Assembly (NCBI GenBank): GCA_030612365.1
Contig: JAUWOA010000004.1
Span: 1-55,161, forward strand
Origin: Candidatus Thorarchaeota archaeon
GTDB lineage: Archaea; Asgardarchaeota; Thorarchaeia; Thorarchaeales; Thorarchaeaceae
Direction of reading: 5' to 3'
Length of the DNA stretch: 55,161 nucleotides
Shown here piece by piece: positions 1 to 55,161 of the stretch. The translations under genes and the position numbers were made by a program. Each line of letters starts with the position of its first letter. Within the stretch, counting starts at the first letter, position 1. A model generated the notes under the pieces. The model worked only from the letters and a program-made list of their open reading frames with translations. It ran no database searches and was not told where the DNA came from.

Positions 1-43
1 GAACAAGAATGGGAGTGAACTCGTCTGACCGGACTGGTCAGAG

Positions 44-51
44 TTTATATA
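44..51 (+). promoter_or_regulatory. Archaeal TATA box for tnpB
   Basis: TTTATATA about 20-25 nt upstream of the GTG/ATG at 67/70, the usual position for a leaderless archaeal transcript. Confidence 0.55.
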
Positions 52-66
52 TCCTCGAAGGCGAAC

Positions 67-1746
67 GTGATGGTTCAATCCCAAACCCCAGTAATCAGTG
101 TCAAGATTCCCATCAACTGGGAAGCTATGACCAAACGGTCACGCCAAAGACTGACGCAGATTATGGGTCGGGATACCAGAGTGATTCGAGCGCTTGTTGG
201 CATTATCGAAGCGAATGAACTTGACCTTCTGCGAGGAAGGAATAGGAAACGCATCGACGAAAGCAAACTTCATGCCATGACTATGACAGCAGTGAGGACT
301 ACATGTGACACAAATCAGAGATTGGTTGTCAAGTACGATCTCAAAGCTCGCTTTCCAAGAGCTTCAGCAAACGAATTAACTGAGTGTCGGAGGGCTGCAG
401 TTGCGAATTATGAGAGCTACTTGGCTCTTCGTGCGAAAAAGTGGCGTCGTGCATCGAGGCCCTGCGAAATAAACCGCTCTCGGAGAATTCCTCGGTGGGT
501 ATATATCCCCTACAGAGCGAAGCTCGTCGAGCATAGAACGAGAGCTGCCCGTTGGTGGATCAATCTGAGGGACTCTCTGGACTCAACCCCTGAGGGTCGA
601 AAAACCCACGACAGACTGTTAGTACCTCTGAAGACGTCGCCATTCCATCTTAGCCAGCTTCGGCGGGGAAATCCAAAGGCACTGCAAGTCTTCAAAGACC
701 GAGAAGGCAAATGGTGGACTACAGTTGCAGTGAGATTATCAACTGTTGAAACTAGCCCTTCAAACCAACAATCTGCAGCTGTTCTGGGAATTGACCTTGG
801 TATCAACCGAGCAGTCTGCACCACACTACTTACGCCCAAGAAAGTGTCTGAAACTCGGTACTTCTACCAAGAAGATAAAGCCAAGCTGATGGTCAAGTAT
901 GATGAACTGGTCGCACAACTACAACAAGAATTCGACACTCGTAAGAACAAAGGACTGCACTACGAAGGAGTGTTAACCAAGCTCAAGACTCTCCGATTGA
1001 AGAGAGAGAAGGTCGCCAAGGAGCATGATCGGCTTCTTGTAAGTCAGCTCCTTGCCTACATCAAGACTCTCAATGAAGAGTTCGAACTCTATATCGCCCT
1101 CGGTAGACTGAAGGGGATTAGAGGTAGCGCTCGAAAGGGAAACTACAAGGGTCGGAAGTTCCGCGGGATGGTCCATAGGTGGTCCTTCTCCCGCATTACT
1201 CTCTCTCTCAAACACGGACTATCTCAGCTTGGGTGGAAGGTTGAGGGGAAGAGTGCTAGATTCCAAACGGTGCCTGAAGCTTGGACCTCCATCCTATGCT
1301 GGAAATGTGGTCGCAAGGGAATCCGACCTAAGCAGTCAATTTTCGTATGTCATACTTGCGGCTTTCGCACGAATGCAGACCGCAATGGCTCGCTAAATAT
1401 CGCGCGTCGCCTAATTAAGCTCACTCCCGCACTTCGGGATGAGAAAGGACTAGGGCGTTGGGCTCTCCCCGAGAGAGCTCCAGCCCCGAAGGCCGCGAGG
1501 AAGATTCGTTCTTCTAAACGGAAGTCCCCACTCCCCTCTAAGGATGATACATCACATCTTGGGGAGTCCGCGGCTATTCACTCTGCTCAATTGAGCCTTC
1601 TTGACTTCGGCGACGGAGTTCAGAAGAGTGATGATGACCTTGCCGTGGTAAGAACTGTGGAAAAACTCTCTGCCACTGGAGATGATGCAATCAGGATAGG
1701 GCAGAAGAGAGAAGCCAGGACTACAGGAGGGATTCAATCCCGATGA
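67..1746 (+). CDS. tnpB: TnpB-family RNA-guided endonuclease (RuvC + zinc ribbon) with rearranged RuvC-II
   Basis: RuvC-I VLGIDLGIN, Zn ribbon CWKC...CHTC, RuvC-III NADRNGSLNIA. Canonical RuvC-II Glu is replaced (YIALGRL), with an alternative VPEAWTS before the Zn finger. The start may be ATG 70. Confidence 0.92.
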   Translation: MMVQSQTPVISVKIPINWEAMTKRSRQRLTQIMGRDTRVIRALVGIIEANELDLLRGRNRKRIDESKLHAMTMTAVRTTCDTNQRLVVKYDLKARFPRASANELTECRRAAVANYESYLALRAKKWRRASRPCEINRSRRIPRWVYIPYRAKLVEHRTRAARWWINLRDSLDSTPEGRKTHDRLLVPLKTSPFHLSQLRRGNPKALQVFKDREGKWWTTVAVRLSTVETSPSNQQSAAVLGIDLGINRAVCTTLLTPKKVSETRYFYQEDKAKLMVKYDELVAQLQQEFDTRKNKGLHYEGVLTKLKTLRLKREKVAKEHDRLLVSQLLAYIKTLNEEFELYIALGRLKGIRGSARKGNYKGRKFRGMVHRWSFSRITLSLKHGLSQLGWKVEGKSARFQTVPEAWTSILCWKCGRKGIRPKQSIFVCHTCGFRTNADRNGSLNIARRLIKLTPALRDEKGLGRWALPERAPAPKAARKIRSSKRKSPLPSKDDTSHLGESAAIHSAQLSLLDFGDGVQKSDDDLAVVRTVEKLSATGDDAIRIGQKREARTTGGIQSR

Positions 1747-1866
1747 TGGTTGTCAAAGACCCTGCTTGCCTTCAGGTAGCACTGAAGGTTCGCGGTGACG
1801 CTGGGCGGGGTAAGGGTGGAACACAGAAGTCCGTAGACGCGGTTCACTCACTGTTTAGGAAAGGAA
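1450..1866 (+). ncRNA. Putative omegaRNA/reRNA overlapping the tnpB 3' end
   Basis: TnpB guide scaffolds are known to overlap the ORF 3' end and the right end. Here the last ~100 codons lack recognisable motifs, there is a hairpin CCTTCAG-GTAGCA-CTGAAGG (1769-1788), and the end reads TTCAC/TCAC at ~1843-1851. Boundaries are guesses. Confidence 0.4.
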
Positions 1867-1941
1867 TGGTGCGCCTGCCGGGAATCGAACCCGGGTCACC
1901 ACCTTGGAAGGGTGGAATCATTGCCCCTAGACTACAGGCGC
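1867..1941 (-). tRNA. tRNA-Gly(TCC), CCA encoded, no intron
   Basis: Reverse complement GCGCCTG...CAGGCGC-ACCA acceptor stem, anticodon arm CCACC-CTTCCAA-GGTGG, T-arm CCGGG-TTCGATT-CCCGG. Confidence 0.96.
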
Positions 1942-1955
1942 GATTGTCCGCACGC

Positions 1956-2182
1956 GGACGGTCAGTGGAAGGCTTGGATCATATTGGACTATGATGCGAT
2001 CTCACGGGCGGTCAGTGGAAGGCTGCCGTCCCAAACCAGACTACACAAGGCTGTGTTTCGGATGGCTCACTACTCCTTCGCGTTTTAAGGATGTTGTTGA
2101 AGTGGGTCTATCAGGACGGTCAGTGGAAGGCTCGAGTCATGTTGAAGCAGAAAGCGCTATCATGGATGGTCAGTGGAAGGGT
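1956..2182 (+). repeat. Array of 19-bp direct repeats (module A, GGACGGTCAGTGGAAGGCT), ~50-bp period
   Basis: Clear copies at 1956, 2006, 2114 and 2164. Degenerate copies at 2060 (GGATGGCTCA) and possibly 2212 (GAACTGTCAG). Spacings 50/54/54/50/(48). Confidence 0.85.
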
Positions 2183-2428
2183 GAATCCTGGTGGGCAAAG
2201 CGCGTAATTTCGAACTGTCAGCAATGGTGTTGTCGCAGACTACGGACTAGTAGGGCGCAACGTGCTTGAAGGAGGTCTTTGGGTTCTTTATGACTGTCAA
2301 TTGCACATCATGGCGCAACAAAAAGCGGATACTGAGCCCATCATACTGTATTGCCTGCTGGAATGCGTCAGGGACCTTGGGAACCCCACAGGAGGATTCT
2401 AGATGGAATCTACAGGCCATTCATAGTA

Positions 2429-2905
2429 TCAGTCGGCGGAAGCTCCTGCGCTATTGAGATAAAGAATTGCATGACTCCACACAGCGAGAATCGATGGAAC
2501 CGGAATGGGGATGATAAACCTAATGAAGAACGAAGGGGCCATCGCAAGGGAGAAGACTATGATAGGGAGAATTGTCTGAAACACAAGGACCGCACAGGCA
2601 ATACACAGCCCAATGCCTGAATCTTCTGGATTCATTATTGTGTGGCGAATGTTCATGGTCAGGCCCAAGCCCAGCACTATCCATGTCACAGTCAACGTGA
2701 CGAGTGCCAGAGAATCAAAAGCGTGACCTCCCACGAGACCCAGTCCAATTCGGTAGTTCCACACGCTGATATAGCCCCATACAAAGACAAAGACTTGGTC
2801 AAAGGATTCCAACCATACACTGTCCCAATACATAATAGACATGGGCATGGCGAATGTAGAGATTACAATCAGGCACCATGTCTTTGAGTTCATTGGTTCA
2901 TCCAT
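2429..2905 (-). CDS. Hypothetical multi-pass membrane protein
   Basis: 158-aa ORF with 4-5 hydrophobic segments. Confidence 0.7.
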   Translation of the reverse strand: MDEPMNSKTWCLIVISTFAMPMSIMYWDSVWLESFDQVFVFVWGYISVWNYRIGLGLVGGHAFDSLALVTLTVTWIVLGLGLTMNIRHTIMNPEDSGIGLCIACAVLVFQTILPIIVFSLAMAPSFFIRFIIPIPVPSILAVWSHAILYLNSAGASAD

Positions 2906-3292
2906 TGTCTTTCACCGCACCCACGCCACAAACACTGTGCATCCCTTATCGATCGCGAGAGGAGGTCATGTAACTTCGATGGAACGGAAACAGGAATCTA
3001 TTGAGTCCAAGAAGCGAAAGCATGAAGCATTATGCCTTGCCAACCACGGACTGGCACTCCCAAGATATTGATACTCATACCTTTGAGAAAAGCCTTTCTG
3101 GATGAGCCCTACTTTCACTCCCGCGGCTCGCTGGGCCGAACCACCAGACACCACCATAGCTCCCAGATCATAGAGGATGACCTAAATGCTCATCAGTTGT
3201 TGTCTAGATACGGCGTTAATAAACAAATGAAAAAAGGTTTGCAGCAATCAATTACGATGGAAGATACTCAATGTCCAAACAGGTAATGAAGC

Positions 3293-4030
3293 ATGACTGA
3301 AAGCAAACTGGGTGTCGATACTCACAGGAGCTCCCGGGTTATTCATTACTTCGCATTCACATTGGCGTATTGTGTGAGTATAGTCTTCGCAGTCATACTA
3401 GGAGCCACTCTTGGCCTAGTCCCGCCTATCGACTTCTGGTTACGAATTGCAGGGCCTTTTTTCATTCATGTTTCGATTATAGGACTGTGGCTCTTCATCG
3501 TATTTCTGCCTATCTTGTTCGTGACTAACCTGAACGTTATATGGTTCGGACGGGTTCTCCAGCAGAGATTCGTTTCTACTTCCGATGCCATCAGGACCGT
3601 ACTCGGGGTGATTGTTGCGGCTCCTTTGCTCATTATCGCCGTGTGTATCTATATCCTTATGGGCCACATATTCATCTGGCCGGTCGTAATACTTGTCTTA
3701 GGCCCGATTCTATCTGGGTTCCCGCTCGTCTATGTACTCGTCATCATTGGGATTATGACCAAAGACACAAAGCAACTCATCTCAGACTGTGCAAAGAACC
3801 CTCGTTTTTGGTTTGTGTCCCTCTTGTTGATTGCCATTCTTCTCTTCCCCCTGGCCGCCCTAGGTCTCCCATTACAAAAGGCCTATTTCCAGTACTTCCA
3901 GTCAGAAGAGCTCTTCCTAATGAACATCCCTGGCCTCGTTGTCAGGGCACTGATGATAGCATCTGTCTTACCCGCCATACCATTTGCATTCCTTCGGCTC
4001 AGAGATGAAATTCTCTTTGCCGAAAAATAA
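3293..4030 (+). CDS. Hypothetical multi-pass membrane protein
   Basis: 245-aa ORF with about 6 hydrophobic helices and an ATG start. Confidence 0.8.
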   Translation: MTESKLGVDTHRSSRVIHYFAFTLAYCVSIVFAVILGATLGLVPPIDFWLRIAGPFFIHVSIIGLWLFIVFLPILFVTNLNVIWFGRVLQQRFVSTSDAIRTVLGVIVAAPLLIIAVCIYILMGHIFIWPVVILVLGPILSGFPLVYVLVIIGIMTKDTKQLISDCAKNPRFWFVSLLLIAILLFPLAALGLPLQKAYFQYFQSEELFLMNIPGLVVRALMIASVLPAIPFAFLRLRDEILFAEK

Positions 4031-4042
4031 CCAGCAAGGAAC

Positions 4043-4726
4043 ATGAAGACCATGACTGGACGAAAGCGTCGATTAGCAGTACTCCTGGTTAGCTTACTCG
4101 TAATGTCAGTGGTATTTGCAGTATACATACTCGAGTTTAGCTCCAAGGTAGACTCTTCTCGATTGTGATGGGGGGTGAGCGAAGGGGTCCAATATGTGTA
4201 CGTGGTCAATGTCTGTGGCTTCAACATGACGGGCATCAGTAATGACAGCGTTGAGTGTCCTCTATCATTCGCACCGCTAAACAACACAAGAATCATCACG
4301 ACAGTATCATGCCTCCCAGACCTTCCCGGCCTCACAGATGCTAACTCATTCGCTACTGACGTAATTATCCAGACTAAGACTGAAGTCAGTTTGGAGAATG
4401 GAACAGAACTATCTGAACGGTATGATGACGCATTGGTGTCACTAATTTCCTTGACTTTGCTTCCCGTCGGTGACTGGTCACTGATTGATTCGTTATACGA
4501 AGATGAGGATCCAGAACCGCCATTCATGAAGACTTGGTATATCGCCAAGCAACATACTAGCTCCTTCGAGATTGGTTACACGTCGTATGGACCAGACTAT
4601 GCAAGTGGTTGGAATGGAAACCTATCTCTGACAACCGGACTGCCATACTCAGCCAATCTGTGGGCGTGGAATGCTGTTGAGTCCTTCTCATGGATACTCA
4701 CAATCACACTTCTATTGAATGATTGA
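4043..4726 (+). pseudogene. Membrane-anchored exported protein interrupted by in-frame TGA at 4166-4168; paralog of 8669-9343
   Basis: MKTMTGRKRRLAVLLVSLLVMSVVFAVYILEFSSKVDSSRL*WGVSEGVQYVYVV aligns with DASSLTWGVNEGDEFVYLV of the paralog. Shared motifs APxNNT, ENG(T/S)E, LLPVGDW..(I/L)DSLY, GN(L/V)SLTTG(L/I)P. Confidence 0.75.
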
Positions 4727-4895
4727 GCGTGACCGGGTCTACATGCTTAGCATTGCTTCTCGAGTTTCCTAATCTTCTCCATGATCAGAACGTACCTTTG
4801 GATACCCCAAGCCCATTCAAGGCTAGAAGGAATAGCCTACATTGTTTCATCTCATCCTTCGTTAATAACTAAATTGTTCAAACGGCCCTATCCAG

Positions 4896-4922
4896 TAATA
4901 CAAGAATTCAGAGGTGAACCAG
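4896..4922 (+). repeat. Intergenic module B, copy 1 (TAATACAAGAATTCAGAGGTGAACCAG)
   Basis: 26/27 identical to 8551-8577, with weaker similarity extending upstream (GGCCC...CAG). Confidence 0.85.
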
Positions 4923-5011
4923 CCACATCGTCCGATTCACATGTAATGTCCATCTGCTAGTCTTCAGACTATATGCTTAATACGAAGCGTACCAAGAGAA
5001 AGTGGGTATGT

Positions 5012-5286
5012 TTGTTGAAACAGTGGCATAGTGGACTGCTATTAATGCTCAGTAGCTTTGTAATCTGGAGTCTAGCTAACTCACTTCTTTTTCATTATAT
5101 TGTGAGCGTGTGGCATCCTGATTAGCATTTGGGGAACCAATATGGGTGATAGACCCTATTGGATTCATGATAATCTCAGTTCCAACAGGACTTGTGTTCT
5201 TTCTAGGAGTAATAGCATTCTTTGGGGATATGTTACCAAGAATAACGAACAAGAATGATGAGGGGAAAACAGCAGGTGTGGTATGA
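5012..5286 (+). pseudogene. Small two-TM membrane protein, frameshifted near 5122
   Basis: The frame from TTG 5012 gives LLKQWHSGLLLMLSSFVIWSLANSLLFHYIVSVWHPD*. The next frame continues AFGEPIWVIDPIGFMIISVPTGLVFFLGVIAFFGDMLPR...GVV*. One extra T (GATTAG to GATTTAG) joins them. Confidence 0.55.
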
Positions 5287-5384
5287 ATGGGAAGCAGCTT
5301 CGCTGGATGGATTCTCTATGCCTGCAGCGCGTTGCTTCCGGAAATGAAACACTGATTCAAGCAATCCTAAGGATGTGAAGTACA

Positions 5385-6713
5385 ATGATGAACAATATGC
5401 GCGTTCTCAAGAGAGTACTTGCTGGTCTTCTTGCCGTCCTCATCACAACGACCGCTTTCTTCTGGGTCATTCCTTATGTTGCCACCAACGTTGATAGAAA
5501 CACTTACAGCCAGCTCTCTATCGACCTGATACCTGAACATGTCTATCGGGACATGTATGTTGGAGACTTGAACTCCGATCAGCTGGATGACGTGGTTCTA
5601 ACTGGCTTTCAATCACTGCAGATTGCCATGCAGAACCAGTCTGGCGAATTCCAGCTGAGCACGTTGCTCGGCGCCAGGGAAACATATGGAGGACTGGTAG
5701 TCACAGACCTTGATGGAGATGCAGACCCCGATATATGCTGCAGGAATAGTACGAGCTCCTTCGTAGTTCTCTACAATGATGGGTCTGCCGATTTCGCGAA
5801 CCGGTCATTCTACAGTGTTGACTCAGCACAAAATATCCGTTCTCTGTTTCCGTTTCATCTTGAATACGAAAATAGAACGGACATCGGATTGACTCTCAGT
5901 GGTGATGATTACAGAATATGCCTTTACTCCAACAACGGACATGGGGACTTTTCTCTCAATCTCACAATTTCTTGCTCAAGTATTCCTGTCGCCGTAACAG
6001 GAGTTGATCCCGACCAGAATGGTCGTGGAGAGATAGCAATGCTTCATAACGACGGAAACTTCACAGTGGTTTCGAGTGTCTACCCCAGCAATGCCAGTCT
6101 GTTCATAAACATAGGGCAATGGATTGGCTATATCGACAATGCATGGATTTTGCCAGTGGACCTTGATGATGATTCAACTAAGGACTTCCTAGTGGTCGTC
6201 AATGACGGACCAAGATCCAGTCGAATTGTTTTCCTGAGAACATCAGCTACGGGATTCTCAGGAAGTCCGGTAGTGTGGTCATTTGCTTCTGCGTTCTTAG
6301 GCGCCAGTCTTGCAGACCTAGATAATGATGGCGATAGTGATTTTATTTTCACTCAGCTCTCAGGAGTCACAACTGTCTTTGAGAATGACCAAAATGGAAT
6401 ACCCAATCGCCACATGATTCTTCCAAGCCAGTCGTTACCACATTCACCAACCACAATGAGAACGAACCTTTCGGAATACCCCTCAGTAGCTGTCATAAAC
6501 CAGGTGGACGAATACTTGGTGGACTACAACCACATGGAGATAACAGTGGTTTCCAGGGAAACAGGAGTTCTTGCTGAATCCATATGGTTTGCCAGCCATT
6601 TCATGCACAATCCGATCCTGCTGGCTGGAAGAGTCGCCTCCGCCGTAACAGGTATTGCCTTGATTATCATAGTGGTCAAGCTTCTATCGCTAACCAAGCG
6701 ACCAGATAGCTAG
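5385..6713 (+). CDS. FG-GAP/VCBS-repeat (Ca-binding beta-propeller) surface protein with N- and C-terminal TM helices
   Basis: Repeated Dx[DN]xD motifs: DLNSDQLDD, DLDGDADPD, DPDQNGRGE, DLDDDSTKD, DLDNDGDSD, with YNDGSADF/NNGHGDF turns and hydrophobic ends. Confidence 0.85.
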   Translation: MMNNMRVLKRVLAGLLAVLITTTAFFWVIPYVATNVDRNTYSQLSIDLIPEHVYRDMYVGDLNSDQLDDVVLTGFQSLQIAMQNQSGEFQLSTLLGARETYGGLVVTDLDGDADPDICCRNSTSSFVVLYNDGSADFANRSFYSVDSAQNIRSLFPFHLEYENRTDIGLTLSGDDYRICLYSNNGHGDFSLNLTISCSSIPVAVTGVDPDQNGRGEIAMLHNDGNFTVVSSVYPSNASLFINIGQWIGYIDNAWILPVDLDDDSTKDFLVVVNDGPRSSRIVFLRTSATGFSGSPVVWSFASAFLGASLADLDNDGDSDFIFTQLSGVTTVFENDQNGIPNRHMILPSQSLPHSPTTMRTNLSEYPSVAVINQVDEYLVDYNHMEITVVSRETGVLAESIWFASHFMHNPILLAGRVASAVTGIALIIIVVKLLSLTKRPDS

Positions 6714-6871
6714 GAAACCATGCCAAACACGTTCATTGCAATCCGGCCAGAGTTGGACGCTTTGTCTGTCCAGAAACGACACTGAACCTTGATCGAACGT
6801 GAACGATGTTCCTCACTGCGTTGATGTCAGCATGAATTTTATGCACAACAATCCTCCTTGATTTTGCAGGA

Positions 6872-7312
6872 TTGCATATGTCAACGGGAAAAAAGCATTC
6901 ATCGACTGGTCGACTTGTCATACTGATAGCCAAGCACAAGACCACCCCGATAAGGAGCATCCTTGTTCTAGTTGTGTTTGTGATCTATCTTCCTTTTGTG
7001 TACCAGATTCATCTGGATATTCTTGCTCAATATGTCATCAATGGTGCTTTGTGGCCAAGCAGTGGTCATTGCCTTTTTCCTATTCCATTTAGCATCACGT
7101 GGACTCCGTTGGCAACTAACATTTCGATGCCTATTGCTCCTCAGCTTAGTGCTGGAGACCGTTTCATCTACGATTATTTCATCCCGAACGTGGGATTGAG
7201 GCTGCTGTGGTCAGCGCTATGGTTACTGTTGGGGCTCGCTTACATCTTCCGCCCCATAATCCCCAGTTTGAGGTCCAGAGATTCCCAAAGCAATCGAGCG
7301 GATGCAGACTAG
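6872..7312 (+). CDS. Hypothetical membrane protein
   Basis: 146-aa ORF with two hydrophobic segments. The start is uncertain (ATG 6878 or later). Confidence 0.65.
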   Translation: MHMSTGKKHSSTGRLVILIAKHKTTPIRSILVLVVFVIYLPFVYQIHLDILAQYVINGALWPSSGHCLFPIPFSITWTPLATNISMPIAPQLSAGDRFIYDYFIPNVGLRLLWSALWLLLGLAYIFRPIIPSLRSRDSQSNRADAD

Positions 7313-7326
7313 TCCTCTTGCTTTTG

Positions 7327-7923
7327 TCAACTCTTTGGCCGCAATACACCTCGTTTCATAACAGCACCAATTACCACCATCAATGTTACCACTCCAATGA
7401 TGGCCAGAACGATTACGGGAGTCGGGTCAGGGTCTGGCCAGTTCCATGCGTAGGAGTGCTGAATGACATCAGAAACACTACTATAACCGAGTGTGTCGTT
7501 GGCCACGTACCGGATATCCCAGATATAGACTCCGGGTTCAGGGACTTCGACATGAAGGTATGCCGCATAACGAGACCTTGTTGAGTTCTCATCCATGTCC
7601 TGCATGGTGATGTTAGACCATTGATCCTCAGTCCGGTTTCTGTATGAGGCTATGACAGTTTCGATTCCATCTGGATCTTCAACTGTGACTGTGAAGGTGA
7701 TAATGGTTTCAGGATCATATCCATTTGCATAGGAATCGCTATAGCTTAAGAATATGGGTCCCTGACCGTTGCTCAGTGCATGGCAGCACCTGAGAAAGCA
7801 TTGTGGCTCTTTGGTCCACGCAGGAGAAACACACATCAGGATGACCCAAGTGAGAACGGTCATCCTCAACAAGGAGATCCTTGCCATCACTTCCACCATT
7901 CTAAAGTATGTGTGACTCTCCAT
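7327..7923 (-). CDS. Exported Ig-like beta-sandwich protein with C-terminal TM anchor
   Basis: Signal-like N-terminus, ITFTVTVEDPDGIETV...YVANDTLG beta motif, then PDPDPTP linker, TM helix and basic tail. The true start is probably ~7887. Confidence 0.75.
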   Translation of the reverse strand: MESHTYFRMVEVMARISLLRMTVLTWVILMCVSPAWTKEPQCFLRCCHALSNGQGPIFLSYSDSYANGYDPETIITFTVTVEDPDGIETVIASYRNRTEDQWSNITMQDMDENSTRSRYAAYLHVEVPEPGVYIWDIRYVANDTLGYSSVSDVIQHSYAWNWPDPDPTPVIVLAIIGVVTLMVVIGAVMKRGVLRPKS

Positions 7924-8179
7924 TTAACCTCGTGGTCTTGCAATAGTGAGCGAAACTGAGGGATGGACTTGTTTCTTGGATTAGTCCTAGCTTCGGGCAT
8001 CGCACATCGAATCAGCAGGTTTGAGTAGTACATTGGCAAGCCGAAGCAATGTGTGCTCAGAGCTTGGTTTCTCATTCTTTGGATAATTCAAGGGAAGATG
8101 GAAGCACAGACGATGAGATTGGGAAGGAACCTACCAATGTACTTTAGGGAGAACTACATATTAATTCAGGGGGTCATTC

Positions 8180-8386
8180 ATGAAACAATCAGAACGTTGC
8201 CCCAAGTGTGGAAGTACACGGATTTGGAATGATGAGCATAGTTCGCGGAACAGGCGGGGAGCAATTATTATCTCTACGTGGAGAGTCGCAAGACAAGTCA
8301 CTTACGTTTGCACTAATTGTGGATACTCCGAGTATTATGTGGACACCAAAGGACTCCAGACCATCGAAAAACATGGAAGTTCATGA
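8180..8386 (+). CDS. Small zinc-ribbon protein
   Basis: CPKCGS...VCTNCGYSEYY in 68 aa, with a purine-rich RBS-like GGGGG upstream. Confidence 0.8.
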   Translation: MKQSERCPKCGSTRIWNDEHSSRNRRGAIIISTWRVARQVTYVCTNCGYSEYYVDTKGLQTIEKHGSS

Positions 8387-8550
8387 AACAGCTCTATTGA
8401 TGTGTGACATGACATCTGCCGCCACTAAATAGCTCTCTATTGTCCAGTGACTGATATCATAATCATCACTGTTCTCCAAACTAAACCTTCTCCACGCTAG
8501 GCAGGAGCCAAGTCCATCTTAAGTACTGTGCACCCTAGGGCCCCGTCAGA

Positions 8551-8609
8551 TAATACAAGAATTCAGAGGTGAGCCAGATACGCCCTCTTCGAGGGTCTTA
8601 TGGGCTCCC
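8551..8609 (+). repeat. Intergenic modules B (8551-8577) and C (8575-8609), fused
   Basis: B matches 4896-4922. C (CAGATACGCCCTCTTCGAGGGTCTTATGGGCTCCC) matches 9473-9507 at 32/35. C contains the hairpin CCCTC-TTC-GAGGG. Confidence 0.85.
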
Positions 8610-8668
8610 GGTGAACAACACGATATCCGAATTCGGAGCTTGTCAATAGCTGTTTTATCTCGCTCCTA

Positions 8669-9343
8669 CTAGGTCACGAGTACTAGCCTGTCATTGTGAC
8701 GAGTGCCCGCGGCGCGGTATTTGGATACGGTCACTATGGGAATACCAGTGGTGAGAGACACATTTCCGCTCCATCTGGAAACGGTGTCAGTTCCGTATAA
8801 CAGATATCCGATGGAAAAGGAGTCCGCATAGGTCCTTGAGAGATACACTCCAGGATAGTACGCCATTTCCGTTTCGTTTGGATAGAGTGAGTCAAGAAGT
8901 GGCCAATCACCAACGGGAAGTAGGCATCGATACAATAATCTGTTGATGTAGTCCCTGAATATCGAAGGAATCTCCGACCCGTTCTCGAATCTACACTCAG
9001 TCTTGGGATAATTGAGGACTTCTTCTGCGAAGATATCACCATTTATGACCAACGGTAGAGATGGGAAACTGGTTACGTTGAACCTTACAAGGGTGTTGTT
9101 CATCGGAGCCAAGTAGGGTGGTCCCAAGATCATGTTTGAGCTGTTCTCGGGGTCTATCGATGTCATATAGCCGCCTATAACAACCAAGTAGACAAATTCG
9201 TCACCCTCGTTGACACCCCAGGTTAGACTGGATGCGTCTCTCAGACCAGATGAATTCCAGATCGAGAGAAGGCAGAAAGCAAGCACGACGATTGTAGCAA
9301 TCGTGGCAGCAGTCACCAGTGCGACACGGTTGCGTCTTGCCAT
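8669..9343 (-). CDS. Membrane-anchored exported protein (paralog of 4043-4726)
   Basis: N-terminal basic residues plus TM, WGVNEG motif, LLPVGDW motif and several N-x-S/T sequons. Confidence 0.8.
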   Translation of the reverse strand: MARRNRVALVTAATIATIVVLAFCLLSIWNSSGLRDASSLTWGVNEGDEFVYLVVIGGYMTSIDPENSSNMILGPPYLAPMNNTLVRFNVTSFPSLPLVINGDIFAEEVLNYPKTECRFENGSEIPSIFRDYINRLLYRCLLPVGDWPLLDSLYPNETEMAYYPGVYLSRTYADSFSIGYLLYGTDTVSRWSGNVSLTTGIPIVTVSKYRAAGTRHNDRLVLVT

Positions 9344-9427
9344 AAGCCTGTCCCCGTAGTGGTTATGCGGGTATGCAGAAGAACATTCCTTTCCACGTAC
9401 GAGATGGTTTGCGCAGAGAACACAATC

Positions 9428-9507
9428 TCACGGACGGCCAGTGGAAGGCTGAGGTCCGTGAAGGCGTTCTAACAGACACGCCCTCTTCGAGGGTCTTGTG
9501 GGTTCCC
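9428..9507 (+). repeat. Intergenic modules A (9432-9450) and C (9473-9507)
   Basis: GGACGGCCAGTGGAAGGCT is 18/19 identical to module A and sits inside a stem TCACGGAC...GTCCGTGA (9428-9461). Module C follows. Confidence 0.85.
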
Positions 9508-9655
9508 TGCTACAAACTAAGTAGTGAAGTAGCATATCATTGGTCCAACCTACAATGAACGGTTGAGATAGGTGCACGCAAAGAAACGTAATCTACGACA
9601 TCAGTCTCGTTAACGGAGTATCAACTAACAGCGCGAGGCGGTGTCCCGAAGGACA

Positions 9656-10015
9656 CTAATAGCCCCATTCCTGTCCGAGTCTCTGCCTGTACCAGCGTTG
9701 ACCGCGTTTGGTCAATGCGTACTTACCACCTATGTCTTGGATCAAGCCCATATTTTCCATGTTCTCAATCACACCGAAGAGCTTGTCATCAGAGGCACCA
9801 GTGACCTCCCTCAACATCGGGAAGGTCATCTTTCCATTTCGCTTCAAGTGCTGAGCAACTTCGTATTTGCCGACCGCTCTGGTATCCCTTCGAGTCATTA
9901 TATTGCCACAGTTGGTGCAGAGAAGATCGCCCTTGGAATCATCCCTGGCGACTTCCTTACTCCCGCATATCGGGCAGGTTGTCTTTGCAAATCTTAGACC
10001 GCGTCGATGTGACAT
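9656..10015 (-). CDS. TFIIB-type Zn ribbon fused to winged-helix domain, putative transcription regulator
   Basis: CPICGSKEVARDDSKGDLLCTNCG is a TFB-like ribbon. C-terminal MTFPMLREVTG...MENMGLIQ...YALTKRG fits a wHTH pattern. Confidence 0.75.
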   Translation of the reverse strand: MSHRRGLRFAKTTCPICGSKEVARDDSKGDLLCTNCGNIMTRRDTRAVGKYEVAQHLKRNGKMTFPMLREVTGASDDKLFGVIENMENMGLIQDIGGKYALTKRGQRWYRQRLGQEWGY

Positions 10016-10120
10016 ATGTACGACCGAGTGAAGGGATTCCTAACCGTTGATAAAACTAGTGGCGTGACATGACCTTTGAGTCGTACCAATGACCGCAATT
10101 AAGGTGCGGATTTCGATTCT

Positions 10121-11557
10121 TTACGACTCCTCAGTTCCTGGTTGCGGTAGTCCCATGAGTTCTGCGTGCATTGAATTGGCCGCGATTCGACCAGCTCCCA
10201 TGGCCAAGATTACTGTTGCTGCCCCTGTCACGATATCGCCGCCTGCCCAGACCATTGGCATACTGGTGCGATTGTTCTCGTCCACCTCGATGTATCCCCA
10301 GCGGTTGAGTTCCAGGTCTTTCATGGTCTTCGTCAAGACTGGATTGGCTCCTGAACCAATGGCCATTATTACCTGGTCACACTCTATCTTGAAGAACGCA
10401 CCCTCTATCGGTATTGGCCGCCGGCGACCACTGTCGTCGGGTTCTCCAAGTTCCATCCGAATGCACTCCATACCAGTAACTCTGCCATTCTCTCCGAAAA
10501 GCCTGACGGGGTTTGAGAGCAGTTTGAATTCAATGCCCTCTTCTTCAGCATGGTGAACTTCCGCACTTCTTGCGGGTAGTTGTTCTCTGGCACGACGATA
10601 GACTATGGTGACGTCCGCACCTAGGCGTTTCGCTGTTCGTGCTGAGTCCATTGCTACATTTCCTCCACCAACGACGCAGACGCGCCTGCCTGGCGGAAGT
10701 GGTGAATCATACTCGGGGAACAGATATCCCTTCATTAGGTTCGATCTGGTGAGATACTCGTTGGCTGAGAAGACACCGTTCATGTCTTCGCCATCGATTC
10801 GCATGAATCTTGGAAGGCCCGCGCCAACGCCGATATAGACGGCATCGTATCCGAGTTCATCAAACAACTCGTCAATGGTCATGGTCAATCCTACAACAAC
10901 GTTCATCACGAACTTGACACCTAGGCTTTCCATGTAACCAACTTCAGCCTTCACTATCTCCTTCGGAAGCCTGAATTCCGGAATACCGTAAATGAGGACA
11001 CCCCCAGCTTCATGCAGTGCTTCATAGACTGTGACCTCATGCCCCTTGAGAACGAGGTCTCCTGCAACAGTAAGTCCTGATGGTCCTGATCCGATGACTG
11101 CTACCTTCTTGCCGGTGGATGAGTCTTTCTTTGGAATCTTGACTAGGTTATTGTTTCTCTCGTAGTCTGCTACAAATCTTTCGAGAGCACCAATAGAAAC
11201 TCCTCCAAAGCGCTTCCACAATGTGCAGGCTTCCTCACATTGAATTTCTTGTGGACAGACACGACCGCAAACTGCAGGAAGAACATTGGTTTCCTTAATC
11301 TCCCTGGCTGCTTCTGCGAATTTGCCTTCAGCTACAAGTGCGATGAACTCAGGAATGTGGACGCCAACGGGGCATCCAGCAACGCATGGCATATTCCTGC
11401 AACTTATGCATCTCTGAGCCTCCAGCATAGCCTGCTCAGCTGTCAATCCGAATGGAACTTCTTCAAAATTGGCTGCACGTGCAGCAGGATTCTGCTCTGG
11501 CATCTTCGCTCTGGGGATTGCCATCCTCTCTTTTGCTGTTAGAGTCTTGCCGCCCAT
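10121..11557 (-). CDS. nfnB: NfnB/SudA (GltD-like, often annotated glutamate synthase GltA) large subunit of bifurcating NADH-dependent ferredoxin:NADP+ oxidoreductase
   Basis: RCISC..PCVAGCP, CGRVCPQEIQCEEAC, GSGPSG FAD motif, GGGNVAMD NADPH motif, AGGDIVTGAATVILAM. Start ATG 11557 overlaps the nfnA stop. Confidence 0.9.
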   Translation of the reverse strand: MGGKTLTAKERMAIPRAKMPEQNPAARAANFEEVPFGLTAEQAMLEAQRCISCRNMPCVAGCPVGVHIPEFIALVAEGKFAEAAREIKETNVLPAVCGRVCPQEIQCEEACTLWKRFGGVSIGALERFVADYERNNNLVKIPKKDSSTGKKVAVIGSGPSGLTVAGDLVLKGHEVTVYEALHEAGGVLIYGIPEFRLPKEIVKAEVGYMESLGVKFVMNVVVGLTMTIDELFDELGYDAVYIGVGAGLPRFMRIDGEDMNGVFSANEYLTRSNLMKGYLFPEYDSPLPPGRRVCVVGGGNVAMDSARTAKRLGADVTIVYRRAREQLPARSAEVHHAEEEGIEFKLLSNPVRLFGENGRVTGMECIRMELGEPDDSGRRRPIPIEGAFFKIECDQVIMAIGSGANPVLTKTMKDLELNRWGYIEVDENNRTSMPMVWAGGDIVTGAATVILAMGAGRIAANSMHAELMGLPQPGTEES

Positions 11558-12438
11558 CAGATCGCCTCCTTGCCGCAATTCTTACATCCGTCGTCTTTGA
11601 TTGCTCCGTCAGCTCTGCTTTGGTGGAACTGATATGCCAAGTTCTCTTCACCAACGTAAGCACCTGCCCTAGCGAATACATTATCCCAGTCCACCAAATG
11701 ACCATTGAAATCGGGCCCGTCAACGCAAGCGAATTTAGTTTCGCCTCCTACAAGAACTCTGCAACATCCACACATCCCGGTGCCATCGACCATGAGCGAA
11801 TTAAGGCTAACAATTGTGGGGATCCCTGCCGGTTCTGTCGCTCTTGAGGAAGTCATCATCATGTACGTGCACCCAACGAAGTGTGCATGGTCGATCTTCT
11901 CGCCCCTCTCCTCCAAGATCTTTATGGCCTCCCAGACATGGCCTCGCACTCCACGAGAGCCATCCGCAGTGGCGATGATGACTTCGTCTGCCTCCTCTCC
12001 AATCTTGTCTTCGTTATAGATGAGGTAGGACGTGCGAGCCTCCAGAAGAGCAATGACTTTGTTCCCCTGTTCCTTGAACGCCCTAGCCAGTGGGTAGATT
12101 CCTCCAAGACCGTAGCATCCACCCCCAAGGAGAACAGTTCCAACCTTCTCAATCTCTGTGGGTTTGCCAAGAGGCCCCACGAGTGTATAGACAGCTTCAC
12201 CCGGCTTCAAGCGAGAGAGTTTCATGGTTGAAACGCCAGCTTCCAAGTAGAATATCGTGATTGTTCCTTCTGAAGCGTCCCAATCGGAGAGTGTGAAGGG
12301 AATTCTCTCACCCTCTGCATCTGGAATCAAAATCACAAATTGCCCAGGCTTTGCATGACGAGCGATGGCTGGGGCTTCAAGTACAAGGCGCCTTACATTT
12401 GGAACTACTTGTTCGTTGATTACTATTGTGCCCTTCAT
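11557..12438 (-). CDS. nfnA: NfnA/SudB (PyrK-like FAD/NAD-binding [2Fe-2S] subunit)
   Basis: KPGQFVIL..ERIPFT, GPLG, MVDGTGMCGCCRV...FACVDGPDF. Confidence 0.9.
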   Translation of the reverse strand: MKGTIVINEQVVPNVRRLVLEAPAIARHAKPGQFVILIPDAEGERIPFTLSDWDASEGTITIFYLEAGVSTMKLSRLKPGEAVYTLVGPLGKPTEIEKVGTVLLGGGCYGLGGIYPLARAFKEQGNKVIALLEARTSYLIYNEDKIGEEADEVIIATADGSRGVRGHVWEAIKILEERGEKIDHAHFVGCTYMMMTSSRATEPAGIPTIVSLNSLMVDGTGMCGCCRVLVGGETKFACVDGPDFNGHLVDWDNVFARAGAYVGEENLAYQFHQSRADGAIKDDGCKNCGKEAI

Positions 12439-14735
12439 CAGGCCACCTCCTTCACCTGGGTGTCTGCGCTCTCTTGTTCTGATAACCTCTTAACGAAATC
12501 ATCCATAGATTCGGTAGACAATGGACGTTCTCTTTCTGGCAAGGCGTCAATGAATGTCTTCAGATCCCGTATTCTCTCAGCAATGATTGCGCCCCTGTAC
12601 GCGGGGTTCCAGTCAGGAGCCTTCCGAACCGGCTCAACTTCTACCATGGCGCCAGAACCTAGTTCCTTAGCAAACTCCCTTAGCTCCTTCGCCACCTTCT
12701 TCGGGCTCTTGTATTTGAAGCCCTCCGATCCAAATTGCCTGCCAAGCTCGGTTAGTATTAGCCAATCCTGTTTCGAATTTCCTATAGGCGGAGTAACCTG
12801 TTTCAGTTTAAGCTGCTTCATCTCCATGTTGACAACTGTTCCAGAGTCCTCCACAAAGCCTGCTGCGGGAAGAATCACGGACGCGCGATCGATCCATTCC
12901 GAGGGGAATGGGGATTGGTAGATCACATGCTTAACTTTCTTGAAACCTTTTACGGGCAGTGAGCCATCAGTCACATAGAGGACATCAAGTTCACCTTTGG
13001 AGGCCGCCATACGCATCTGTTCTAAGCTTAGGCCCGCCTTGATTTTCTTTCCCCAGAGGGCTTCGAATTTTTTCCTGACACTCGATGCGGTCACTGATGT
13101 GAGTCCTGGCAGCAGGTCCGGCTGCAGTCCAGCCATTATCGCTCCCACCTCATTGCCATAATCGAATGTGGGGTAGATTCGACCCTTGTCACCAATCATT
13201 TTCAGAAGGGCTGTCATTGCTTCTTCCGGATTTCTCGCTAGAAGAATACCAGAGCCGAATACGATAGCTCCCTTCCCCTTTGAAACAATTGATTTGATAT
13301 GCTCAACGTGCTGCTTCTTCACTCCCTTAAGCTTCTCATCATCTTCTGCTAGCTGTGAGAGTATTGTTGAGAAATCCTTAGCCTTGAGTGTGATGTGTTC
13401 TGTTGCCCATCTCTTCAAGTTCACGCCGGCCGCTCCAATGAGTATCAGTGGTGCACCTCTTGCCACTGCTTGATAACACGATTTGGCGACAACTTGGTGG
13501 GTCTTTGCAAAGTCGCCTCCCACTGCAATAATCCAATCTGCCTTCTCAAGATCTCGAAGTGTCCCAACCTTTGCAAAGCTGTCAGTGTCCGCAAGTGTTC
13601 TGACAACAAGTGAAGCAAAACCTGAGCCTCTGAAGTCAACATTCGGGGTTCCTATTGCACTACGAGCCAGCTTCTGAAGAAGATATGCAGCCTCTGACGT
13701 GAGGTGAGGTCCTCCTACAAAACCGATTCTTTCTGGAGCGGTTTCGTTGAGAATTTCCGCTATGCGCTCATATGCCTCATCCCATGAAACGGGGATGCTG
13801 ACTCCTTCCCGTCTAACAGTGGGAATCTTGAGTCTGTCGGGGGCATTCATCAATGATGGGATGCAGAACCTGCCCAGAACGCATGTGTGGCCCCGGTTTG
13901 GCTCGGAGTTTTCAGAACCCGGATGAGATGCCATTATCTTATTCCACTTCACGTCAAACTCTATCTGACATCCAGTGCCACAAAGCATGCAGGTTGTTTC
14001 GACTGTTTCATCAGGTGTTCCGTGCCATTTCATCATTCGAGGTGATAGTGCGCCGGTTGGGCAAACGTCGATGCAAGCTCCGCAGAACCAGCAACCACTA
14101 TCCAAGTGTGAGTTACCGAAGGCGGTATCCACTCTTGTTTCATGACCACGCTTGGCAAAGCTGATAGCTCCTGTGCCTCTTATCTCATCGCAGACTCTGA
14201 CACACCTTGCGCATAGAATGCAGATGTTGTAGTCTCTATCAAAGAATGGATCATCTTTCTCAACAGGCATTTCCTTATACCTTGGAATGAAACCTAAATC
14301 ATCAAGTCCTACGTATTCGACTACATCGCGAAGCTCACAAGACGCCTTGCTTGGACAAGTACTACACCCTGTGATCAAACCTGACTTGAAGGGCTGACTG
14401 CGATACTCATTGCAAGTGTTCCACTCGGCGCAAACGACGCATGCAGATGGATGCTCTATAAGCAACAGCTGAAGGATATTGCGCTTCAGCTTCATTAGGG
14501 CATCATTGGTTGTGTCCACTATCATGCTATCCTTCGCAGGAGTTGTGCATGCTGTGACAAAGCCCTTCATTCCTTCGACCTCAACAAGACACATTCTGCA
14601 TCCGCCGTGTGGAGGAAGGTCCGGATGGTCGCATAGCGTGGGGATATAGATTCCCTCTTCACGAGCAATATCCAATATTGTGCGGCCATCTTCCTTGAAC
14701 TGAATCCGCTTTCCGTCTATCGTCAGGCTCGGCAT
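12438..14735 (-). CDS. NuoG/FdhA-like Fe-S protein (molybdopterin oxidoreductase fold), apparently lacking the Mo/W ligand
   Basis: N-terminal [2Fe-2S] (CDH..GCRMC..TAC), H-CxxC cluster, two ferredoxin motifs, and TCMLCGTGC..C. NVDFRGSG stands where FdhA has NVDxCARxC/U-H. Confidence 0.85.
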   Translation of the reverse strand: MPSLTIDGKRIQFKEDGRTILDIAREEGIYIPTLCDHPDLPPHGGCRMCLVEVEGMKGFVTACTTPAKDSMIVDTTNDALMKLKRNILQLLLIEHPSACVVCAEWNTCNEYRSQPFKSGLITGCSTCPSKASCELRDVVEYVGLDDLGFIPRYKEMPVEKDDPFFDRDYNICILCARCVRVCDEIRGTGAISFAKRGHETRVDTAFGNSHLDSGCWFCGACIDVCPTGALSPRMMKWHGTPDETVETTCMLCGTGCQIEFDVKWNKIMASHPGSENSEPNRGHTCVLGRFCIPSLMNAPDRLKIPTVRREGVSIPVSWDEAYERIAEILNETAPERIGFVGGPHLTSEAAYLLQKLARSAIGTPNVDFRGSGFASLVVRTLADTDSFAKVGTLRDLEKADWIIAVGGDFAKTHQVVAKSCYQAVARGAPLILIGAAGVNLKRWATEHITLKAKDFSTILSQLAEDDEKLKGVKKQHVEHIKSIVSKGKGAIVFGSGILLARNPEEAMTALLKMIGDKGRIYPTFDYGNEVGAIMAGLQPDLLPGLTSVTASSVRKKFEALWGKKIKAGLSLEQMRMAASKGELDVLYVTDGSLPVKGFKKVKHVIYQSPFPSEWIDRASVILPAAGFVEDSGTVVNMEMKQLKLKQVTPPIGNSKQDWLILTELGRQFGSEGFKYKSPKKVAKELREFAKELGSGAMVEVEPVRKAPDWNPAYRGAIIAERIRDLKTFIDALPERERPLSTESMDDFVKRLSEQESADTQVKEVA

Positions 14736-16576
14736 TAGTGCCCACCTCCATGGTGTGCAGGTATCTTGTCAATAGCGCTCGCCTTGGGTGGACACACCTC
14801 GAAACAAGCCCCGCATTTGATGCATAGTTCATCTGAGATTACATGCACCTCGTTCTTCTTTCCAGTAATCGCATTAGCAGGGCAGATTCGTAAACACGCC
14901 CCGCAACCTATGCACTTCTCAGGCACTACTACATACTTTATGAGGGCCTTGCAGACTTCAGCAGGACAAAATTTGTCACGAATATGCGCTTCATACTCAT
15001 CGCGGAAGTATCGAATCGTGGTAAGTACTGGATTGGGGGCAGTTTGTCCCAGTCCGCAGAGGGAGCCCTCCTTCACCGTGATTGCTATCTCCTGAAGCTT
15101 CTCTATGTCGCCTTCTTCTCCGTTTCCCGATTTGATTTTGTCAAGTATCCTAAGCATTTCTAGTGTACCCATTCTGCATGGCGTGCATTTACCGCAGGAC
15201 TCTGCTTGTGTAAACGAAAGGAAATACCGAGCCACATCTACCATGCAAGTGGTTTCGTCCATTACGATCATCCCACCGGAGCCCATGATCGTTCCTGCTT
15301 GTGTCAGAGAGTCATAATCAACTGGGAGGTCTAGCTTATCGGCGGGAAGGCATCCACCAGAGGGCCCTCCTGTCTGCACAGCTTTAAACTTGGCATCCCC
15401 TTGGATTCCACCTCCTACGTTGAATATGATATGACGCAAAGTTGTCCCCATCGGCACTTCCACAAGTCCTGTGTTCTTCACCTTGCCAGTCAGCGAGAAT
15501 ATGGCTGTGCCTTTGCTCTTCTCAGTACCAATCGATGCGAACCATTCAGCCCCCTTTCGCAAAATGATAGGGATTGTCGCAAGTGTCTTCACATTGTTGA
15601 TGCAGGTGGGTTTTCCCCAGAGTCCTGAATCAGTTGGGAATGGTGGTCTTGGACGCGGCGTTCCACGGTTTCCCTCGATTGAGGTCATTAGCGCAGTTTC
15701 TTCACCACACACAAATGCGCCTGCACCTTCTTTGACAGACAAATCGAAGCTAAAGCCGCTGCCGAGTATGTCCTTACCCAGGAATCCTCTTTTCCGTGAG
15801 TCGATAATCGCCTTCTTGATGCTATCTACAGCTTGCGGGTATTCATGACGGACGTAAACGAAACCCTCGTCAGCTCCAATGCTGTAAGCTGCAGCGATCA
15901 GTCCTTCTAACACTGCGTGAGGATCTGCCACAAGTATCGCTCCATCCATGAACGCGCCCGGATCACCCTCGTCTGCGTTGCAGATAACGTATTTCTTGTC
16001 GCTCTTACTCCCACGCCCAAATTTCCATTTCAGCCCTGTTGGGAAGCCTGCACCACCTCGCCCCCGTAGACCTGACTTGAGCACTTGATTGATAACCTGC
16101 TCTGGTTTCATCTCAAGGAGTGCCTTCTTCAAACCGTCGTAACCGCCCTTCTCGATGTATTCATCAATACTACCTGGGTCTATCTCCCCGCAGTTGCGGA
16201 GCACTACCTTCTTTTGTCCCTTGTAGAAAGGAATATCCTCGTACTTGGAGATTATCTCTCCAGTTGCAGGTTCTGTATAGAAGAGCCTCTCCACTGGCTT
16301 TCCACCAATGATGTGTGATTCTACAATCTCCTTGATGTCCTTCTCGTCAACTTTACAGTAGAACAATCCCTCAGGTTCCACCGTAATAACCGGGCCCTGT
16401 TCGCAGAAACCATGGCACCCGATTGTCTTGATACGCACTTTATCCTCCAATCCCTTGTCGGCAACTTCCTTATTCAGGGCTTCTAGGAGTTGATTCGCCC
16501 TTGCGGACTCACAACCAGTCCCTCGGCATACTCGTATCTCAAGGATACTCTGCTCAGACTCAATGCCGGGATTCAT
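14735..16576 (-). CDS. nuoF: HydB/NuoF-like FMN/NADH-binding subunit with N-terminal [2Fe-2S] and C-terminal 2[4Fe-4S]
   Basis: GLRGRGGAGFPTG, CNADEGDPGAFMD, GAGAFVCGEETAL, SCGKCTPCRMG, HI..CP..VC, CIGCGACLRICP and CIKCGACFEVCP. Confidence 0.92.
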   Translation of the reverse strand: MNPGIESEQSILEIRVCRGTGCESARANQLLEALNKEVADKGLEDKVRIKTIGCHGFCEQGPVITVEPEGLFYCKVDEKDIKEIVESHIIGGKPVERLFYTEPATGEIISKYEDIPFYKGQKKVVLRNCGEIDPGSIDEYIEKGGYDGLKKALLEMKPEQVINQVLKSGLRGRGGAGFPTGLKWKFGRGSKSDKKYVICNADEGDPGAFMDGAILVADPHAVLEGLIAAAYSIGADEGFVYVRHEYPQAVDSIKKAIIDSRKRGFLGKDILGSGFSFDLSVKEGAGAFVCGEETALMTSIEGNRGTPRPRPPFPTDSGLWGKPTCINNVKTLATIPIILRKGAEWFASIGTEKSKGTAIFSLTGKVKNTGLVEVPMGTTLRHIIFNVGGGIQGDAKFKAVQTGGPSGGCLPADKLDLPVDYDSLTQAGTIMGSGGMIVMDETTCMVDVARYFLSFTQAESCGKCTPCRMGTLEMLRILDKIKSGNGEEGDIEKLQEIAITVKEGSLCGLGQTAPNPVLTTIRYFRDEYEAHIRDKFCPAEVCKALIKYVVVPEKCIGCGACLRICPANAITGKKNEVHVISDELCIKCGACFEVCPPKASAIDKIPAHHGGGH

Positions 16577-17046
16577 TGTGAACCACCCTCTGACTTCTTT
16601 GCCTTTCTGTCCTCTCGGTCAATGCTGTCTAGTAGCCGCTTCAACGATCGCTGTGTCGTCCGGCCGTGTACTACATCGTCAAGAACTACGGCGGGTGCAA
16701 GCGCGCAACAGCCAACACACGCAACTCTTTCCAGACTGTATCTCCCATCAGAAGTTGTGTCTCCGGGCTTGATACCCAGCTTTTCGCTTGTCGCAGCTAG
16801 CAGGCGGTCACCACCCTGAACATGACAAGCTGTACCAAGACAGATTCTTAGGTGATGTTTGCCAGGTGGGGTGAATCTGAAGTTATTGTAGAAACTAGCT
16901 ACGCCATAGATTTCTTGCTCGCTGAGGTGAAGTTTGTCAGCCAACCAAGTGATAGCTTCGCGCGGTATATACCCGAGGCGTTCTTGGATTTCCTGAAGAG
17001 AGGGAATGACCTGTTCAGCCAAGTCCGCACGAGAAAGGTCCTGCAT
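16573..17046 (-). CDS. nuoE: HydC/NuoE-like [2Fe-2S] subunit
   Basis: GVASFY, ICLGTACHV, ACVGCCALAP. Probable start ATG 17046 (the ORF is open to 17103). Confidence 0.9.
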   Translation of the reverse strand: MQDLSRADLAEQVIPSLQEIQERLGYIPREAITWLADKLHLSEQEIYGVASFYNNFRFTPPGKHHLRICLGTACHVQGGDRLLAATSEKLGIKPGDTTSDGRYSLERVACVGCCALAPAVVLDDVVHGRTTQRSLKRLLDSIDREDRKAKKSEGGSQ

Positions 17047-17120
17047 GTTTTTGGCCTCGTCGGAAGGGAAGTTAAAAGTTGTTTGGAATGACAACTCCCG
17101 CAAGAAGGCTAGCGGCCGGC

Positions 17121-17801
17121 CTAAACACGTATTTCGCAGAAGATACTGGATTCATCAACTTCATCTATTGTTGCTGTGACGCCAATCCCGGACACCAACT
17201 CGGAGAAGTCTTCACGACGGAGAGTTGTGGCTTGAAACCCGTCCTTGCAAACAATGCTACCATTTCCTGTTTTTTCCAAGTCTATCGCTCCGATGAAACC
17301 CTCTGAGGCTTGGAGGTGAAACCACTCGAGTCGGTGCTCCCAGAAGCTATCGGAGTAGCTAGAGAACAGGCATGTTCCGCCCTCTCGTGTGACACGTAGA
17401 CTTTCGATGAGGAGATTCTCCTGATTGATCCTAAACGCAGATATCCCATTCTGGATGCAGATCACAACATCGAAACATCCGTCAATAAACCCAAGATTGA
17501 CAGCATTCATCTGAGCAAGATCCAGATTTGAATGATCCCGAAGGTTCTTCTTCGCTTGATCAAGACTCGCCTTCGATGTATCGATCCCTACAACCTTTCG
17601 GGTCTTTCCTAGCAGTCCTCCAAGAACTCGACCGTAGCCGCATCCTAGTTCCAGCACAGTATCTGAAGGCTTGATTTTCGCTAGAACGTGTTCTATCTCT
17701 GCTTGCAGGTATCGAGCGACTCTTGGAGGCGCAATCTCGTAGCATCTCCGGAGCCTTTCTGCTGAAAGGGAATCTGAGTAGTATTGACTCAATAGAATCA
17801 T
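17121..17801 (-). CDS. Class I SAM-dependent methyltransferase
   Basis: VLELGCGYGR, VGIDTS, FDVVIC motifs. Confidence 0.85.
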   Translation of the reverse strand: MILLSQYYSDSLSAERLRRCYEIAPPRVARYLQAEIEHVLAKIKPSDTVLELGCGYGRVLGGLLGKTRKVVGIDTSKASLDQAKKNLRDHSNLDLAQMNAVNLGFIDGCFDVVICIQNGISAFRINQENLLIESLRVTREGGTCLFSSYSDSFWEHRLEWFHLQASEGFIGAIDLEKTGNGSIVCKDGFQATTLRREDFSELVSGIGVTATIDEVDESSIFCEIRV

Positions 17802-17903
17802 AGTGCCAATAATGAAGCTATGTCATGAATGTTATCCCTCTTGCCTTGAAGCGGGTATGATTGAAATAGCAGGATTCCTCCAGTTGCAGCGTCGTGATTC
17901 CTT

Positions 17904-19424
17904 ATGCAGGATACACCTATCGACACAACTGAGATGCGCATTCTTGAGCTGAACACGCAATATCTGGGCGTAAGCCTTGGCATGTTGATGCAGGGCGCTG
18001 GGCGCGAAGTCGCTCGAACTATCATCCAGAAAGAGAAGGTGAAGAGGAAGCGCATTGCCATTCTTTGTGGCCCGGGAGGGAACGGGGGCGATGGCATGGT
18101 GGCGGCTCGGCATCTCCACGAGGCTGGGGCACATGTTGCAGTTGCTTATGTTGGCGCAGAACAGACAATTTCGAGCACTGATACTCTGTTCAACTGGGAA
18201 ATCCTGAAGAATCTGCACAGCATTGAGAGAACCGTCCTCAAGACTGAATCTTCGCTAAAGCGTTGGACCCCCCTTCAGGATTCGGACATCGTTGTTGATG
18301 CAATCCTTGGTTTTGGAGTTAAGAGCAAACTGAGAGAGCCAATCCTTGCTGCAGTGAAGTCATTCAACAAATCTAGCTCAATCAAGTATGCCATAGATGT
18401 TCCCACAGGCATTGATGCAGATACCGGCGAAATCCATGGGGCTGCTGTCAAAGCCGACTACACTATTACCTTGCATGCGCCGAAGCCAGGTCTTCTTAAA
18501 GCCAAAGATTACGTGGGCAGACTCTACATCGTGCCGATTGGAATCCCTCGTGAAGCGGAATGCATCTGTGGTCCGGGTGACGTGTGGCTGTTCAATCGAC
18601 CTCGCGCTGCAGGCGCTCATAAGGGTGACTTTGGTAGAATACTCGTCGTGGGGGGAAGCGACTTCTATTCAGGTGCTCCTGCCTTAGCGGGACTTGCAGC
18701 CCTGCGAACTGGTGCGGATCTTGTAAGCGTCTTGGCTCCTGAATCAGTGGTTACGGCAATCCGGTCCTACAGTCCCAATCTGATGGTTAGCAGTATGGGT
18801 ACAAGAATTCTCATGCGCGAATCGGCTGCAGCTGTGCTTGATGCAGCACAAGATGCGGATGTCCTCGCTCTAGGCCCGGGGCTTGGCCTTGACAAGGAAA
18901 CTGGGGCCGCTGTAATCTCCATCGTGGCGGAGCTGGCAGCCATAGGGAAACCCATGGTGATTGACGCTGACGGAATCAAGAGTCTATCCTCATCGGGCGT
19001 GAAATTTGACCCAGCGAGAAGCATCTTGACACCCCATTGGGGCGAATTGGAAGTTCTTTTGGGTGAGGATCTGGGCGATTCCACCAGTCTGGAAAACCAA
19101 ATTCAACATTCCATCAAAGCTGCATTAGAGTTCAACACTGTGATTCTGCTTAAGGGTCCGGTCGACGTAGTAGTCCATCCCGATGGCCGATACAAATTGA
19201 ATCGTACTGGTGTTCCAGCCATGACCGTGGGCGGAACAGGAGATGTGCTAACTGGCATTGCGGCAGCTCTATTGGCTCGTGGACATTCAGCCTTTCATGC
19301 GGCTTCAGCGGCGGCCTACATCTCTGGTTCGGCCGGCGAGAAGGCGTATAGCGAGCTTGGAAATCATATCACTGCAACTGACTGCATAGCTAACATCCCT
19401 TGTGCCATGGATGAATACGACTAA
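17904..19424 (+). CDS. nnr: Bifunctional NAD(P)H-hydrate epimerase/dehydratase
   Basis: CGPGGNGGDG, DAILGFG, DVPTG (YjeF_N); HKGDFG, GPGLG, DADG, LTPHWGE, GGTGDVLTG (YjeF_C). Confidence 0.93.
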   Translation: MQDTPIDTTEMRILELNTQYLGVSLGMLMQGAGREVARTIIQKEKVKRKRIAILCGPGGNGGDGMVAARHLHEAGAHVAVAYVGAEQTISSTDTLFNWEILKNLHSIERTVLKTESSLKRWTPLQDSDIVVDAILGFGVKSKLREPILAAVKSFNKSSSIKYAIDVPTGIDADTGEIHGAAVKADYTITLHAPKPGLLKAKDYVGRLYIVPIGIPREAECICGPGDVWLFNRPRAAGAHKGDFGRILVVGGSDFYSGAPALAGLAALRTGADLVSVLAPESVVTAIRSYSPNLMVSSMGTRILMRESAAAVLDAAQDADVLALGPGLGLDKETGAAVISIVAELAAIGKPMVIDADGIKSLSSSGVKFDPARSILTPHWGELEVLLGEDLGDSTSLENQIQHSIKAALEFNTVILLKGPVDVVVHPDGRYKLNRTGVPAMTVGGTGDVLTGIAAALLARGHSAFHAASAAAYISGSAGEKAYSELGNHITATDCIANIPCAMDEYD

Positions 19425-20419
19425 GTGATCAAGGGCATCGCGTTCAGGTACTCTCGCGCTAACGCGATATTCTGTTTGTTCACGGGTACCCACACAACTC
19501 CAACATCCGGTTGGCCGTATAGCATGACTGAACCTTCTGGAGCCAAGAGAACTGCTGGGAATCCCATCAAATCCTCTTCTCCTTCCACGAAAATCAACGA
19601 CTTTGCACTATCATGAATTGCGGTATTCATTACTGACCAAGCTTCGGGAAAAATCATGGCGGCAGGATTGTAGATGCGATACTCAATCTCACCCGAGAAG
19701 CTGCCCTCAAATACACCTCGCTTTGTTATGCCATCCACTACACAGACATCTGGTGTGAAACCTTTCGCGATGAGAGATGCACTGGTCACATCGCCTACCG
19801 CAATCACCAGTTCAGGCTCCTCTTCTTGAATCCGAGCAACGATCCTCTGTTCAGGATTGCTCTCCTTTGTATCGTATACTTCGCCCTTCGGTGTCTGCAA
19901 TCCAGCTCGATGCTTGTCAGGAAGGCGTCTGGGAGGTTCTGATGTTTTCCTAAGCGGACGGCCCTGACGATCTACTTCTCCAAGCCTTATCCTAGCGGAG
20001 GACATCTTATCCCCATCTTGCGCTTGGACTGGCTTTAAAGGCTCCATTCTATCTGAAAAAGCAAGCCGTTCCCTACGCATATCGAGACCTTTAGCTTCTA
20101 TTTCCACGCAGCAAGGCCCCTCGAATATCATAAACGTGGTTGGTCCCACTATCGAGATCAAGTCCTCATACGTCGAGATAACTTCAATACGTATCGTATC
20201 TTCCAGTTGAATTGATCTCAGATATGCTCGAAGGTTCTCTACCCGGAGACTCTCGGGTTGAATCAGATTATCAAGTTCCAGTCCTTTCTCGACGAGCTCT
20301 CCACATGTCACTGCGGCCACTGGTTCTGGCATATCTGATAGTCTGTCGATTAGCACATGATGTCCAACATGTAGCCTATCGAACAAGTTGAGAGCCCAAG
20401 TACCGGCCATGCGACTCAC
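19421..20419 (-). CDS. coaD: Phosphopantetheine adenylyltransferase fused to DUF359 GTP-dependent dephospho-CoA kinase
   Basis: FDRLHVGH and MSSARIR nucleotidyltransferase motifs; C-terminal AVGDVT, VDGITKR, VEGEEDL, YGQP. Confidence 0.85.
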   Translation of the reverse strand: MSRMAGTWALNLFDRLHVGHHVLIDRLSDMPEPVAAVTCGELVEKGLELDNLIQPESLRVENLRAYLRSIQLEDTIRIEVISTYEDLISIVGPTTFMIFEGPCCVEIEAKGLDMRRERLAFSDRMEPLKPVQAQDGDKMSSARIRLGEVDRQGRPLRKTSEPPRRLPDKHRAGLQTPKGEVYDTKESNPEQRIVARIQEEEPELVIAVGDVTSASLIAKGFTPDVCVVDGITKRGVFEGSFSGEIEYRIYNPAAMIFPEAWSVMNTAIHDSAKSLIFVEGEEDLMGFPAVLLAPEGSVMLYGQPDVGVVWVPVNKQNIALAREYLNAMPLIT

Positions 20420-20478
20420 GTTTCGACACCTTTGCTTGAACTTTAATATGTGTGCATCCTATCTTTGCGTAGTCAAAT

Positions 20479-21186
20479 ATGAGCAGGGCATACACGATGA
20501 GGATACTTGCAGTTGCAGATGTTCATAGTCCGCGGTTTCTTGATGAATTCATAACGAGCCTAGATAATCAATCTACACCTGACCTATTCCTAATGGCAGG
20601 GGACATGATAAACAGAGGAGCCGCCAATGAGTTTCCTCGGATTCTCGATGTGATAGAGGACAAAATTGGATGTGGCTTTCCTATTATTTCGTGTTTTGGG
20701 AACGAAGAATACTCTGAGATTAGAAGAGACTTGATTTCACAGCTACGTGACAGGATCACTTTCCTAGATGAGAAGTCAACAACGCTCGAAGTTGATGGAA
20801 CTATTTTGGGCATCGTGGGCACGCAAGGGTCTCTCGACAAACCCACGGACTGGCAGAGAATAAACGTACCCAATGTGAAGCGAGTTTTTGAGCGGAGAGC
20901 CGAACGCGCGGAAGCGCTCCTCAGGAAGACCTTGCCAAGCGTTGATTACACGATTCTGCTAATGCACTATAGTCCCTGCACTGAAACATGCGTAGGCGAA
21001 GGCAATCGGTCTTTTGCCTGGCTCGGAAGCAGAAAGTTCTACACACTCATCTCAAATTTGCAGCCTGACTTTGTGATTCACGGTCACGTGCATAATTCAA
21101 CAACACACAATGCATCCATTGGAACGACCGTTGTGCGAAATGTAGCTCTTCCAGCAGTCGGTTCCATTACTCAACTACAGCTATAG
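20479..21186 (+). CDS. Calcineurin-like metallophosphoesterase
   Basis: ADVH, AGD, GNEE, MHY, HGHVH motifs. Confidence 0.88.
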   Translation: MSRAYTMRILAVADVHSPRFLDEFITSLDNQSTPDLFLMAGDMINRGAANEFPRILDVIEDKIGCGFPIISCFGNEEYSEIRRDLISQLRDRITFLDEKSTTLEVDGTILGIVGTQGSLDKPTDWQRINVPNVKRVFERRAERAEALLRKTLPSVDYTILLMHYSPCTETCVGEGNRSFAWLGSRKFYTLISNLQPDFVIHGHVHNSTTHNASIGTTVVRNVALPAVGSITQLQL

Positions 21187-21196
21187 ATGCAGCCGC

Positions 21197-21619
21197 TCAC
21201 TCGTGGCCAGTAACTTTCATCGTTGGCTCGAACTTGTAACCGTAGACGATTATCCCGCTTTCTCCGTATTCGGTGATTTTTCTAAAGCAAGACCGGACAC
21301 GCATGTCGATATGAACGTCTTCGATGTCGCAATTTACAATCTGAGCTGTGAGCCTAGCTCCTTCATCTAATTCCACCTGCGCAACAATATATGGGATCTG
21401 TCTCTTGAACGTGTCAGGTGCTTGTCTTACAATAGCAAAAGTGTGTATTTTGCCTAGCCCTTTGAATGTATACTTCTCAAGTTGTCCTTTTCTGCGGCAC
21501 TGGGGGCACACTACACGCGGGGGGAAGTAGTAGGTGTCACAGGTTGTGCAATGGTCTCCCTGAATCGTGTAGATTGCTTTTATCTTACGCCACAATTGTG
21601 CTACGCCTTTCTCTGCCAT
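21197..21619 (-). CDS. DUF35 Zn-ribbon/OB-fold protein (thiolase/HMGS scaffold)
   Basis: CTTC..YFPPRVVCPQC, PYIVAQVELDEG, GIIVYGYKF; adjacent to the thiolase and HMG-CoA synthase. Confidence 0.92.
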   Translation of the reverse strand: MAEKGVAQLWRKIKAIYTIQGDHCTTCDTYYFPPRVVCPQCRRKGQLEKYTFKGLGKIHTFAIVRQAPDTFKRQIPYIVAQVELDEGARLTAQIVNCDIEDVHIDMRVRSCFRKITEYGESGIIVYGYKFEPTMKVTGHE

Positions 21620-21625
21620 CTCGGA

Positions 21626-22786
21626 TCATCTCCCTAGTACATGTACTATCGATGTAGCACCTGTTCCTCCAATATTGACAGACATCGCTTTCTCAACGCC
21701 ATCCACTTGCCGCTTTTCTGCATCACCCCTAAGCTGTAGTGCTAGCTCGACTATCTGAGCAACGCCGGTAGCCCCGATGGGGTGACCTCTTGCTTTGAGG
21801 CCTCCTGATGCATTGACGGGGGATTTGCCGTCGATTTCTGTCAGGCCTTCCTCTATGGCTTTGCCTCCCTCTCCCTTTTTCACAATCCCTATGTCCTCAG
21901 TTATTATTATCTCGCTGATTGTGAAGCTGTCGTGGAGTTCGAAAACATCAATATCTTTGATTGCTAGTCCCGCTACCTTCAGAGCGTTTCTTGATGAACT
22001 GACGACTGCGTTCATGCTGCAGATGTCAGCTCGGTCGTGCAGTGCGAGAGTATCGCTGGCTTGGCTAGATGCCTCTATGTACACTGGTGTGTCAGTAAAC
22101 TCCTTCGCTCTTTCTGCAGAACACATGACCAATCCTGCCGCACCATCACTAATCGGTGACGAATGAAGGACACGAATGGGGTCCGCCAGCAGTCCCGATT
22201 TCATGACTACTTCAAGTGGAACCGGTTTCTGGAATTGAGCCCAAGGATTGTGTACTGCATTCTTGTGGTTCTTGACGGTCACCAAACTCATCTGTTCTTC
22301 AGTGGTGCCGTACTCCATCATGTGACGCCTTGCCATGAACGCGTAAAGCGCAGGAAAGGTTGCGCCGAACATGCCCTCCCATTCCCAGTCAGAAGCTACA
22401 CTGATAGTATCCATTGCCATAGACTGATTGACATCACTCATCTTCTCAGTGCCAAGCACAAGCATAATGTCGTGTTCGCCAGACAGAATTGCCATGTACG
22501 CTTGACGTACTGCCGCTCCCCCACTGGCACATGCGGCTTCAACACTGTATGCAGGAAGGTCACCAAGACCTCCCCAGTCCGCTGCCTGTGCACCCAAATG
22601 CTCCTGTCCGGTGAATCGTCCAGCACTCATGTTGCCGATGATCAGGCCGTCTATATCTTTTCCTTTCACTTGAGCATCGAATATGGCGTACATTCCCGCT
22701 TCAAGCGATATCTCAGCCAAGCTCTTGTTCCAAAGCTCTCCGAACTTGCTCATCCCTACTCCAATAATTGCAACTCTCTTGCTCAT
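21626..22786 (-). CDS. Acetoacetyl-CoA thiolase (archaeal type)
   Basis: VEAACASG, ELHDSF, SGGLKARGHPIGATG. Start ATG 22786 follows the RBS GAGGTG. Confidence 0.92.
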   Translation of the reverse strand: MSKRVAIIGVGMSKFGELWNKSLAEISLEAGMYAIFDAQVKGKDIDGLIIGNMSAGRFTGQEHLGAQAADWGGLGDLPAYSVEAACASGGAAVRQAYMAILSGEHDIMLVLGTEKMSDVNQSMAMDTISVASDWEWEGMFGATFPALYAFMARRHMMEYGTTEEQMSLVTVKNHKNAVHNPWAQFQKPVPLEVVMKSGLLADPIRVLHSSPISDGAAGLVMCSAERAKEFTDTPVYIEASSQASDTLALHDRADICSMNAVVSSSRNALKVAGLAIKDIDVFELHDSFTISEIIITEDIGIVKKGEGGKAIEEGLTEIDGKSPVNASGGLKARGHPIGATGVAQIVELALQLRGDAEKRQVDGVEKAMSVNIGGTGATSIVHVLGR

Positions 22787-22796
22787 TGTTTCCACC

Positions 22797-23840
22797 TCAT
22801 CCGAGAGCCTTGAGCTTCCTCCTGTACTTAGCGTAAGTCGCGTAATTGACATACGTCTTCCTTTCAATGTAGTCTTGAACTGTGGGTACTTCTCCGCGAC
22901 GTTCGACAATCTCATCTTCTACGCGTATAACAAATGAGTCACTCCCTGCCCCTGAACCATAAGCGACCATGAATATCTTTGAACCTGGACCTGCTACATC
23001 GAGCACATTGGCCAAACCCATCATTGCAGAGCCGGAGTATGTATTTCCAATCTGACGTACTACTAGGCTGTCTTCAAGCTTCTCTTTGGGCACACCAAGC
23101 TGCCTGCCCATAGCTACTGGGAATTTTCCATTGGGGGAATGAAAGACAAAGTAATCATAATCATCCACAGTTGTGTTCGTTTTCTTGAGAAGTGCCCGCG
23201 CCCCCTCTCCGACGTGACGGAAATATGCTGGTTCACCTGTGAATCGTGCACCATGACTCGGGAATGTTTGTCCTTCTCTGCGCCAAAAATCTGGAGTGTC
23301 TGTCGTGAACGAGCTTGTATGCTCAATGGTGGCAATCACTTTCTTGTTGCCAACGAGTATCGCAACGCCTCCTGCAGCGGCAGAATATTCCAGGGCGTCA
23401 CCTGGGCGTCCTTGGGCTGTGTCCGAGCCTATGGCCAGACCGATTTTTATCATTTTGGACTTGACTAGCCCCATGCATACTTGTATTGCTGCTGTTCCCG
23501 CCTTGCATGCAAACTCGAGATCTGCACAGGTCATGTGTGGGGAACATCCTATTGCCTCGGCTACCATGGTTCCGGTTGGCTTGACGGCGTAGGGGTGTGA
23601 CTCGGAACCGACGTAGATTGCGCCGATGTTTATTGGGTCAATCTGTGCACGTTTGACAGCATTTCTTGCTGCTTCGACGCTTATGGTTGCAACATCTTCG
23701 TCAGGTCCTGGAACTGACTTCTCGAAGACGCCAAGGCCCTTGGCCAGTTTTTCTCCGTCTTCGCCCCAGACAGCCGCGATCTTCTCTGTCTTAATTCTGT
23801 ATCTAGGGATGTACACACCATAACCGATAATGCCTACCAT
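22797..23840 (-). CDS. mvaS: Hydroxymethylglutaryl-CoA synthase (archaeal)
   Basis: [42 protein letters not shown]. Confidence 0.95.
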
Positions 23841-24063
23841 TCGTTTCTCTCCTCGCTTGATTCGGTGAATGTCGAATCATTGAACGGCACTCTTCGATGG
23901 GTCCGCTTAGGGCCTCTTATCAAGGTTGTCGTCTGGTTTCTTGCTCTCGACGGCTTCCGCCGAAGGCTAGTCCAGTCTTGTTGTGTCACCGACTAGTTTG
24001 TGAGATTGCATGCACTATATATCCCTAGCGACTGAGCAAGCGAAGCCCTGCGTGTCCTGAAGG

Positions 24064-25575
24064 TTATCCAGTAGTTAAGGAATTCAATTTCACATCGAAA
24101 TTGTAACTATGCGTAACATCGTTTCGAATCGGCATCTCAAGTTGTTTCCCGATGTAATTCAAGACATCTTGCACTCTCAGGCCCAATTGCCTCTTGGTTA
24201 GATCTCGACATTCTGGTACATGTTCACTAATGGCTTTACTCAACATCCTTGCTGCCCCAGAGCTGTACTGAGTAGCTTTCTTCGGGGCTTGAGCCAACTC
24301 CATGGGTAGGCCCAATTCAATGGCTAGCTCTCGGAAGATGACCTTGCGTTCAGGGGTTTTGCCCACTGCAATCTTTCGGTTGGCTGGGATGCTAAGTGCC
24401 AGTCTCACGAACTCATGGTCAAAATACGGGAACCATGCATCAACACCGCAAAATGAGATTACTCGTTCGTCACGTTCGATATTGGTTTCATGAGTGATTG
24501 AAACCTCTTTCCTCAGTTGGACTTCGAGAGCTTCTTCGCCTCTATTCTCGTAGAGTCTAACATGTTTTGCATACCCCGCAAACAATTCATCAGGCCCCTG
24601 CCCTGAAATCACAAGTGGTATCCCCTGTCGCCTAGCTTCCCTTGCTGCAATGAAGAACGGGAGTGCAATCTCTATATCCATCCTGCGCGTGCATTCAGTA
24701 GCATAGATAACTTCAGGCAATAGATTCCACACCATCTTGTCGCTCATTGGCACCTCAATGACATCAAGAGCCAGCAAGTCTGCGGCGTGCTGAACGACAG
24801 ATGCGTCACGCGAACCTTTTGCATGTGTACTAATCAGCACAGTGTTCGTGCAATGCTTGCTCGCCAGCAATCCAGCGAGAGAGCTGTCAACGCCACCTGA
24901 GAAGAGCACAGCACACTTCGCACAATCTTCGAGCCTGGAAAATGAGCTGAGCAATGTTTGCTTCAATGACTGAATCAACTGCTCCTGAGGGATTCCTCTG
25001 ACAACGAGGGTTTCATCCATTGATAGACTCTCCTCAAGCGTGATGGTTCCTGTCCATGATACCCTCAATTCATATCCAGGATGTAAGGAATGCACATTGC
25101 TAGCACCCCCGGCCCAAAGATTCCTCTTGTCAGTGGCGAGCAGAACGGAGCCATCCACTCTGCCGTAATGAAATGGTCTGGTTCCATCAATGGATCTGAG
25201 AACCTTCAATCCTCCCGCGCCTATGACTACTACGATTGAGTTGAATATGCGCGGTAGAGAATCCTTGTCAGGGGTCCTACTCTCAAGCAAATCTCGAATA
25301 CCCGTCTTTGGAGTGGCAGTATCAACCATGGTTAACGAATCTGTCTGCAGGTCAATCAGGTCTTTGATTTTCCCGTGCGTGAAAAGTGACAGCATCATAT
25401 GGGGGCTCTGAGGGATTTCAGCTTCAGAAGACACAACCCTAATGCCTGCTTCCGTGCTCATGACCATAAAACGTTCTTCTCTGCCTCTGTGGCTGGCAGA
25501 TTCGGCCATCAGGTTAAGAATGCGCAGGCTATTTTCCGATGAAATGCTCCCTACTACGCTCGCAATGCCTGCCAT
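24064..25575 (-). CDS. Asparagine synthase (AsnB)-family ATP-dependent amidoligase with degenerate glutaminase domain
   Basis: PP-loop LFSGGVDSS, SGQGPDELFAGY, PKKATQYSSG. The N-terminus reads MAGIA instead of MCGI. Confidence 0.8.
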   Translation of the reverse strand: MAGIASVVGSISSENSLRILNLMAESASHRGREERFMVMSTEAGIRVVSSEAEIPQSPHMMLSLFTHGKIKDLIDLQTDSLTMVDTATPKTGIRDLLESRTPDKDSLPRIFNSIVVVIGAGGLKVLRSIDGTRPFHYGRVDGSVLLATDKRNLWAGGASNVHSLHPGYELRVSWTGTITLEESLSMDETLVVRGIPQEQLIQSLKQTLLSSFSRLEDCAKCAVLFSGGVDSSLAGLLASKHCTNTVLISTHAKGSRDASVVQHAADLLALDVIEVPMSDKMVWNLLPEVIYATECTRRMDIEIALPFFIAAREARRQGIPLVISGQGPDELFAGYAKHVRLYENRGEEALEVQLRKEVSITHETNIERDERVISFCGVDAWFPYFDHEFVRLALSIPANRKIAVGKTPERKVIFRELAIELGLPMELAQAPKKATQYSSGAARMLSKAISEHVPECRDLTKRQLGLRVQDVLNYIGKQLEMPIRNDVTHSYNFDVKLNSLTTG

Positions 25576-25702
25576 CCTAATCACAGCTCTCTCAAGTTAT
25601 CCCTTCACATATCACGCAGTTTGAATAATCCGCGAATTTGAGCTGGAGGAACGTTGAACTTGGAACCTGATGCAGAGTCTATCGGAGCAGTACGATGATA
25701 AC

Positions 25703-26122
25703 TCAATCGCCCTTCTGAACATCCTCAAGGACAACCATCTGCACGCCGGTTATGCCCTTGAGATGTTTGTTAAGTTCTTGAACTGACATTGAAAGCTGTT
25801 TGGGAGTGAAGTAACACTCGTAAAAGCAACGGTTTGCCGCTTGACAAATTCCGCTAGTGAAGAGGATGTCCTCAAGTCCAGCCTTCTCAAAGATCATTGT
25901 AAGTTCTTCAAGGAAGCTCTTACTTAGCTTCTCAATCTCCAATCTAAGATAGAGAACTCTGTCACTGTCTACTGGATAGAGCTTCACATTCTTGTCTTTA
26001 ATTACAAGAATCACGAGGCCGTAGGAGTGACCGATTTTTCCAACGAATTCAGCTGGCAGGGTGATGGCATTCCCTTCTTTTATCTCAAGAACGCGTGCTT
26101 GTGTCATATTACCGTTACTCAA
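25703..26122 (-). CDS. Putative regulator: AbrB-like N-terminus plus ACT-like domain
   Basis: EIKEGNAITLPAEF resembles the AbrB swapped hairpin. The C-half has an ACT-like beta-alpha-beta-beta-alpha-beta pattern. TTG start after GGAGG. Confidence 0.6.
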   Translation of the reverse strand: MSNGNMTQARVLEIKEGNAITLPAEFVGKIGHSYGLVILVIKDKNVKLYPVDSDRVLYLRLEIEKLSKSFLEELTMIFEKAGLEDILFTSGICQAANRCFYECYFTPKQLSMSVQELNKHLKGITGVQMVVLEDVQKGD

Positions 26123-26202
26123 TGTTCGTTCCTCCGGGCTGAGGGTTAATGGCAGGAAGGTGGCTCAAGATTATAATTCTTGCGGGAGAACGGATAAACG
26201 CT

Positions 26203-27780
26203 CTAGTTTCCTCTTCGGAACCAACTTCGTATCTCTCTGAGGACTCCTATGTCCGGTTTCTCCACGCTACGAAGCACCCATTGCACCTTTGAAGGTCTGT
26301 AATACTCAAGGAATGCGACTCCTCCCTCTGACCGCAGCTTCTCCATTTCCTGCAATTGCATTTGAAGCCACGCCTTCTTCGAAACTGGCATGTTTGCCGT
26401 CACGAGATCGAAGAGTCCTGGTTGTAAATCGAAGACCAAAGCTCTTTCACTCATGTAATCAAGGATGCCTTCTGCCAGAGCTTTGCTAACGTTGTCACGG
26501 TCAGTGAAGAATGATGCTGCAACTATCATATTCGGAAATTTCTCTGGAATGTTGAGAGCGAATCTGCTTGAACGACGAAACTTTGTGAGATGCGTGGCCG
26601 CATCAAGAAACAGTATTGTTTCGGGTTTTCCTTCGAATTCATCCTTGGAGATTTCAATTTCAGTTCTGACTATCTCACCTTGCTTGTCGATTACGGTTTG
26701 AATGAGCTGATCTGTGACCGGTGGAAGCTCAATATCTTCGATTCGCTCTAGGTCCTCATAGGACATCGATGAGCCCTCCCATTCCTTTTCTAAATCGGCC
26801 TTCTTCAGCTCGGACTCCCGTCTAGGGCGACGATGCGGAGGTATGTAACCAATCTGCTCAACTAAGTGCTGCAGCACGAGTGGTAGGAATAGATCATATA
26901 ATGTTCCACGCGTTTCTGTGATGAGAAGCACGGATTTTAGGTTGGTTACTCCATCGAGGAATTCAGACATGCTTTCTGATTCGCGTTCGAAGAACTTAGT
27001 CAAGTTCTCTTCCGAGTAGCCACTGGTGACTCTCTCAGTCCATTCTTTGTAAACATCCTTGACTTCCTGCCTTCTTCTGTCTTTCACCAGGTCCATGAAC
27101 TTGCCTAAGTATTTCACACCACGAGTGACAGCTATGGCTGGATTAACGAATGCTACCATCAGGCCAGCTGCTTCTCCTGCATATTCACTTGCTTCGGCAC
27201 CTCGAATCTTTCTAATGACCTCTTCAGTTAGTGTCGGAGGCCCAAGCTTTTCCGTAAGAACCCCTATCATCCCAGTAAGATCCTCAAAGGAAGCGTCGCC
27301 CGGCCGGATAATTTCACCAATTGGTGATGCATCTGACAGAACTTCTGCAAACACGTTCGGTCGGCCCACTAGCCATTCAATAGGTATTTTCAGTGAAGGG
27401 TATTCATGCAGCCAAGTTCGCTCTGAGTCCTTAGAGCCGAAGTAGAATTTCTTGGAATCTGGGAAGAGTCCATCGAATATTTCGATGAACTGATCGAAAC
27501 CGGCTCTGGTGCTCAAGCCCATTTCACCCTCCTCCAGTGAGTCAACGACAAAGACAAGCGCATGATCTTTCGTCTTCGCTTGAGCTGCCATGGACACCAT
27601 GACCTGTTTCGGAGATAGATACAGACGTTCGCTTTCTGCATAGGGTGCGTCGTAGAATGAAATCAAACCCAGTCGTTTCCACGGTTTCTCAGACATTGTA
27701 GTTCTTGTCATATGAGAGAACCACTCGAAACCTCTCATGTATCTGGGGATGCTTTCTTCATCAAACTCGGGGTTCGGCAT
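26203..27780 (-). CDS. Hypothetical soluble protein, possibly a degenerate P-loop NTPase fold
   Basis: Long ORF, probable ATG 27780 after GGAGGT. TILFLDAATHL is Walker-B-like; no Walker A was found. Confidence 0.7.
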   Translation of the reverse strand: MPNPEFDEESIPRYMRGFEWFSHMTRTTMSEKPWKRLGLISFYDAPYAESERLYLSPKQVMVSMAAQAKTKDHALVFVVDSLEEGEMGLSTRAGFDQFIEIFDGLFPDSKKFYFGSKDSERTWLHEYPSLKIPIEWLVGRPNVFAEVLSDASPIGEIIRPGDASFEDLTGMIGVLTEKLGPPTLTEEVIRKIRGAEASEYAGEAAGLMVAFVNPAIAVTRGVKYLGKFMDLVKDRRRQEVKDVYKEWTERVTSGYSEENLTKFFERESESMSEFLDGVTNLKSVLLITETRGTLYDLFLPLVLQHLVEQIGYIPPHRRPRRESELKKADLEKEWEGSSMSYEDLERIEDIELPPVTDQLIQTVIDKQGEIVRTEIEISKDEFEGKPETILFLDAATHLTKFRRSSRFALNIPEKFPNMIVAASFFTDRDNVSKALAEGILDYMSERALVFDLQPGLFDLVTANMPVSKKAWLQMQLQEMEKLRSEGGVAFLEYYRPSKVQWVLRSVEKPDIGVLREIRSWFRRGN

Positions 27781-27934
27781 GCATTCCACCTCCAATATCC
27801 TCTGGAAGTGCAGGAACAAACACAGAGTCAGTTAGATGTGAGATAAACCTATGCAATCTTTCAGCACCAACAACTATTCCGTCTACTTGATGCTCTGAAT
27901 CCGTGGCATGTGAGTTGGAAACTGTAGTCCCAAT

Positions 27935-29125
27935 CTAATCAAGTCGGAGAGCTACAAAGCCAACAATCATCGCTGCAATGATGAATAGGACAACGAATAG
28001 GAGTCGCCAATCTATTAGGGGGACTGACGGCGTGCCAGGGTGCTCCAGTAGCAAGACGGTCAGATGATTCTCCTCAAGAAGAGTTAGGCATTGCATGGCA
28101 TTGGCAATGAACTGAATATACCCGACCTCGAATCCCGGGGCATTGGCCCAAGCGCCATTAGATGACTGGCAATTCAGAACAAACTGCGTCACTGTTTCAT
28201 TGACTTCCTCGATAGCGTTGAGCAAGTCCATGGCTTTTAGGGCATAGTACGTGCTCAGAAGATTCGTATCGTTGGTCAGAGCTCCTTCCTCAAAACCCCC
28301 AGTTAGCTCGATTATATCGGGGTCAAGATCCTGACGGTCCATTATCCATGCTTTTGTGGCTTGAATGACCGATGCGACTGGAAGGGCATCCAATAAGCTT
28401 AGCGAGAGGAGCGCCGCAGCACTTGGTGTCACTCCGGCTGTGGTTGATTCGGGGCTCAATTTGTAGGCATCGCCCTCTCTGCAGTTCATAATCCACGTGA
28501 TTGTGGCTGTTGTATTGAGAAGTAGACTATCCAGAGTCCATGGAGTTTCACTAGCGAGGATTTCGATGACCTCCAACGCGAGGTAGGTGGAAACGATATC
28601 TGCATTGCCTCCAACCTCATTGCTGAATCCTCCGCTCGTTGTCTGAGTCCTGTTGATGAACATCAATGCTGCCGTCGAATTAATTTCTACATCATCCAAA
28701 CCCGGAATGCCACTCTGCGCAGTAATAATCTTCCAGAGGGATATCGCTTTGTGGGTGGTTTCTACACTGACCAAACCTGCGATGAAGGAACCGAATCCTC
28801 CATAGCGTTCATTGGTTTCTCCACCGGTATCCCATTGCACCTTTTGAGTGAAGTTCGCCATCTTCAGAAGATCGACTATCGGGGGTCTTGCATCCAGATA
28901 CCCAATAACATCCCATAAGAGAGCAGCAGAATAAGTTGCCTCTATTCGCGAGGTTCCCTTTCCATCAAGATTGTAGCCCCCTTCGGCTGTGTCATACCTA
29001 TCAGTCAGATAAGTATTCAGGGATTCAAAACGGGTTGCTGGATTGGCCGCAGTTGGTATTGCTGTAAATGCCATCGCCAGAATGGCTACTGCTATCATTA
29101 AACCTGCTACTTGGACCTTCTTCAT
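27935..29125 (-). CDS. Exported prenyltransferase/squalene-cyclase-repeat (alpha/alpha toroid) protein with C-terminal TM
   Basis: Signal peptide; repeats QTTSGGF..STYLAL, GGF..STYYAL, CQSSNGAW; C-terminal hydrophobic anchor. Confidence 0.8.
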   Translation of the reverse strand: MKKVQVAGLMIAVAILAMAFTAIPTAANPATRFESLNTYLTDRYDTAEGGYNLDGKGTSRIEATYSAALLWDVIGYLDARPPIVDLLKMANFTQKVQWDTGGETNERYGGFGSFIAGLVSVETTHKAISLWKIITAQSGIPGLDDVEINSTAALMFINRTQTTSGGFSNEVGGNADIVSTYLALEVIEILASETPWTLDSLLLNTTATITWIMNCREGDAYKLSPESTTAGVTPSAAALLSLSLLDALPVASVIQATKAWIMDRQDLDPDIIELTGGFEEGALTNDTNLLSTYYALKAMDLLNAIEEVNETVTQFVLNCQSSNGAWANAPGFEVGYIQFIANAMQCLTLLEENHLTVLLLEHPGTPSVPLIDWRLLFVVLFIIAAMIVGFVALRLD

Positions 29126-29231
29126 GCGGACACCACGGTCAAATAGGTGACACCGAATACACTGTTTCGGCGCGTTGTGCCTCGGACTGCTGAGGTGTTA
29201 TTAACATTTCCCCATGTTGAACGGTTGTACA

Positions 29232-30182
29232 CTAGCGGGGGCCCGTCTTTTCTTTGCGAATGTACTTGTATGCAGAATCTGCAGCAACTGCACCTTGACC
29301 AGCCGCCACAACGATTTGCTTCATCCCATCCACGACATCACCTGCCGCAAAGAGACCCGGCACGTTTGTCTTCTGTTCGCCATCTGCAAAAATCTCGCCG
29401 CGCTTGTTCATCTTCACTTCGAGCGGTTTCACAAGCTTGCTTTCAGGATCTGAACCAAGAGCCACAAAGACACCATCAATCTCTAAGGTTCGTGTTTCGC
29501 CACTCTTGACGTTCTCAATCAAGATGTCTGATATCAGCTGCTCACCGTGGAACTCCTTTACAATGTGGTCCCACACAATCTCTGCGTCAGTTCTGAACAA
29601 CATATCCTGTACCGCCTTTTCAGCCCTCAGAGCATCTCTTCGATGAATCACGTAGACCTTCCCTGCTAGTTCAGATAGATACAGTGCCTCGGTTACAGCG
29701 GTGTTGCCGCCCCCGATGACAGCCAATGTCTTCCCTCTGAAGAGCGGCCCGTCACAAGTAGCGCAGAAGGAAACCCCTCTTCCTGTGAACTCATCCTCTC
29801 CTGGTACACCCAGCTTTCTGTGGCCTCCGCCAGTGGCGATTACTATTGCCTTTGCTATGTACTCCCCACGCCTCGTTTCCAGAGCAAAGTCCCCTGAGTC
29901 CTCAAGTATCTTGATACTCTTTACTTCAGTGATTTCCTTGTACTCTGCTCCGCATTTCTTGAGCTGTTCTTTCATTTTGTTGGCCAAATCCATACCAACA
30001 ATGAAGTTGAAGCCTGGATAGTTTTCAATACCCGGGCTCGTGGCTTGCGCTCCTCCCAAGACTCTTGATTCTAGCAACATTGTCTTGAGCCCGTAACGCG
30101 CACCATACATGGCCGCAGTCATTCCTGCGGGTCCTCCGCCAATCACTATGAGTTCCCAGTTCAAGTCAATCTCGTCAGTCAT
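29232..30182 (-). CDS. trxB: Thioredoxin-disulfide reductase
   Basis: GGGPAG, GVSFCATCDG, GGGNTA, HRRD, FAAGD. Confidence 0.95.
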   Translation of the reverse strand: MTDEIDLNWELIVIGGGPAGMTAAMYGARYGLKTMLLESRVLGGAQATSPGIENYPGFNFIVGMDLANKMKEQLKKCGAEYKEITEVKSIKILEDSGDFALETRRGEYIAKAIVIATGGGHRKLGVPGEDEFTGRGVSFCATCDGPLFRGKTLAVIGGGNTAVTEALYLSELAGKVYVIHRRDALRAEKAVQDMLFRTDAEIVWDHIVKEFHGEQLISDILIENVKSGETRTLEIDGVFVALGSDPESKLVKPLEVKMNKRGEIFADGEQKTNVPGLFAAGDVVDGMKQIVVAAGQGAVAADSAYKYIRKEKTGPR

Positions 30183-30326
30183 CTGGATGTCATCCTGTAA
30201 GGCGGTCGAGTTGGGTTATACTCGTTTTTCATTGTTTCCTTAATCTAGCTTGCTGTCATATCCCTTTGGTTTGTTCAAGAAAAAGAAGGGTGATGGAGCG
30301 CTATGGCTCCATTACTCTGTTTTACG

Positions 30327-31982
30327 TTACATCATTCCGGGCATGCCGCCCATGCCACCCATTTCGCCCATACCGCCGCCTGGAGGTCCTGGTGGAGGAC
30401 CGGCCTTGGCTGCTATCACATCGTCAATCCTAAGGATCATCTGGGCAGTTTCTGACGCTGCACGAATGGCCTGAAGCTTAACGCGAGATGGCTCAATGAC
30501 ACCTGCCTTTAGCATGTCGACGCTCTTGCCCTTGAACACATCCACACCATACCAAATACCTGTTGCTTTGGAGTGATCTTTGTTCAGGTCGGCAATGATG
30601 TCAATTGGGTCGTGACCGCCATTCTCAGCAAGTGTTCTTGGGATAACTCTGAGAGCCTCTGCAAATGCCTCGATGGCTAGCTGCTCACGGCCACCAATTT
30701 GGGTGGCATAAGTTTCCAAGCGCTTGGCTATCTCTGCTTCAACGGAACCGCCGCCAGCAACGTATGTGTTGTCCTCGATGACATTCCTTACCACGGAGAG
30801 CGCATCATGCAGTGCCCTGTCAGCTTCGTCGACGACATGTTCAGTGCCGCCTCTGATGACGATTGATACCGCCTTCGGGTCCTTGCAGTCTCGAACGTAC
30901 AGGAGCTTATCATCAGCAATCCTGACTTCCTCAACAATGCCTGCTTTGCCTAGGTAATCCTTGGTGAGCTCATCTAGGTTTGTTGCTACGCTGGCACCTG
31001 TGGCCTTTGCTAGCTTCTCCAGAGTACTCTTCTTAGCCCTTCGGATGGCTAGGACTCCCGCCTTAGCCAAATAGTGCTGCGCTACATCATCGATGCCCTT
31101 CTGGCAGATGAGAACGGTCGCACCGGAGTCGATGACTTTGTCAACCATGCTCTTGAGCATACGCTCCTCCTCATCGAGGAAGGCTTTGATCTGGTCTGGG
31201 CTGTCAATCCGAATCTCAGCATCGAACTCGGTCTTGGTCACCTCTATCGCCGTATTAACCAGAGCGATTTTAGCAGCCTCAACTTTCCTTGGCATAGCAG
31301 CATGTACAATCTCCTTATCGATTACCATGCCCTTCACGAGCTCGGTCTCGTTGAGGCTCTTGCCTTGCTTCTTGATAATTTCAATCATATCGATGTCCGC
31401 CCTTTTCTTGCCGTTGATGTCTTCTGTAATCTGCAAGACTGCCTTGACAGCGATGTCAGAAAAGTGGTCCCTTGAACCAACTATAGACTTGCTATTCATA
31501 GACGTGTTGGCAATGCCTCTCAAGGTCTTCTTGTCCGGGCCTTCCATGGTGATGGATAGATCCGCCAGAATCTGTGTTGCCTTGTCCGTTGCTTTCTGAT
31601 ACCCACCAACAATAATCGTTGGGTGAATCTTCTTCTCAAGCAGGTTCTGTGCTCTCTTCAAGAGCTCGCCAGCGATGACAACTGAAGTGGTCGTGCCGTC
31701 ACCAGTCTCCTGGTCTTGGGTCTTTGCCACCTCAACAAGCATCTTCGCAGCTGGGTGCTGGACGTCAATCTCCTTCAGGATTGATGCACCATCGTTTGTG
31801 ATTGTGACATCTCCTAGAGAATCGACGAGCATCTTATCCATGCCGCGAGGTCCAAGTGTGGACTTGACTGCGTCGGCGATGACGATACCTGCCATAATGT
31901 TATTGGCTTGCGCGCTTCTACCGCGCTCGCGCTCTGTGCCCTCCTTCAGAATCAGGATGGGTGTTCCGGATAATTGTGCCAT
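30327..31982 (-). CDS. ths: Thermosome (group II chaperonin) subunit
   Basis: [31 protein letters not shown] and a GGM-rich tail. Probable start ATG 31982. Confidence 0.96.
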
Positions 31983-32211
31983 TTTTTGTTCCCCTGATAA
32001 TTTATACACCAGACTAGGCGTCAACTCAGTGTAACCTAACCCAGCTTACCAATGGTAAAACTGTACATGGACTTCGGGCTTCATGATATAAAGATTGAGT
32101 TTGAGCTACAGATTGCTGGCTTCATCATCCGTGTAGTTCACCAAACAAAGGAATTAAGAATAACGTCCGAGCTCGTGAATTGATACGATTTCATTTGGAG
32201 TAGTTCCATTC

Positions 32212-33930
32212 ATGGATTTTACAATAAACACAGGTGGCCAAGCCGGGCAAGGAATAGACACCATTGGCGACCTGATAAGTCAGGTCTTCATTAAGACAGG
32301 ATTCTATGTTCATGTCTTGAAGGATTTCGAATCAAGAATCAGAGGGGGATACAACTTCAATCAAATCCGAGTGAGTGATTCGCCAATCTACGCTGCTACT
32401 GACAAGGTCGACCTCATTATAGCAATGACCAAGGATGCGATTATAGAACAGCGCAGCCGGTTGACTGAGGGTGGTGTGATAATTTTCGATGACAGGATTG
32501 AGTTTGATGATTTAGAATCATGTCATCTCTCAGTACCTTTAGAGAAGACGGCAAAAGAAGTGGGTGGAAGTACGCGAATGACGAATGCTGCAGCTCTTGG
32601 TGCTGCTCTCGCAGTGCTGCAATTCCCATTCAAGCTAGTCGTAAACGCTCTCACAGCCAAGTTTGAGAGGAAAGGTGAGAAGGTTGTCGCCAGCAATGTC
32701 GCAGTCGCAAAAGCTCTGTACGACCTAACCACTGAACAATTCTCAGGAACCTGTAGTCAGAACCTTAGTTCTGTCAAGAAAGGGCCGTCCAAAGATCTCC
32801 TCTTCATCAATGGGAACCGTGCTCTAGCCCTTGGGGCAATGGCCTCCAATGTGAAATGGATTTCTGCTTACCCCATGAGCCCCTCCACACAGGTCTTTCA
32901 GGACATCGTGTCACAGGCTCACAAGCTAAGAATAGGGACCCTGCAGGCAGAAGATGAGCTGTCAGCGATAACGATGGGTCTCGGAGCATCATTCGCTGGT
33001 GCTAGATCTTTTGTGACAACCTCAGGCGGCGGGTTCTCCCTCATGGTCGAGGCGCTCGGACTTGCAGCAATTACAGAAACTCCGATTGTAATATACAATG
33101 CTCAACGACCTGGCCCCGCCACGGGACTGCCCACGCGAACTGAACAATCGGACCTTCTCTTCATGGCACACGCGAGTCAAGGCGAATTTCCACGCATCTT
33201 GCTAGCACCAAAGGATCCAGTGGAAGGCTTCGAAGTTGCCACGCGAGCCTTTAACCTGGCTGACAAGTTTCAGGTTCCTGTGATGATACTTGGAGACCAG
33301 TACTATGCTGATTCGATGATGAATATCCCTCGCCTCGATGTTACGGGCGTTAACGTGGACCGCGGTTCAATTGCTACTGAAGGGCCGGACCCAGAGTATC
33401 TCAGATACAAACTCACCAAGGACGGCGTATCCCCCAGAGCCTTCCCGGGTGACGCTGGCAAGACAGTTGTCAATTCCGGTAACGTGCACTTGGAGAACGG
33501 TCACATTACTGAGAACCCTGACTTGCGCAATGCAATGGTTGAGAAGCTGATGAAGAAGGTGCCTCACATACTCAAGACTCTAAATCCACCCACAATCTAT
33601 GGCAAGAAAATCGCCGACATTACATTGCTGACTTGGGGGTCAACTTGGGGTTCGGTCTATGAAGTCGTCAACCTTCTCAATGCTGAGGGGGTGTCAATCA
33701 ATCAACTGCACTTCTGTGACGTATACCCATTGAGGACTACAACATTGAAGACGGTCTTCAAGAAGGCCAAGAAGGTCGTAGCCGTGGAGCAGAACGCAAC
33801 CTCGCAGTTCGCAAGATTGGTCCGGATGGAAACTGGCCTCAGCGTGGGTCATCACATCAACAAGTACGACGGGCGACAGATGACTGCGCAGTGGGTCATG
33901 ACGCAGTTAAAGGAGGCTGGTATCGCATGA
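32212..33930 (+). CDS. korA: 2-oxoacid:ferredoxin oxidoreductase subunit alpha (gamma-alpha fusion)
   Basis: GGQAGQG, ESRIRGG, AYPMSP, QAEDE, TTSGGGFSLM, QRPGPATGLPT. Confidence 0.92.
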   Translation: MDFTINTGGQAGQGIDTIGDLISQVFIKTGFYVHVLKDFESRIRGGYNFNQIRVSDSPIYAATDKVDLIIAMTKDAIIEQRSRLTEGGVIIFDDRIEFDDLESCHLSVPLEKTAKEVGGSTRMTNAAALGAALAVLQFPFKLVVNALTAKFERKGEKVVASNVAVAKALYDLTTEQFSGTCSQNLSSVKKGPSKDLLFINGNRALALGAMASNVKWISAYPMSPSTQVFQDIVSQAHKLRIGTLQAEDELSAITMGLGASFAGARSFVTTSGGGFSLMVEALGLAAITETPIVIYNAQRPGPATGLPTRTEQSDLLFMAHASQGEFPRILLAPKDPVEGFEVATRAFNLADKFQVPVMILGDQYYADSMMNIPRLDVTGVNVDRGSIATEGPDPEYLRYKLTKDGVSPRAFPGDAGKTVVNSGNVHLENGHITENPDLRNAMVEKLMKKVPHILKTLNPPTIYGKKIADITLLTWGSTWGSVYEVVNLLNAEGVSINQLHFCDVYPLRTTTLKTVFKKAKKVVAVEQNATSQFARLVRMETGLSVGHHINKYDGRQMTAQWVMTQLKEAGIA

Positions 33931-34790
33931 TTACGGTTGAAGAGCTTGAAGGAAAACAAGCGATAACTTGGTGTACTGGGTGCGGCAACTTCGGAATATT
34001 GGCTGCTCTCAAGAAAGCAGTGATTGAGCTAGATGTTCCCCGTCATGAGATTCTTTTGGTTTCCGGGATTGGGTGCTCTAGCAAGGCTCCGCATTACATC
34101 AATCTGAATATGTTCCATACCCTTCACGGAAGAGCTATTCCTGTTGCGACTGGCGCTCACCTTGTTAATCCGGACCTCAAAGTCATTGTGAACACTGGGG
34201 ATGGAGATGGTTTAGGTGAGGGCTTTTCCCATTACATACATGCTGCCCGCCGCAACGTTAACCTAGCGGTCTTCATTCACAACAATGGTGTAATGGGTCT
34301 CACGAAGGGTCAGTTCTCACCTGCGGCACAGCGAGGATATGTATCGATTACTTCTCCTCCTCCGGGAGCTCCGATGTGGCCAATCAATCCTGTCGCTCTT
34401 GCAATTGCCGGCGGCGCAACCTACGTGGCACGTGGATTCTCAGGAAATCAGAAGGATCTTGTGACGCTCATGGTCGAAGCCGTACAGCACAGGGGTTTCG
34501 CAGTTGTAGATATTCTCCAGCCCTGTCAGACATGGAATCGAAAGCTCACATGGAAGTTCTACAATGAACGGGCGTATTCACTGCAGGAGGAAGGACACGA
34601 CCCGACGAATAAGATGCTTGCTCTGGAGAAATCGTTCGAGTTTGGAGATAGGATACCAGTCGGTCTGTTTTACAGGTCAAAACTTCCCGACCTAGCATCC
34701 GGCTTGGCATTGCCCAAGGACAGTAGACTCAGAGACCACGAAACGGATAGAGCGTTGCTCCAGCAAGTTGTGAATGACTTGATATTGTAA
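33927..34790 (+). CDS. korB: 2-oxoacid:ferredoxin oxidoreductase subunit beta
   Basis: WCTGCGN, SGIGCS, HGRA, GDGD TPP motif, GLTKGQ. ATG 33927 overlaps the alpha stop (ATGA). Confidence 0.92.
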   Translation: MITVEELEGKQAITWCTGCGNFGILAALKKAVIELDVPRHEILLVSGIGCSSKAPHYINLNMFHTLHGRAIPVATGAHLVNPDLKVIVNTGDGDGLGEGFSHYIHAARRNVNLAVFIHNNGVMGLTKGQFSPAAQRGYVSITSPPPGAPMWPINPVALAIAGGATYVARGFSGNQKDLVTLMVEAVQHRGFAVVDILQPCQTWNRKLTWKFYNERAYSLQEEGHDPTNKMLALEKSFEFGDRIPVGLFYRSKLPDLASGLALPKDSRLRDHETDRALLQQVVNDLIL

Positions 34791-34826
34791 TGGCTCTACA
34801 GGATAACACAACAGGAAGGACATTGG

Positions 34827-36215
34827 ATGAAAAAGACACGCACAGAGAAGGATGTGCTTGGAGAACTTGATGTTCCTGCGGATGCCTACTGGGGAATCAA
34901 TACACAACGCGCAATTGAGAATTTCCAGATAAGCGGTCTGCGATTCTCCCAGAGATTCATCCTGTCACTCGCCAAGGTGAAGAAGGCGTGCGTATTGTCA
35001 AACATGGAGAGTGCTGACCTGGATGAGGATCTGGGGAATGCTATTCTTCATTCTGTAGACGAAATGCTGGATGAGGGACGGTTCCTAGATCAGTTTCCTG
35101 TCGATGTATTTCAGACTGGTTCCGGAACTCAGACTAACATGAATATGAATGAAGTTCTCGCAAACCGGGCGAATGAAATCCTGGGGCATCCCAAAGGAAT
35201 GAACTCACCCGTTCATCCAAATGATCACGTCAACAAGGGTCAGTCTTCAAATGACGTCATTCCCACAGCGATGCATCTAGCGGCGATGGATGCAATCACT
35301 GTTAATCTATTGCCTTCCATAGAAAAACTGATTCAAGCGCTTGAACGGAAAATAAAACAATTCGAAGGCATCGTAAAAGTTGGACGGACTCATCTTCAGG
35401 ATGCAGTACCTATCCCTCTCTCCACGGAGTTTGAGGTCTATCGTCAACAGTTCAGTGAGGTCAGCAAGGCATTGCACAGCATCCTTGGCGAACTTGCTGT
35501 GGTTCCCGTTGGTGGAACTGCCCTTGGAACAGGGCTCAACGCACCCAAAGGATTCGCAGAGAGAGTGACAAAACATCTCATCGACCTCGCAGACCAACCA
35601 ATCGAAATCAATCCAGTCAAGGCTGAAGGGATTGCTTCACACAGCAAACTTGTATCTACCAGTGGGATTCTTCGTCAGTTGGCATTAGCATGCATCAAAA
35701 TGGCCAATGATATCCGTTGGATGGGGAGCGGTCCACGTGCTGGCTTGGGCGAACTGCTACTGCCGCAGAACGAACCAGGCTCATCGATAATGCCCGGAAA
35801 AATCAACCCCACTCAGGCAGAGGCTTTGATCCAGGTTTCCCTGCAGGTTATGGGAAATGATTCTACGATTGCTTTGGCAGAAGGATTCGGAAGCATGCTC
35901 GACTTGAATGTCGCAAAGCCTGTGATGATTGTGAACCTTCTCCACTCGATTCGCATCCTATCTAATGGCATCAACTCCTTCGTGGAACACTGCCTTGAAG
36001 GTTTGAAAGCGAACACTAACCACATCGAACTTCAATTGGAACGGACTCTTATGATTGTGACACGTTTGACGCCCATCATAGGATATGACAAGGCTTCAGA
36101 GGTGGCGAAAGCAGCTCATTCATCAGGAAAGACGATTAGAGAGACCTTACTTGACATGAAACTAGAGATTGATGGCAATTTGGATGAGCTACTTGACCCG
36201 AAGAGGATGGTGTAG
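34827..36215 (+). CDS. fumC: Class II fumarate hydratase
   Basis: QTGSGTQTNMN, HPNDHVN, GRTHLQDA, GSSIMPGKINP. Confidence 0.9.
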   Translation: MKKTRTEKDVLGELDVPADAYWGINTQRAIENFQISGLRFSQRFILSLAKVKKACVLSNMESADLDEDLGNAILHSVDEMLDEGRFLDQFPVDVFQTGSGTQTNMNMNEVLANRANEILGHPKGMNSPVHPNDHVNKGQSSNDVIPTAMHLAAMDAITVNLLPSIEKLIQALERKIKQFEGIVKVGRTHLQDAVPIPLSTEFEVYRQQFSEVSKALHSILGELAVVPVGGTALGTGLNAPKGFAERVTKHLIDLADQPIEINPVKAEGIASHSKLVSTSGILRQLALACIKMANDIRWMGSGPRAGLGELLLPQNEPGSSIMPGKINPTQAEALIQVSLQVMGNDSTIALAEGFGSMLDLNVAKPVMIVNLLHSIRILSNGINSFVEHCLEGLKANTNHIELQLERTLMIVTRLTPIIGYDKASEVAKAAHSSGKTIRETLLDMKLEIDGNLDELLDPKRMV

Positions 36216-36301
36216 TCTAGCTCCGACAGAAAAAGCTCCTTATACTAGGACTGCACTTGAATTGCATTGCTCGGAGTGATTCCGAGGCGAGGAGAGACGC
36301 A

Positions 36302-37984
36302 TTGGTGGACCTCAAGCACGATGTATTGATCGTAGGCGCAGGGCTCTCTGGCTTGAGAGCTGCAATCGAGATTATTGACACTCACGATGTTGCAGTCGTG
36401 ACAAAGGTACATTCTCTCAGGTCACACTCCGTAGCCGCACAAGGTGGAATCAATGCTGCCATGAGTATCGAGGATTCGTGGGAGTCACACGCTTTTGACA
36501 CTGTCAAGGGGTCCGACTATCTGGCTGACCAGGATGTCGTGGAGGTTCTTACCAAGAATGCTCCGTCAGTTGTCATCGAGAACGAGCTGTGGGGTACAGC
36601 TTTCTCAAGAACTGAGGACGGAACGATTGCACAGAGACCCTTTGGTGGAGCAGCGTATCCCCGAACATGCTACGCTGCTGACCGCACAGGGCATAACCTT
36701 CTCCATACAACTTTCGAGCAAGCTATGAGAAAGGGCGTGAAGTTCTATGACGAATGGTTTGTAACTTCGCTTGTTAGGTCCGATGACCGAATTGTGGGGG
36801 TTACCGCCCTTGAGATTGCCACAGGCAAGGTGCTTGGCATCGGGGCCAAGGCTGTGATACTCGCTACAGGCGGCTTTGGTCAGGTCTATGGACGCTCAAC
36901 AAATGCGCTCATCAACACCGGTGATGGCTGTGGTTTAGCGTTAAGAGCTGGAGTGCCATTGAAAGACATGGAGTTCATTCAGTTCCATCCGACTGGATTG
37001 AAAGGCTCTAACATCCTGATAACAGAAGGTGCAAGAGGTGAGGGTGGATATCTTCTCAACTCCAAGGGAGAGCGGTTCATGAAGGAATATGCTCCTGAGA
37101 AGATGGAACTTGCGCCTCGCGACATAGTTGCCCGAGCGATACAGACCGAGGTCGATGAGGGTCGAGGCTTTGAAGGTGGGTACGTCCACCTAGACCTGAT
37201 CCATTTGGGCGCAGCTAAGATCAAAGATCGTCTTCCTGGAATTAGAGAAATTAGCATGGACTTTGCTGGAGTTGACCCAATCGAAGCGCCCATCCCGGTG
37301 GTGCCAACTCAGCACTACTCCATGGGCGGAATCGATTGTGACAAGAATGGAACAACGCCTCTGAACGGCCTGTTTGCTGTGGGCGAAACCGCATGCATGA
37401 GCGTCCATGGAGCGAATAGGCTTGGCGGCAACTCTCTCCTTGAAACCCTAGTTTTTGGACGCATAGTTGGCAAGAATGCGAGTGAATACTCCGCCAATGC
37501 GAAAGACCCTGATGCAGAAGCCTTGGATAATGCAACCTTCGCAATGCGAGAGAGGATTCAAGCAATCCTGATGAATGAATCTGGAGAGTTGTGCGCTGAA
37601 CTCAGAGAACTAATGGGGGCCACCATGGATAACGACGTGGGGGTCTTCAGAGACCCAAGGAGGATGGAAGGAGCTCTCAAGGTCATCGAGATGATTCAAG
37701 AGCGGTTCGAAAACGTTTCAATACCTCGAAGCGATGACCGCTTCAACTACGCTCTAATCCGAACTCTTGAGCTTGAGAATATGCTCCAGTTAGCTTACGC
37801 CATCACAGCAGGAGCCATCTGGCGAGAGGAGAGCCGAGGCGCTCACTGGAGGATTGACCATCCAAAAAGGGATGATGACAGGTTCCTAAAACACACCTTG
37901 ATAACACTCATCGATGGCGAAATGAAAATTGGCACCAAGGATGTCAATCTTGGCAAGTTTGAAGTGAAGGAGCGGACCTACTGA
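36302..37984 (+). CDS. sdhA: Succinate dehydrogenase/fumarate reductase flavoprotein
   Basis: [12 protein letters not shown] (covalent-FAD His), [38 protein letters not shown]. The start is uncertain (36302/36305; ORF open from 36257). Confidence 0.93.
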
Positions 37985-38718
37985 TGTTATTCAGAGTGGC
38001 TAGAAGCAGAGATGGCGGAACGGTGTCACACTACGACCTCTACAAGGTCGATGTCAAGAAGGGCATGACAGTTCTAGATGCTCTATTTCAAATCCAAGAC
38101 AAGATGGATCCCTCGATCTCTTTCAGGTATTCATGCCGCGGTGCTGTTTGCGGCAGCTGCGCCATGCTCATCAACAAGGAACCTCGACTAGCCTGCAAGA
38201 CCCAAGTCTCTGACCTCAATGATTTGAATATGAACCTCAAGCCTTTCCCAGCCATAACTGACCTGCCTCCTGGCTGGAATTCCAATGAAGAGGTGTTAGT
38301 TGAGCCATTGCCGAACCTCCCTATCCTGAAGGATCTTATTGTTGACATGACTAGGTTCTACAATGCACTTGAGAGTCTGAAACTGTGGGCCGAACCTGCG
38401 GAAGGAGAAAAGGCACGGATACAGTCCCCATCTGATCGGAGGAAGATGGAGCGCTATGTCAATTGCATTATGTGTGCGCTATGTTTTGGTTCCTGTCCAG
38501 TCAACGCGGAGAAGAAGGAGTATGTTGGGCCATCAGCTCTCGCAAAGGCGTGGAGGTTTCACGAGGACTCGCGGACGGCCGACAAGGACCGTTACCTTAA
38601 GGCTGCAATAGCCCCTGAAGGAGCACCTCTCTGCGATTTGATAATGAACTGTGTGAAAGCGTGTCCCAAGGGTGTTGCGCCTGGCGGAGTAATAAGGAAG
38701 ATCAAGAAGGCCAGCTAG
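37984..38718 (+). CDS. sdhB: Succinate dehydrogenase/fumarate reductase Fe-S subunit
   Basis: SCRGAVCGSC..LAC, CIMCALCFGSCP, CDLIMNCVKACP. Confidence 0.93.
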   Translation: MLFRVARSRDGGTVSHYDLYKVDVKKGMTVLDALFQIQDKMDPSISFRYSCRGAVCGSCAMLINKEPRLACKTQVSDLNDLNMNLKPFPAITDLPPGWNSNEEVLVEPLPNLPILKDLIVDMTRFYNALESLKLWAEPAEGEKARIQSPSDRRKMERYVNCIMCALCFGSCPVNAEKKEYVGPSALAKAWRFHEDSRTADKDRYLKAAIAPEGAPLCDLIMNCVKACPKGVAPGGVIRKIKKAS

Positions 38719-38809
38719 CTCGCCAGATGGCTTCGATTGCTCTCCCAAGGCTTGGACTATCTTTGCGTTTCCGAACAGACTTAATAGCAATGATAGCATC
38801 ACTCCGTAT

Positions 38810-39862
38810 GTGGTTGGGGGTATGAACATTGCCAAAGAGCTAATTCAACGGCTCTTTGATGGGCCTGTACCATTACTCACCAAGAAAGCTTTGTACCTGC
38901 TTCTTTATGTGATATCTGTTTTTTGTGCGCTTTTTACCATAGACCCTCTATATGGAGTCTTCGGACTAATCGAGTTGAGCTTCCTGGTAGCTGTCATTGG
39001 ATTTGCAATTCAGTATCTCTTCTTCAAGTTCCAGTACTCCAGCTTTGCACATCTGGAGCAGGAGAACGTATCGGATGGTGTCTTCGACAACGCAATGGAT
39101 AATACGACCCCGAATCCTTTCTGTCGGATATGGATATGTCCGGCGGAAGAGCCATTCATCATTTCGGTTTCTAACATTGCCTTCCGCGCAATTCTGATTT
39201 CTAATCCATTGGCTGAGAAGATGCGTGTAGATGCCAAGAGAACAACGATTGTACTAGCCAAAAAGATGCTTGATGTAGAACACGCCAAAGTCAGAGTGCA
39301 CGCAATTCTTGGCGTTGTCTTCTTCGTTGGGGTCTGGCTGTTTCATGCTCTATGGTTCTTTCCCTACATTCATTATCCTGCAAGTTTCCCTTACTATTAT
39401 TGGGGGCCCCATTTGACTATCCTTGTGTTCTATCCCGTTGGTGCTTCATTTTTCAAAGGGACGCTAAGAGCGCTTTCTTGTAAACGAGATCGGTCGATGG
39501 TCGAAACGTATAGGACCTACGGTGTCTTGCCTCAAATAGCATACATCGAGCTGCTGCAAGAAGGTCCGATCTCTGTGGAGAGGAAGTCAAAGCTCTTGAG
39601 AACCTATGAGAAACAGGAGGTGCAAGCGCGTGCAGAGCGCAGATCTATGGCCTTGATTGCGCTCTTTACGTTGGGTGGCTTTGTCTCGATCTCATCAATT
39701 ATGTCCAGGCGTGATCTTGACTTATTCCTGCAATCAACATTCTTCACGCTCTTGCTTCTCTCTCTCATGACTGTATGCCTTTTCGAGAGATACGATACGA
39801 GAGCTGTTTCTGAATTTTGGAGCCCGTTGATTGACGATCTTGAACCCGTCTGGCCGCTTTAG
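38810..39862 (+). CDS. Hypothetical multi-pass membrane protein
   Basis: About 6 hydrophobic helices in three pairs. Likely start ATG 38822. Confidence 0.75.
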   Translation: MVGGMNIAKELIQRLFDGPVPLLTKKALYLLLYVISVFCALFTIDPLYGVFGLIELSFLVAVIGFAIQYLFFKFQYSSFAHLEQENVSDGVFDNAMDNTTPNPFCRIWICPAEEPFIISVSNIAFRAILISNPLAEKMRVDAKRTTIVLAKKMLDVEHAKVRVHAILGVVFFVGVWLFHALWFFPYIHYPASFPYYYWGPHLTILVFYPVGASFFKGTLRALSCKRDRSMVETYRTYGVLPQIAYIELLQEGPISVERKSKLLRTYEKQEVQARAERRSMALIALFTLGGFVSISSIMSRRDLDLFLQSTFFTLLLLSLMTVCLFERYDTRAVSEFWSPLIDDLEPVWPL

Positions 39863-39884
39863 CCATTTCACAATCTGTGTAAAT

Positions 39885-41153
39885 CTAGTGCTGCTTGAAC
39901 TCTGTGATTCGCTCTAATTCACCCTGGATAAATGACTCGATGATGGATTCAACATCAGACACGCCTTCCGGTAGTTCATAGACTGCAACCAACTCTGACC
40001 GAAACACACTGAATGCGCCCCTCCCGATGTCAGCCGCAATCACGGAGTTAACTCCTTTTCCCGCAATCAAGCTTTCTACAGCGAGAAGACCGCGCTTTTT
40101 GTCTGCCGTAGATCCGGGATTTTCTATAGACTTGACTGTCATCACTGTCTTCTCTGCGATTTCGACGACACAGAAATATGATGCTTTCGCGAAATGTTGA
40201 CTCACTCGGGAAGAGATTCCCTCGTAGGTGCTGACTGGTATTGCCACTCTCAGAATCTCCTTTTTCTCAGGTTCTATATGGATCATAACGCTCTCGAGTT
40301 CAGGAATCATCTGCTTGAGGAGTGCTTCCATCTCATCAGTGAGCGCATGCGCATGGTCCAATGGCATTTCCTTACTCATTGTTGCATGCATCTCACAGAA
40401 GTAAACCGAACCGGCCACTCTTACTTTGATGTCGTGGACATCCACAACTCCATGGACTCCCTCAGCTACCCTCCGTATCTCTGCATGCCTTTCAGGAATC
40501 GGAGATGCGTCCATCAGACTCAAGCCTGAATCTCTCATCAGCACGACTCCCTCCCTCATGATATATGCAGCAAGCATTAGTGCCACGAAGATCTCAATGA
40601 TTGGATAACCAATGATAGAAAATATCACGCCTGCAAGTACGAGAACTCCTGCGTAAACATCCAGCATGGAGTGTTTGCTGTCAGCAATCAAGCTCGGGCT
40701 GCCAATTTCTTTGCCCACCCTACGCTTGTACTTTGAAAGAATGAAGTATATGATTGCAGAAGTCAAGGCAGCTGCAATCGGCAGAAACGTCCCGACAATG
40801 GGGGTGGGATCAGTGATACTACTAGCTGACTGCCAAGCGATTCCAGCTCCTGCAACGATAATCATGATAGCGACTACAAAGGAGGCCAAGGTTTCTCCCC
40901 TATAGTAACCGTAGGGGAATCGCTCATTGGGATGCCTACCTGCGAGCCGCAATCCTGACCACACCATAATCGAAGCGAAAATGTCCGCTAAGGAGTTGAT
41001 GGCATCAGCCATCAGAGCGACACTACCACTCAGCAGAGCAATGCTGCCCTTCATTATTGCCAGGAACACCATCAGCAGAGCAGAGGTCTTCTCCACTTTT
41101 TCTCCTTTGACATACTTGCTTCTGTCAGGTCCCGCATAATCATCAATCGACAT
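39885..41153 (-). CDS. Cation diffusion facilitator transporter with C-terminal NifB/NifX-like domain
   Basis: SVALMADAINSLAD, FPYGYYRGE, ADSKHSMLD, IHIEP; then RVAIP...HFAKASYF...IGRGA. Confidence 0.9.
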   Translation of the reverse strand: MSIDDYAGPDRSKYVKGEKVEKTSALLMVFLAIMKGSIALLSGSVALMADAINSLADIFASIMVWSGLRLAGRHPNERFPYGYYRGETLASFVVAIMIIVAGAGIAWQSASSITDPTPIVGTFLPIAAALTSAIIYFILSKYKRRVGKEIGSPSLIADSKHSMLDVYAGVLVLAGVIFSIIGYPIIEIFVALMLAAYIMREGVVLMRDSGLSLMDASPIPERHAEIRRVAEGVHGVVDVHDIKVRVAGSVYFCEMHATMSKEMPLDHAHALTDEMEALLKQMIPELESVMIHIEPEKKEILRVAIPVSTYEGISSRVSQHFAKASYFCVVEIAEKTVMTVKSIENPGSTADKKRGLLAVESLIAGKGVNSVIAADIGRGAFSVFRSELVAVYELPEGVSDVESIIESFIQGELERITEFKQH

Positions 41154-41186
41154 CGAGAGTCGCCATTTCTCGATTTGGATATTGTA

Positions 41187-42221
41187 CTAGTTGAAGGTTG
41201 TCCTCTGGTACTTAGCTTCGAACTTAATCAACCTGGATTCCGCAAGATCAATGGCAACTTCAGAGGAATCACAGATTATCCATCGTCTACGTGTTCTCTC
41301 AGCCGCAACCGCTGTAGTTCCTGATCCTGCGAAGAAGTCTGCGACAATCTCTCCTGGCTCAGTTGCAGCTTCTATCATCCTCTCTACAAGCGCCATAGGC
41401 TTTTGCGTCAGGAATCCCGTGAATTCCTTTGAGGCTCCTTGGATTGGTGGGATATCCATCCACAAATCAGAAACAACAACGCCTGGTATATCAGACAAGT
41501 ACTGCTTCTTTGAATAGCGGCCATTCTTGCTCCTGTAGATGATGCCTTCATTTTTCCACTTATCCAGTGTTTCTCTCTTGTACAGGTAAGGAGCAGTTCT
41601 CCCTTCCCACTCAAACTGCCCTCTCGCTTCGGACCGCTGGATCCCGTGAGCCTCGATCTCGATGAGCCGGAATCTGCCTCTTTCATCATTGTAGCTGTAA
41701 GGTTTCAAGGACTTCTCGTCATGTTTTCGGTAGATTGATTGAGTCTTGAACTCTGAAGCATTCTTCGCGTAGAGGAGGATTACGTCATGTTGGCTGCCAA
41801 AGCCTCTGCTCTGTGACTTGGGACTATTCGTACGCTTCCACACCAGCTCGTTAACGAAGTTGGAATATCCGAAGAGGTCGTCGAGGATAATCTTGACATA
41901 ATGAGAAACGTGCCAGTCAAGATGAACCCAGAGACTTCCATTCTCGTTGAGCAGGCCTATCATTGCTCCAAGTCGTTCCTTCATGAAACGTAGATACTCT
42001 TCAAGCCCACCATCCCATCGGTCGCTGTACGTACTCGTATCCCGCAACGTTGGGGCGCTTGATGCGTCGCCGATGCCCTTCTTTTTCAGAGTATACTCTG
42101 TGCCCGAAAAGAAAGGGGGGTCGACATAGATGAGTCGGATTTTCTCATCGAGATCAATGCTAAGATGCTTCATTGCAGCAAGGCAGTCGCCGTGAAGGAT
42201 GAGGTTGCACCATCTGTCCAT
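41187..42221 (-). CDS. Site-specific N6-adenine/N4-cytosine DNA methyltransferase (beta class), orphan
   Basis: LIYVDPPF catalytic motif precedes TQKP and ADFFAGSGTT SAM motif. Confidence 0.9.
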   Translation of the reverse strand: MDRWCNLILHGDCLAAMKHLSIDLDEKIRLIYVDPPFFSGTEYTLKKKGIGDASSAPTLRDTSTYSDRWDGGLEEYLRFMKERLGAMIGLLNENGSLWVHLDWHVSHYVKIILDDLFGYSNFVNELVWKRTNSPKSQSRGFGSQHDVILLYAKNASEFKTQSIYRKHDEKSLKPYSYNDERGRFRLIEIEAHGIQRSEARGQFEWEGRTAPYLYKRETLDKWKNEGIIYRSKNGRYSKKQYLSDIPGVVVSDLWMDIPPIQGASKEFTGFLTQKPMALVERMIEAATEPGEIVADFFAGSGTTAVAAERTRRRWIICDSSEVAIDLAESRLIKFEAKYQRTTFN

Positions 42222-42334
42222 AGACTGCCATGTGGAATCGCAGCCTTATGACATCTTTCACGGCCCTTATGCCGCTTCCATATTCAAGTATCAGAAACAG
42301 ACGGGAGCGCAAGAAACGAGATCAGGAGATGAAT

Positions 42335-42586
42335 CTACATCTCGGTGTCGCTCTCAGAAAAGACTTCTCCTTCTTCATCAATCTCAGCTCGATCGCGAGC
42401 ATGTTGAATCTTAACGAGTGTGACACAGTAGCCTGCAATGCGGTTCCGAACCTTCTTTGTCTTGGCGTCAGTGTACTGTTGAACGAGTCTCTTGTTGGTT
42501 TCAAAATCATCCGTGAACTCGTCTGGATACCAATGGAGAAGACGCCTCGCTGCACCCTTGATGTATTTAGGTCTGATGTTACCCAA
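42335..42586 (-). CDS. rps17e: 30S ribosomal protein S17e
   Basis: MGNIRPKYIK...FTDDFETNKRLV...KKVRNRIAGY. Confidence 0.95.
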   Translation of the reverse strand: MGNIRPKYIKGAARRLLHWYPDEFTDDFETNKRLVQQYTDAKTKKVRNRIAGYCVTLVKIQHARDRAEIDEEGEVFSESDTEM

Positions 42587-42659
42587 TTAACAATCACCGC
42601 ATCTAGTTGTCAATTTCGGCAGTCCCTCTGGCTGTGTTTATAAAGCATACGGTGTCCGA

Positions 42660-44435
42660 TTGATTATCAGGGGTCATCTGGACGTGCTCTACGAACGTGT
42701 CGCCCAAGCATTCGAGCTTGTTGAGTCTACTTCGGGTTCTCTTGCGAAAATCGACATTTTTGCAGAACTCCTGAAAGAGGCTAGCCCAGAAGAGGTCAGT
42801 GAACTTATTGCCCTCAGCGTCGCGAAGCTGCATCCAGACTGGATGGAGCAGCCGGAAATTGGGATTGCCGAAAAGATGGCGGTCCAGGTTATTGCCAGTG
42901 CCGCATCGGTTTCTGAGAGCACTGTTGAAGATAAGCTCAACGAAACTGGGGACATAGGTGCCGCTGCTGATGCTCTTCTTGAGGGGAGTGTGCAATCCTC
43001 GCTCTTCGCAGAGGAGCTCACCGTCAATTCCGTTTTTCGGACCTTGGACGCAATCTCTAGGATGTCAGGGCGAGGGAGCAACAGGGTGAAGATTGCGAAA
43101 CTATCCGGATTGCTCACGGACGCGAAACCTATTGAGGCAAAGTATCTCCTGCGAACAGTAACTGGACGCCTTCGTTTGGGTCTTGCGTCCATGAGCATTC
43201 TTGATGCTCTCTCAACTGCTTTCACAGGCGACCGAGATGCCAGAGCTGAACTTGAGCATGCATTCAATGTGTGCAGTGATCTTGGCCGCGTCGCACGTGT
43301 ACTTGCGACCGACGGACTTGCCGCTGTGAAGACAATCAAAGCGAGGGTTGGAACGCCAATCCGGATGATGGCAGCCAAGAAGCTCTCAGACGCAACGGAG
43401 ATACTTCAGAAAGTCGGAGCAAAAGCTCTCGTTGAGTACAAATACGATGGTGAACGTGTTCAAGTTCACAAGGACGGTGACGAGGTTGTGCTCTTCTCTC
43501 GAAGACAAGAGAAAATCACCACACAATATCCTGACGTAGCTGAACTTGTACGCAAGAACATCAAAGCTGAAACCTGCGTTATTGAGGGCGAAATCGTCGC
43601 AGTTGATTCGTCCACAGGGAAGATGCGACCGTTCCAAGAACTCATGCGCAGAAGAAGGAAGACAGATATCAAAGCTATGAGCCAAGAAGTTCCGGTTGCA
43701 TTATTCTTCTTTGATATCCTTTTTCTCAACGGAGAAGATGTGTCTTCGATTCCCATGTTGAAACGTCGCAAACTCTTGGATAAGATAGTCACGACGGTTG
43801 ATAGAGTGTCTTTAACGATTGGAGAGGTCACTGAAGATCCAGAACGCCTTGATGCGATATTCATGGAGGCCATCAACTCGGGGTATGAAGGAGTAATCGC
43901 GAAAGCTGTTCATGAGAAATCAGGCTACAAAGCAGGGTCTCGAAGCTGGCTTTGGATTAAGCTGAAGGCATCCTATAAGGATGGAATGTCTGATTCCGTT
44001 GACCTAGTTATTGTAGGGGCGATTCACGGAAGAGGGAAACGGACTGGGCTCTATGGGGCGATACTCGCTTCCGCCTATGACGAAGAAACTGACACATTTC
44101 CCACTGTCTGCAAGATTGGAACCGGTTTCACAGATGAGATGCTTGAGGAGTTCAAGAGCCGCTTGGAAACACACGTATTGGAACGACAAAACCCCAAGGT
44201 CCTTTCAGATGTTAAAGCTGATGTCTGGTTTGAGCCTGTTGAGGTCATTGAGGTTCTTGGCGATGAGCTCACTGTAAGCCAAACACACTTGGCTGGAAAG
44301 GATCGAATGAGCGGCGGAGGTCTTGCCATACGTTTCCCGCGTTTCACAGGCAAGTGGAGAGAAGACAAGAGTGCCAAGCAAGCGACAACTGTGGGTGAAC
44401 TAATTGAGTCCTTCGAGCGCCAGAGGGGCTCATAG
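42660..44435 (+). CDS. lig: ATP-dependent DNA ligase
   Basis: EYKYDGERVQVH, FDIL, EGVIAK, WIKLK, RFPRF...REDK. Start uncertain by a few codons. Confidence 0.95.
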   Translation: MIIRGHLDVLYERVAQAFELVESTSGSLAKIDIFAELLKEASPEEVSELIALSVAKLHPDWMEQPEIGIAEKMAVQVIASAASVSESTVEDKLNETGDIGAAADALLEGSVQSSLFAEELTVNSVFRTLDAISRMSGRGSNRVKIAKLSGLLTDAKPIEAKYLLRTVTGRLRLGLASMSILDALSTAFTGDRDARAELEHAFNVCSDLGRVARVLATDGLAAVKTIKARVGTPIRMMAAKKLSDATEILQKVGAKALVEYKYDGERVQVHKDGDEVVLFSRRQEKITTQYPDVAELVRKNIKAETCVIEGEIVAVDSSTGKMRPFQELMRRRRKTDIKAMSQEVPVALFFFDILFLNGEDVSSIPMLKRRKLLDKIVTTVDRVSLTIGEVTEDPERLDAIFMEAINSGYEGVIAKAVHEKSGYKAGSRSWLWIKLKASYKDGMSDSVDLVIVGAIHGRGKRTGLYGAILASAYDEETDTFPTVCKIGTGFTDEMLEEFKSRLETHVLERQNPKVLSDVKADVWFEPVEVIEVLGDELTVSQTHLAGKDRMSGGGLAIRFPRFTGKWREDKSAKQATTVGELIESFERQRGS

Positions 44436-44521
44436 TTTGGCAATGCACACTGCAGGGGTTTCTTCCGACAGTTTTACATGAGGACGAGATTGTAACGGGG
44501 ACAGTATCTGGAGTTACTCCC

Positions 44522-44980
44522 ATGTTTAGCATTCGTGTTAGCGACCAGAAGCTTCACTTCAGTTCGTCACACTTCGTTCTTGGAAGCGATGGTTGTGAAA
44601 ATCTTCACGGTCACAACTACACTGTCGAGATAATCATAGAAGGCGCACTCAACAAGTATGGAATGGTCATCGATTTCCGTGACGTGAAAAAGAAGGCTCT
44701 TGAGGTGTGCAAGCAACTGGACCATAAGGTGCTGTTACCAGGTAAGTCCCGCACGGTTCAAGTTCACGAAACAGATGACTCCATCAATGTAGCGGTTGGC
44801 GGCAAGAAGTATGTCTTTCCTGCGGAGGATTGTGTAGTCTTGCCAGCTACAGCGACTACTGCAGAACTGCTTGCAGAACACATATACCAGCATTTAGAAT
44901 TCCCAGATGGCTACAGACTGAAGGTCTGCATTGGCGAGAATGTTGGAACCTTTGGCTGCTATGAAGACAGTCATGGATGA
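44522..44980 (+). CDS. queD: 6-carboxytetrahydropterin synthase / PTPS family
   Basis: FSSSH, CENLHGHNY, LDH, TTAE. Confidence 0.85.
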   Translation: MFSIRVSDQKLHFSSSHFVLGSDGCENLHGHNYTVEIIIEGALNKYGMVIDFRDVKKKALEVCKQLDHKVLLPGKSRTVQVHETDDSINVAVGGKKYVFPAEDCVVLPATATTAELLAEHIYQHLEFPDGYRLKVCIGENVGTFGCYEDSHG

Positions 44981-45005
44981 TCGGAACTTGAAGTGGTGAA
45001 GAACG

Positions 45006-45818
45006 ATGGTTGTAGATACACAAGACGAACAACCGAAGCACAATATCCAGCTCAACAAGGTTGGAGTACGGAATCTGAAGACTTTCGTCATCATTGATAG
45101 AAGCGGTGTTCGGCATCACTTGATTCCGAAGGTCGAAATCACTATTGACCTCCCTGCCATGTATAAGGGCATCCACATGTCGCGGCTGATTGAAACCATG
45201 ACTGAAGTAATCAGTGATGAATTCAGCGTTTACAAGTCAGTTGAGGAGGCTCATATACGCTACCTAGAGGCTCTGGCCAAGAAGCACAGCTTTAGCCGCA
45301 GCGAGATCAGATTCGATTTTGAGTTCGGCTATGCAAGCAAGACACCGGTTTCGAAGAAGAGAACATGGGAGGTCTGCGAAGTGTCAGTGGTTACAACAAA
45401 GGAAATAGAACGCCCGTATATTCATAGTGTGGAGGTTAAGGTCATTGGCAACACTGTGTGTCCACACTGCATGGCCAACAACAAAGGGATTACCCACATG
45501 CAAAGAGCCCTTGGAGCATTGCGTGTCGTTGGCGAAACCAATCAGATACCCAGCTTCGGGCAGATGATTGAGGTGATCGAGAAGTCCTTCTCGAGCAAGA
45601 CATACTCCCTCCTTAAGCTAGGCGATGAGATGCATGTAACCAAAGAGATGTATGACAATCCACAATTCGTTGAGGATCTATGCCGCAATATGCTCCAGCA
45701 TGCGGGAGATGCGTTCAAGGATAGGGACCTGGAGATGTTTGCAGAAGCGATATCTCAGGAGAGCATCCACAAGCATGACGTGATCGCGCAAGGTCAAGTT
45801 GCGACAAATGGTAATTAG
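45006..45818 (+). CDS. mptA: GTP cyclohydrolase, FolE2/MptA family
   Basis: DTQ, KGIHMSRL, TVCP, THMQR, NPQFVED, ESIHKHD. Confidence 0.88.
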   Translation: MVVDTQDEQPKHNIQLNKVGVRNLKTFVIIDRSGVRHHLIPKVEITIDLPAMYKGIHMSRLIETMTEVISDEFSVYKSVEEAHIRYLEALAKKHSFSRSEIRFDFEFGYASKTPVSKKRTWEVCEVSVVTTKEIERPYIHSVEVKVIGNTVCPHCMANNKGITHMQRALGALRVVGETNQIPSFGQMIEVIEKSFSSKTYSLLKLGDEMHVTKEMYDNPQFVEDLCRNMLQHAGDAFKDRDLEMFAEAISQESIHKHDVIAQGQVATNGN

Positions 45819-46049
45819 ATATCTTCCATTCGGGCAGTAAAATGCCGGTAACCATGTTTCCGTCATGTTGCTAGGTATGAGCATCCCCCAAAAATATCCT
45901 TAAAAGGTTCCGCCCCAAGTGAAAATAGCTTCAGATTGCATTGGCAGAAAATGATGCCCGTACCTGCTAATGCATTTGCTATGCACAGAAGCTGTATCAA
46001 ACGTTGTGTATTGAATCATGCTTCGGGGCAAGCTTGCAAGGTGAATAAG

Positions 46050-49000
46050 ATGCGAGGGAATTGGCGGCCCGCTGCGGCTCTCTTGTTGGTTCTAATTGGC
46101 CAAGTAATCCTATTTGGGTCGCTTGGCAATCAAAACATTGCACGCCATAACAGTGGCGACCTATCACCCAAGCAAAGCCCAGTTGAGCCTCCTTTCATCG
46201 GTGATTTTCCAAGTCCATTCAGAAACCACGACGATGACATTGAATTCACACCTTACAGGGCATTCTCTTCATCAGAGGAACCAATCACTGGAGTTCTTGA
46301 CCCTGCAATTGTTGAGCAAAGTGGATATGCTTCATCCGGGAACATCAGCGCACGCACTGACACAATGAGCAATCTCGCCTATGACTTACCTCTGGATGAA
46401 GTACACAATTGGGTTGCGAGCGAAGCTGAAGTGAGCATTTGGAATCTCACGAAGGTATACGCAATAAACGGCACCTTCGAAGAGGGCGTTTCAGGCATCA
46501 ACGTGAACCCGAACGGCACAGTTGCGTATCATCCCCTTGGATGGGATGTCTACAGTAATAACACAAACGTAAACCAGGTGCAGATGGCAGCATTCGATTC
46601 GACAGGACGCAGCTATATCACAGCAGACAATTGGGGCGGAAAAGTAGGACAGAATGAACACGGACATTACCAAGACACGAGGATTCTCTGGACGCAGTTT
46701 GTTGATAATGCACCTTATACTGAAGATTTTATTCTCAGTTTCGATTACTTCTATTTGAGAGGTCCTATTGACAAGAATACAACTTATCCAATCACAGGGA
46801 ACTGCTCCATCACGGTGTTCGCTGATGGTAACCCCATATGGAACATGAGTCTTCTCACACTAGATAGGAGGGGAGTCTGGGAGAGCTCCGGGGAGCTGCC
46901 CATTACCGTGGCTGGGATTTCTGGCGCTTTTGATTTTGAGATCGGCTTGGTGATTGATGAAACTCTGGTTCTTGACAAAAGGTGGGATTACGACACCGAT
47001 GGCGCTCCTGATGGCATAGGTAACGCCGCATATATTACCGCATACCTAGATGATGTTTCATTCATTAAGGCAACCCCACCTACTCCTTCACAGGTAGATC
47101 TAGAATTCACAAGGGGGACTGAAGCCGTCGCAGTTACGGGCACTTCTGGCTCTGGAAGCGCAGTCATCACCAATGAGAGCTACTGGCAGATAAATCCGGT
47201 ATCGGTTGTTCTCTCCTCGAACACTAGTGTCTCCTTTGACTACAAGACCCGTTTGCTTTCGCACAGGTTTACTAACTCCAACTCGGAAACCGATATCTCA
47301 CATGAAGGAGTTGCGTATACTACGCAGTTTGGACTCAGTCCGGACCTAACATTATTCACTTACATCGGATTCCTTGGCGACTATGAGAATCCTAGCTTGA
47401 GGGTGGCGTATCCTATAGATTGGGAGAATGCAACAGTGCTTGATCCGTTTCTCTCTGACGTGACTTCTCAGTGTTCTTTGGGCTTGGGTTTCTTTGATGT
47501 ACCGGGGCATCTACTGGACCTACTTGGATGGTGGAAATTCATGCTCCAGTCACCCAATTATGCTAAGTCATTAACTCCGCAGATAGATGATGATGATGAC
47601 TGGCTGAATGAAACTCTCTATCGAAGCGGTAACAAGACACGGGCCCTGATTGAAATAGGAACTCCGTTAACAACTCCCGAAAGCTTTGACTTGGTGAATG
47701 TGTCTTGGATCCTACCCAATGGTACGTTCTGGTTCGATGAAACTCTAAATGGTGGGGAAGATGGTGAGATTTTCAGTTCTACACTTGAACTTGATTCATT
47801 GAATACAACTGCAGGGGTGTGGAGCGTAGAGGTCTTGTGGACAAATGGGACGGAGGTTGCTTACGACATTGCAGTATTCGAGGTTCACCATGTGGCTGAG
47901 CTGATTGCACTAGAGAGCCATATCGTGACTGAAAGCGGCTCAACAGTGATGAATTACGTCTACTATCGTGATGCTGAGAATGGCGAATATCTAATGGATC
48001 CATCTGCAACCATTCTGGCTAATTGGTCTGGAAGCACAAAGGAACTCCAGCCAAACAACATCCACCTCTACTGGGAACCGACTACTCCATTTGATACATC
48101 ATTGGTTGGTCCAGGTAATTCTTCAGTTCTTGTGGAGGCAAGTTGGGACTTCTTTGATAGTGCATCTTGTATCTTTATAGTGGAAGTTACCTACACAGAT
48201 AATGAACTCATCATCTATGACCTCGCAGTGGATGCTGGTCTCTTTGACACCTATGTATGCGAATTTCACTTTGAGGACAGATATGGCAACTACTTGGAGG
48301 GTGCATCAATTGTTGATGTGGTCGTATCCGGACCAACGGGCGGACTGATAGTCAATTGGGGCTCGTTCACTGATCTGGGATTCGGCAACTACTCGATCTC
48401 TTTCACATCTCAACTATCTGGCACATATCAGACAACGATAACTGCCGAAGCTGACTTCTACGAAGCTGCAGGAGCAACACTGCTTCTATACGTCGGAGAG
48501 ATTTCGACTGGCTTGGAGATACTGAACGGAACTGTCGGTCTTATCCCGTTTGGTCAAGACTTCCGCTTGGCAGTACGGTACTCGAACAGCACAGGTTATG
48601 GAATCGAGAATGCGAACATCACAATGACTAGTGTCAGCCCTGAAGGTGGTGTGACAGCCGGTACGACAATCGATGAGGGTGAAGGCGTCTATTCTCTCGT
48701 ACTAACCCCGCTTGAGTCAGATGACTTCACGATTCTAGTAAGCGCCAATATCACGAATTACCAAACACAGATTGAGCGCTTCACTCTATCCGTGGCGCCT
48801 ATCGCGACCGATCTGTATACTGCTTCAGGTAATTCATCTGCTTCGACTGTGTTTGAAACCATCTACGAGCTTGATTTGTATTATGTGAATACACAGGATG
48901 GCCTCAACATCAGTTTGGCTTCAATCCAAGTCGAGTTCACGTCAAATGAGACATTGAATTGGACTATCGAACCCTATGGTGACGGCTACATCTTGCGAAT

Positions 49001-51119
49001 TGAAGCTTATGAGCTGGGACGATGGGAACTAACTATTACTGCTCAGAAAGCGTTGCATCAAAAAGGTGTGATTCAATTCATCTTGTTCGTTACTGAAAAC
49101 CCGACCTCCCTTGATGTCCCAGTCATCCCTCCGTCGGTCTACATCGATGATATCTCCAGCTATGTTTTCACGTATCGCATTGAAGGCGGAGCGGGGGTTG
49201 TTGATGCCGACGTTAATTTTTCAGGCATTAATCCAGATTGGGTATCATTCACCCCAATCGGGGCTGGCAACTACAATATCACCTTTGAGGCGAATCAAAC
49301 TGGAACCTTTTCTTTTAACGTGATCTTTACGAAATACGGTTATCAGATGATCAATCAGCCAGTCACTTTATCCGTGAGGCTAATCGATACCGACCTGTAC
49401 ACAGCCTCAGGTAGTTCATCTGCTTCGGTTGTGTTTGGGACTGTCTATGAAATTGAGATGTATTATGAGAATTCATTGGAAGGCTTCAACATCAGTTCGG
49501 CCTCAATCCAAGTTGAGTTTACGTCTATTGAAGCATTGAATTGGACTGTCGAACCCCATAATGACGGTTACATCCTACGAATTGAAGCTGATGAGCTGGG
49601 ACGATGGGAACTAACTATTACTGCTCAGAAAGCGAATCATCAAACAGGATCTGTTCAATTCGTCTTGTTCGTTACTGAAAATCCAACTCTCCTTGATGTG
49701 CCAGTCATCCCGTCGACGGTCTACATCGGCAATATCTCCAGCTATGTTTTCACCTATCACATTGAAGGCGGAGTCGGGGTTGTTGATGCAAACGTTAGCT
49801 TTTCAGGTATTGACCCGGATTGGGTGTCATTCACTCCAATCGGGAACGGCAACTACAGCATCACCATTGAGGCGAATCAAACTGGAACGTTTTCTTTCAA
49901 CGTGATCTTTGCGAAGTACGGCTATCAGATGATCAATCAGCCAGTCGCGTTCCAAGTTAACAGAATCCCGTTGACGATTGAAATGGCCGCTCCATCTTGG
50001 ATTATCACTTCAGACCTTACCTTTAACCTCACCCTTATGGATGACACCGGCAAGCCGGTTTCGGGCGCTTTTGTCAATTATACAATTACACAAGGCGACG
50101 TAGAACTGTACCTCGGTTTGATGACAGAGGATCCAGATTCAAACGGCACCTACAAAGCAGCGATATCCCAGACTCGGGTGCCATGGACAGGCAATCAACT
50201 ATACAGCATCAAGATTTCCGTATCAAAAGAAAATTACCAGGTTGTGAATCAGGGACTTCTGGTTAACGTCCACGAATACATGCCTCCAGGTTATGAAGTG
50301 CAGATATTTGTCCAGACCGTTGTGCCTCAGGTTGCCTTTGTCATTGTTGCTCTTGTTTCTCTCGTCATTGGCCGACGCATGTATCGGACCAACAGGAGGA
50401 AGAAAGACCTTGCGATACTTGCTGTAAAGCGTCGGTTCGAGGACATACGTGGAATCCTCGGGATTATAGTTATCCACAAGGTAAGCGGCATAGCTGTATA
50501 CTCTAAGATTCTGAAAGGCGGGTTTGACGAGGGGATGATGTCCGCCTTCATCACAGCAATAACTCATTTCAGGGCTGAGTTCGAGGTGGAGAAACAACAC
50601 TGGGAATTCAACGTTGTTCCAATATCGGACATCATTAGCATTGTTCCCACAAGGAATCTACTATGTGCCTTCATAGTCGGTGCGAGACCCACAATGACTC
50701 TGGAGGACCGGATGGTCGGGTTTGCCCGATCCGTCGGCGCAATGTTCGACGAAACCATGGCGGCCGCACCCCGGGCAGTCATAGATGATGCAACCCAAGG
50801 GTTGTTTGACTATCTTTTCGATGACGTCATGGATGGTGCTCTGCTTCGCCAATACAGGGTCAAGAAAGATGTCCCCTACCCACGAAATCAGAAGTGTCTT
50901 CAGACATACCTTAAGGCGTATCCTCCTCAAGATGGATTCGGACTGGATTCGCTTGCTGATGGCATGGCCATGTGCGGGATTCAAGAAGGGAATATCTACC
51001 AGCAGATCATCGATGCAATTGAAAATGGCATCCTAGAGAGTATCGATCCTGAGGAGGAATATCCCGGTTTCCTGAAAGACAACGTTGAATCTGCTAATAG
51101 TGAATCCGCTGACCTCTAG
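46050..51119 (+). CDS. Giant single-pass surface protein (~1690 aa): signal, Ig-like repeats, TM, cytoplasmic domain
   Basis: Hydrophobic N-terminus after MRGNWR, many N-x-S/T sequons, repeated GNY(S/N)I beta motifs, TM VAFVIVALVSLVIG followed by a basic cluster, then ~240 cytoplasmic aa. The ORF is open from 45936. Confidence 0.88.
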   Translation: MRGNWRPAAALLLVLIGQVILFGSLGNQNIARHNSGDLSPKQSPVEPPFIGDFPSPFRNHDDDIEFTPYRAFSSSEEPITGVLDPAIVEQSGYASSGNISARTDTMSNLAYDLPLDEVHNWVASEAEVSIWNLTKVYAINGTFEEGVSGINVNPNGTVAYHPLGWDVYSNNTNVNQVQMAAFDSTGRSYITADNWGGKVGQNEHGHYQDTRILWTQFVDNAPYTEDFILSFDYFYLRGPIDKNTTYPITGNCSITVFADGNPIWNMSLLTLDRRGVWESSGELPITVAGISGAFDFEIGLVIDETLVLDKRWDYDTDGAPDGIGNAAYITAYLDDVSFIKATPPTPSQVDLEFTRGTEAVAVTGTSGSGSAVITNESYWQINPVSVVLSSNTSVSFDYKTRLLSHRFTNSNSETDISHEGVAYTTQFGLSPDLTLFTYIGFLGDYENPSLRVAYPIDWENATVLDPFLSDVTSQCSLGLGFFDVPGHLLDLLGWWKFMLQSPNYAKSLTPQIDDDDDWLNETLYRSGNKTRALIEIGTPLTTPESFDLVNVSWILPNGTFWFDETLNGGEDGEIFSSTLELDSLNTTAGVWSVEVLWTNGTEVAYDIAVFEVHHVAELIALESHIVTESGSTVMNYVYYRDAENGEYLMDPSATILANWSGSTKELQPNNIHLYWEPTTPFDTSLVGPGNSSVLVEASWDFFDSASCIFIVEVTYTDNELIIYDLAVDAGLFDTYVCEFHFEDRYGNYLEGASIVDVVVSGPTGGLIVNWGSFTDLGFGNYSISFTSQLSGTYQTTITAEADFYEAAGATLLLYVGEISTGLEILNGTVGLIPFGQDFRLAVRYSNSTGYGIENANITMTSVSPEGGVTAGTTIDEGEGVYSLVLTPLESDDFTILVSANITNYQTQIERFTLSVAPIATDLYTASGNSSASTVFETIYELDLYYVNTQDGLNISLASIQVEFTSNETLNWTIEPYGDGYILRIEAYELGRWELTITAQKALHQKGVIQFILFVTENPTSLDVPVIPPSVYIDDISSYVFTYRIEGGAGVVDADVNFSGINPDWVSFTPIGAGNYNITFEANQTGTFSFNVIFTKYGYQMINQPVTLSVRLIDTDLYTASGSSSASVVFGTVYEIEMYYENSLEGFNISSASIQVEFTSIEALNWTVEPHNDGYILRIEADELGRWELTITAQKANHQTGSVQFVLFVTENPTLLDVPVIPSTVYIGNISSYVFTYHIEGGVGVVDANVSFSGIDPDWVSFTPIGNGNYSITIEANQTGTFSFNVIFAKYGYQMINQPVAFQVNRIPLTIEMAAPSWIITSDLTFNLTLMDDTGKPVSGAFVNYTITQGDVELYLGLMTEDPDSNGTYKAAISQTRVPWTGNQLYSIKISVSKENYQVVNQGLLVNVHEYMPPGYEVQIFVQTVVPQVAFVIVALVSLVIGRRMYRTNRRKKDLAILAVKRRFEDIRGILGIIVIHKVSGIAVYSKILKGGFDEGMMSAFITAITHFRAEFEVEKQHWEFNVVPISDIISIVPTRNLLCAFIVGARPTMTLEDRMVGFARSVGAMFDETMAAAPRAVIDDATQGLFDYLFDDVMDGALLRQYRVKKDVPYPRNQKCLQTYLKAYPPQDGFGLDSLADGMAMCGIQEGNIYQQIIDAIENGILESIDPEEEYPGFLKDNVESANSESADL
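48807..49946 (+). repeat. Intragenic tandem duplication, 582-bp (194-aa) period
   Basis: 48807-49364 matches 49389-49946 (TDLYTASG...YGYQMINQPV twice). A 44-nt block is identical (49009-49052 = 49591-49634). Confidence 0.95.
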
Positions 51120-51359
51120 CCGAACTCAACGATAGAATCTCATTCGGTCACCTGATTTCATCTAAAACGGAGTGACCCCCTCTCCCCTTCTTTGCGTATG
51201 GAACCGCCTTTGATACCCCTTGCAGAGTGCTCTATTCTTGCTTCTGCCCTAGGTTTGAGAATGTGCTTTCCAAGTGATACCTCCGTATCACCCTGATATT
51301 ACCAACGAAGTATCGACATTGCACATAGCCTTATTATCTTTCCATACGCACTTGACGTC

Positions 51360-51398
51360 AGTTGTACCACAAAAACTGAATAAATATGAGTTGTACCA
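51360..51398 (+). promoter_or_regulatory. TATA-like element flanked by a 10-bp direct repeat (putative operator)
   Basis: AGTTGTACCA at 51360-51369 and 51389-51398 brackets CAAAAACTGAATAAATATG. Confidence 0.5.
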
Positions 51399-51423
51399 TG
51401 GAAAGCGAATAAAGGAGAAACGA

Positions 51424-51567
51424 ATGATGACCACTCAAACTCGACCGACCTCAACCCTCCAGAAGAATGCAGAAGTTCTTCACACGCTTTACGGACTGCT
51501 TGATAGCGATCGCGAGCCTACCGACTCGGACGCCATGAGCCTGCGTTATCTTTACGCGAGTTCGTAG
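51424..51567 (+). CDS. Small hypothetical protein (47 aa)
   Basis: ATG preceded by AAGGAG, an upstream promoter-like element and downstream hairpins. Sequence MMTTQTRPTSTLQKNAEVLHTLYGLLDSDREPTDSDAMSLRYLYASS. Confidence 0.55.
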   Translation: MMTTQTRPTSTLQKNAEVLHTLYGLLDSDREPTDSDAMSLRYLYASS

Positions 51568-51647
51568 ATGCATTACGATCCTCATTTTACATGAGGTCTA
51601 CATTCGCTGTCTCCTGTGCACTCCCGGCAAAAGAGATAGAGAAACCG

Positions 51648-51676
51648 TGGGGGCGGAATGCTCAATTCCCGCCCTC
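51648..51676 (+). terminator. GC-rich hairpin downstream of the small ORF
   Basis: GGGGGCGGAA-TGCTCAA-TTCCCGCCCTC followed by pyrimidine-rich sequence. Confidence 0.35.
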
Positions 51677-51929
51677 ACACCTTTCCAACAATTTTCTTGG
51701 CGTTAGCTCATTCTGCCGTTAGAGTTATATCCCTCCACCGCGCATTGCTGATAGTTTACAGTTTCAGGCGGGAAAAAAACTCACAATAAAATTCACTAGA
51801 ACACGTGTTCCAAGAGAGGTGGCAAGATGTGCCGCCGATTGGGCTTACGCCCATGATTCATTTAGCACAATTCTCAAGCGTTATCTAGGTGAGTTAACTG
51901 CCTGCTGTGGACCAGGAGTGTGACAAACG

Positions 51930-53972
51930 ATGAATAAGTATCCAAGTAAAGACCCCGTTCTGGTAACATGTGGTCTTCCCTATGCCAGCGGGGAGATGCA
52001 CATAGGTCATCTTCGCACCTATGTTCCTGCTGACGTGTTTGTTAGACTTCTGAAGAAAATGCAGACTGAGGTTGTTTTCATATGCGGGTCTGACACGCAC
52101 GGGACTCCGGTGGTCACCACAGCTGAGAAACTAGGAGTTTCGCCAAAAGAGGTCTACGAGAAGTATCACAAGCACTACCTTGAGACCTTCCCCCGCTTGG
52201 GAATAGAGTTCGACAATTACTCCACGACCAACGACCCGGAAAACCGCCACAGGACCCGCCAACTGGTTTCAGCTCTCCAGGAGAATGGCCATATCTACGC
52301 CAAGGACTTGGAGTCACCCTTCTGCGACCAATGCGGCAGGTCTCTGCCGGACCGATTCGTACGGGGTACATGCCCACACTGTGGTGCGGACGCCAGAGGC
52401 GACGAGTGCGATCAAGGCTGTGGTCGGTACTTGGAGCCTGGAGAAATACTCAATCCACGGTGTGCAATCTGTGACTCTCCCACTCGACCTGTGACGCGTG
52501 AACACTACTACTTCAAATTGAGTGCGTTTGAGGACTTCCTGAAAGACTTCCTCACCAACATGGATGGCACCAAGAATGCTCGGAACTACGCTCTGGGCTG
52601 GGTTAAGGAAGGGCTCAGGGACTGGTGCATAACACGTGATTTGAACTGGGGATTCAAGTTTCCTGGTGATGAAAGTCTAACTCTCTACGTTTGGGTGGAT
52701 GCGCCAATCGGTTACATGTCGGGCACTGAAATCTGGTCCAAGAAGATTGGCAAGCCCAAGGAATGGGAAAAATACTGGAAGCCAGGAAACGGTCGCCTTG
52801 TTCACTACATCGGTCAGGATATCGTGTACCATCACTGCATCTTCTGGCCCGCCATGTTGAAGGGCAGTGGCTACAACTTACCCGATGCCATAGTGGCGTC
52901 TGGAATGCTCAAGATTGAAGGTCACAACTTCAGCAGGGGTAGGGGCTATGTCGTCTGGATAAAAGAGGATTATCTAGACAAGGGGCTCGATCCGGATTAT
53001 CTCCGCTACTTCATGGTGTCAGGCACTTCGCAAACAAAGGATTTGGATTTCTCTTGGCAGAACTTGGCAGACAAGGTGAATAACGAGCTAGTGGCGACCT
53101 TTGGCAACTTCATCTACAGGGGTCTTCACTTCACCAAGAAGCACTTTGGCGAAGTCCCGAAAGGAGAGCTCGACCCGAACCTGAGGAAGGAAATAGAAAA
53201 GACAATCGAAACCATCATCTCTGCTACAAATGAGTATGAGCTCAAGAAGGTGAGTGATGCAATCTTGCGTCTCGCATCAGTTGGTAATGAGTACTTCCAA
53301 TCGAATGCACCTTGGAAGTCGGTGAAGACAGACAAAGACAAAGCAGGTGTGATTCTCTACAATGCTATCGCCCTTGCCAAAGCCCTCGCAATTCTTATTG
53401 AACCAATCATGCCGACTGTGGCTGAGAAGATTTGGAGCCAGTTGGGGCTTGAAGGCTCTAAGGTCCATGAGGTACCGCTCGAAGAGGCACTTAAGCCTCC
53501 GCAGGTCGGTGCCAAGCTGGGCACGCCGGTTCCAGTTATCTCAAAGATAGATGACAAGGTATTGGCTGACCTCAAAGAATCAATCTCAAAAAGAGTGAAG
53601 GCTGCTGAAGCGGCTGAACGAGGTGAAACGGAAGTGGAAGAGGAGTTGGTGTCGTTTGATGATTTCAAGCGAATGGATATACGCGCAGGGAAAATACTGG
53701 ATGCAACCAAGGTGCCTAAGACAAAGAAGCTGCTAGAGCTCAAAGTTGATCTCGGGTCTGAGGTAAGGGTCATTGTTACAGGACTCGCGGATCAGTACAA
53801 GCCTGAAGATCTCAAGGGTTTGACTGCGTTGTTCTTAACGAATCTCGAATCGAAGAAGATTGGCGGCATCGAGAGCAAGGGAATGATTCTGGCTGTTGAG
53901 AAGGCTGACGAACTTGGTCGCTGGATTCCTGTGACAATCGAAGGCGTACCTCCTGGCAGTAAGGCGGCCTGA
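51930..53972 (+). CDS. metG: Methionine--tRNA ligase with C-terminal tRNA-binding domain
   Basis: LPYASGEMHIGH, CGSDTHG, CxxC Zn knuckles, YVWVDAPIGY, C-terminal OB/Trbp domain (ESKGMIL). Confidence 0.96.
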   Translation: MNKYPSKDPVLVTCGLPYASGEMHIGHLRTYVPADVFVRLLKKMQTEVVFICGSDTHGTPVVTTAEKLGVSPKEVYEKYHKHYLETFPRLGIEFDNYSTTNDPENRHRTRQLVSALQENGHIYAKDLESPFCDQCGRSLPDRFVRGTCPHCGADARGDECDQGCGRYLEPGEILNPRCAICDSPTRPVTREHYYFKLSAFEDFLKDFLTNMDGTKNARNYALGWVKEGLRDWCITRDLNWGFKFPGDESLTLYVWVDAPIGYMSGTEIWSKKIGKPKEWEKYWKPGNGRLVHYIGQDIVYHHCIFWPAMLKGSGYNLPDAIVASGMLKIEGHNFSRGRGYVVWIKEDYLDKGLDPDYLRYFMVSGTSQTKDLDFSWQNLADKVNNELVATFGNFIYRGLHFTKKHFGEVPKGELDPNLRKEIEKTIETIISATNEYELKKVSDAILRLASVGNEYFQSNAPWKSVKTDKDKAGVILYNAIALAKALAILIEPIMPTVAEKIWSQLGLEGSKVHEVPLEEALKPPQVGAKLGTPVPVISKIDDKVLADLKESISKRVKAAEAAERGETEVEEELVSFDDFKRMDIRAGKILDATKVPKTKKLLELKVDLGSEVRVIVTGLADQYKPEDLKGLTALFLTNLESKKIGGIESKGMILAVEKADELGRWIPVTIEGVPPGSKAA

Positions 53973-54069
53973 ATCATCAAGTTGTGGACACAAGAAGCAA
54001 TTGACAATTGCGGGTCCGATGTCGGGAAGGCGCTACTACAGTATCATGGACACACAGCATATATGAATA

Positions 54070-54095
54070 GCAGGAGGGGTAGGAAACCCCTCTGC
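54070..54095. terminator. Hairpin between convergent metG and the kinase
   Basis: GCAG(G)AGGGGT-AGGAA-ACCCCTCTGC stem-loop. Confidence 0.35.
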
Positions 54096-54182
54096 CACTA
54101 TCTGTTCATCGTCACTCCGCCGAACATATACTGCGTGTTCTTCCCTGCCTTGAGAATGCTAAAGGCATCTTGTGCTCAAGCG

Positions 54183-55160
54183 TCAGTTACACTCATTTTC
54201 TACCACATCAATTGGGAACGAGATGACTGCCCGGGTTCCCTTTCCTTTCTCACTTTGAAGAGAAATATCGCCGCCATGATCTTCCATGATTCTTCGAGAA
54301 ACTGCAAGCCCCAATCCAGTCCCCTTCTTCTTGGTCGTGAAGAAAGGATTGAATATTTTCTCAGCGATTTTGGTCGACATGCCAACGCCACTGTCAGCAA
54401 ATGAAACCTTAACATATCCCTCCTTACGCCAAGATGAAATGACAAGCTTGCCGCCATCGGGCATGGCTTCTGCGGCGTTCTTCAAGAGATTGATTAGCAC
54501 CTGTTTGATCTGCTCTGGATCGAAGGATATGATAGGTAGATCACTATCCAAAGACTGTTCATGGTTGATTTTCCTATTCTGCAAGTCGTTTTCCATGAGT
54601 GCCATTGCATTCCTGATTGTTGAATTTATGTTTAGTAGCTCTCTTTTGAGTCTAGATGAGCGCGTGAAATCAGTAACATTCGTCAGCATCGATTCCAAGC
54701 GTCTAATTTCCCTCTGTATGACTTCCAAATTCACGCGGTTGGAATCATTATCGGAAAGGGACTCTTCTATCAGGCCAGCCAGTCCACCAATGACCATTAG
54801 GGGATTTCTGATTTCATGTGAGAGATAAGCTGCAGCTTCTCCTATAGCCGCAAAACGCTCAGACCGGATAAGTTTGTCTTGCATATCAACAAGATTCTGT
54901 ATGCTTACCTTGACTCTATCTCTTTCTAATCGTACTTCAGCTTCAGAACGCTTCAAATCGGTGATGTCACGAGCTGCGGCAAAGGCGGCTATCACTTCTC
55001 CTGTCTGGCCCCTGTAGAGCGACGCATTGTAGGCGACAATGGTTTCAGTCCCGTCGCGGGCCTTCATGACCAGCTCGTAGTCGCGGACCTCTCCCTTCTT
55101 GAAGACCATCATGACGCCCTTGCGTGCCTTCTCCGGGTCTGTGAAGTAGTCAGCAAACGG
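54183..55160 (-). CDS. PAS-domain sensor histidine kinase (5'-truncated by the window edge)
   Basis: PAC motif ...AARDIT, H-box SHEIRNPL, N-box QVLINLLKNA, DSGVG, FNPFFTTK, GTGLGL. The frame is open to the edge. Confidence 0.93.
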   Translation of the reverse strand, partial: PFADYFTDPEKARKGVMMVFKKGEVRDYELVMKARDGTETIVAYNASLYRGQTGEVIAAFAAARDITDLKRSEAEVRLERDRVKVSIQNLVDMQDKLIRSERFAAIGEAAAYLSHEIRNPLMVIGGLAGLIEESLSDNDSNRVNLEVIQREIRRLESMLTNVTDFTRSSRLKRELLNINSTIRNAMALMENDLQNRKINHEQSLDSDLPIISFDPEQIKQVLINLLKNAAEAMPDGGKLVISSWRKEGYVKVSFADSGVGMSTKIAEKIFNPFFTTKKKGTGLGLAVSRRIMEDHGGDISLQSEKGKGTRAVISFPIDVVENECN

Positions 55161-55161
55161 A

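Follow-up and report, generated by a model that had tools for sequence, protein, structure and literature searches.

A probable alternative-glutamate TnpB with a predicted omegaRNA in a putative aCas1 integrative element at a tRNA-Gly(TCC) gene of a Thorarchaeota archaeon

Makarova et al. are said to have given, in 2020, the first description of Cas1 homologues in Asgard archaea. The closest described systems are the 'Cas1H-Asgard-1/-2' groups of Altae-Tran et al. 2023 (PMC10691335), and the main text of that paper describes aCas1-TnpB loci in which a variable stretch follows a conserved T and is itself followed by GTTCACTCA. The same text reports the RuvC-II rearrangement of TnpB proteins from two major clades and from eight large branches, several of which are almost purely archaeal, locates the alternative Glu of the rearranged proteins at beta-5, and reports that many TnpB lineages have turned inactive. 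It does not give a tRNA-Gly(TCC) target, a Cas4-like domain, an omegaRNA fold or the inverted-repeat nature described below, all of which its supplements or Makarova 2020 may contain. According to the parts of Yoon et al. (PMC10711439) used here, Fanzors and pro-Fanzors are defined by a RuvC-I DPG together with the alternative Glu, pro-Fanzors are IS607-associated and come mostly or exclusively from cyanobacteria, and TnpBs that combine D-hydrophobic-G with the alternative Glu form a separate clade; these parts also supply a pattern for alternative-Glu TnpBs, D{P}G...E-x6-CxxC...CxxC...D. TvTnpB of Thermoplasma volcanium, an archaeal rearranged 'TnpB2', shows TAM-dependent DNA cleavage, and the substitution E467A abolishes cleavage by ApmFz2 (both PMC10530073).

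We analysed a tnpB locus at the start of a Thorarchaeota contig, here C59; the window, that is, the whole stretch of DNA analysed, is 55,161 nt long. With a probability of roughly 0.8, we read the locus as an Asgard alternative-Glu TnpB with its omegaRNA, carried in an aCas1 integrative element at tRNA-Gly(TCC). The reading is built on observed features of the locus and its relatives, namely the gene, its motifs and their conservation, the protein fold, RNA covariation, the fold of the neighbouring gene product, the tRNA repeats and the absence of the element from a congener. By its context, the locus falls into the Asgard group of Cas1-associated TnpBs already published. Like 'Cas1H-Asgard-1/-2' as presented in the main text of PMC10691335, it has an Asgard host and related loci with a Cas1 homologue beside tnpB (27/34), a conserved T, a variable stretch and an exact GTTCACTCA downstream of tnpB, and repeats that flank the locus, here copies of the tRNA-Gly 3' end. 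No tested feature contradicts membership of these groups.

The family was found in 55 of the 87 genomes of the window's class, with up to 16 matches per genome, mostly open frames and some decayed. The suggestion of the first-pass annotation that the host is an Asgard archaeon agrees with the named homologues, all of which belong to Thorarchaeota, Lokiarchaeota, Promethearchaeia or Heimdallarchaeota, and by these comparisons the TnpB clade is confined to Asgard archaea.

The gene and its presumptive promoter are located as follows.

44..51, plus strand: TATA-box-like TTTATATA, 26 nt before ATG 70; TTTATA(T/A) is kept at this place in 10 related loci
67..1746, plus strand: tnpB open reading frame, 559 aa, with its start at GTG 67 or ATG 70

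The TTTATATA element is the probable tnpB promoter, and the mRNA would then probably be leaderless or near-leaderless. The frame at 67-1746 appears to encode an intact TnpB-type RNA-guided DNA endonuclease that is probably active. Its product matched Pfam PF07282 with 44.6 bits (cut-off 26.3, E 1.7e-11), while its scores against PF01385 (14.4, cut-off 30.5) and NCBIfam guided_TnpB (81.8, E 5.6e-23, cut-off 100) lay under the respective cut-offs. The AF2 model reached a pLDDT of 84.3 and is confident over residues 5-476, which correspond approximately to a WED/REC/RuvC/Zn-finger core, and the tail, residues 477-559, is predicted to be disordered. A VIA fold comparison returned Cas12f at Z 20.8-19.5 (best match OsCas12f 9nzs, Z 20.8, 383 aligned residues, rmsd 4.7), ISDra2 TnpB (8h1j) at Z 18.5 and Fanzor2 at Z 17.7, and Foldseek matched the model to solved TnpB/Cas12f structures at 3.2e-15. 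A profile search of solved structures gave AsCas12f (8j1j) at 1.7e-34, a TnpB at 1.8e-32 and Fanzor2 at 4.4e-14, with Fanzor1 absent at E up to 10. The earlier identification as TnpB is thus borne out by both the Pfam score and the fold, whereas its description as a large (559-aa) nuclease overstates the enzyme, because the tail is predicted to be disordered and its codons overlap the predicted omegaRNA. The type V-F nuclease Cas12f (AsCas12f 8J1J, OsCas12f 9NZS) is the top match in both the profile and the fold search and has a folded core of similar size; it differs in keeping the canonical RuvC-II Glu and in using a CRISPR array, whereas the Asgard tnpB has no adjoining array.

Reading the translation directly, we found the RuvC motifs at the positions given in the first-pass annotation (D243, G346, E404 and D438).

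793..795, plus strand: codon of D243, RuvC-I, motif GIDLG (D-hydrophobic-G, not DPG)
1102..1104, plus strand: codon of G346, in the canonical RuvC-II Glu column, at the end of strand 340-347, motif YIALGRL
1276..1278, plus strand: codon of E404, alternative RuvC-II Glu, motif VPEAWTSILC, directly after strand 399-403
1297..1359, plus strand: C4 zinc finger C411/C414/C428/C431, with CxxC at 411-414 and 428-431, between RuvC-II and RuvC-III
1378..1380, plus strand: codon of D438, RuvC-III, motif NADRN

E404 lies 58 residues past G346 and 7 ahead of C411 (E-x6-CxxC). When the family profile was aligned to AsCas12f (8j1j), 'VaiGkL' of the family, which holds the G346 column, fell on 'IQMEDL' with its catalytic Glu, and 'vkEswTS' fell on 'IDPQYTS'. 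In a set of 119 close homologues, each of 500 aa or more, D243, L244, E404, D438 and the four cysteines were each present in 119/119 and G346 in 118/119; the acidic residues E337, E338 and E340, near the canonical site, were not conserved among these 119. A wider alignment of 108 sequences, with identity down to ~20%, left E404, T407, S408, C411, C414, C428 and D438 invariant and kept D243 and G346 at 90% or more. The pattern D{P}G-x(120,160)-E-x6-CxxC-x(12,18)-CxxC-x(4,8)-D matches residues 243-438 and 77 of the 108 aligned relatives. The E404-D438 spacing of 34 equals that of E467 and D501 in the solved ApmFz2.

The Gly-for-Glu exchange in RuvC-II with a relocated Glu, proposed from the single sequence, is therefore upheld by the family and is no chance pattern, with G346 in the AsCas12f Glu column and E404 present in 119/119 and 108/108 sequences. 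The active site is, by its motifs, of the known 'alternative-Glu' or 'RIIr/TnpB2-type' with a D-hydrophobic-G RuvC-I. The RuvC-II glutamate would have moved from the end of beta-4, the position now held by G346, to just past beta-5 (E404), and D243, E404 and D438 would form the catalytic triad, the three-dimensional role of E404 being suggested by its topology directly after strand 399-403. In having Gly in the canonical Glu column and the alternative Glu past beta-5, just before the zinc finger, the protein resembles the RIIr/TnpB2 branches, and the RuvC-III NADxN of the Asgard family is typical of 'derived' TnpBs. Collateral activity is reported to be lacking in rearranged enzymes. The Glu shift spans 58 residues in the Asgard protein, compared with 'approximately 45' (PMC10530073) or 50 in the cases already published. 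TvTnpB belongs to an IS605 element with a Y1 TnpA, whereas in the Asgard family the partner is a Cas1 homologue and the target a tRNA gene.

Downstream of the folded core, the same strand holds a predicted RNA and the right end of the element.

1530..1830, plus strand: predicted omegaRNA scaffold (RNAalifold on 34 loci and nucleotide conservation profile), ending in GGAACACAGAAGT
1831..1841, plus strand: variable 11-mer, known in the literature as the 'hypervariable region', at the TnpB guide-start position and preceded by the conserved T1830
1842..1850, plus strand: right-end core GTTCACTCA, the only exact copy in the 55-kb window

RNAalifold on the 34 loci yielded 75 consensus pairs, 42 of them with compensatory changes, and a long-range helix that pairs 1655-1659 with 1822-1826. 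The predicted omegaRNA overlaps codons 488-559 (the last ~70) and 84 nt of 3' UTR, so that the partner RNA would come from the same strand, from ~1530 to 1830, over codons for the disordered tail. The layout of T, variable segment and GTTCACTCA is common to the related loci, and the variable 11-mer is also the inner portion of a right-end sequence that repeats the left end imperfectly in inverted orientation.

The only neighbour conserved across 11 loci is a giant gene with a product of 1,400-1,800 aa, which lies divergently upstream of tnpB in 28/37 informative loci, or 27/34 once three duplicate places are subtracted, and is absent from 7/34 related loci. The N-terminus of its product was modelled with a pLDDT of 86.2. 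Residues 5-244 matched Cas1 and casposase structures at Z 12.9-9.3 among the top 12 matches (casposase 6OPM, Z 11.0), all of the top 12 Foldseek matches of the N-terminus were Cas1, and residues 260-517 matched nucleases of the Cas4/AddB/RecB type at Z 8.1-5.7. The Cas1 part comprises the catalytic helical domain only and is followed by the Cas4-like nuclease and by ~1,000 residues of unknown fold. Pfam Cas1 (PF01867) had zero matches in the host's own genome, and the giant gene gave no Pfam Cas1 match at E up to 10, no PDB sequence match with either a single sequence or a 7-sequence profile, and no usable match in the ESM Atlas. The gene was identified by fold search only. By fold, its product joins a Cas1 catalytic domain to a downstream Cas4-like PD-(D/E)xK nuclease and corresponds to the presumed integrase called 'aCas1' in the literature, which would move the element.

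The ends of the element and its target were read as follows.

12..20, plus strand: left-end core GGAGTGAAC, which repeats the right-end core GTTCACTC in inverted orientation (one-mismatch minus-strand match)
25..41, plus strand: left-end hairpin CTGACC-N5-GGTCAG, read from the sequence and kept in related loci
1796..1888, plus strand: stretch that recurs on contig C53 in a solo remnant, comprising omegaRNA tail, identical 11-mer, core, linker and partial tRNA
1851..1866, plus strand: 16-nt linker from the core to the tRNA 3' end, probably still within the element
1867..1941, minus strand: tRNA-Gly(TCC), the integration target, whose 3' end the element adjoins

The left-end core is kept at the same place in the paralogues and in 9 Thorarchaeota loci. 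The window begins 11 nt upstream of this core, and the contig end is 66 nt upstream of tnpB. Contig C53 begins 5 nt before a copy of the Cas1-like giant gene, and 3 nt past the stop of that gene the 3' 47 nt of the tRNA-Gly (1867-1913) recur at 94% identity; C53 may therefore be the missing left part of the element of contig C59, in which case a gap of ~140-190 nt would be expected between the two contigs. Contigs of four DNA runs, aligned to the window, showed loose ends at 1795 and 1888 that bound the repeated stretch, their junction variants match the copies on C53, and one of them runs 276 nt beyond base 1. Other run contigs carry a different sequence before the tRNA, with loose ends at 1867, and may be from other organisms.

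The same arrangement recurs in the three nearest relatives (63-66% identity) and in two further loci (L015 and L022), which show a partial tRNA-Gly, (cargo), the giant gene, tnpB and a full tRNA-Gly(TCC). A genome of the same genus, G083, has the same tRNA with a solo omegaRNA-tail remnant and without tnpB or the giant gene. Several tRNA-Gly-linked copies occupy the same locus in different genera. In some loci, such as C91, the tRNA fragments are inverted rather than direct, which a simple integration model leaves unexplained. We therefore propose, with this qualification, an integrative element of roughly 6.5-10 kb that would sit at the 3' end of tRNA-Gly(TCC), with the 3' 47 nt of the tRNA directly repeated at its borders and tnpB as its right-hand module.

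Casposons target tRNA genes as well, and their repeat measures ~14-15 bp. The present element resembles them in its presumed integrase of Cas1 fold and in integration at a tRNA 3' end with duplication of target sequence. It differs from casposons in its 47-nt repeat, in the fusion of the Cas1 catalytic helical domain to a Cas4-like nuclease and in carrying a module of TnpB and omegaRNA. A further difference lies beyond the far end of the giant gene: in 7 loci, the adjoining 600 nt (308 nt at L017) held no copy of the GAGTGAA/TTCACTC core; the element as a whole thus lacks such a terminal inverted repeat.

The guide most likely consists of the ~20 nt past the scaffold, 1831-1850. In the host's own genome, which is 88% complete, this 20-mer has no match apart from the end of the element itself and the remnant on C53. 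If correctly assigned, the guide falls within the element; with matches restricted to these two places, the classical role of cutting the empty donor site is not evident. We also considered the element's own left end as the target of the guide and rejected it, with 3/11 variable positions matching in an ungapped comparison by eye.

The position of the variable segment raises the question of its origin. It begins exactly at the TnpB guide position, past the scaffold helix closing at CACAG, it differs among otherwise similar loci, and the neighbouring gene encodes a Cas1 plus Cas4-like fusion. Each of these features is compatible with a spacer-like guide that the adjacent Cas1 homologue writes or replaces, a possibility raised by Altae-Tran et al. 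(PMC10691335). The locus would then be a CRISPR-like system with one spacer, and not simply a TnpB carried by a transposon. The orthologous solo remnants of the host's own genome (G000) and of G083 fit such replacement too, with flanks ~90-100% identical and a segment alike at ~7/12 positions, together with a 15-nt indel past the core. We nevertheless regard this explanation as improbable. The segment is just 10-16 nt long, and in most loci it pairs with sequence past the core to form a hairpin with compensatory changes. Segment and core together repeat the left end imperfectly in inverted orientation, and the left/right similarity averages 11.3 within a locus versus 10.3 between loci, a result reached by 22/2000 permutations. 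Because segment and core mirror the left end, with higher similarity at the same locus, a transposon terminus fits better than a spacer. The identical 20-mer in the G000 remnant and in the active copy is what duplication or gene conversion would give. A repeat array is absent: positions 1-3300 contain no regular repeat-spacer array, just four 19-nt repeats at irregular intervals past the tRNA. A tRNA origin of these four repeats (1956-2183) was dropped, since their local alignment scores of 21-24 did not exceed chance (shuffles with a mean of ~15 and a maximum of 27-31). That the Cas1/Cas4-like giant protein both moves a tRNA-targeting, casposon-like element and rewrites the stretch at the guide position is likewise a long shot; if true, the locus would be a still living intermediate with one spacer, linking transposon-borne TnpB to type V CRISPR.

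The reading of an intact nuclease in a mobile element was also weighed against that of a nuclease-dead, exapted TnpB acting as a regulator or RNA-guided DNA binder, in which G346 would mark a lost Glu and E404 would be kept for another reason. The replacement of the canonical Glu by Gly is what such a loss would produce, inactive lineages are many among TnpBs (PMC10691335, main text), the candidate guide has no other match in the host genome, and the tRNA-Gly-linked copies at one locus across genera are readable as domestication. We consider this quite improbable, as dead derivatives lose the residues that are retained here, D243, E404, D438 and the four cysteines being invariant in the 119 close and 108 wider sequences, and as ApmFz2 depends on this arrangement for cleavage (E467A) and the rearranged TvTnpB is active (PMC10530073). 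The family is, moreover, multicopy and patchy (55/87 genomes, with some copies decayed), and a same-genus genome is without the gene at the same tRNA, as expected if it is mobile but not if it is a fixed regulator.

The first-pass annotation had treated the rearrangement as a minority trait tied to Fanzors and had called the protein pro-Fanzor-like and relevant to Fanzor origins; according to the main text of PMC10691335, the rearrangement instead extends over two major clades and includes eight large branches. A special relationship to the lineage behind eukaryotic Fanzors, through which the presence of the gene in an Asgard archaeon would bear on their origin, is highly improbable: the Asgard host, the alternative Glu in E-x6-CxxC with the Glu-to-Asp spacing of 34 common to ApmFz2, and the clear Fanzor2 fold match (Z 17.7, rmsd 4.1 Å over 377 residues) are set against a RuvC-I DLG with the defining DPG in 0/108 family members, a Cas1 homologue as partner where the parts of PMC10711439 used here make pro-Fanzors cyanobacterial and IS607-associated, profile values of 1.7e-34 (Cas12f) and 1.8e-32 (TnpB) versus 4.4e-14 for Fanzor2 with no Fanzor1 at E up to 10, fold scores of Z 20.8 (Cas12f) and 18.5 (canonical TnpB) versus 17.7, and the many independent TnpB branches in which PMC10691335, in its main text, reports the rearrangement. 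The likeness to Fanzor2 (ApmFz2, PDB 9B0L) thus comprises the alternative Glu, its spacing to the RuvC-III Asp and the overall TnpB fold; DLG in place of DPG and an archaeal host, rather than a cyanobacterial, eukaryotic or giant-virus one, set the family apart from Fanzor2 and pro-Fanzors. A survey of neighbour conservation revealed no IS607 serine recombinase in the loci examined. These comparisons do not support a special tie of the Asgard family to eukaryotic Fanzors. The locus contributes little to the question of Fanzor origins, because many TnpBs share the glutamate shift and this one lacks the Fanzor fingerprint of DPG and IS607.

For genome editing, the protein would be one more compact candidate of putative activity, with a folded core of ~476 aa, from a mesophilic sediment archaeon. 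For the Asgard archaea, an alternative-Glu TnpB in an aCas1 integrative element would be a well-preserved, multicopy example of the uncharacterised Cas1-TnpB elements of this group, with a nuclease that looks intact and an omegaRNA whose extent can now be set from covariation. Both the integration site at the 3' end of tRNA-Gly(TCC) and an unoccupied site in a congener are identified, and the partner of the nuclease appears to be a fusion of a Cas1 catalytic domain with a Cas4-like nuclease. With nuclease, omegaRNA, site and partner in hand, what TnpB does for a Cas1-driven element, and what the stretch at the guide position is, therefore become testable.

By its sequence, the product of the tnpB ORF is a TnpB-family protein, matching Pfam PF07282 above the family cut-off (1.7e-11) and NCBIfam guided_TnpB with a score under the family cut-off (5.6e-23). 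The active-site and cysteine positions proposed in the first-pass annotation were confirmed from the sequence:

67–1746, + strand: tnpB ORF, 559 aa, start codon GTG 67 or ATG 70
Residue D243: within the GIDLG motif
Residue G346: within the YIALGRL motif
Residue E404: within the VPEAWTSILC motif
Residues 411 and 428: CxxC motifs
Residue D438: within the NADRN motif

A 108-member family profile was aligned to the solved AsCas12f. The family 'VaiGkL' falls on 'IQMEDL', which places G346 in the canonical RuvC-II Glu column, and 'vkEswTS' falls on 'IDPQYTS', which places E404 in a column without Glu in canonical enzymes. Among 119 close homologues, each of at least 500 aa, D243, E404, D438 and all four cysteines are each present in 119/119, and G346 is kept in 118. 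In the wider alignment of 108 sequences, reaching down to ~20% identity, E404, T407, S408, C411, C414, C428 and D438 are invariant. We consider the protein an alternative-Glu TnpB that is intact and probably an active nuclease.

AlphaFold2, run from the 108-sequence alignment, returned a confident model (pLDDT 84.3, pTM 0.78) that is well modelled over residues 5–476, with pLDDT below 50 for the C-terminal residues 477–559. In the model, G346 ends the strand 340–347, E404 comes directly after the strand 399–403, and D438 opens the helix 437–452. This predicted topology around E404 is that described for rearranged TnpBs in the available text of PMC10691335, with the Glu on beta-5 instead of beta-4. 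E404 and D438 lie 34 residues apart, a spacing shared with E467–D501 of the solved ApmFz2 triad (PMC11832414, available text), and residues 243–438 match the alternative-Glu pattern as published in the accessible part of PMC10711439. Both likenesses lend indirect support to a putative D243/E404/D438 triad.

The alternative Glu is shared by several lineages. Jiang et al. (PMC10530073, in the part available) reported a Glu-to-Pro/Gly change together with an alternative Glu both in all Fanzors and in TnpBs 'across multiple clades', and DNA cleavage by the archaeal TvTnpB, which has an alternative-Glu site. The available text of Altae-Tran et al. (PMC10691335) locates the RuvC-II rearrangement in two major clades and in eight large branches, of which several are nearly archaea-only. 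According to the part of Yoon et al. (PMC10711439) at hand, alternative-Glu sequences fall into two clades, D-hydrophobic-G and DPG, with Fanzors and the cyanobacterial, IS607-linked pro-Fanzors in the DPG clade only. The RuvC-I motif of the window protein is DLG, L244 is present in 119/119 close homologues, and none of the 108 aligned relatives fits the DPG pattern.

Matches of the window TnpB to solved structures
Cas12f: profile E 1.7e-34 (AsCas12f); VIA-align Z 20.8–19.5
TnpB: profile E 1.8e-32 (9nzp) and 4.3e-07 (ISDra2); VIA-align Z 18.5 (ISDra2)
Fanzor2: profile E 4.4e-14; VIA-align Z 17.7

Fanzor1 gave no profile match to solved structures at E up to 10 and was not among the 50 VIA-align matches listed. 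The solved-structure rankings, with Cas12f and TnpB above Fanzor2, agree with the DLG motif in pointing away from Fanzor; the protein is therefore of the alternative-Glu TnpB type and, by these criteria, falls outside the pro-Fanzor lineage. On motif, profile and fold rankings it is not a pro-Fanzor, and its earlier description as pro-Fanzor-like was not borne out.

High nucleotide conservation spans the final ~240 nt of the ORF, even at third codon positions, and extends 84 nt past the stop. RNAalifold on 34 loci gave 75 pairs, 42 with compensatory double changes, and a long-range helix pairing CTGTG (1655–1659) with CACAG (1822–1826), the latter just preceding the scaffold end GGAACACAGAAGT at 1830. 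The predicted omegaRNA is thus well-supported, and its overlap with the end of the ORF accounts both for the conserved yet disordered C-terminal tail and for the several tnpB fragments in the same genome (GCA_030612365.1) that span residues ~450–559 only. Seven copies of the scaffold end are present in this genome. Fragments at C24:17–405, C78:6982–7407, C78:184–196, C51:7800–7991 and C186:19685–19846 (contigs of this genome) carry TnpB ~450–559 and/or the scaffold end, and look like 5′-truncated copies or solo omegaRNA remnants.

The element ends and the neighbouring tRNA are as follows:

12–20: left core GGAGTGAAC, inverted relative to the right-end core, in the conserved upstream region
25–41: CTGACC/GGTCAG hairpin, same region
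44–51: TATA-like box, 26 nt before the ATG, same region
1831–1841: variable 11-mer, directly after the omegaRNA scaffold
1842–1850: right-end core GTTCACTCA, sole exact copy within the window
1867–1941, − strand: tRNA-Gly(TCC), 3′ end 16 nt from the core

The downstream layout exactly matches that given for aCas1-associated Asgard TnpBs in the available text of Altae-Tran et al. (PMC10691335): a hypervariable region with a conserved T before it and GTTCACTCA after it. By every feature that could be tested against that text, the window tnpB fits this published group.

The variable stretch occupies the position at which the guide of a TnpB starts. Within the window's genome the 20-mer 1831–1850 matches only the element's own end and a remnant on contig C53. 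In most loci the stretch base-pairs with sequence beyond the core to give a hairpin tipped by GTTCACTCA, and compensatory changes can be seen between loci (read by eye); together with the core it also repeats the left end, imperfectly and in inverted orientation. Left/right similarity shows a slight but reproducible same-locus excess (mean 11.3 vs 10.3 for other-locus pairings; reached by 22/2000 permutations). The hairpin pairing and the inverted repeat favour a role as transposon terminus or protein-binding site rather than as a free spacer.

At loci away from tRNA-Gly, the right end mostly forms a palindrome-like hairpin of ~45 nt whose tip is GTTCACTCA, 10–60 nt after the scaffold (L013, L016, L017, L036, L039, L048, L051, L054 and others), in most followed by a conserved A.AGGTCA(G/T); its 3′ arm resembles left-end sequence in direct orientation. 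On contig C91 and at L039 and L058, a tRNA-like T-arm/acceptor fragment follows this hairpin on the same strand. Related loci have more conserved sequence and a second TATA-like box upstream of the point where the window is cut. This box lies about 90–135 nt upstream of the tnpB ATG and is followed after ~25 nt by a conserved TACGAGTTCAAAAC and a ~20-nt variable stretch, often hairpin-forming, all upstream of the left core. The region may encode a second small RNA or hold the promoter of a divergent giant gene; its motif resembles the tRNA T-arm beside the element on contig C13.

This very large gene lies upstream of and divergent to tnpB in 28 of the 37 loci whose upstream sequence could be used (27/34 without three duplicate places), starting about 200–450 nt away in 27 of the 28 and ~1,180 nt away in L040; in seven loci it is complete, at 1,472–1,806 aa. 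The protein had no Pfam, PDB-sequence or Atlas match; a homology search turned up 52 relatives, every one an unnamed Asgard protein. The model of its first 520 residues is confident (pLDDT 86.2). Residues 5–244 match the Cas1/casposase catalytic domain (Z 12.9–9.3 over the top 12 rows; the top 12 Foldseek hits with the N-terminus are all Cas1, E 6.5e-3 to 6e-2), and residues 260–517 match Cas4/AddB/RecB-type PD-(D/E)xK nucleases (Z 8.1–5.7). Residues E103, H174, D183 and R186, and D392 and K418, are invariant (numbering of the C91 protein) and presumably fit the Cas1 and PD-(D/E)xK active sites. Further paralogues in the window's own genome, at C140:54737–58873, C102:8722–14121 and C185:9160–9945, including one open frame of 1,964 aa, have no adjoining TnpB match among those listed, so the giant gene may also occur without tnpB.

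Contig C53 begins 5 nt before a giant-gene ATG; three nt past the stop lie the 3′ 47 nt of tRNA-Gly(TCC) at 94% identity, and about 440 nt further a solo remnant in which the omegaRNA tail is followed by the identical 20-mer, a linker much like the window's and part of the tRNA. The three TnpBs nearest to that of the window (63–66% identity, three genera) share one layout with L015 and L022, in which a partial tRNA-Gly copy is followed by 0–2 cargo ORFs, then by the giant gene and tnpB, and last by the core and the full tRNA-Gly(TCC). In the same-genus genome G083, the orthologous tRNA has a solo remnant alone on its 3′ side, with neither tnpB nor giant gene at the site. On the simplest reading, the element would be integrative and repeatedly target the 3′ end of tRNA-Gly(TCC), integration would duplicate about 47 nt, decay would leave remnants, and C53 would be the putative missing left part of the window's element. 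One public contig extends 276 nt past window base 1.

In the interval from the partial tRNA copy to the giant gene, L074 (G077:C21, oriented 1360–4508) has extra ORFs of 656 and 394 aa and L075 (G056:C16, oriented 1454–4405) one of 983 aa, which look like element cargo. Upstream of tRNA-Gly, at window 1956–2183, a ~19-nt unit with core GGTCAGTGGAAGG occurs four times, at start-to-start spacings of about 50, 108 and 50 nt; L015 and L022 likewise have such units after the tRNA. Congeners carry region 2006–2238 in multiple copies (13 matches in G083, six in G082); the units resemble the tRNA itself no more than shuffled controls do.

A word-indexed search yielded 524 proteins from 7,994 candidates; the best 120 are almost all 540–600 aa, and those named are from Thorarchaeota, Lokiarchaeota or Promethearchaeia. 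In an exhaustive search of representatives, 828 proteins passed a limit of E 1e-3, of which 60 also passed 1e-30; two named distant relatives (33–35% identity) are hosted by Heimdallarchaeota. The alternative Glu is also kept in the representatives P0122–P0124 (45–50% identity, 578–612 aa). Of 87 species genomes in the window's class, 55 have this tnpB type, at up to 16 matches each; the frame is open in most copies, and some have stops or truncations. The window's own genome has three additional long copies (58%, 58% and 45% identity). Relatives in the class form two tiers, at 51–66% identity with ~560-aa frames and at 44–50% with ~580–630-aa frames (e.g., on contig C182 of the window's genome), which may correspond to the two published Asgard groups. 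For this family, the remaining interest lies in the uncharacterised Cas1–TnpB partnership, the targeting of tRNA-Gly, and the variable stretch at the guide position.

Follow-up and report, generated by a model that had tools for sequence, protein, structure and literature searches.

Typical CRISPR repeats are near-identical and about 23 nt or more in length, and TnpB elements have their guide directly 3' of the omegaRNA scaffold, at the right end of the element. The ends of IS200/IS605-family elements have gene-less derivatives, such as PATE-like elements and REP/BIME-like hairpin repeats. In Islander-type islands, a displaced tRNA fragment marks the end of the inserted DNA, as described in PMC4383910. 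Archaeal tyrosine recombinases such as IntSSV1 are described as using the anticodon loop as crossover (overlap) region, the 7-nt loop and its stem corresponding to the overlap and core layout of an att site, and the same account names the tRNA's 5' half as att site of pTN3-like integrases (PMC8371274). In a natural population of archaea, a mobile element is proposed to have scattered a 5' fragment of tRNA-Thr by its insertion, the case being that of Caldiarchaeum subterraneum (PMC3293823).

The locus described here is best understood in comparison with these systems. With CRISPR arrays and TnpB omegaRNA guides it shares short, regular direct repeats beside a gene of the Cas12-ancestor type, but spacer uniqueness, cas genes, matches between spacers and mobile elements and the adjacency of scaffold and guide all fail here, and the conserved box has a length of just 13-19 nt, the conservation beyond it being that of paralogous sequence. 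With IS200/IS605 ends and their derivatives it shares a conserved hairpin, possibly related to the TnpB left end, at every junction, as well as solo omegaRNA tails; in contrast to them, no Y1 transposase was found in the family, the units hold tRNA sequence, and outside one genus they occupy a single locus. In common with tRNA-targeting integrative elements (Islander, SSV-type, pTN3-type), fragments of the target tRNA lie in direct orientation beside an intact copy, and the break is in the anticodon loop. Unlike in these elements, however, no integrase is found in or near any array, the insert seems to carry the whole tRNA and not the missing part only, there is little cargo on the 5' side, where the fragments are stacked at a period of 50-130 nt, and one junction only is precise. 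As in the Caldiarchaeum tRNA-Thr gene, a tRNA 5' fragment is parted from the working gene by inserted DNA, but the insert described there has 1.8 kb with a recombinase and a single fragment (PMC3293823), whereas up to five or more fragments are stacked here, with TnpB on the opposite side and without recombinase. The feature belongs to a known kind, displaced tRNA fragments at an insertion hot spot, and is unusual in its lack of an integrase, in the apparent carriage of a whole tRNA and in its link to TnpB.

The array, its neighbours and the guide question

The window is the whole stretch of DNA analysed, positions 1 to 55,161 (55,161 nt) of contig JAUWOA010000004.1, which is part of an archaeal metagenome-assembled genome of 2.32 Mb in 188 contigs. 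An inspection of the letters alone (the sequence-only reading) had described a repeat at 1956, 2006, 2114 and 2164, close to a TnpB gene and on the 5' side of a tRNA-Gly gene, and had considered a guide store for TnpB, a structured leader of the tRNA or a stack of recombination sites. This repeat is real: the 19-mer GGACGGTCAGTGGAAGGCT occurs without mismatch at 1956 and 2114, with one mismatch at 2006 and with two at 2164, while 0.01 matches are expected by chance and five were reached in none of 100 shuffles. A fifth copy, with one mismatch, had been overlooked at 9432. The start-to-start distances of the boxes in the array are 50, 108 and 50 nt. As the tRNA-Gly(UCC) gene sits on the minus strand at 1867-1941, the array indeed lies upstream of it. 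The features are the following:

11-51, plus strand: left-end module of the TnpB element, with GGGAGTGAACTC (11-22), the hairpin TCTGACC/GGTCAGA (24-30, 36-42) and the TATA-like TTTATATA (44-51)
67-1746, plus strand: tnpB ORF of 559 aa; its product, a TnpB of divergent sequence, has CxxC pairs at residues 411 and 428 and reads NADRN at 436
1747-1851, plus strand: non-coding stretch that comprises the omegaRNA tail and the element's right end, with terminus GGTTCACTCAC (1841-1851); omegaRNA-tail profile match at 1791-1860 (6.4e-18)
1852-1866, plus strand: 15-nt spacer from the element right end to the tRNA (sequence reading)
1867-1941, minus strand: intact tRNA-Gly(UCC) gene (ARAGORN; Rfam tRNA model, 63.1 bits)
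1942-1955, minus strand: short leader without TATA box, reaching the first box (sequence reading)
1956-2005, minus strand: unit 1, box (read on the plus strand) and pseudo 5' half of tRNA-Gly without acceptor strand (5'-half profile 14.2 bits, starting at the anticodon-loop position)
2006-2059, minus strand: unit 2, box and longer pseudo 5' half with the D-arm-like AGACTACA (2038-2045) (family D3; 5'-half profile 5.5 bits)
2060-2113, minus strand: leader-like segment with a BRE/TATA match (minus-strand CCTTAAAA, 2083-2090) and a hairpin module ending in the next box (2099-2123), assigned by homology to relatives
2114-2163, minus strand: unit 3 (box match; 5'-half profile 9.9 bits)
2164-2237, minus strand: unit 4, its box with two mismatches, and a decayed fifth box remnant at about 2216-2230 (unit profile E=0.045)
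7298-7320, minus strand: piece of the leader/promoter module, cut short at a synteny breakpoint (profile match 7250-7320)
8560-8644, minus strand: fragment of the terminal module of a genus-specific repeat (nhmmer)
9320-9512, minus strand: one unit (box 9432-9450) with terminal module, at the far edge of the variable region that extends from 2.3 to 9.5 kb (sequence matches)

The suspicion that the first and the fourth spacer might be related was justified and even too mild, as 1956-2025 and 2114-2183 share 77% identity across 70 nt, and the "spacers" are therefore paralogous. At 2060, where a decayed copy had been assumed, no box is found at up to three mismatches. The segment 2060-2113 is a leader/promoter module, homologous to the stretch directly after the tRNA in a relative (G006) and also to the promoter region that each of the 34 loci surveyed below possesses. 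Of the copy assumed near 2212, a weak box remnant could be recognized by eye in comparison with related loci, and nothing stronger.

The neighbouring gene had been correctly addressed as tnpB: its product matches the Cas12f1-like TNB family of Pfam (1.7e-11) and TnpB/Cas12f chains in the PDB, and scores 81.8 bits with NCBIfam guided_TnpB, under the cut-off of 100. Compared with an IS200/IS605-type element, the neighbour has the omegaRNA that overlaps and follows the 3' end of tnpB, but a Y1 TnpA was found in none of 16 family genomes. The contig begins at or within this element, whose left-end module is also found upstream of paralogous tnpB genes on three other contigs (C91, C13, C182) and in locus L030. 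Eight more copies of the omegaRNA tail are present in the genome (E≤6.7e-06), which has solo tails.

The idea that the array serves this TnpB as guide store or mini-array did not hold up. Because the omegaRNA scaffold stops at 1851, the guide would be expected in the 15-nt spacer 1852-1866, and the array starts only at 1956, past this spacer and the 75-nt tRNA gene. Complementarity of the repeat to the omegaRNA region, which had been envisaged, is not apparent, as no inverted repeat of at least 10 nt links 1450-1866 to the array. Neither do the spacers vary in relatives as those of a guide store might, since the same "spacers" recur at 81-92% identity in G001 and G006, nor do they correspond to phage, plasmid or viral sequences: the array has no match in phages and plasmids at E≤0.01, and the 43 exact 15-mer matches in viral contigs are all single, with none reaching beyond the box, the unit profile continuing for at most nine positions past the 15-mer. 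The absence of cas genes was confirmed by Pfam scans of the 51 ORFs of the window, which show no Cas family and TnpB as sole relative. Unit profile and omegaRNA-tail profile do not cross-match genome-wide at E≤10, and no units are present at the paralogous tnpB or omegaRNA loci of this genome. A homology of units and omegaRNA tail was considered and rejected: in G017 the box resembles a conserved stretch of the tail with two mismatches in 13 positions, and the profiles give no support, with at most 3.0 bits at a decoy 99th percentile of 3.5. The link between array and TnpB is historical or positional and does not reflect a guide function, and we infer that the array has no such function today.

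Truncated tRNA-Gly 5' halves joined to a hairpin end

The array is a tandem stack of truncated 5' parts of tRNA-Gly(UCC), all oriented as the working gene. Its 19-nt "repeat" is the junction of a conserved hairpin end (...GGTCAG) to the anticodon loop, and its "spacers" are the decaying rest of the tRNA 5' half, the leader and the promoter. On the plus strand, the units begin with ...GGTCAG, followed by TGGAAGG, then by five variable positions and finally by either ATCAT or ATCCT. The letters that follow GGTCAG are antisense to the anticodon loop, the 5' strand of the anticodon stem and the D-stem of tRNA-Gly, the unit thus starting with the anticodon-loop heptamer TGGAAGG and continuing with the anticodon-stem strand and a D-arm remnant, and some copies extend to the tRNA 5' end, the leader and the TATA box. 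The 13-nt box is far better conserved than the remainder of the unit.

Statistical evidence comes from a profile made of 19 distinct tRNA-Gly 5' halves in antisense, with the loop as first position, which was scanned against ten array regions of 450 nt, 500 dinucleotide-shuffled decoys and 24 array-less upstream regions. The ten array regions gave 34 matches of at least 3 bits, 29 of which reached at least 6 bits, whereas the 500 decoys gave ten and two, respectively, and the 24 array-less upstream regions none. In 33 of the 34 matches, the start coincides with profile position 1, the loop. One unit of locus L013 is a complete 5' half with own leader and TATA box (27.8 bits), and one piece in L033 corresponds to the 5' end of the tRNA half only.

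The stretch that precedes each box resembles the left end of TnpB elements (GGGAGTGAACTC, hairpin CTGACC/GGTCAG, TATA), and a homology of the two is weakly suggested by sequence comparison. A left-end profile matched three such modules in relatives, none of them in the window (5.5, 4.8 and 3.6 bits; 99th percentile of decoys 2.0, maximum 5.8 in 900), and an exact 12-mer as well as a hairpin arm are common to module and left end in L030, but at genome scale the modules were not found by this profile.

In the window and in G007, G017 and G051, the working tRNA has a leader of 14-24 nt without TATA box before the first box; the TATA-less short-leader layout of the window is also seen at loci L013, L018 and L061. 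Judging from these arrangements, it is probably an older unit that supplies the promoter of the working tRNA in the four genomes, a promoter which in the window would be located at 2083-2090, and the minus-strand TTAAAA that had been pointed out at 2083-2088 is indeed present. If the working tRNA uses a promoter near 2083, units 1 and 2 would consequently be transcribed as leader, and they probably belong to a long pre-tRNA leader which is removed by RNase P. A leader role, as contemplated by the sequence-only reading, is therefore conceivable for units 1 and 2, which lie between the sole BRE/TATA match of the family type (2078-2100) and the tRNA, but not for the other units. With regard to RNA structure, the complementarity GGGCGG...CCGTCC ascribed to copy 2 exists, but the whole array folds no better than shuffled sequences (z of -0.05 and -0.08 on the two strands). 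Units 3 and 4 of the window are without hairpin, and the mean z of 32 units is -0.68 on the plus and -0.73 on the minus strand (a non-unit match at position 490 of L015 was left out of the fold test and of the unit profile). In other genera, several units form long hairpins by pairing of the box with a complementary tail, with z down to -3.8, and three G-U pairs in such stems fit the plus strand (by eye). These long hairpins leave room for a cis-acting or RNA role. At E≤1, Rfam yielded no match other than the tRNA.

Other identities were rejected. For an origin-recognition box (ORB), which the box might resemble, an Orc1/Cdc6 family member was looked for among the window ORFs and not found, and all boxes are direct repeats. 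A C/D box sRNA is not indicated either, with no Rfam match at E≤1, and the box-like words are, by eye, the D-arm remnant of the tRNA and the hairpin end. Split-tRNA 5'-half genes were dismissed as most units have no acceptor strand, and a comparison by eye showed no complementarity between the unit trailer and the leader of the 3' half that this genome carries on contig C53.

Distribution in the family, displaced 3' halves and dispersed copies

The survey comprised 34 tRNA-Gly(UCC) loci from 34 genomes of one family (16 + 18 loci), leaving out a tRNA-Gly(GCC) locus (L060) and duplicate loci (L046-L053, L067, L068). Arrays of two to at least five units, directly upstream of the tRNA, are present in ten of the 34 loci, from six genera, and absent in the other 24, while all 34 have in common a BRE/TATA region that lies upstream of either the tRNA or a unit, at a distance of some 40 nt. 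An omegaRNA tail follows immediately 3' of the tRNA in eight of the ten array loci, as compared to none of the 23 array-less loci with sequence at this position, a contrast that overstates the association because related genomes are not independent. The remaining two array loci have neither a match to the omegaRNA tail nor a TnpB ORF; in L031, the terminal GTTCACTCAC alone remains (by eye), and in L032, just 162 nt of sequence are available 3' of the tRNA. A tnpB ORF or fragment adjoins six of the ten array loci and none of the 24 array-less ones. Among 12 further related TnpB loci, the two that have a tRNA-Gly(UCC) after the element, both from Ca. Thorarchaeota MAGs, also have boxes, and the other ten have neither. 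The array therefore tracks the pair of TnpB element and tRNA-Gly, with boxes in 2/2 such loci and 0/10 TnpB loci without tRNA-Gly, and not TnpB as such.

The tRNA-adjacent TnpBs form two lineages, one with G000, G017, G051 and G007 and the other with G080 and G064, which groups with a paralog from elsewhere in G000. As these TnpBs are not monophyletic with respect to paralogs, the tRNA-TnpB block did not simply spread as one unit. The distribution of arrays is patchy even inside one genus, and the number of units differs between close relatives (two in G074 versus four in G066, two in L129 versus four in L030), the latter pair implying an internal gain or loss, so that a gain of units is not strictly tRNA-proximal.

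Counterparts of the 5' halves exist. On the TnpB side of the intact tRNA, 3' halves of tRNAs that end in the anticodon loop are found after an omegaRNA tail and spacer at a distance of 6.7 kb in G051 and about 10 kb in G007, and two such 3' halves are located on contig C53 of the window's genome. The DNA between intact tRNA and 3' half contains a gene of about 1530 aa without Pfam match, to which G007 adds a metallophosphatase and an SMC-like ATPase, and no integrase was found in this DNA. A nested arrangement is seen in G066, where the gene order from EMG1 to topoisomerase IB is shared with congeners that have no array. Here, the resident tRNA-Gly exists as two pieces, a 5' fragment that has a TATA box of its own (2162-2182) and a 3' fragment (4886-4933), which enclose the array, an intact tRNA differing in sequence and a remnant of the right end. 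When displaced 3' fragment and units of one genome are compared by eye, without statistical test, the anticodon-stem strand of the fragment can pair with units at 5/5 positions in G066 and G007 and at 4/5 in G051 and G000, and in G066 and G007 it differs, again by eye, from the stem of the current tRNA. The junction at the hairpin end is precise, and the far (left) junction, which shares no flank between cases, shifts by 1-5 nt.

Outside the window's genus, units are restricted to the tRNA-Gly locus. In this genome, further copies are found on four contigs (C5, C40, C113, C172) and at 9432 in the window, none of them beside a tRNA, and the TnpB matches are situated either on different contigs or, in the case of C59, at a distance of about 7.7 kb. 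The double unit of about 100 nt at 2107-2208 has many dispersed copies in the congeners G001 and G006 with 81-92% identity, "spacers" included. The exact 13-mer was counted seven times in G000, eleven times in G006 and ten times in G001, and not at all in four other congeners of 52-87% completeness. Dispersed copies are mosaics of the tRNA upstream region (leader, promoter-like module, units, terminal module) that are situated between small membrane-protein genes at synteny breakpoints, where they are truncated; they have no defined ends and no target duplications, and no adjoining integrase or TnpB was found. A 465-aa ORF near dispersed copies was considered as recombinase candidate and discarded, its sequence being that of a multi-pass membrane protein.

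In metagenome contigs (four runs of one study, at least 85% identity), X1 and X3 each have one contig in which 36 different letters connect 1914 with 2058. This hints at a relative without units 1 and 2, the inserted letters of which read as a different tRNA 5' end, possibly from other organisms.

Origin of the array and significance for the family

Of the possibilities that the sequence-only reading had raised, a stack of recombination sites agrees best with the data: the units are tRNA 5' halves broken at the anticodon loop, with reciprocal 3' halves elsewhere. As the arrays are found where a TnpB element adjoins tRNA-Gly, they most likely are a record of repeated insertions and not a guide store, and we consider it somewhat better than an even bet (a probability of roughly 0.55) that the array consists of the scars of a serial insertion of a segment with tRNA and TnpB into the anticodon loop of tRNA-Gly. 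Such a mobile segment would carry a complete tRNA-Gly, flanked on one side by the hairpin end and a short leader, which may or may not include a promoter, and on the other side by spacer, TnpB element and variable cargo, and it would insert repeatedly into the anticodon loop of the resident gene. In each event, the old 5' half with its promoter would be moved upstream, and since there would be near-zero cargo on the 5' side, the units come to lie only 50-130 nt apart, while the old 3' half, still preceded by omegaRNA tail and spacer, would be moved by kilobases to the TnpB side. Unequal crossing-over and deletion may later alter the number of units, and in the window's genus, copies of the whole upstream block may also border shuffled blocks of small genes. 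The insertion model accounts for the tight one-sided stacking of units, the distant 3' halves with omegaRNA tails, the association with TnpB, the different tRNA sequence in array-bearing genomes and the variation of unit number among close relatives. Counting against it are the missing recombinase, the lack of a free copy of the segment, the non-polar changes of units and the imprecise left junctions, which have no common end sequence and thus do not resemble those of a two-ended site-specific element. Furthermore, the 50-64-nt units share one architecture across genera, and an amplification of a single ancestral unit is equally possible in this respect.

As to the enzyme, no integrase family was detected by Pfam among the ORFs of any array locus, a search that divergent or split archaeal integrases could escape, and PF00589 is matched in three of five array-bearing genomes and was not found in G007 and G080. 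A Y1 (HUH) transposase was found in none of 16 family genomes, with a control that detected it in 6 of 14 known genomes, and the search for a Y2 transposase gave no match, its control being equally silent. Viral, phage and plasmid collections yielded no free or intact copy of the proposed tRNA-bearing segment. A more far-reaching proposal, which we regard as doubtful, is that the arrays are fossil traces, in Thorarchaeota-like Asgard archaea, of a novel mobile cassette without integrase and TnpA that carries its own tRNA-Gly beside TnpB and inserts precisely into the anticodon loop by means of a hairpin end related to the TnpB left end. The junctions of such a cassette could be made by a hairpin-specific enzyme of unrecognised type, or by recombination at breaks made by TnpB, and the stacked junction boxes might still be usable as landing or recombination sites.

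What alternatives exist for serial insertion? The main rival is a purely local duplication with unequal exchange, in which one ancient illegitimate join of hairpin end and anticodon loop gave rise to a partial duplicate of promoter and 5' half that was amplified and trimmed by slippage and unequal crossing-over, TnpB being just a linked neighbour and the 3' halves unrelated. It would agree with the same junction and short-unit layout in all genera, with the paralogy of units within a genome (77% over 70 nt in the window), with the internal gain or loss between L030 and L129 and with the failure to find a recombinase. We nevertheless think it rather unlikely, because it leaves unexplained the loop-ended 3' halves with omegaRNA tails kilobases away in three genomes, the pairing of their stems with units instead of the current tRNA, the split resident gene around the whole block in G066, the near-invariant junction amid the decay of the remaining unit, and the patchy occurrence within one genus. 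That the units are live sites is less probable than this, be it as cis-acting, arm-type sites for a recombinase or transcription factor upstream of tRNA-Gly, or as hairpin RNAs from the TnpB-sense strand. The box of 13 nt is indeed much better conserved than its surroundings in the unit, the units recur regularly at about 50-64 nt, and the long box-tail hairpins of other genera (z to -3.8), with three G-U pairs that fit the plus strand, could be interpreted accordingly, but a mean z of just -0.68/-0.73 for 32 units, the z close to zero of the window array with its hairpin-less units 3 and 4, the lack of an Rfam family and the 24 of 34 relatives that express the same tRNA without units speak against it.

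It is more improbable still that the TnpB element gave rise to the units as small, non-autonomous derivatives (PATE/MITE-like, composed of left-end hairpin and captured tRNA) that multiply in tandem and, in this genus, transpose to other intergenic sites. The likeness of the module to the left end (three profile matches above the decoy 99th percentile, the 12-mer and hairpin arm of L030), the dispersed copies in G000, G001 and G006 (7, 10 and 11 exact 13-mers) and the solo omegaRNA tails of the genome would be in line with such an origin. The left-end profile misses the modules at genome scale, however, no Y1 transposase was found in 16 family genomes, the dispersed copies are mosaics cut at synteny breakpoints that show neither defined ends nor target duplications, and in other genera no units occur away from tRNA-Gly. 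Least credible, and very improbable indeed, is a CRISPR-like mini-array or guide store as intermediate between TnpB and Cas12. The periodicity of the direct repeats, their position on the tnpB-sense strand some 100 nt beyond the omegaRNA, the weak likeness of box and omegaRNA tail (two of 13 mismatches in G017, at most 3.0 bits) and the occurrence of arrays only where a TnpB element abuts the tRNA may have invited this interpretation, but the "spacers" are homologous to each other, derived from tRNA and conserved between loci and genomes, cas genes and phage, plasmid or viral matches are missing, a spacer and a whole tRNA gene separate scaffold and array, the unit and omegaRNA profiles neither cross-match nor is there complementarity, and 10 of the 12 other TnpB loci have no units.

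The analysis thus removes a lead on a "missing link" between TnpB and Cas12 and replaces it by a concrete, testable pattern. In about one in three of the genomes sampled from one Asgard archaeal family, a single tRNA-Gly(UCC) gene has repeatedly been broken at its anticodon loop and rebuilt, in the company of a TnpB element (8/10 loci, as judged by the omegaRNA tail) and without recognisable integrase or transposase. If the insertion model is true, the arrays would document, dated and in order, how mobile DNA inserted at one essential gene, they would point to a new site-specific mechanism that is tied to TnpB elements, and they would bear on the old idea that mobile elements drive the fragmentation of tRNA genes in archaea.

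Element ends and gene-less tails

The TnpB element of the window carries inverted terminal words, GAGTGAAC near its left end and GTTCACTC at its right end. When the host genome (G000) was searched with an omegaRNA-tail profile, at least nine copies of the tail were found, whereas only three full-length and one partial tnpB ORFs are present, and several of the copies must therefore be tails without a gene. The places concerned in G000 are as follows.

Window 1-1851, contigs C13, C91, C182, C24, C78, C51 and C53: TnpB element or omegaRNA tail
Contigs C24, C78 (two), C51 and C53: gene-less omegaRNA tails

Contig C53 also holds two displaced pieces of the 3' part of tRNA-Gly (4340-4386 and 4787-4880). 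One piece comprises an omegaRNA tail and the spacer, together with nt 1-22 of the tRNA, and the second is a tRNA-Gly 3' half whose end falls in the anticodon loop. This contig may adjoin the start of the window's contig.

The variable region beyond the array

Immediately beyond the array of truncated tRNA-Gly 5' halves, window 2238-2371 is another dispersed segment, which matches C132:3190-3323 of the same genome at 74% and C116:22412-22544 of the related genome G004 at 75%. Window 2300-9520 is a variable region made up of small genes, for which no family matches were found; two of the encoded proteins belong to a paralog family with six members.

Window 4175-4726 and 8669-9343: membrane-anchored paralogs, ~225 aa

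The genes of this region recur in changed order on contig C49 of G006 and contig C192 of G001, and the borders of the reordered blocks carry repeat modules, i.e. dispersed pieces of the tRNA-Gly upstream region.

The tRNA-Gly loci of related genomes

A eukaryote-type topoisomerase IB gene lies near tRNA-Gly(UCC) in all six relatives' loci in which the neighbour was scanned or compared (L031, L055, L056, L064 and L075) or inspected by eye (L020). In two loci, a long gene is located between the TnpB element and the displaced tRNA 3' half.

L075 (G051, contig C2), 2250-6830: ~1530-aa gene
L076 (G007, contig C21), 4853-9466: ~1530-aa gene

Neither gene has a Pfam match, and in G007 a metallophosphatase and an SMC-like ATPase come as a pair after it. 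Together, the long genes and this pair could be defence-type cargo. The tRNA-adjacent TnpBs of these two loci (L075 7077-8759; L076 2924-4615) belong to different genera and share 88% protein identity, and all remaining pairs of tRNA-adjacent TnpBs are at 51-72%. This high identity could mean that the two genera are closely related or that the block was transferred recently.
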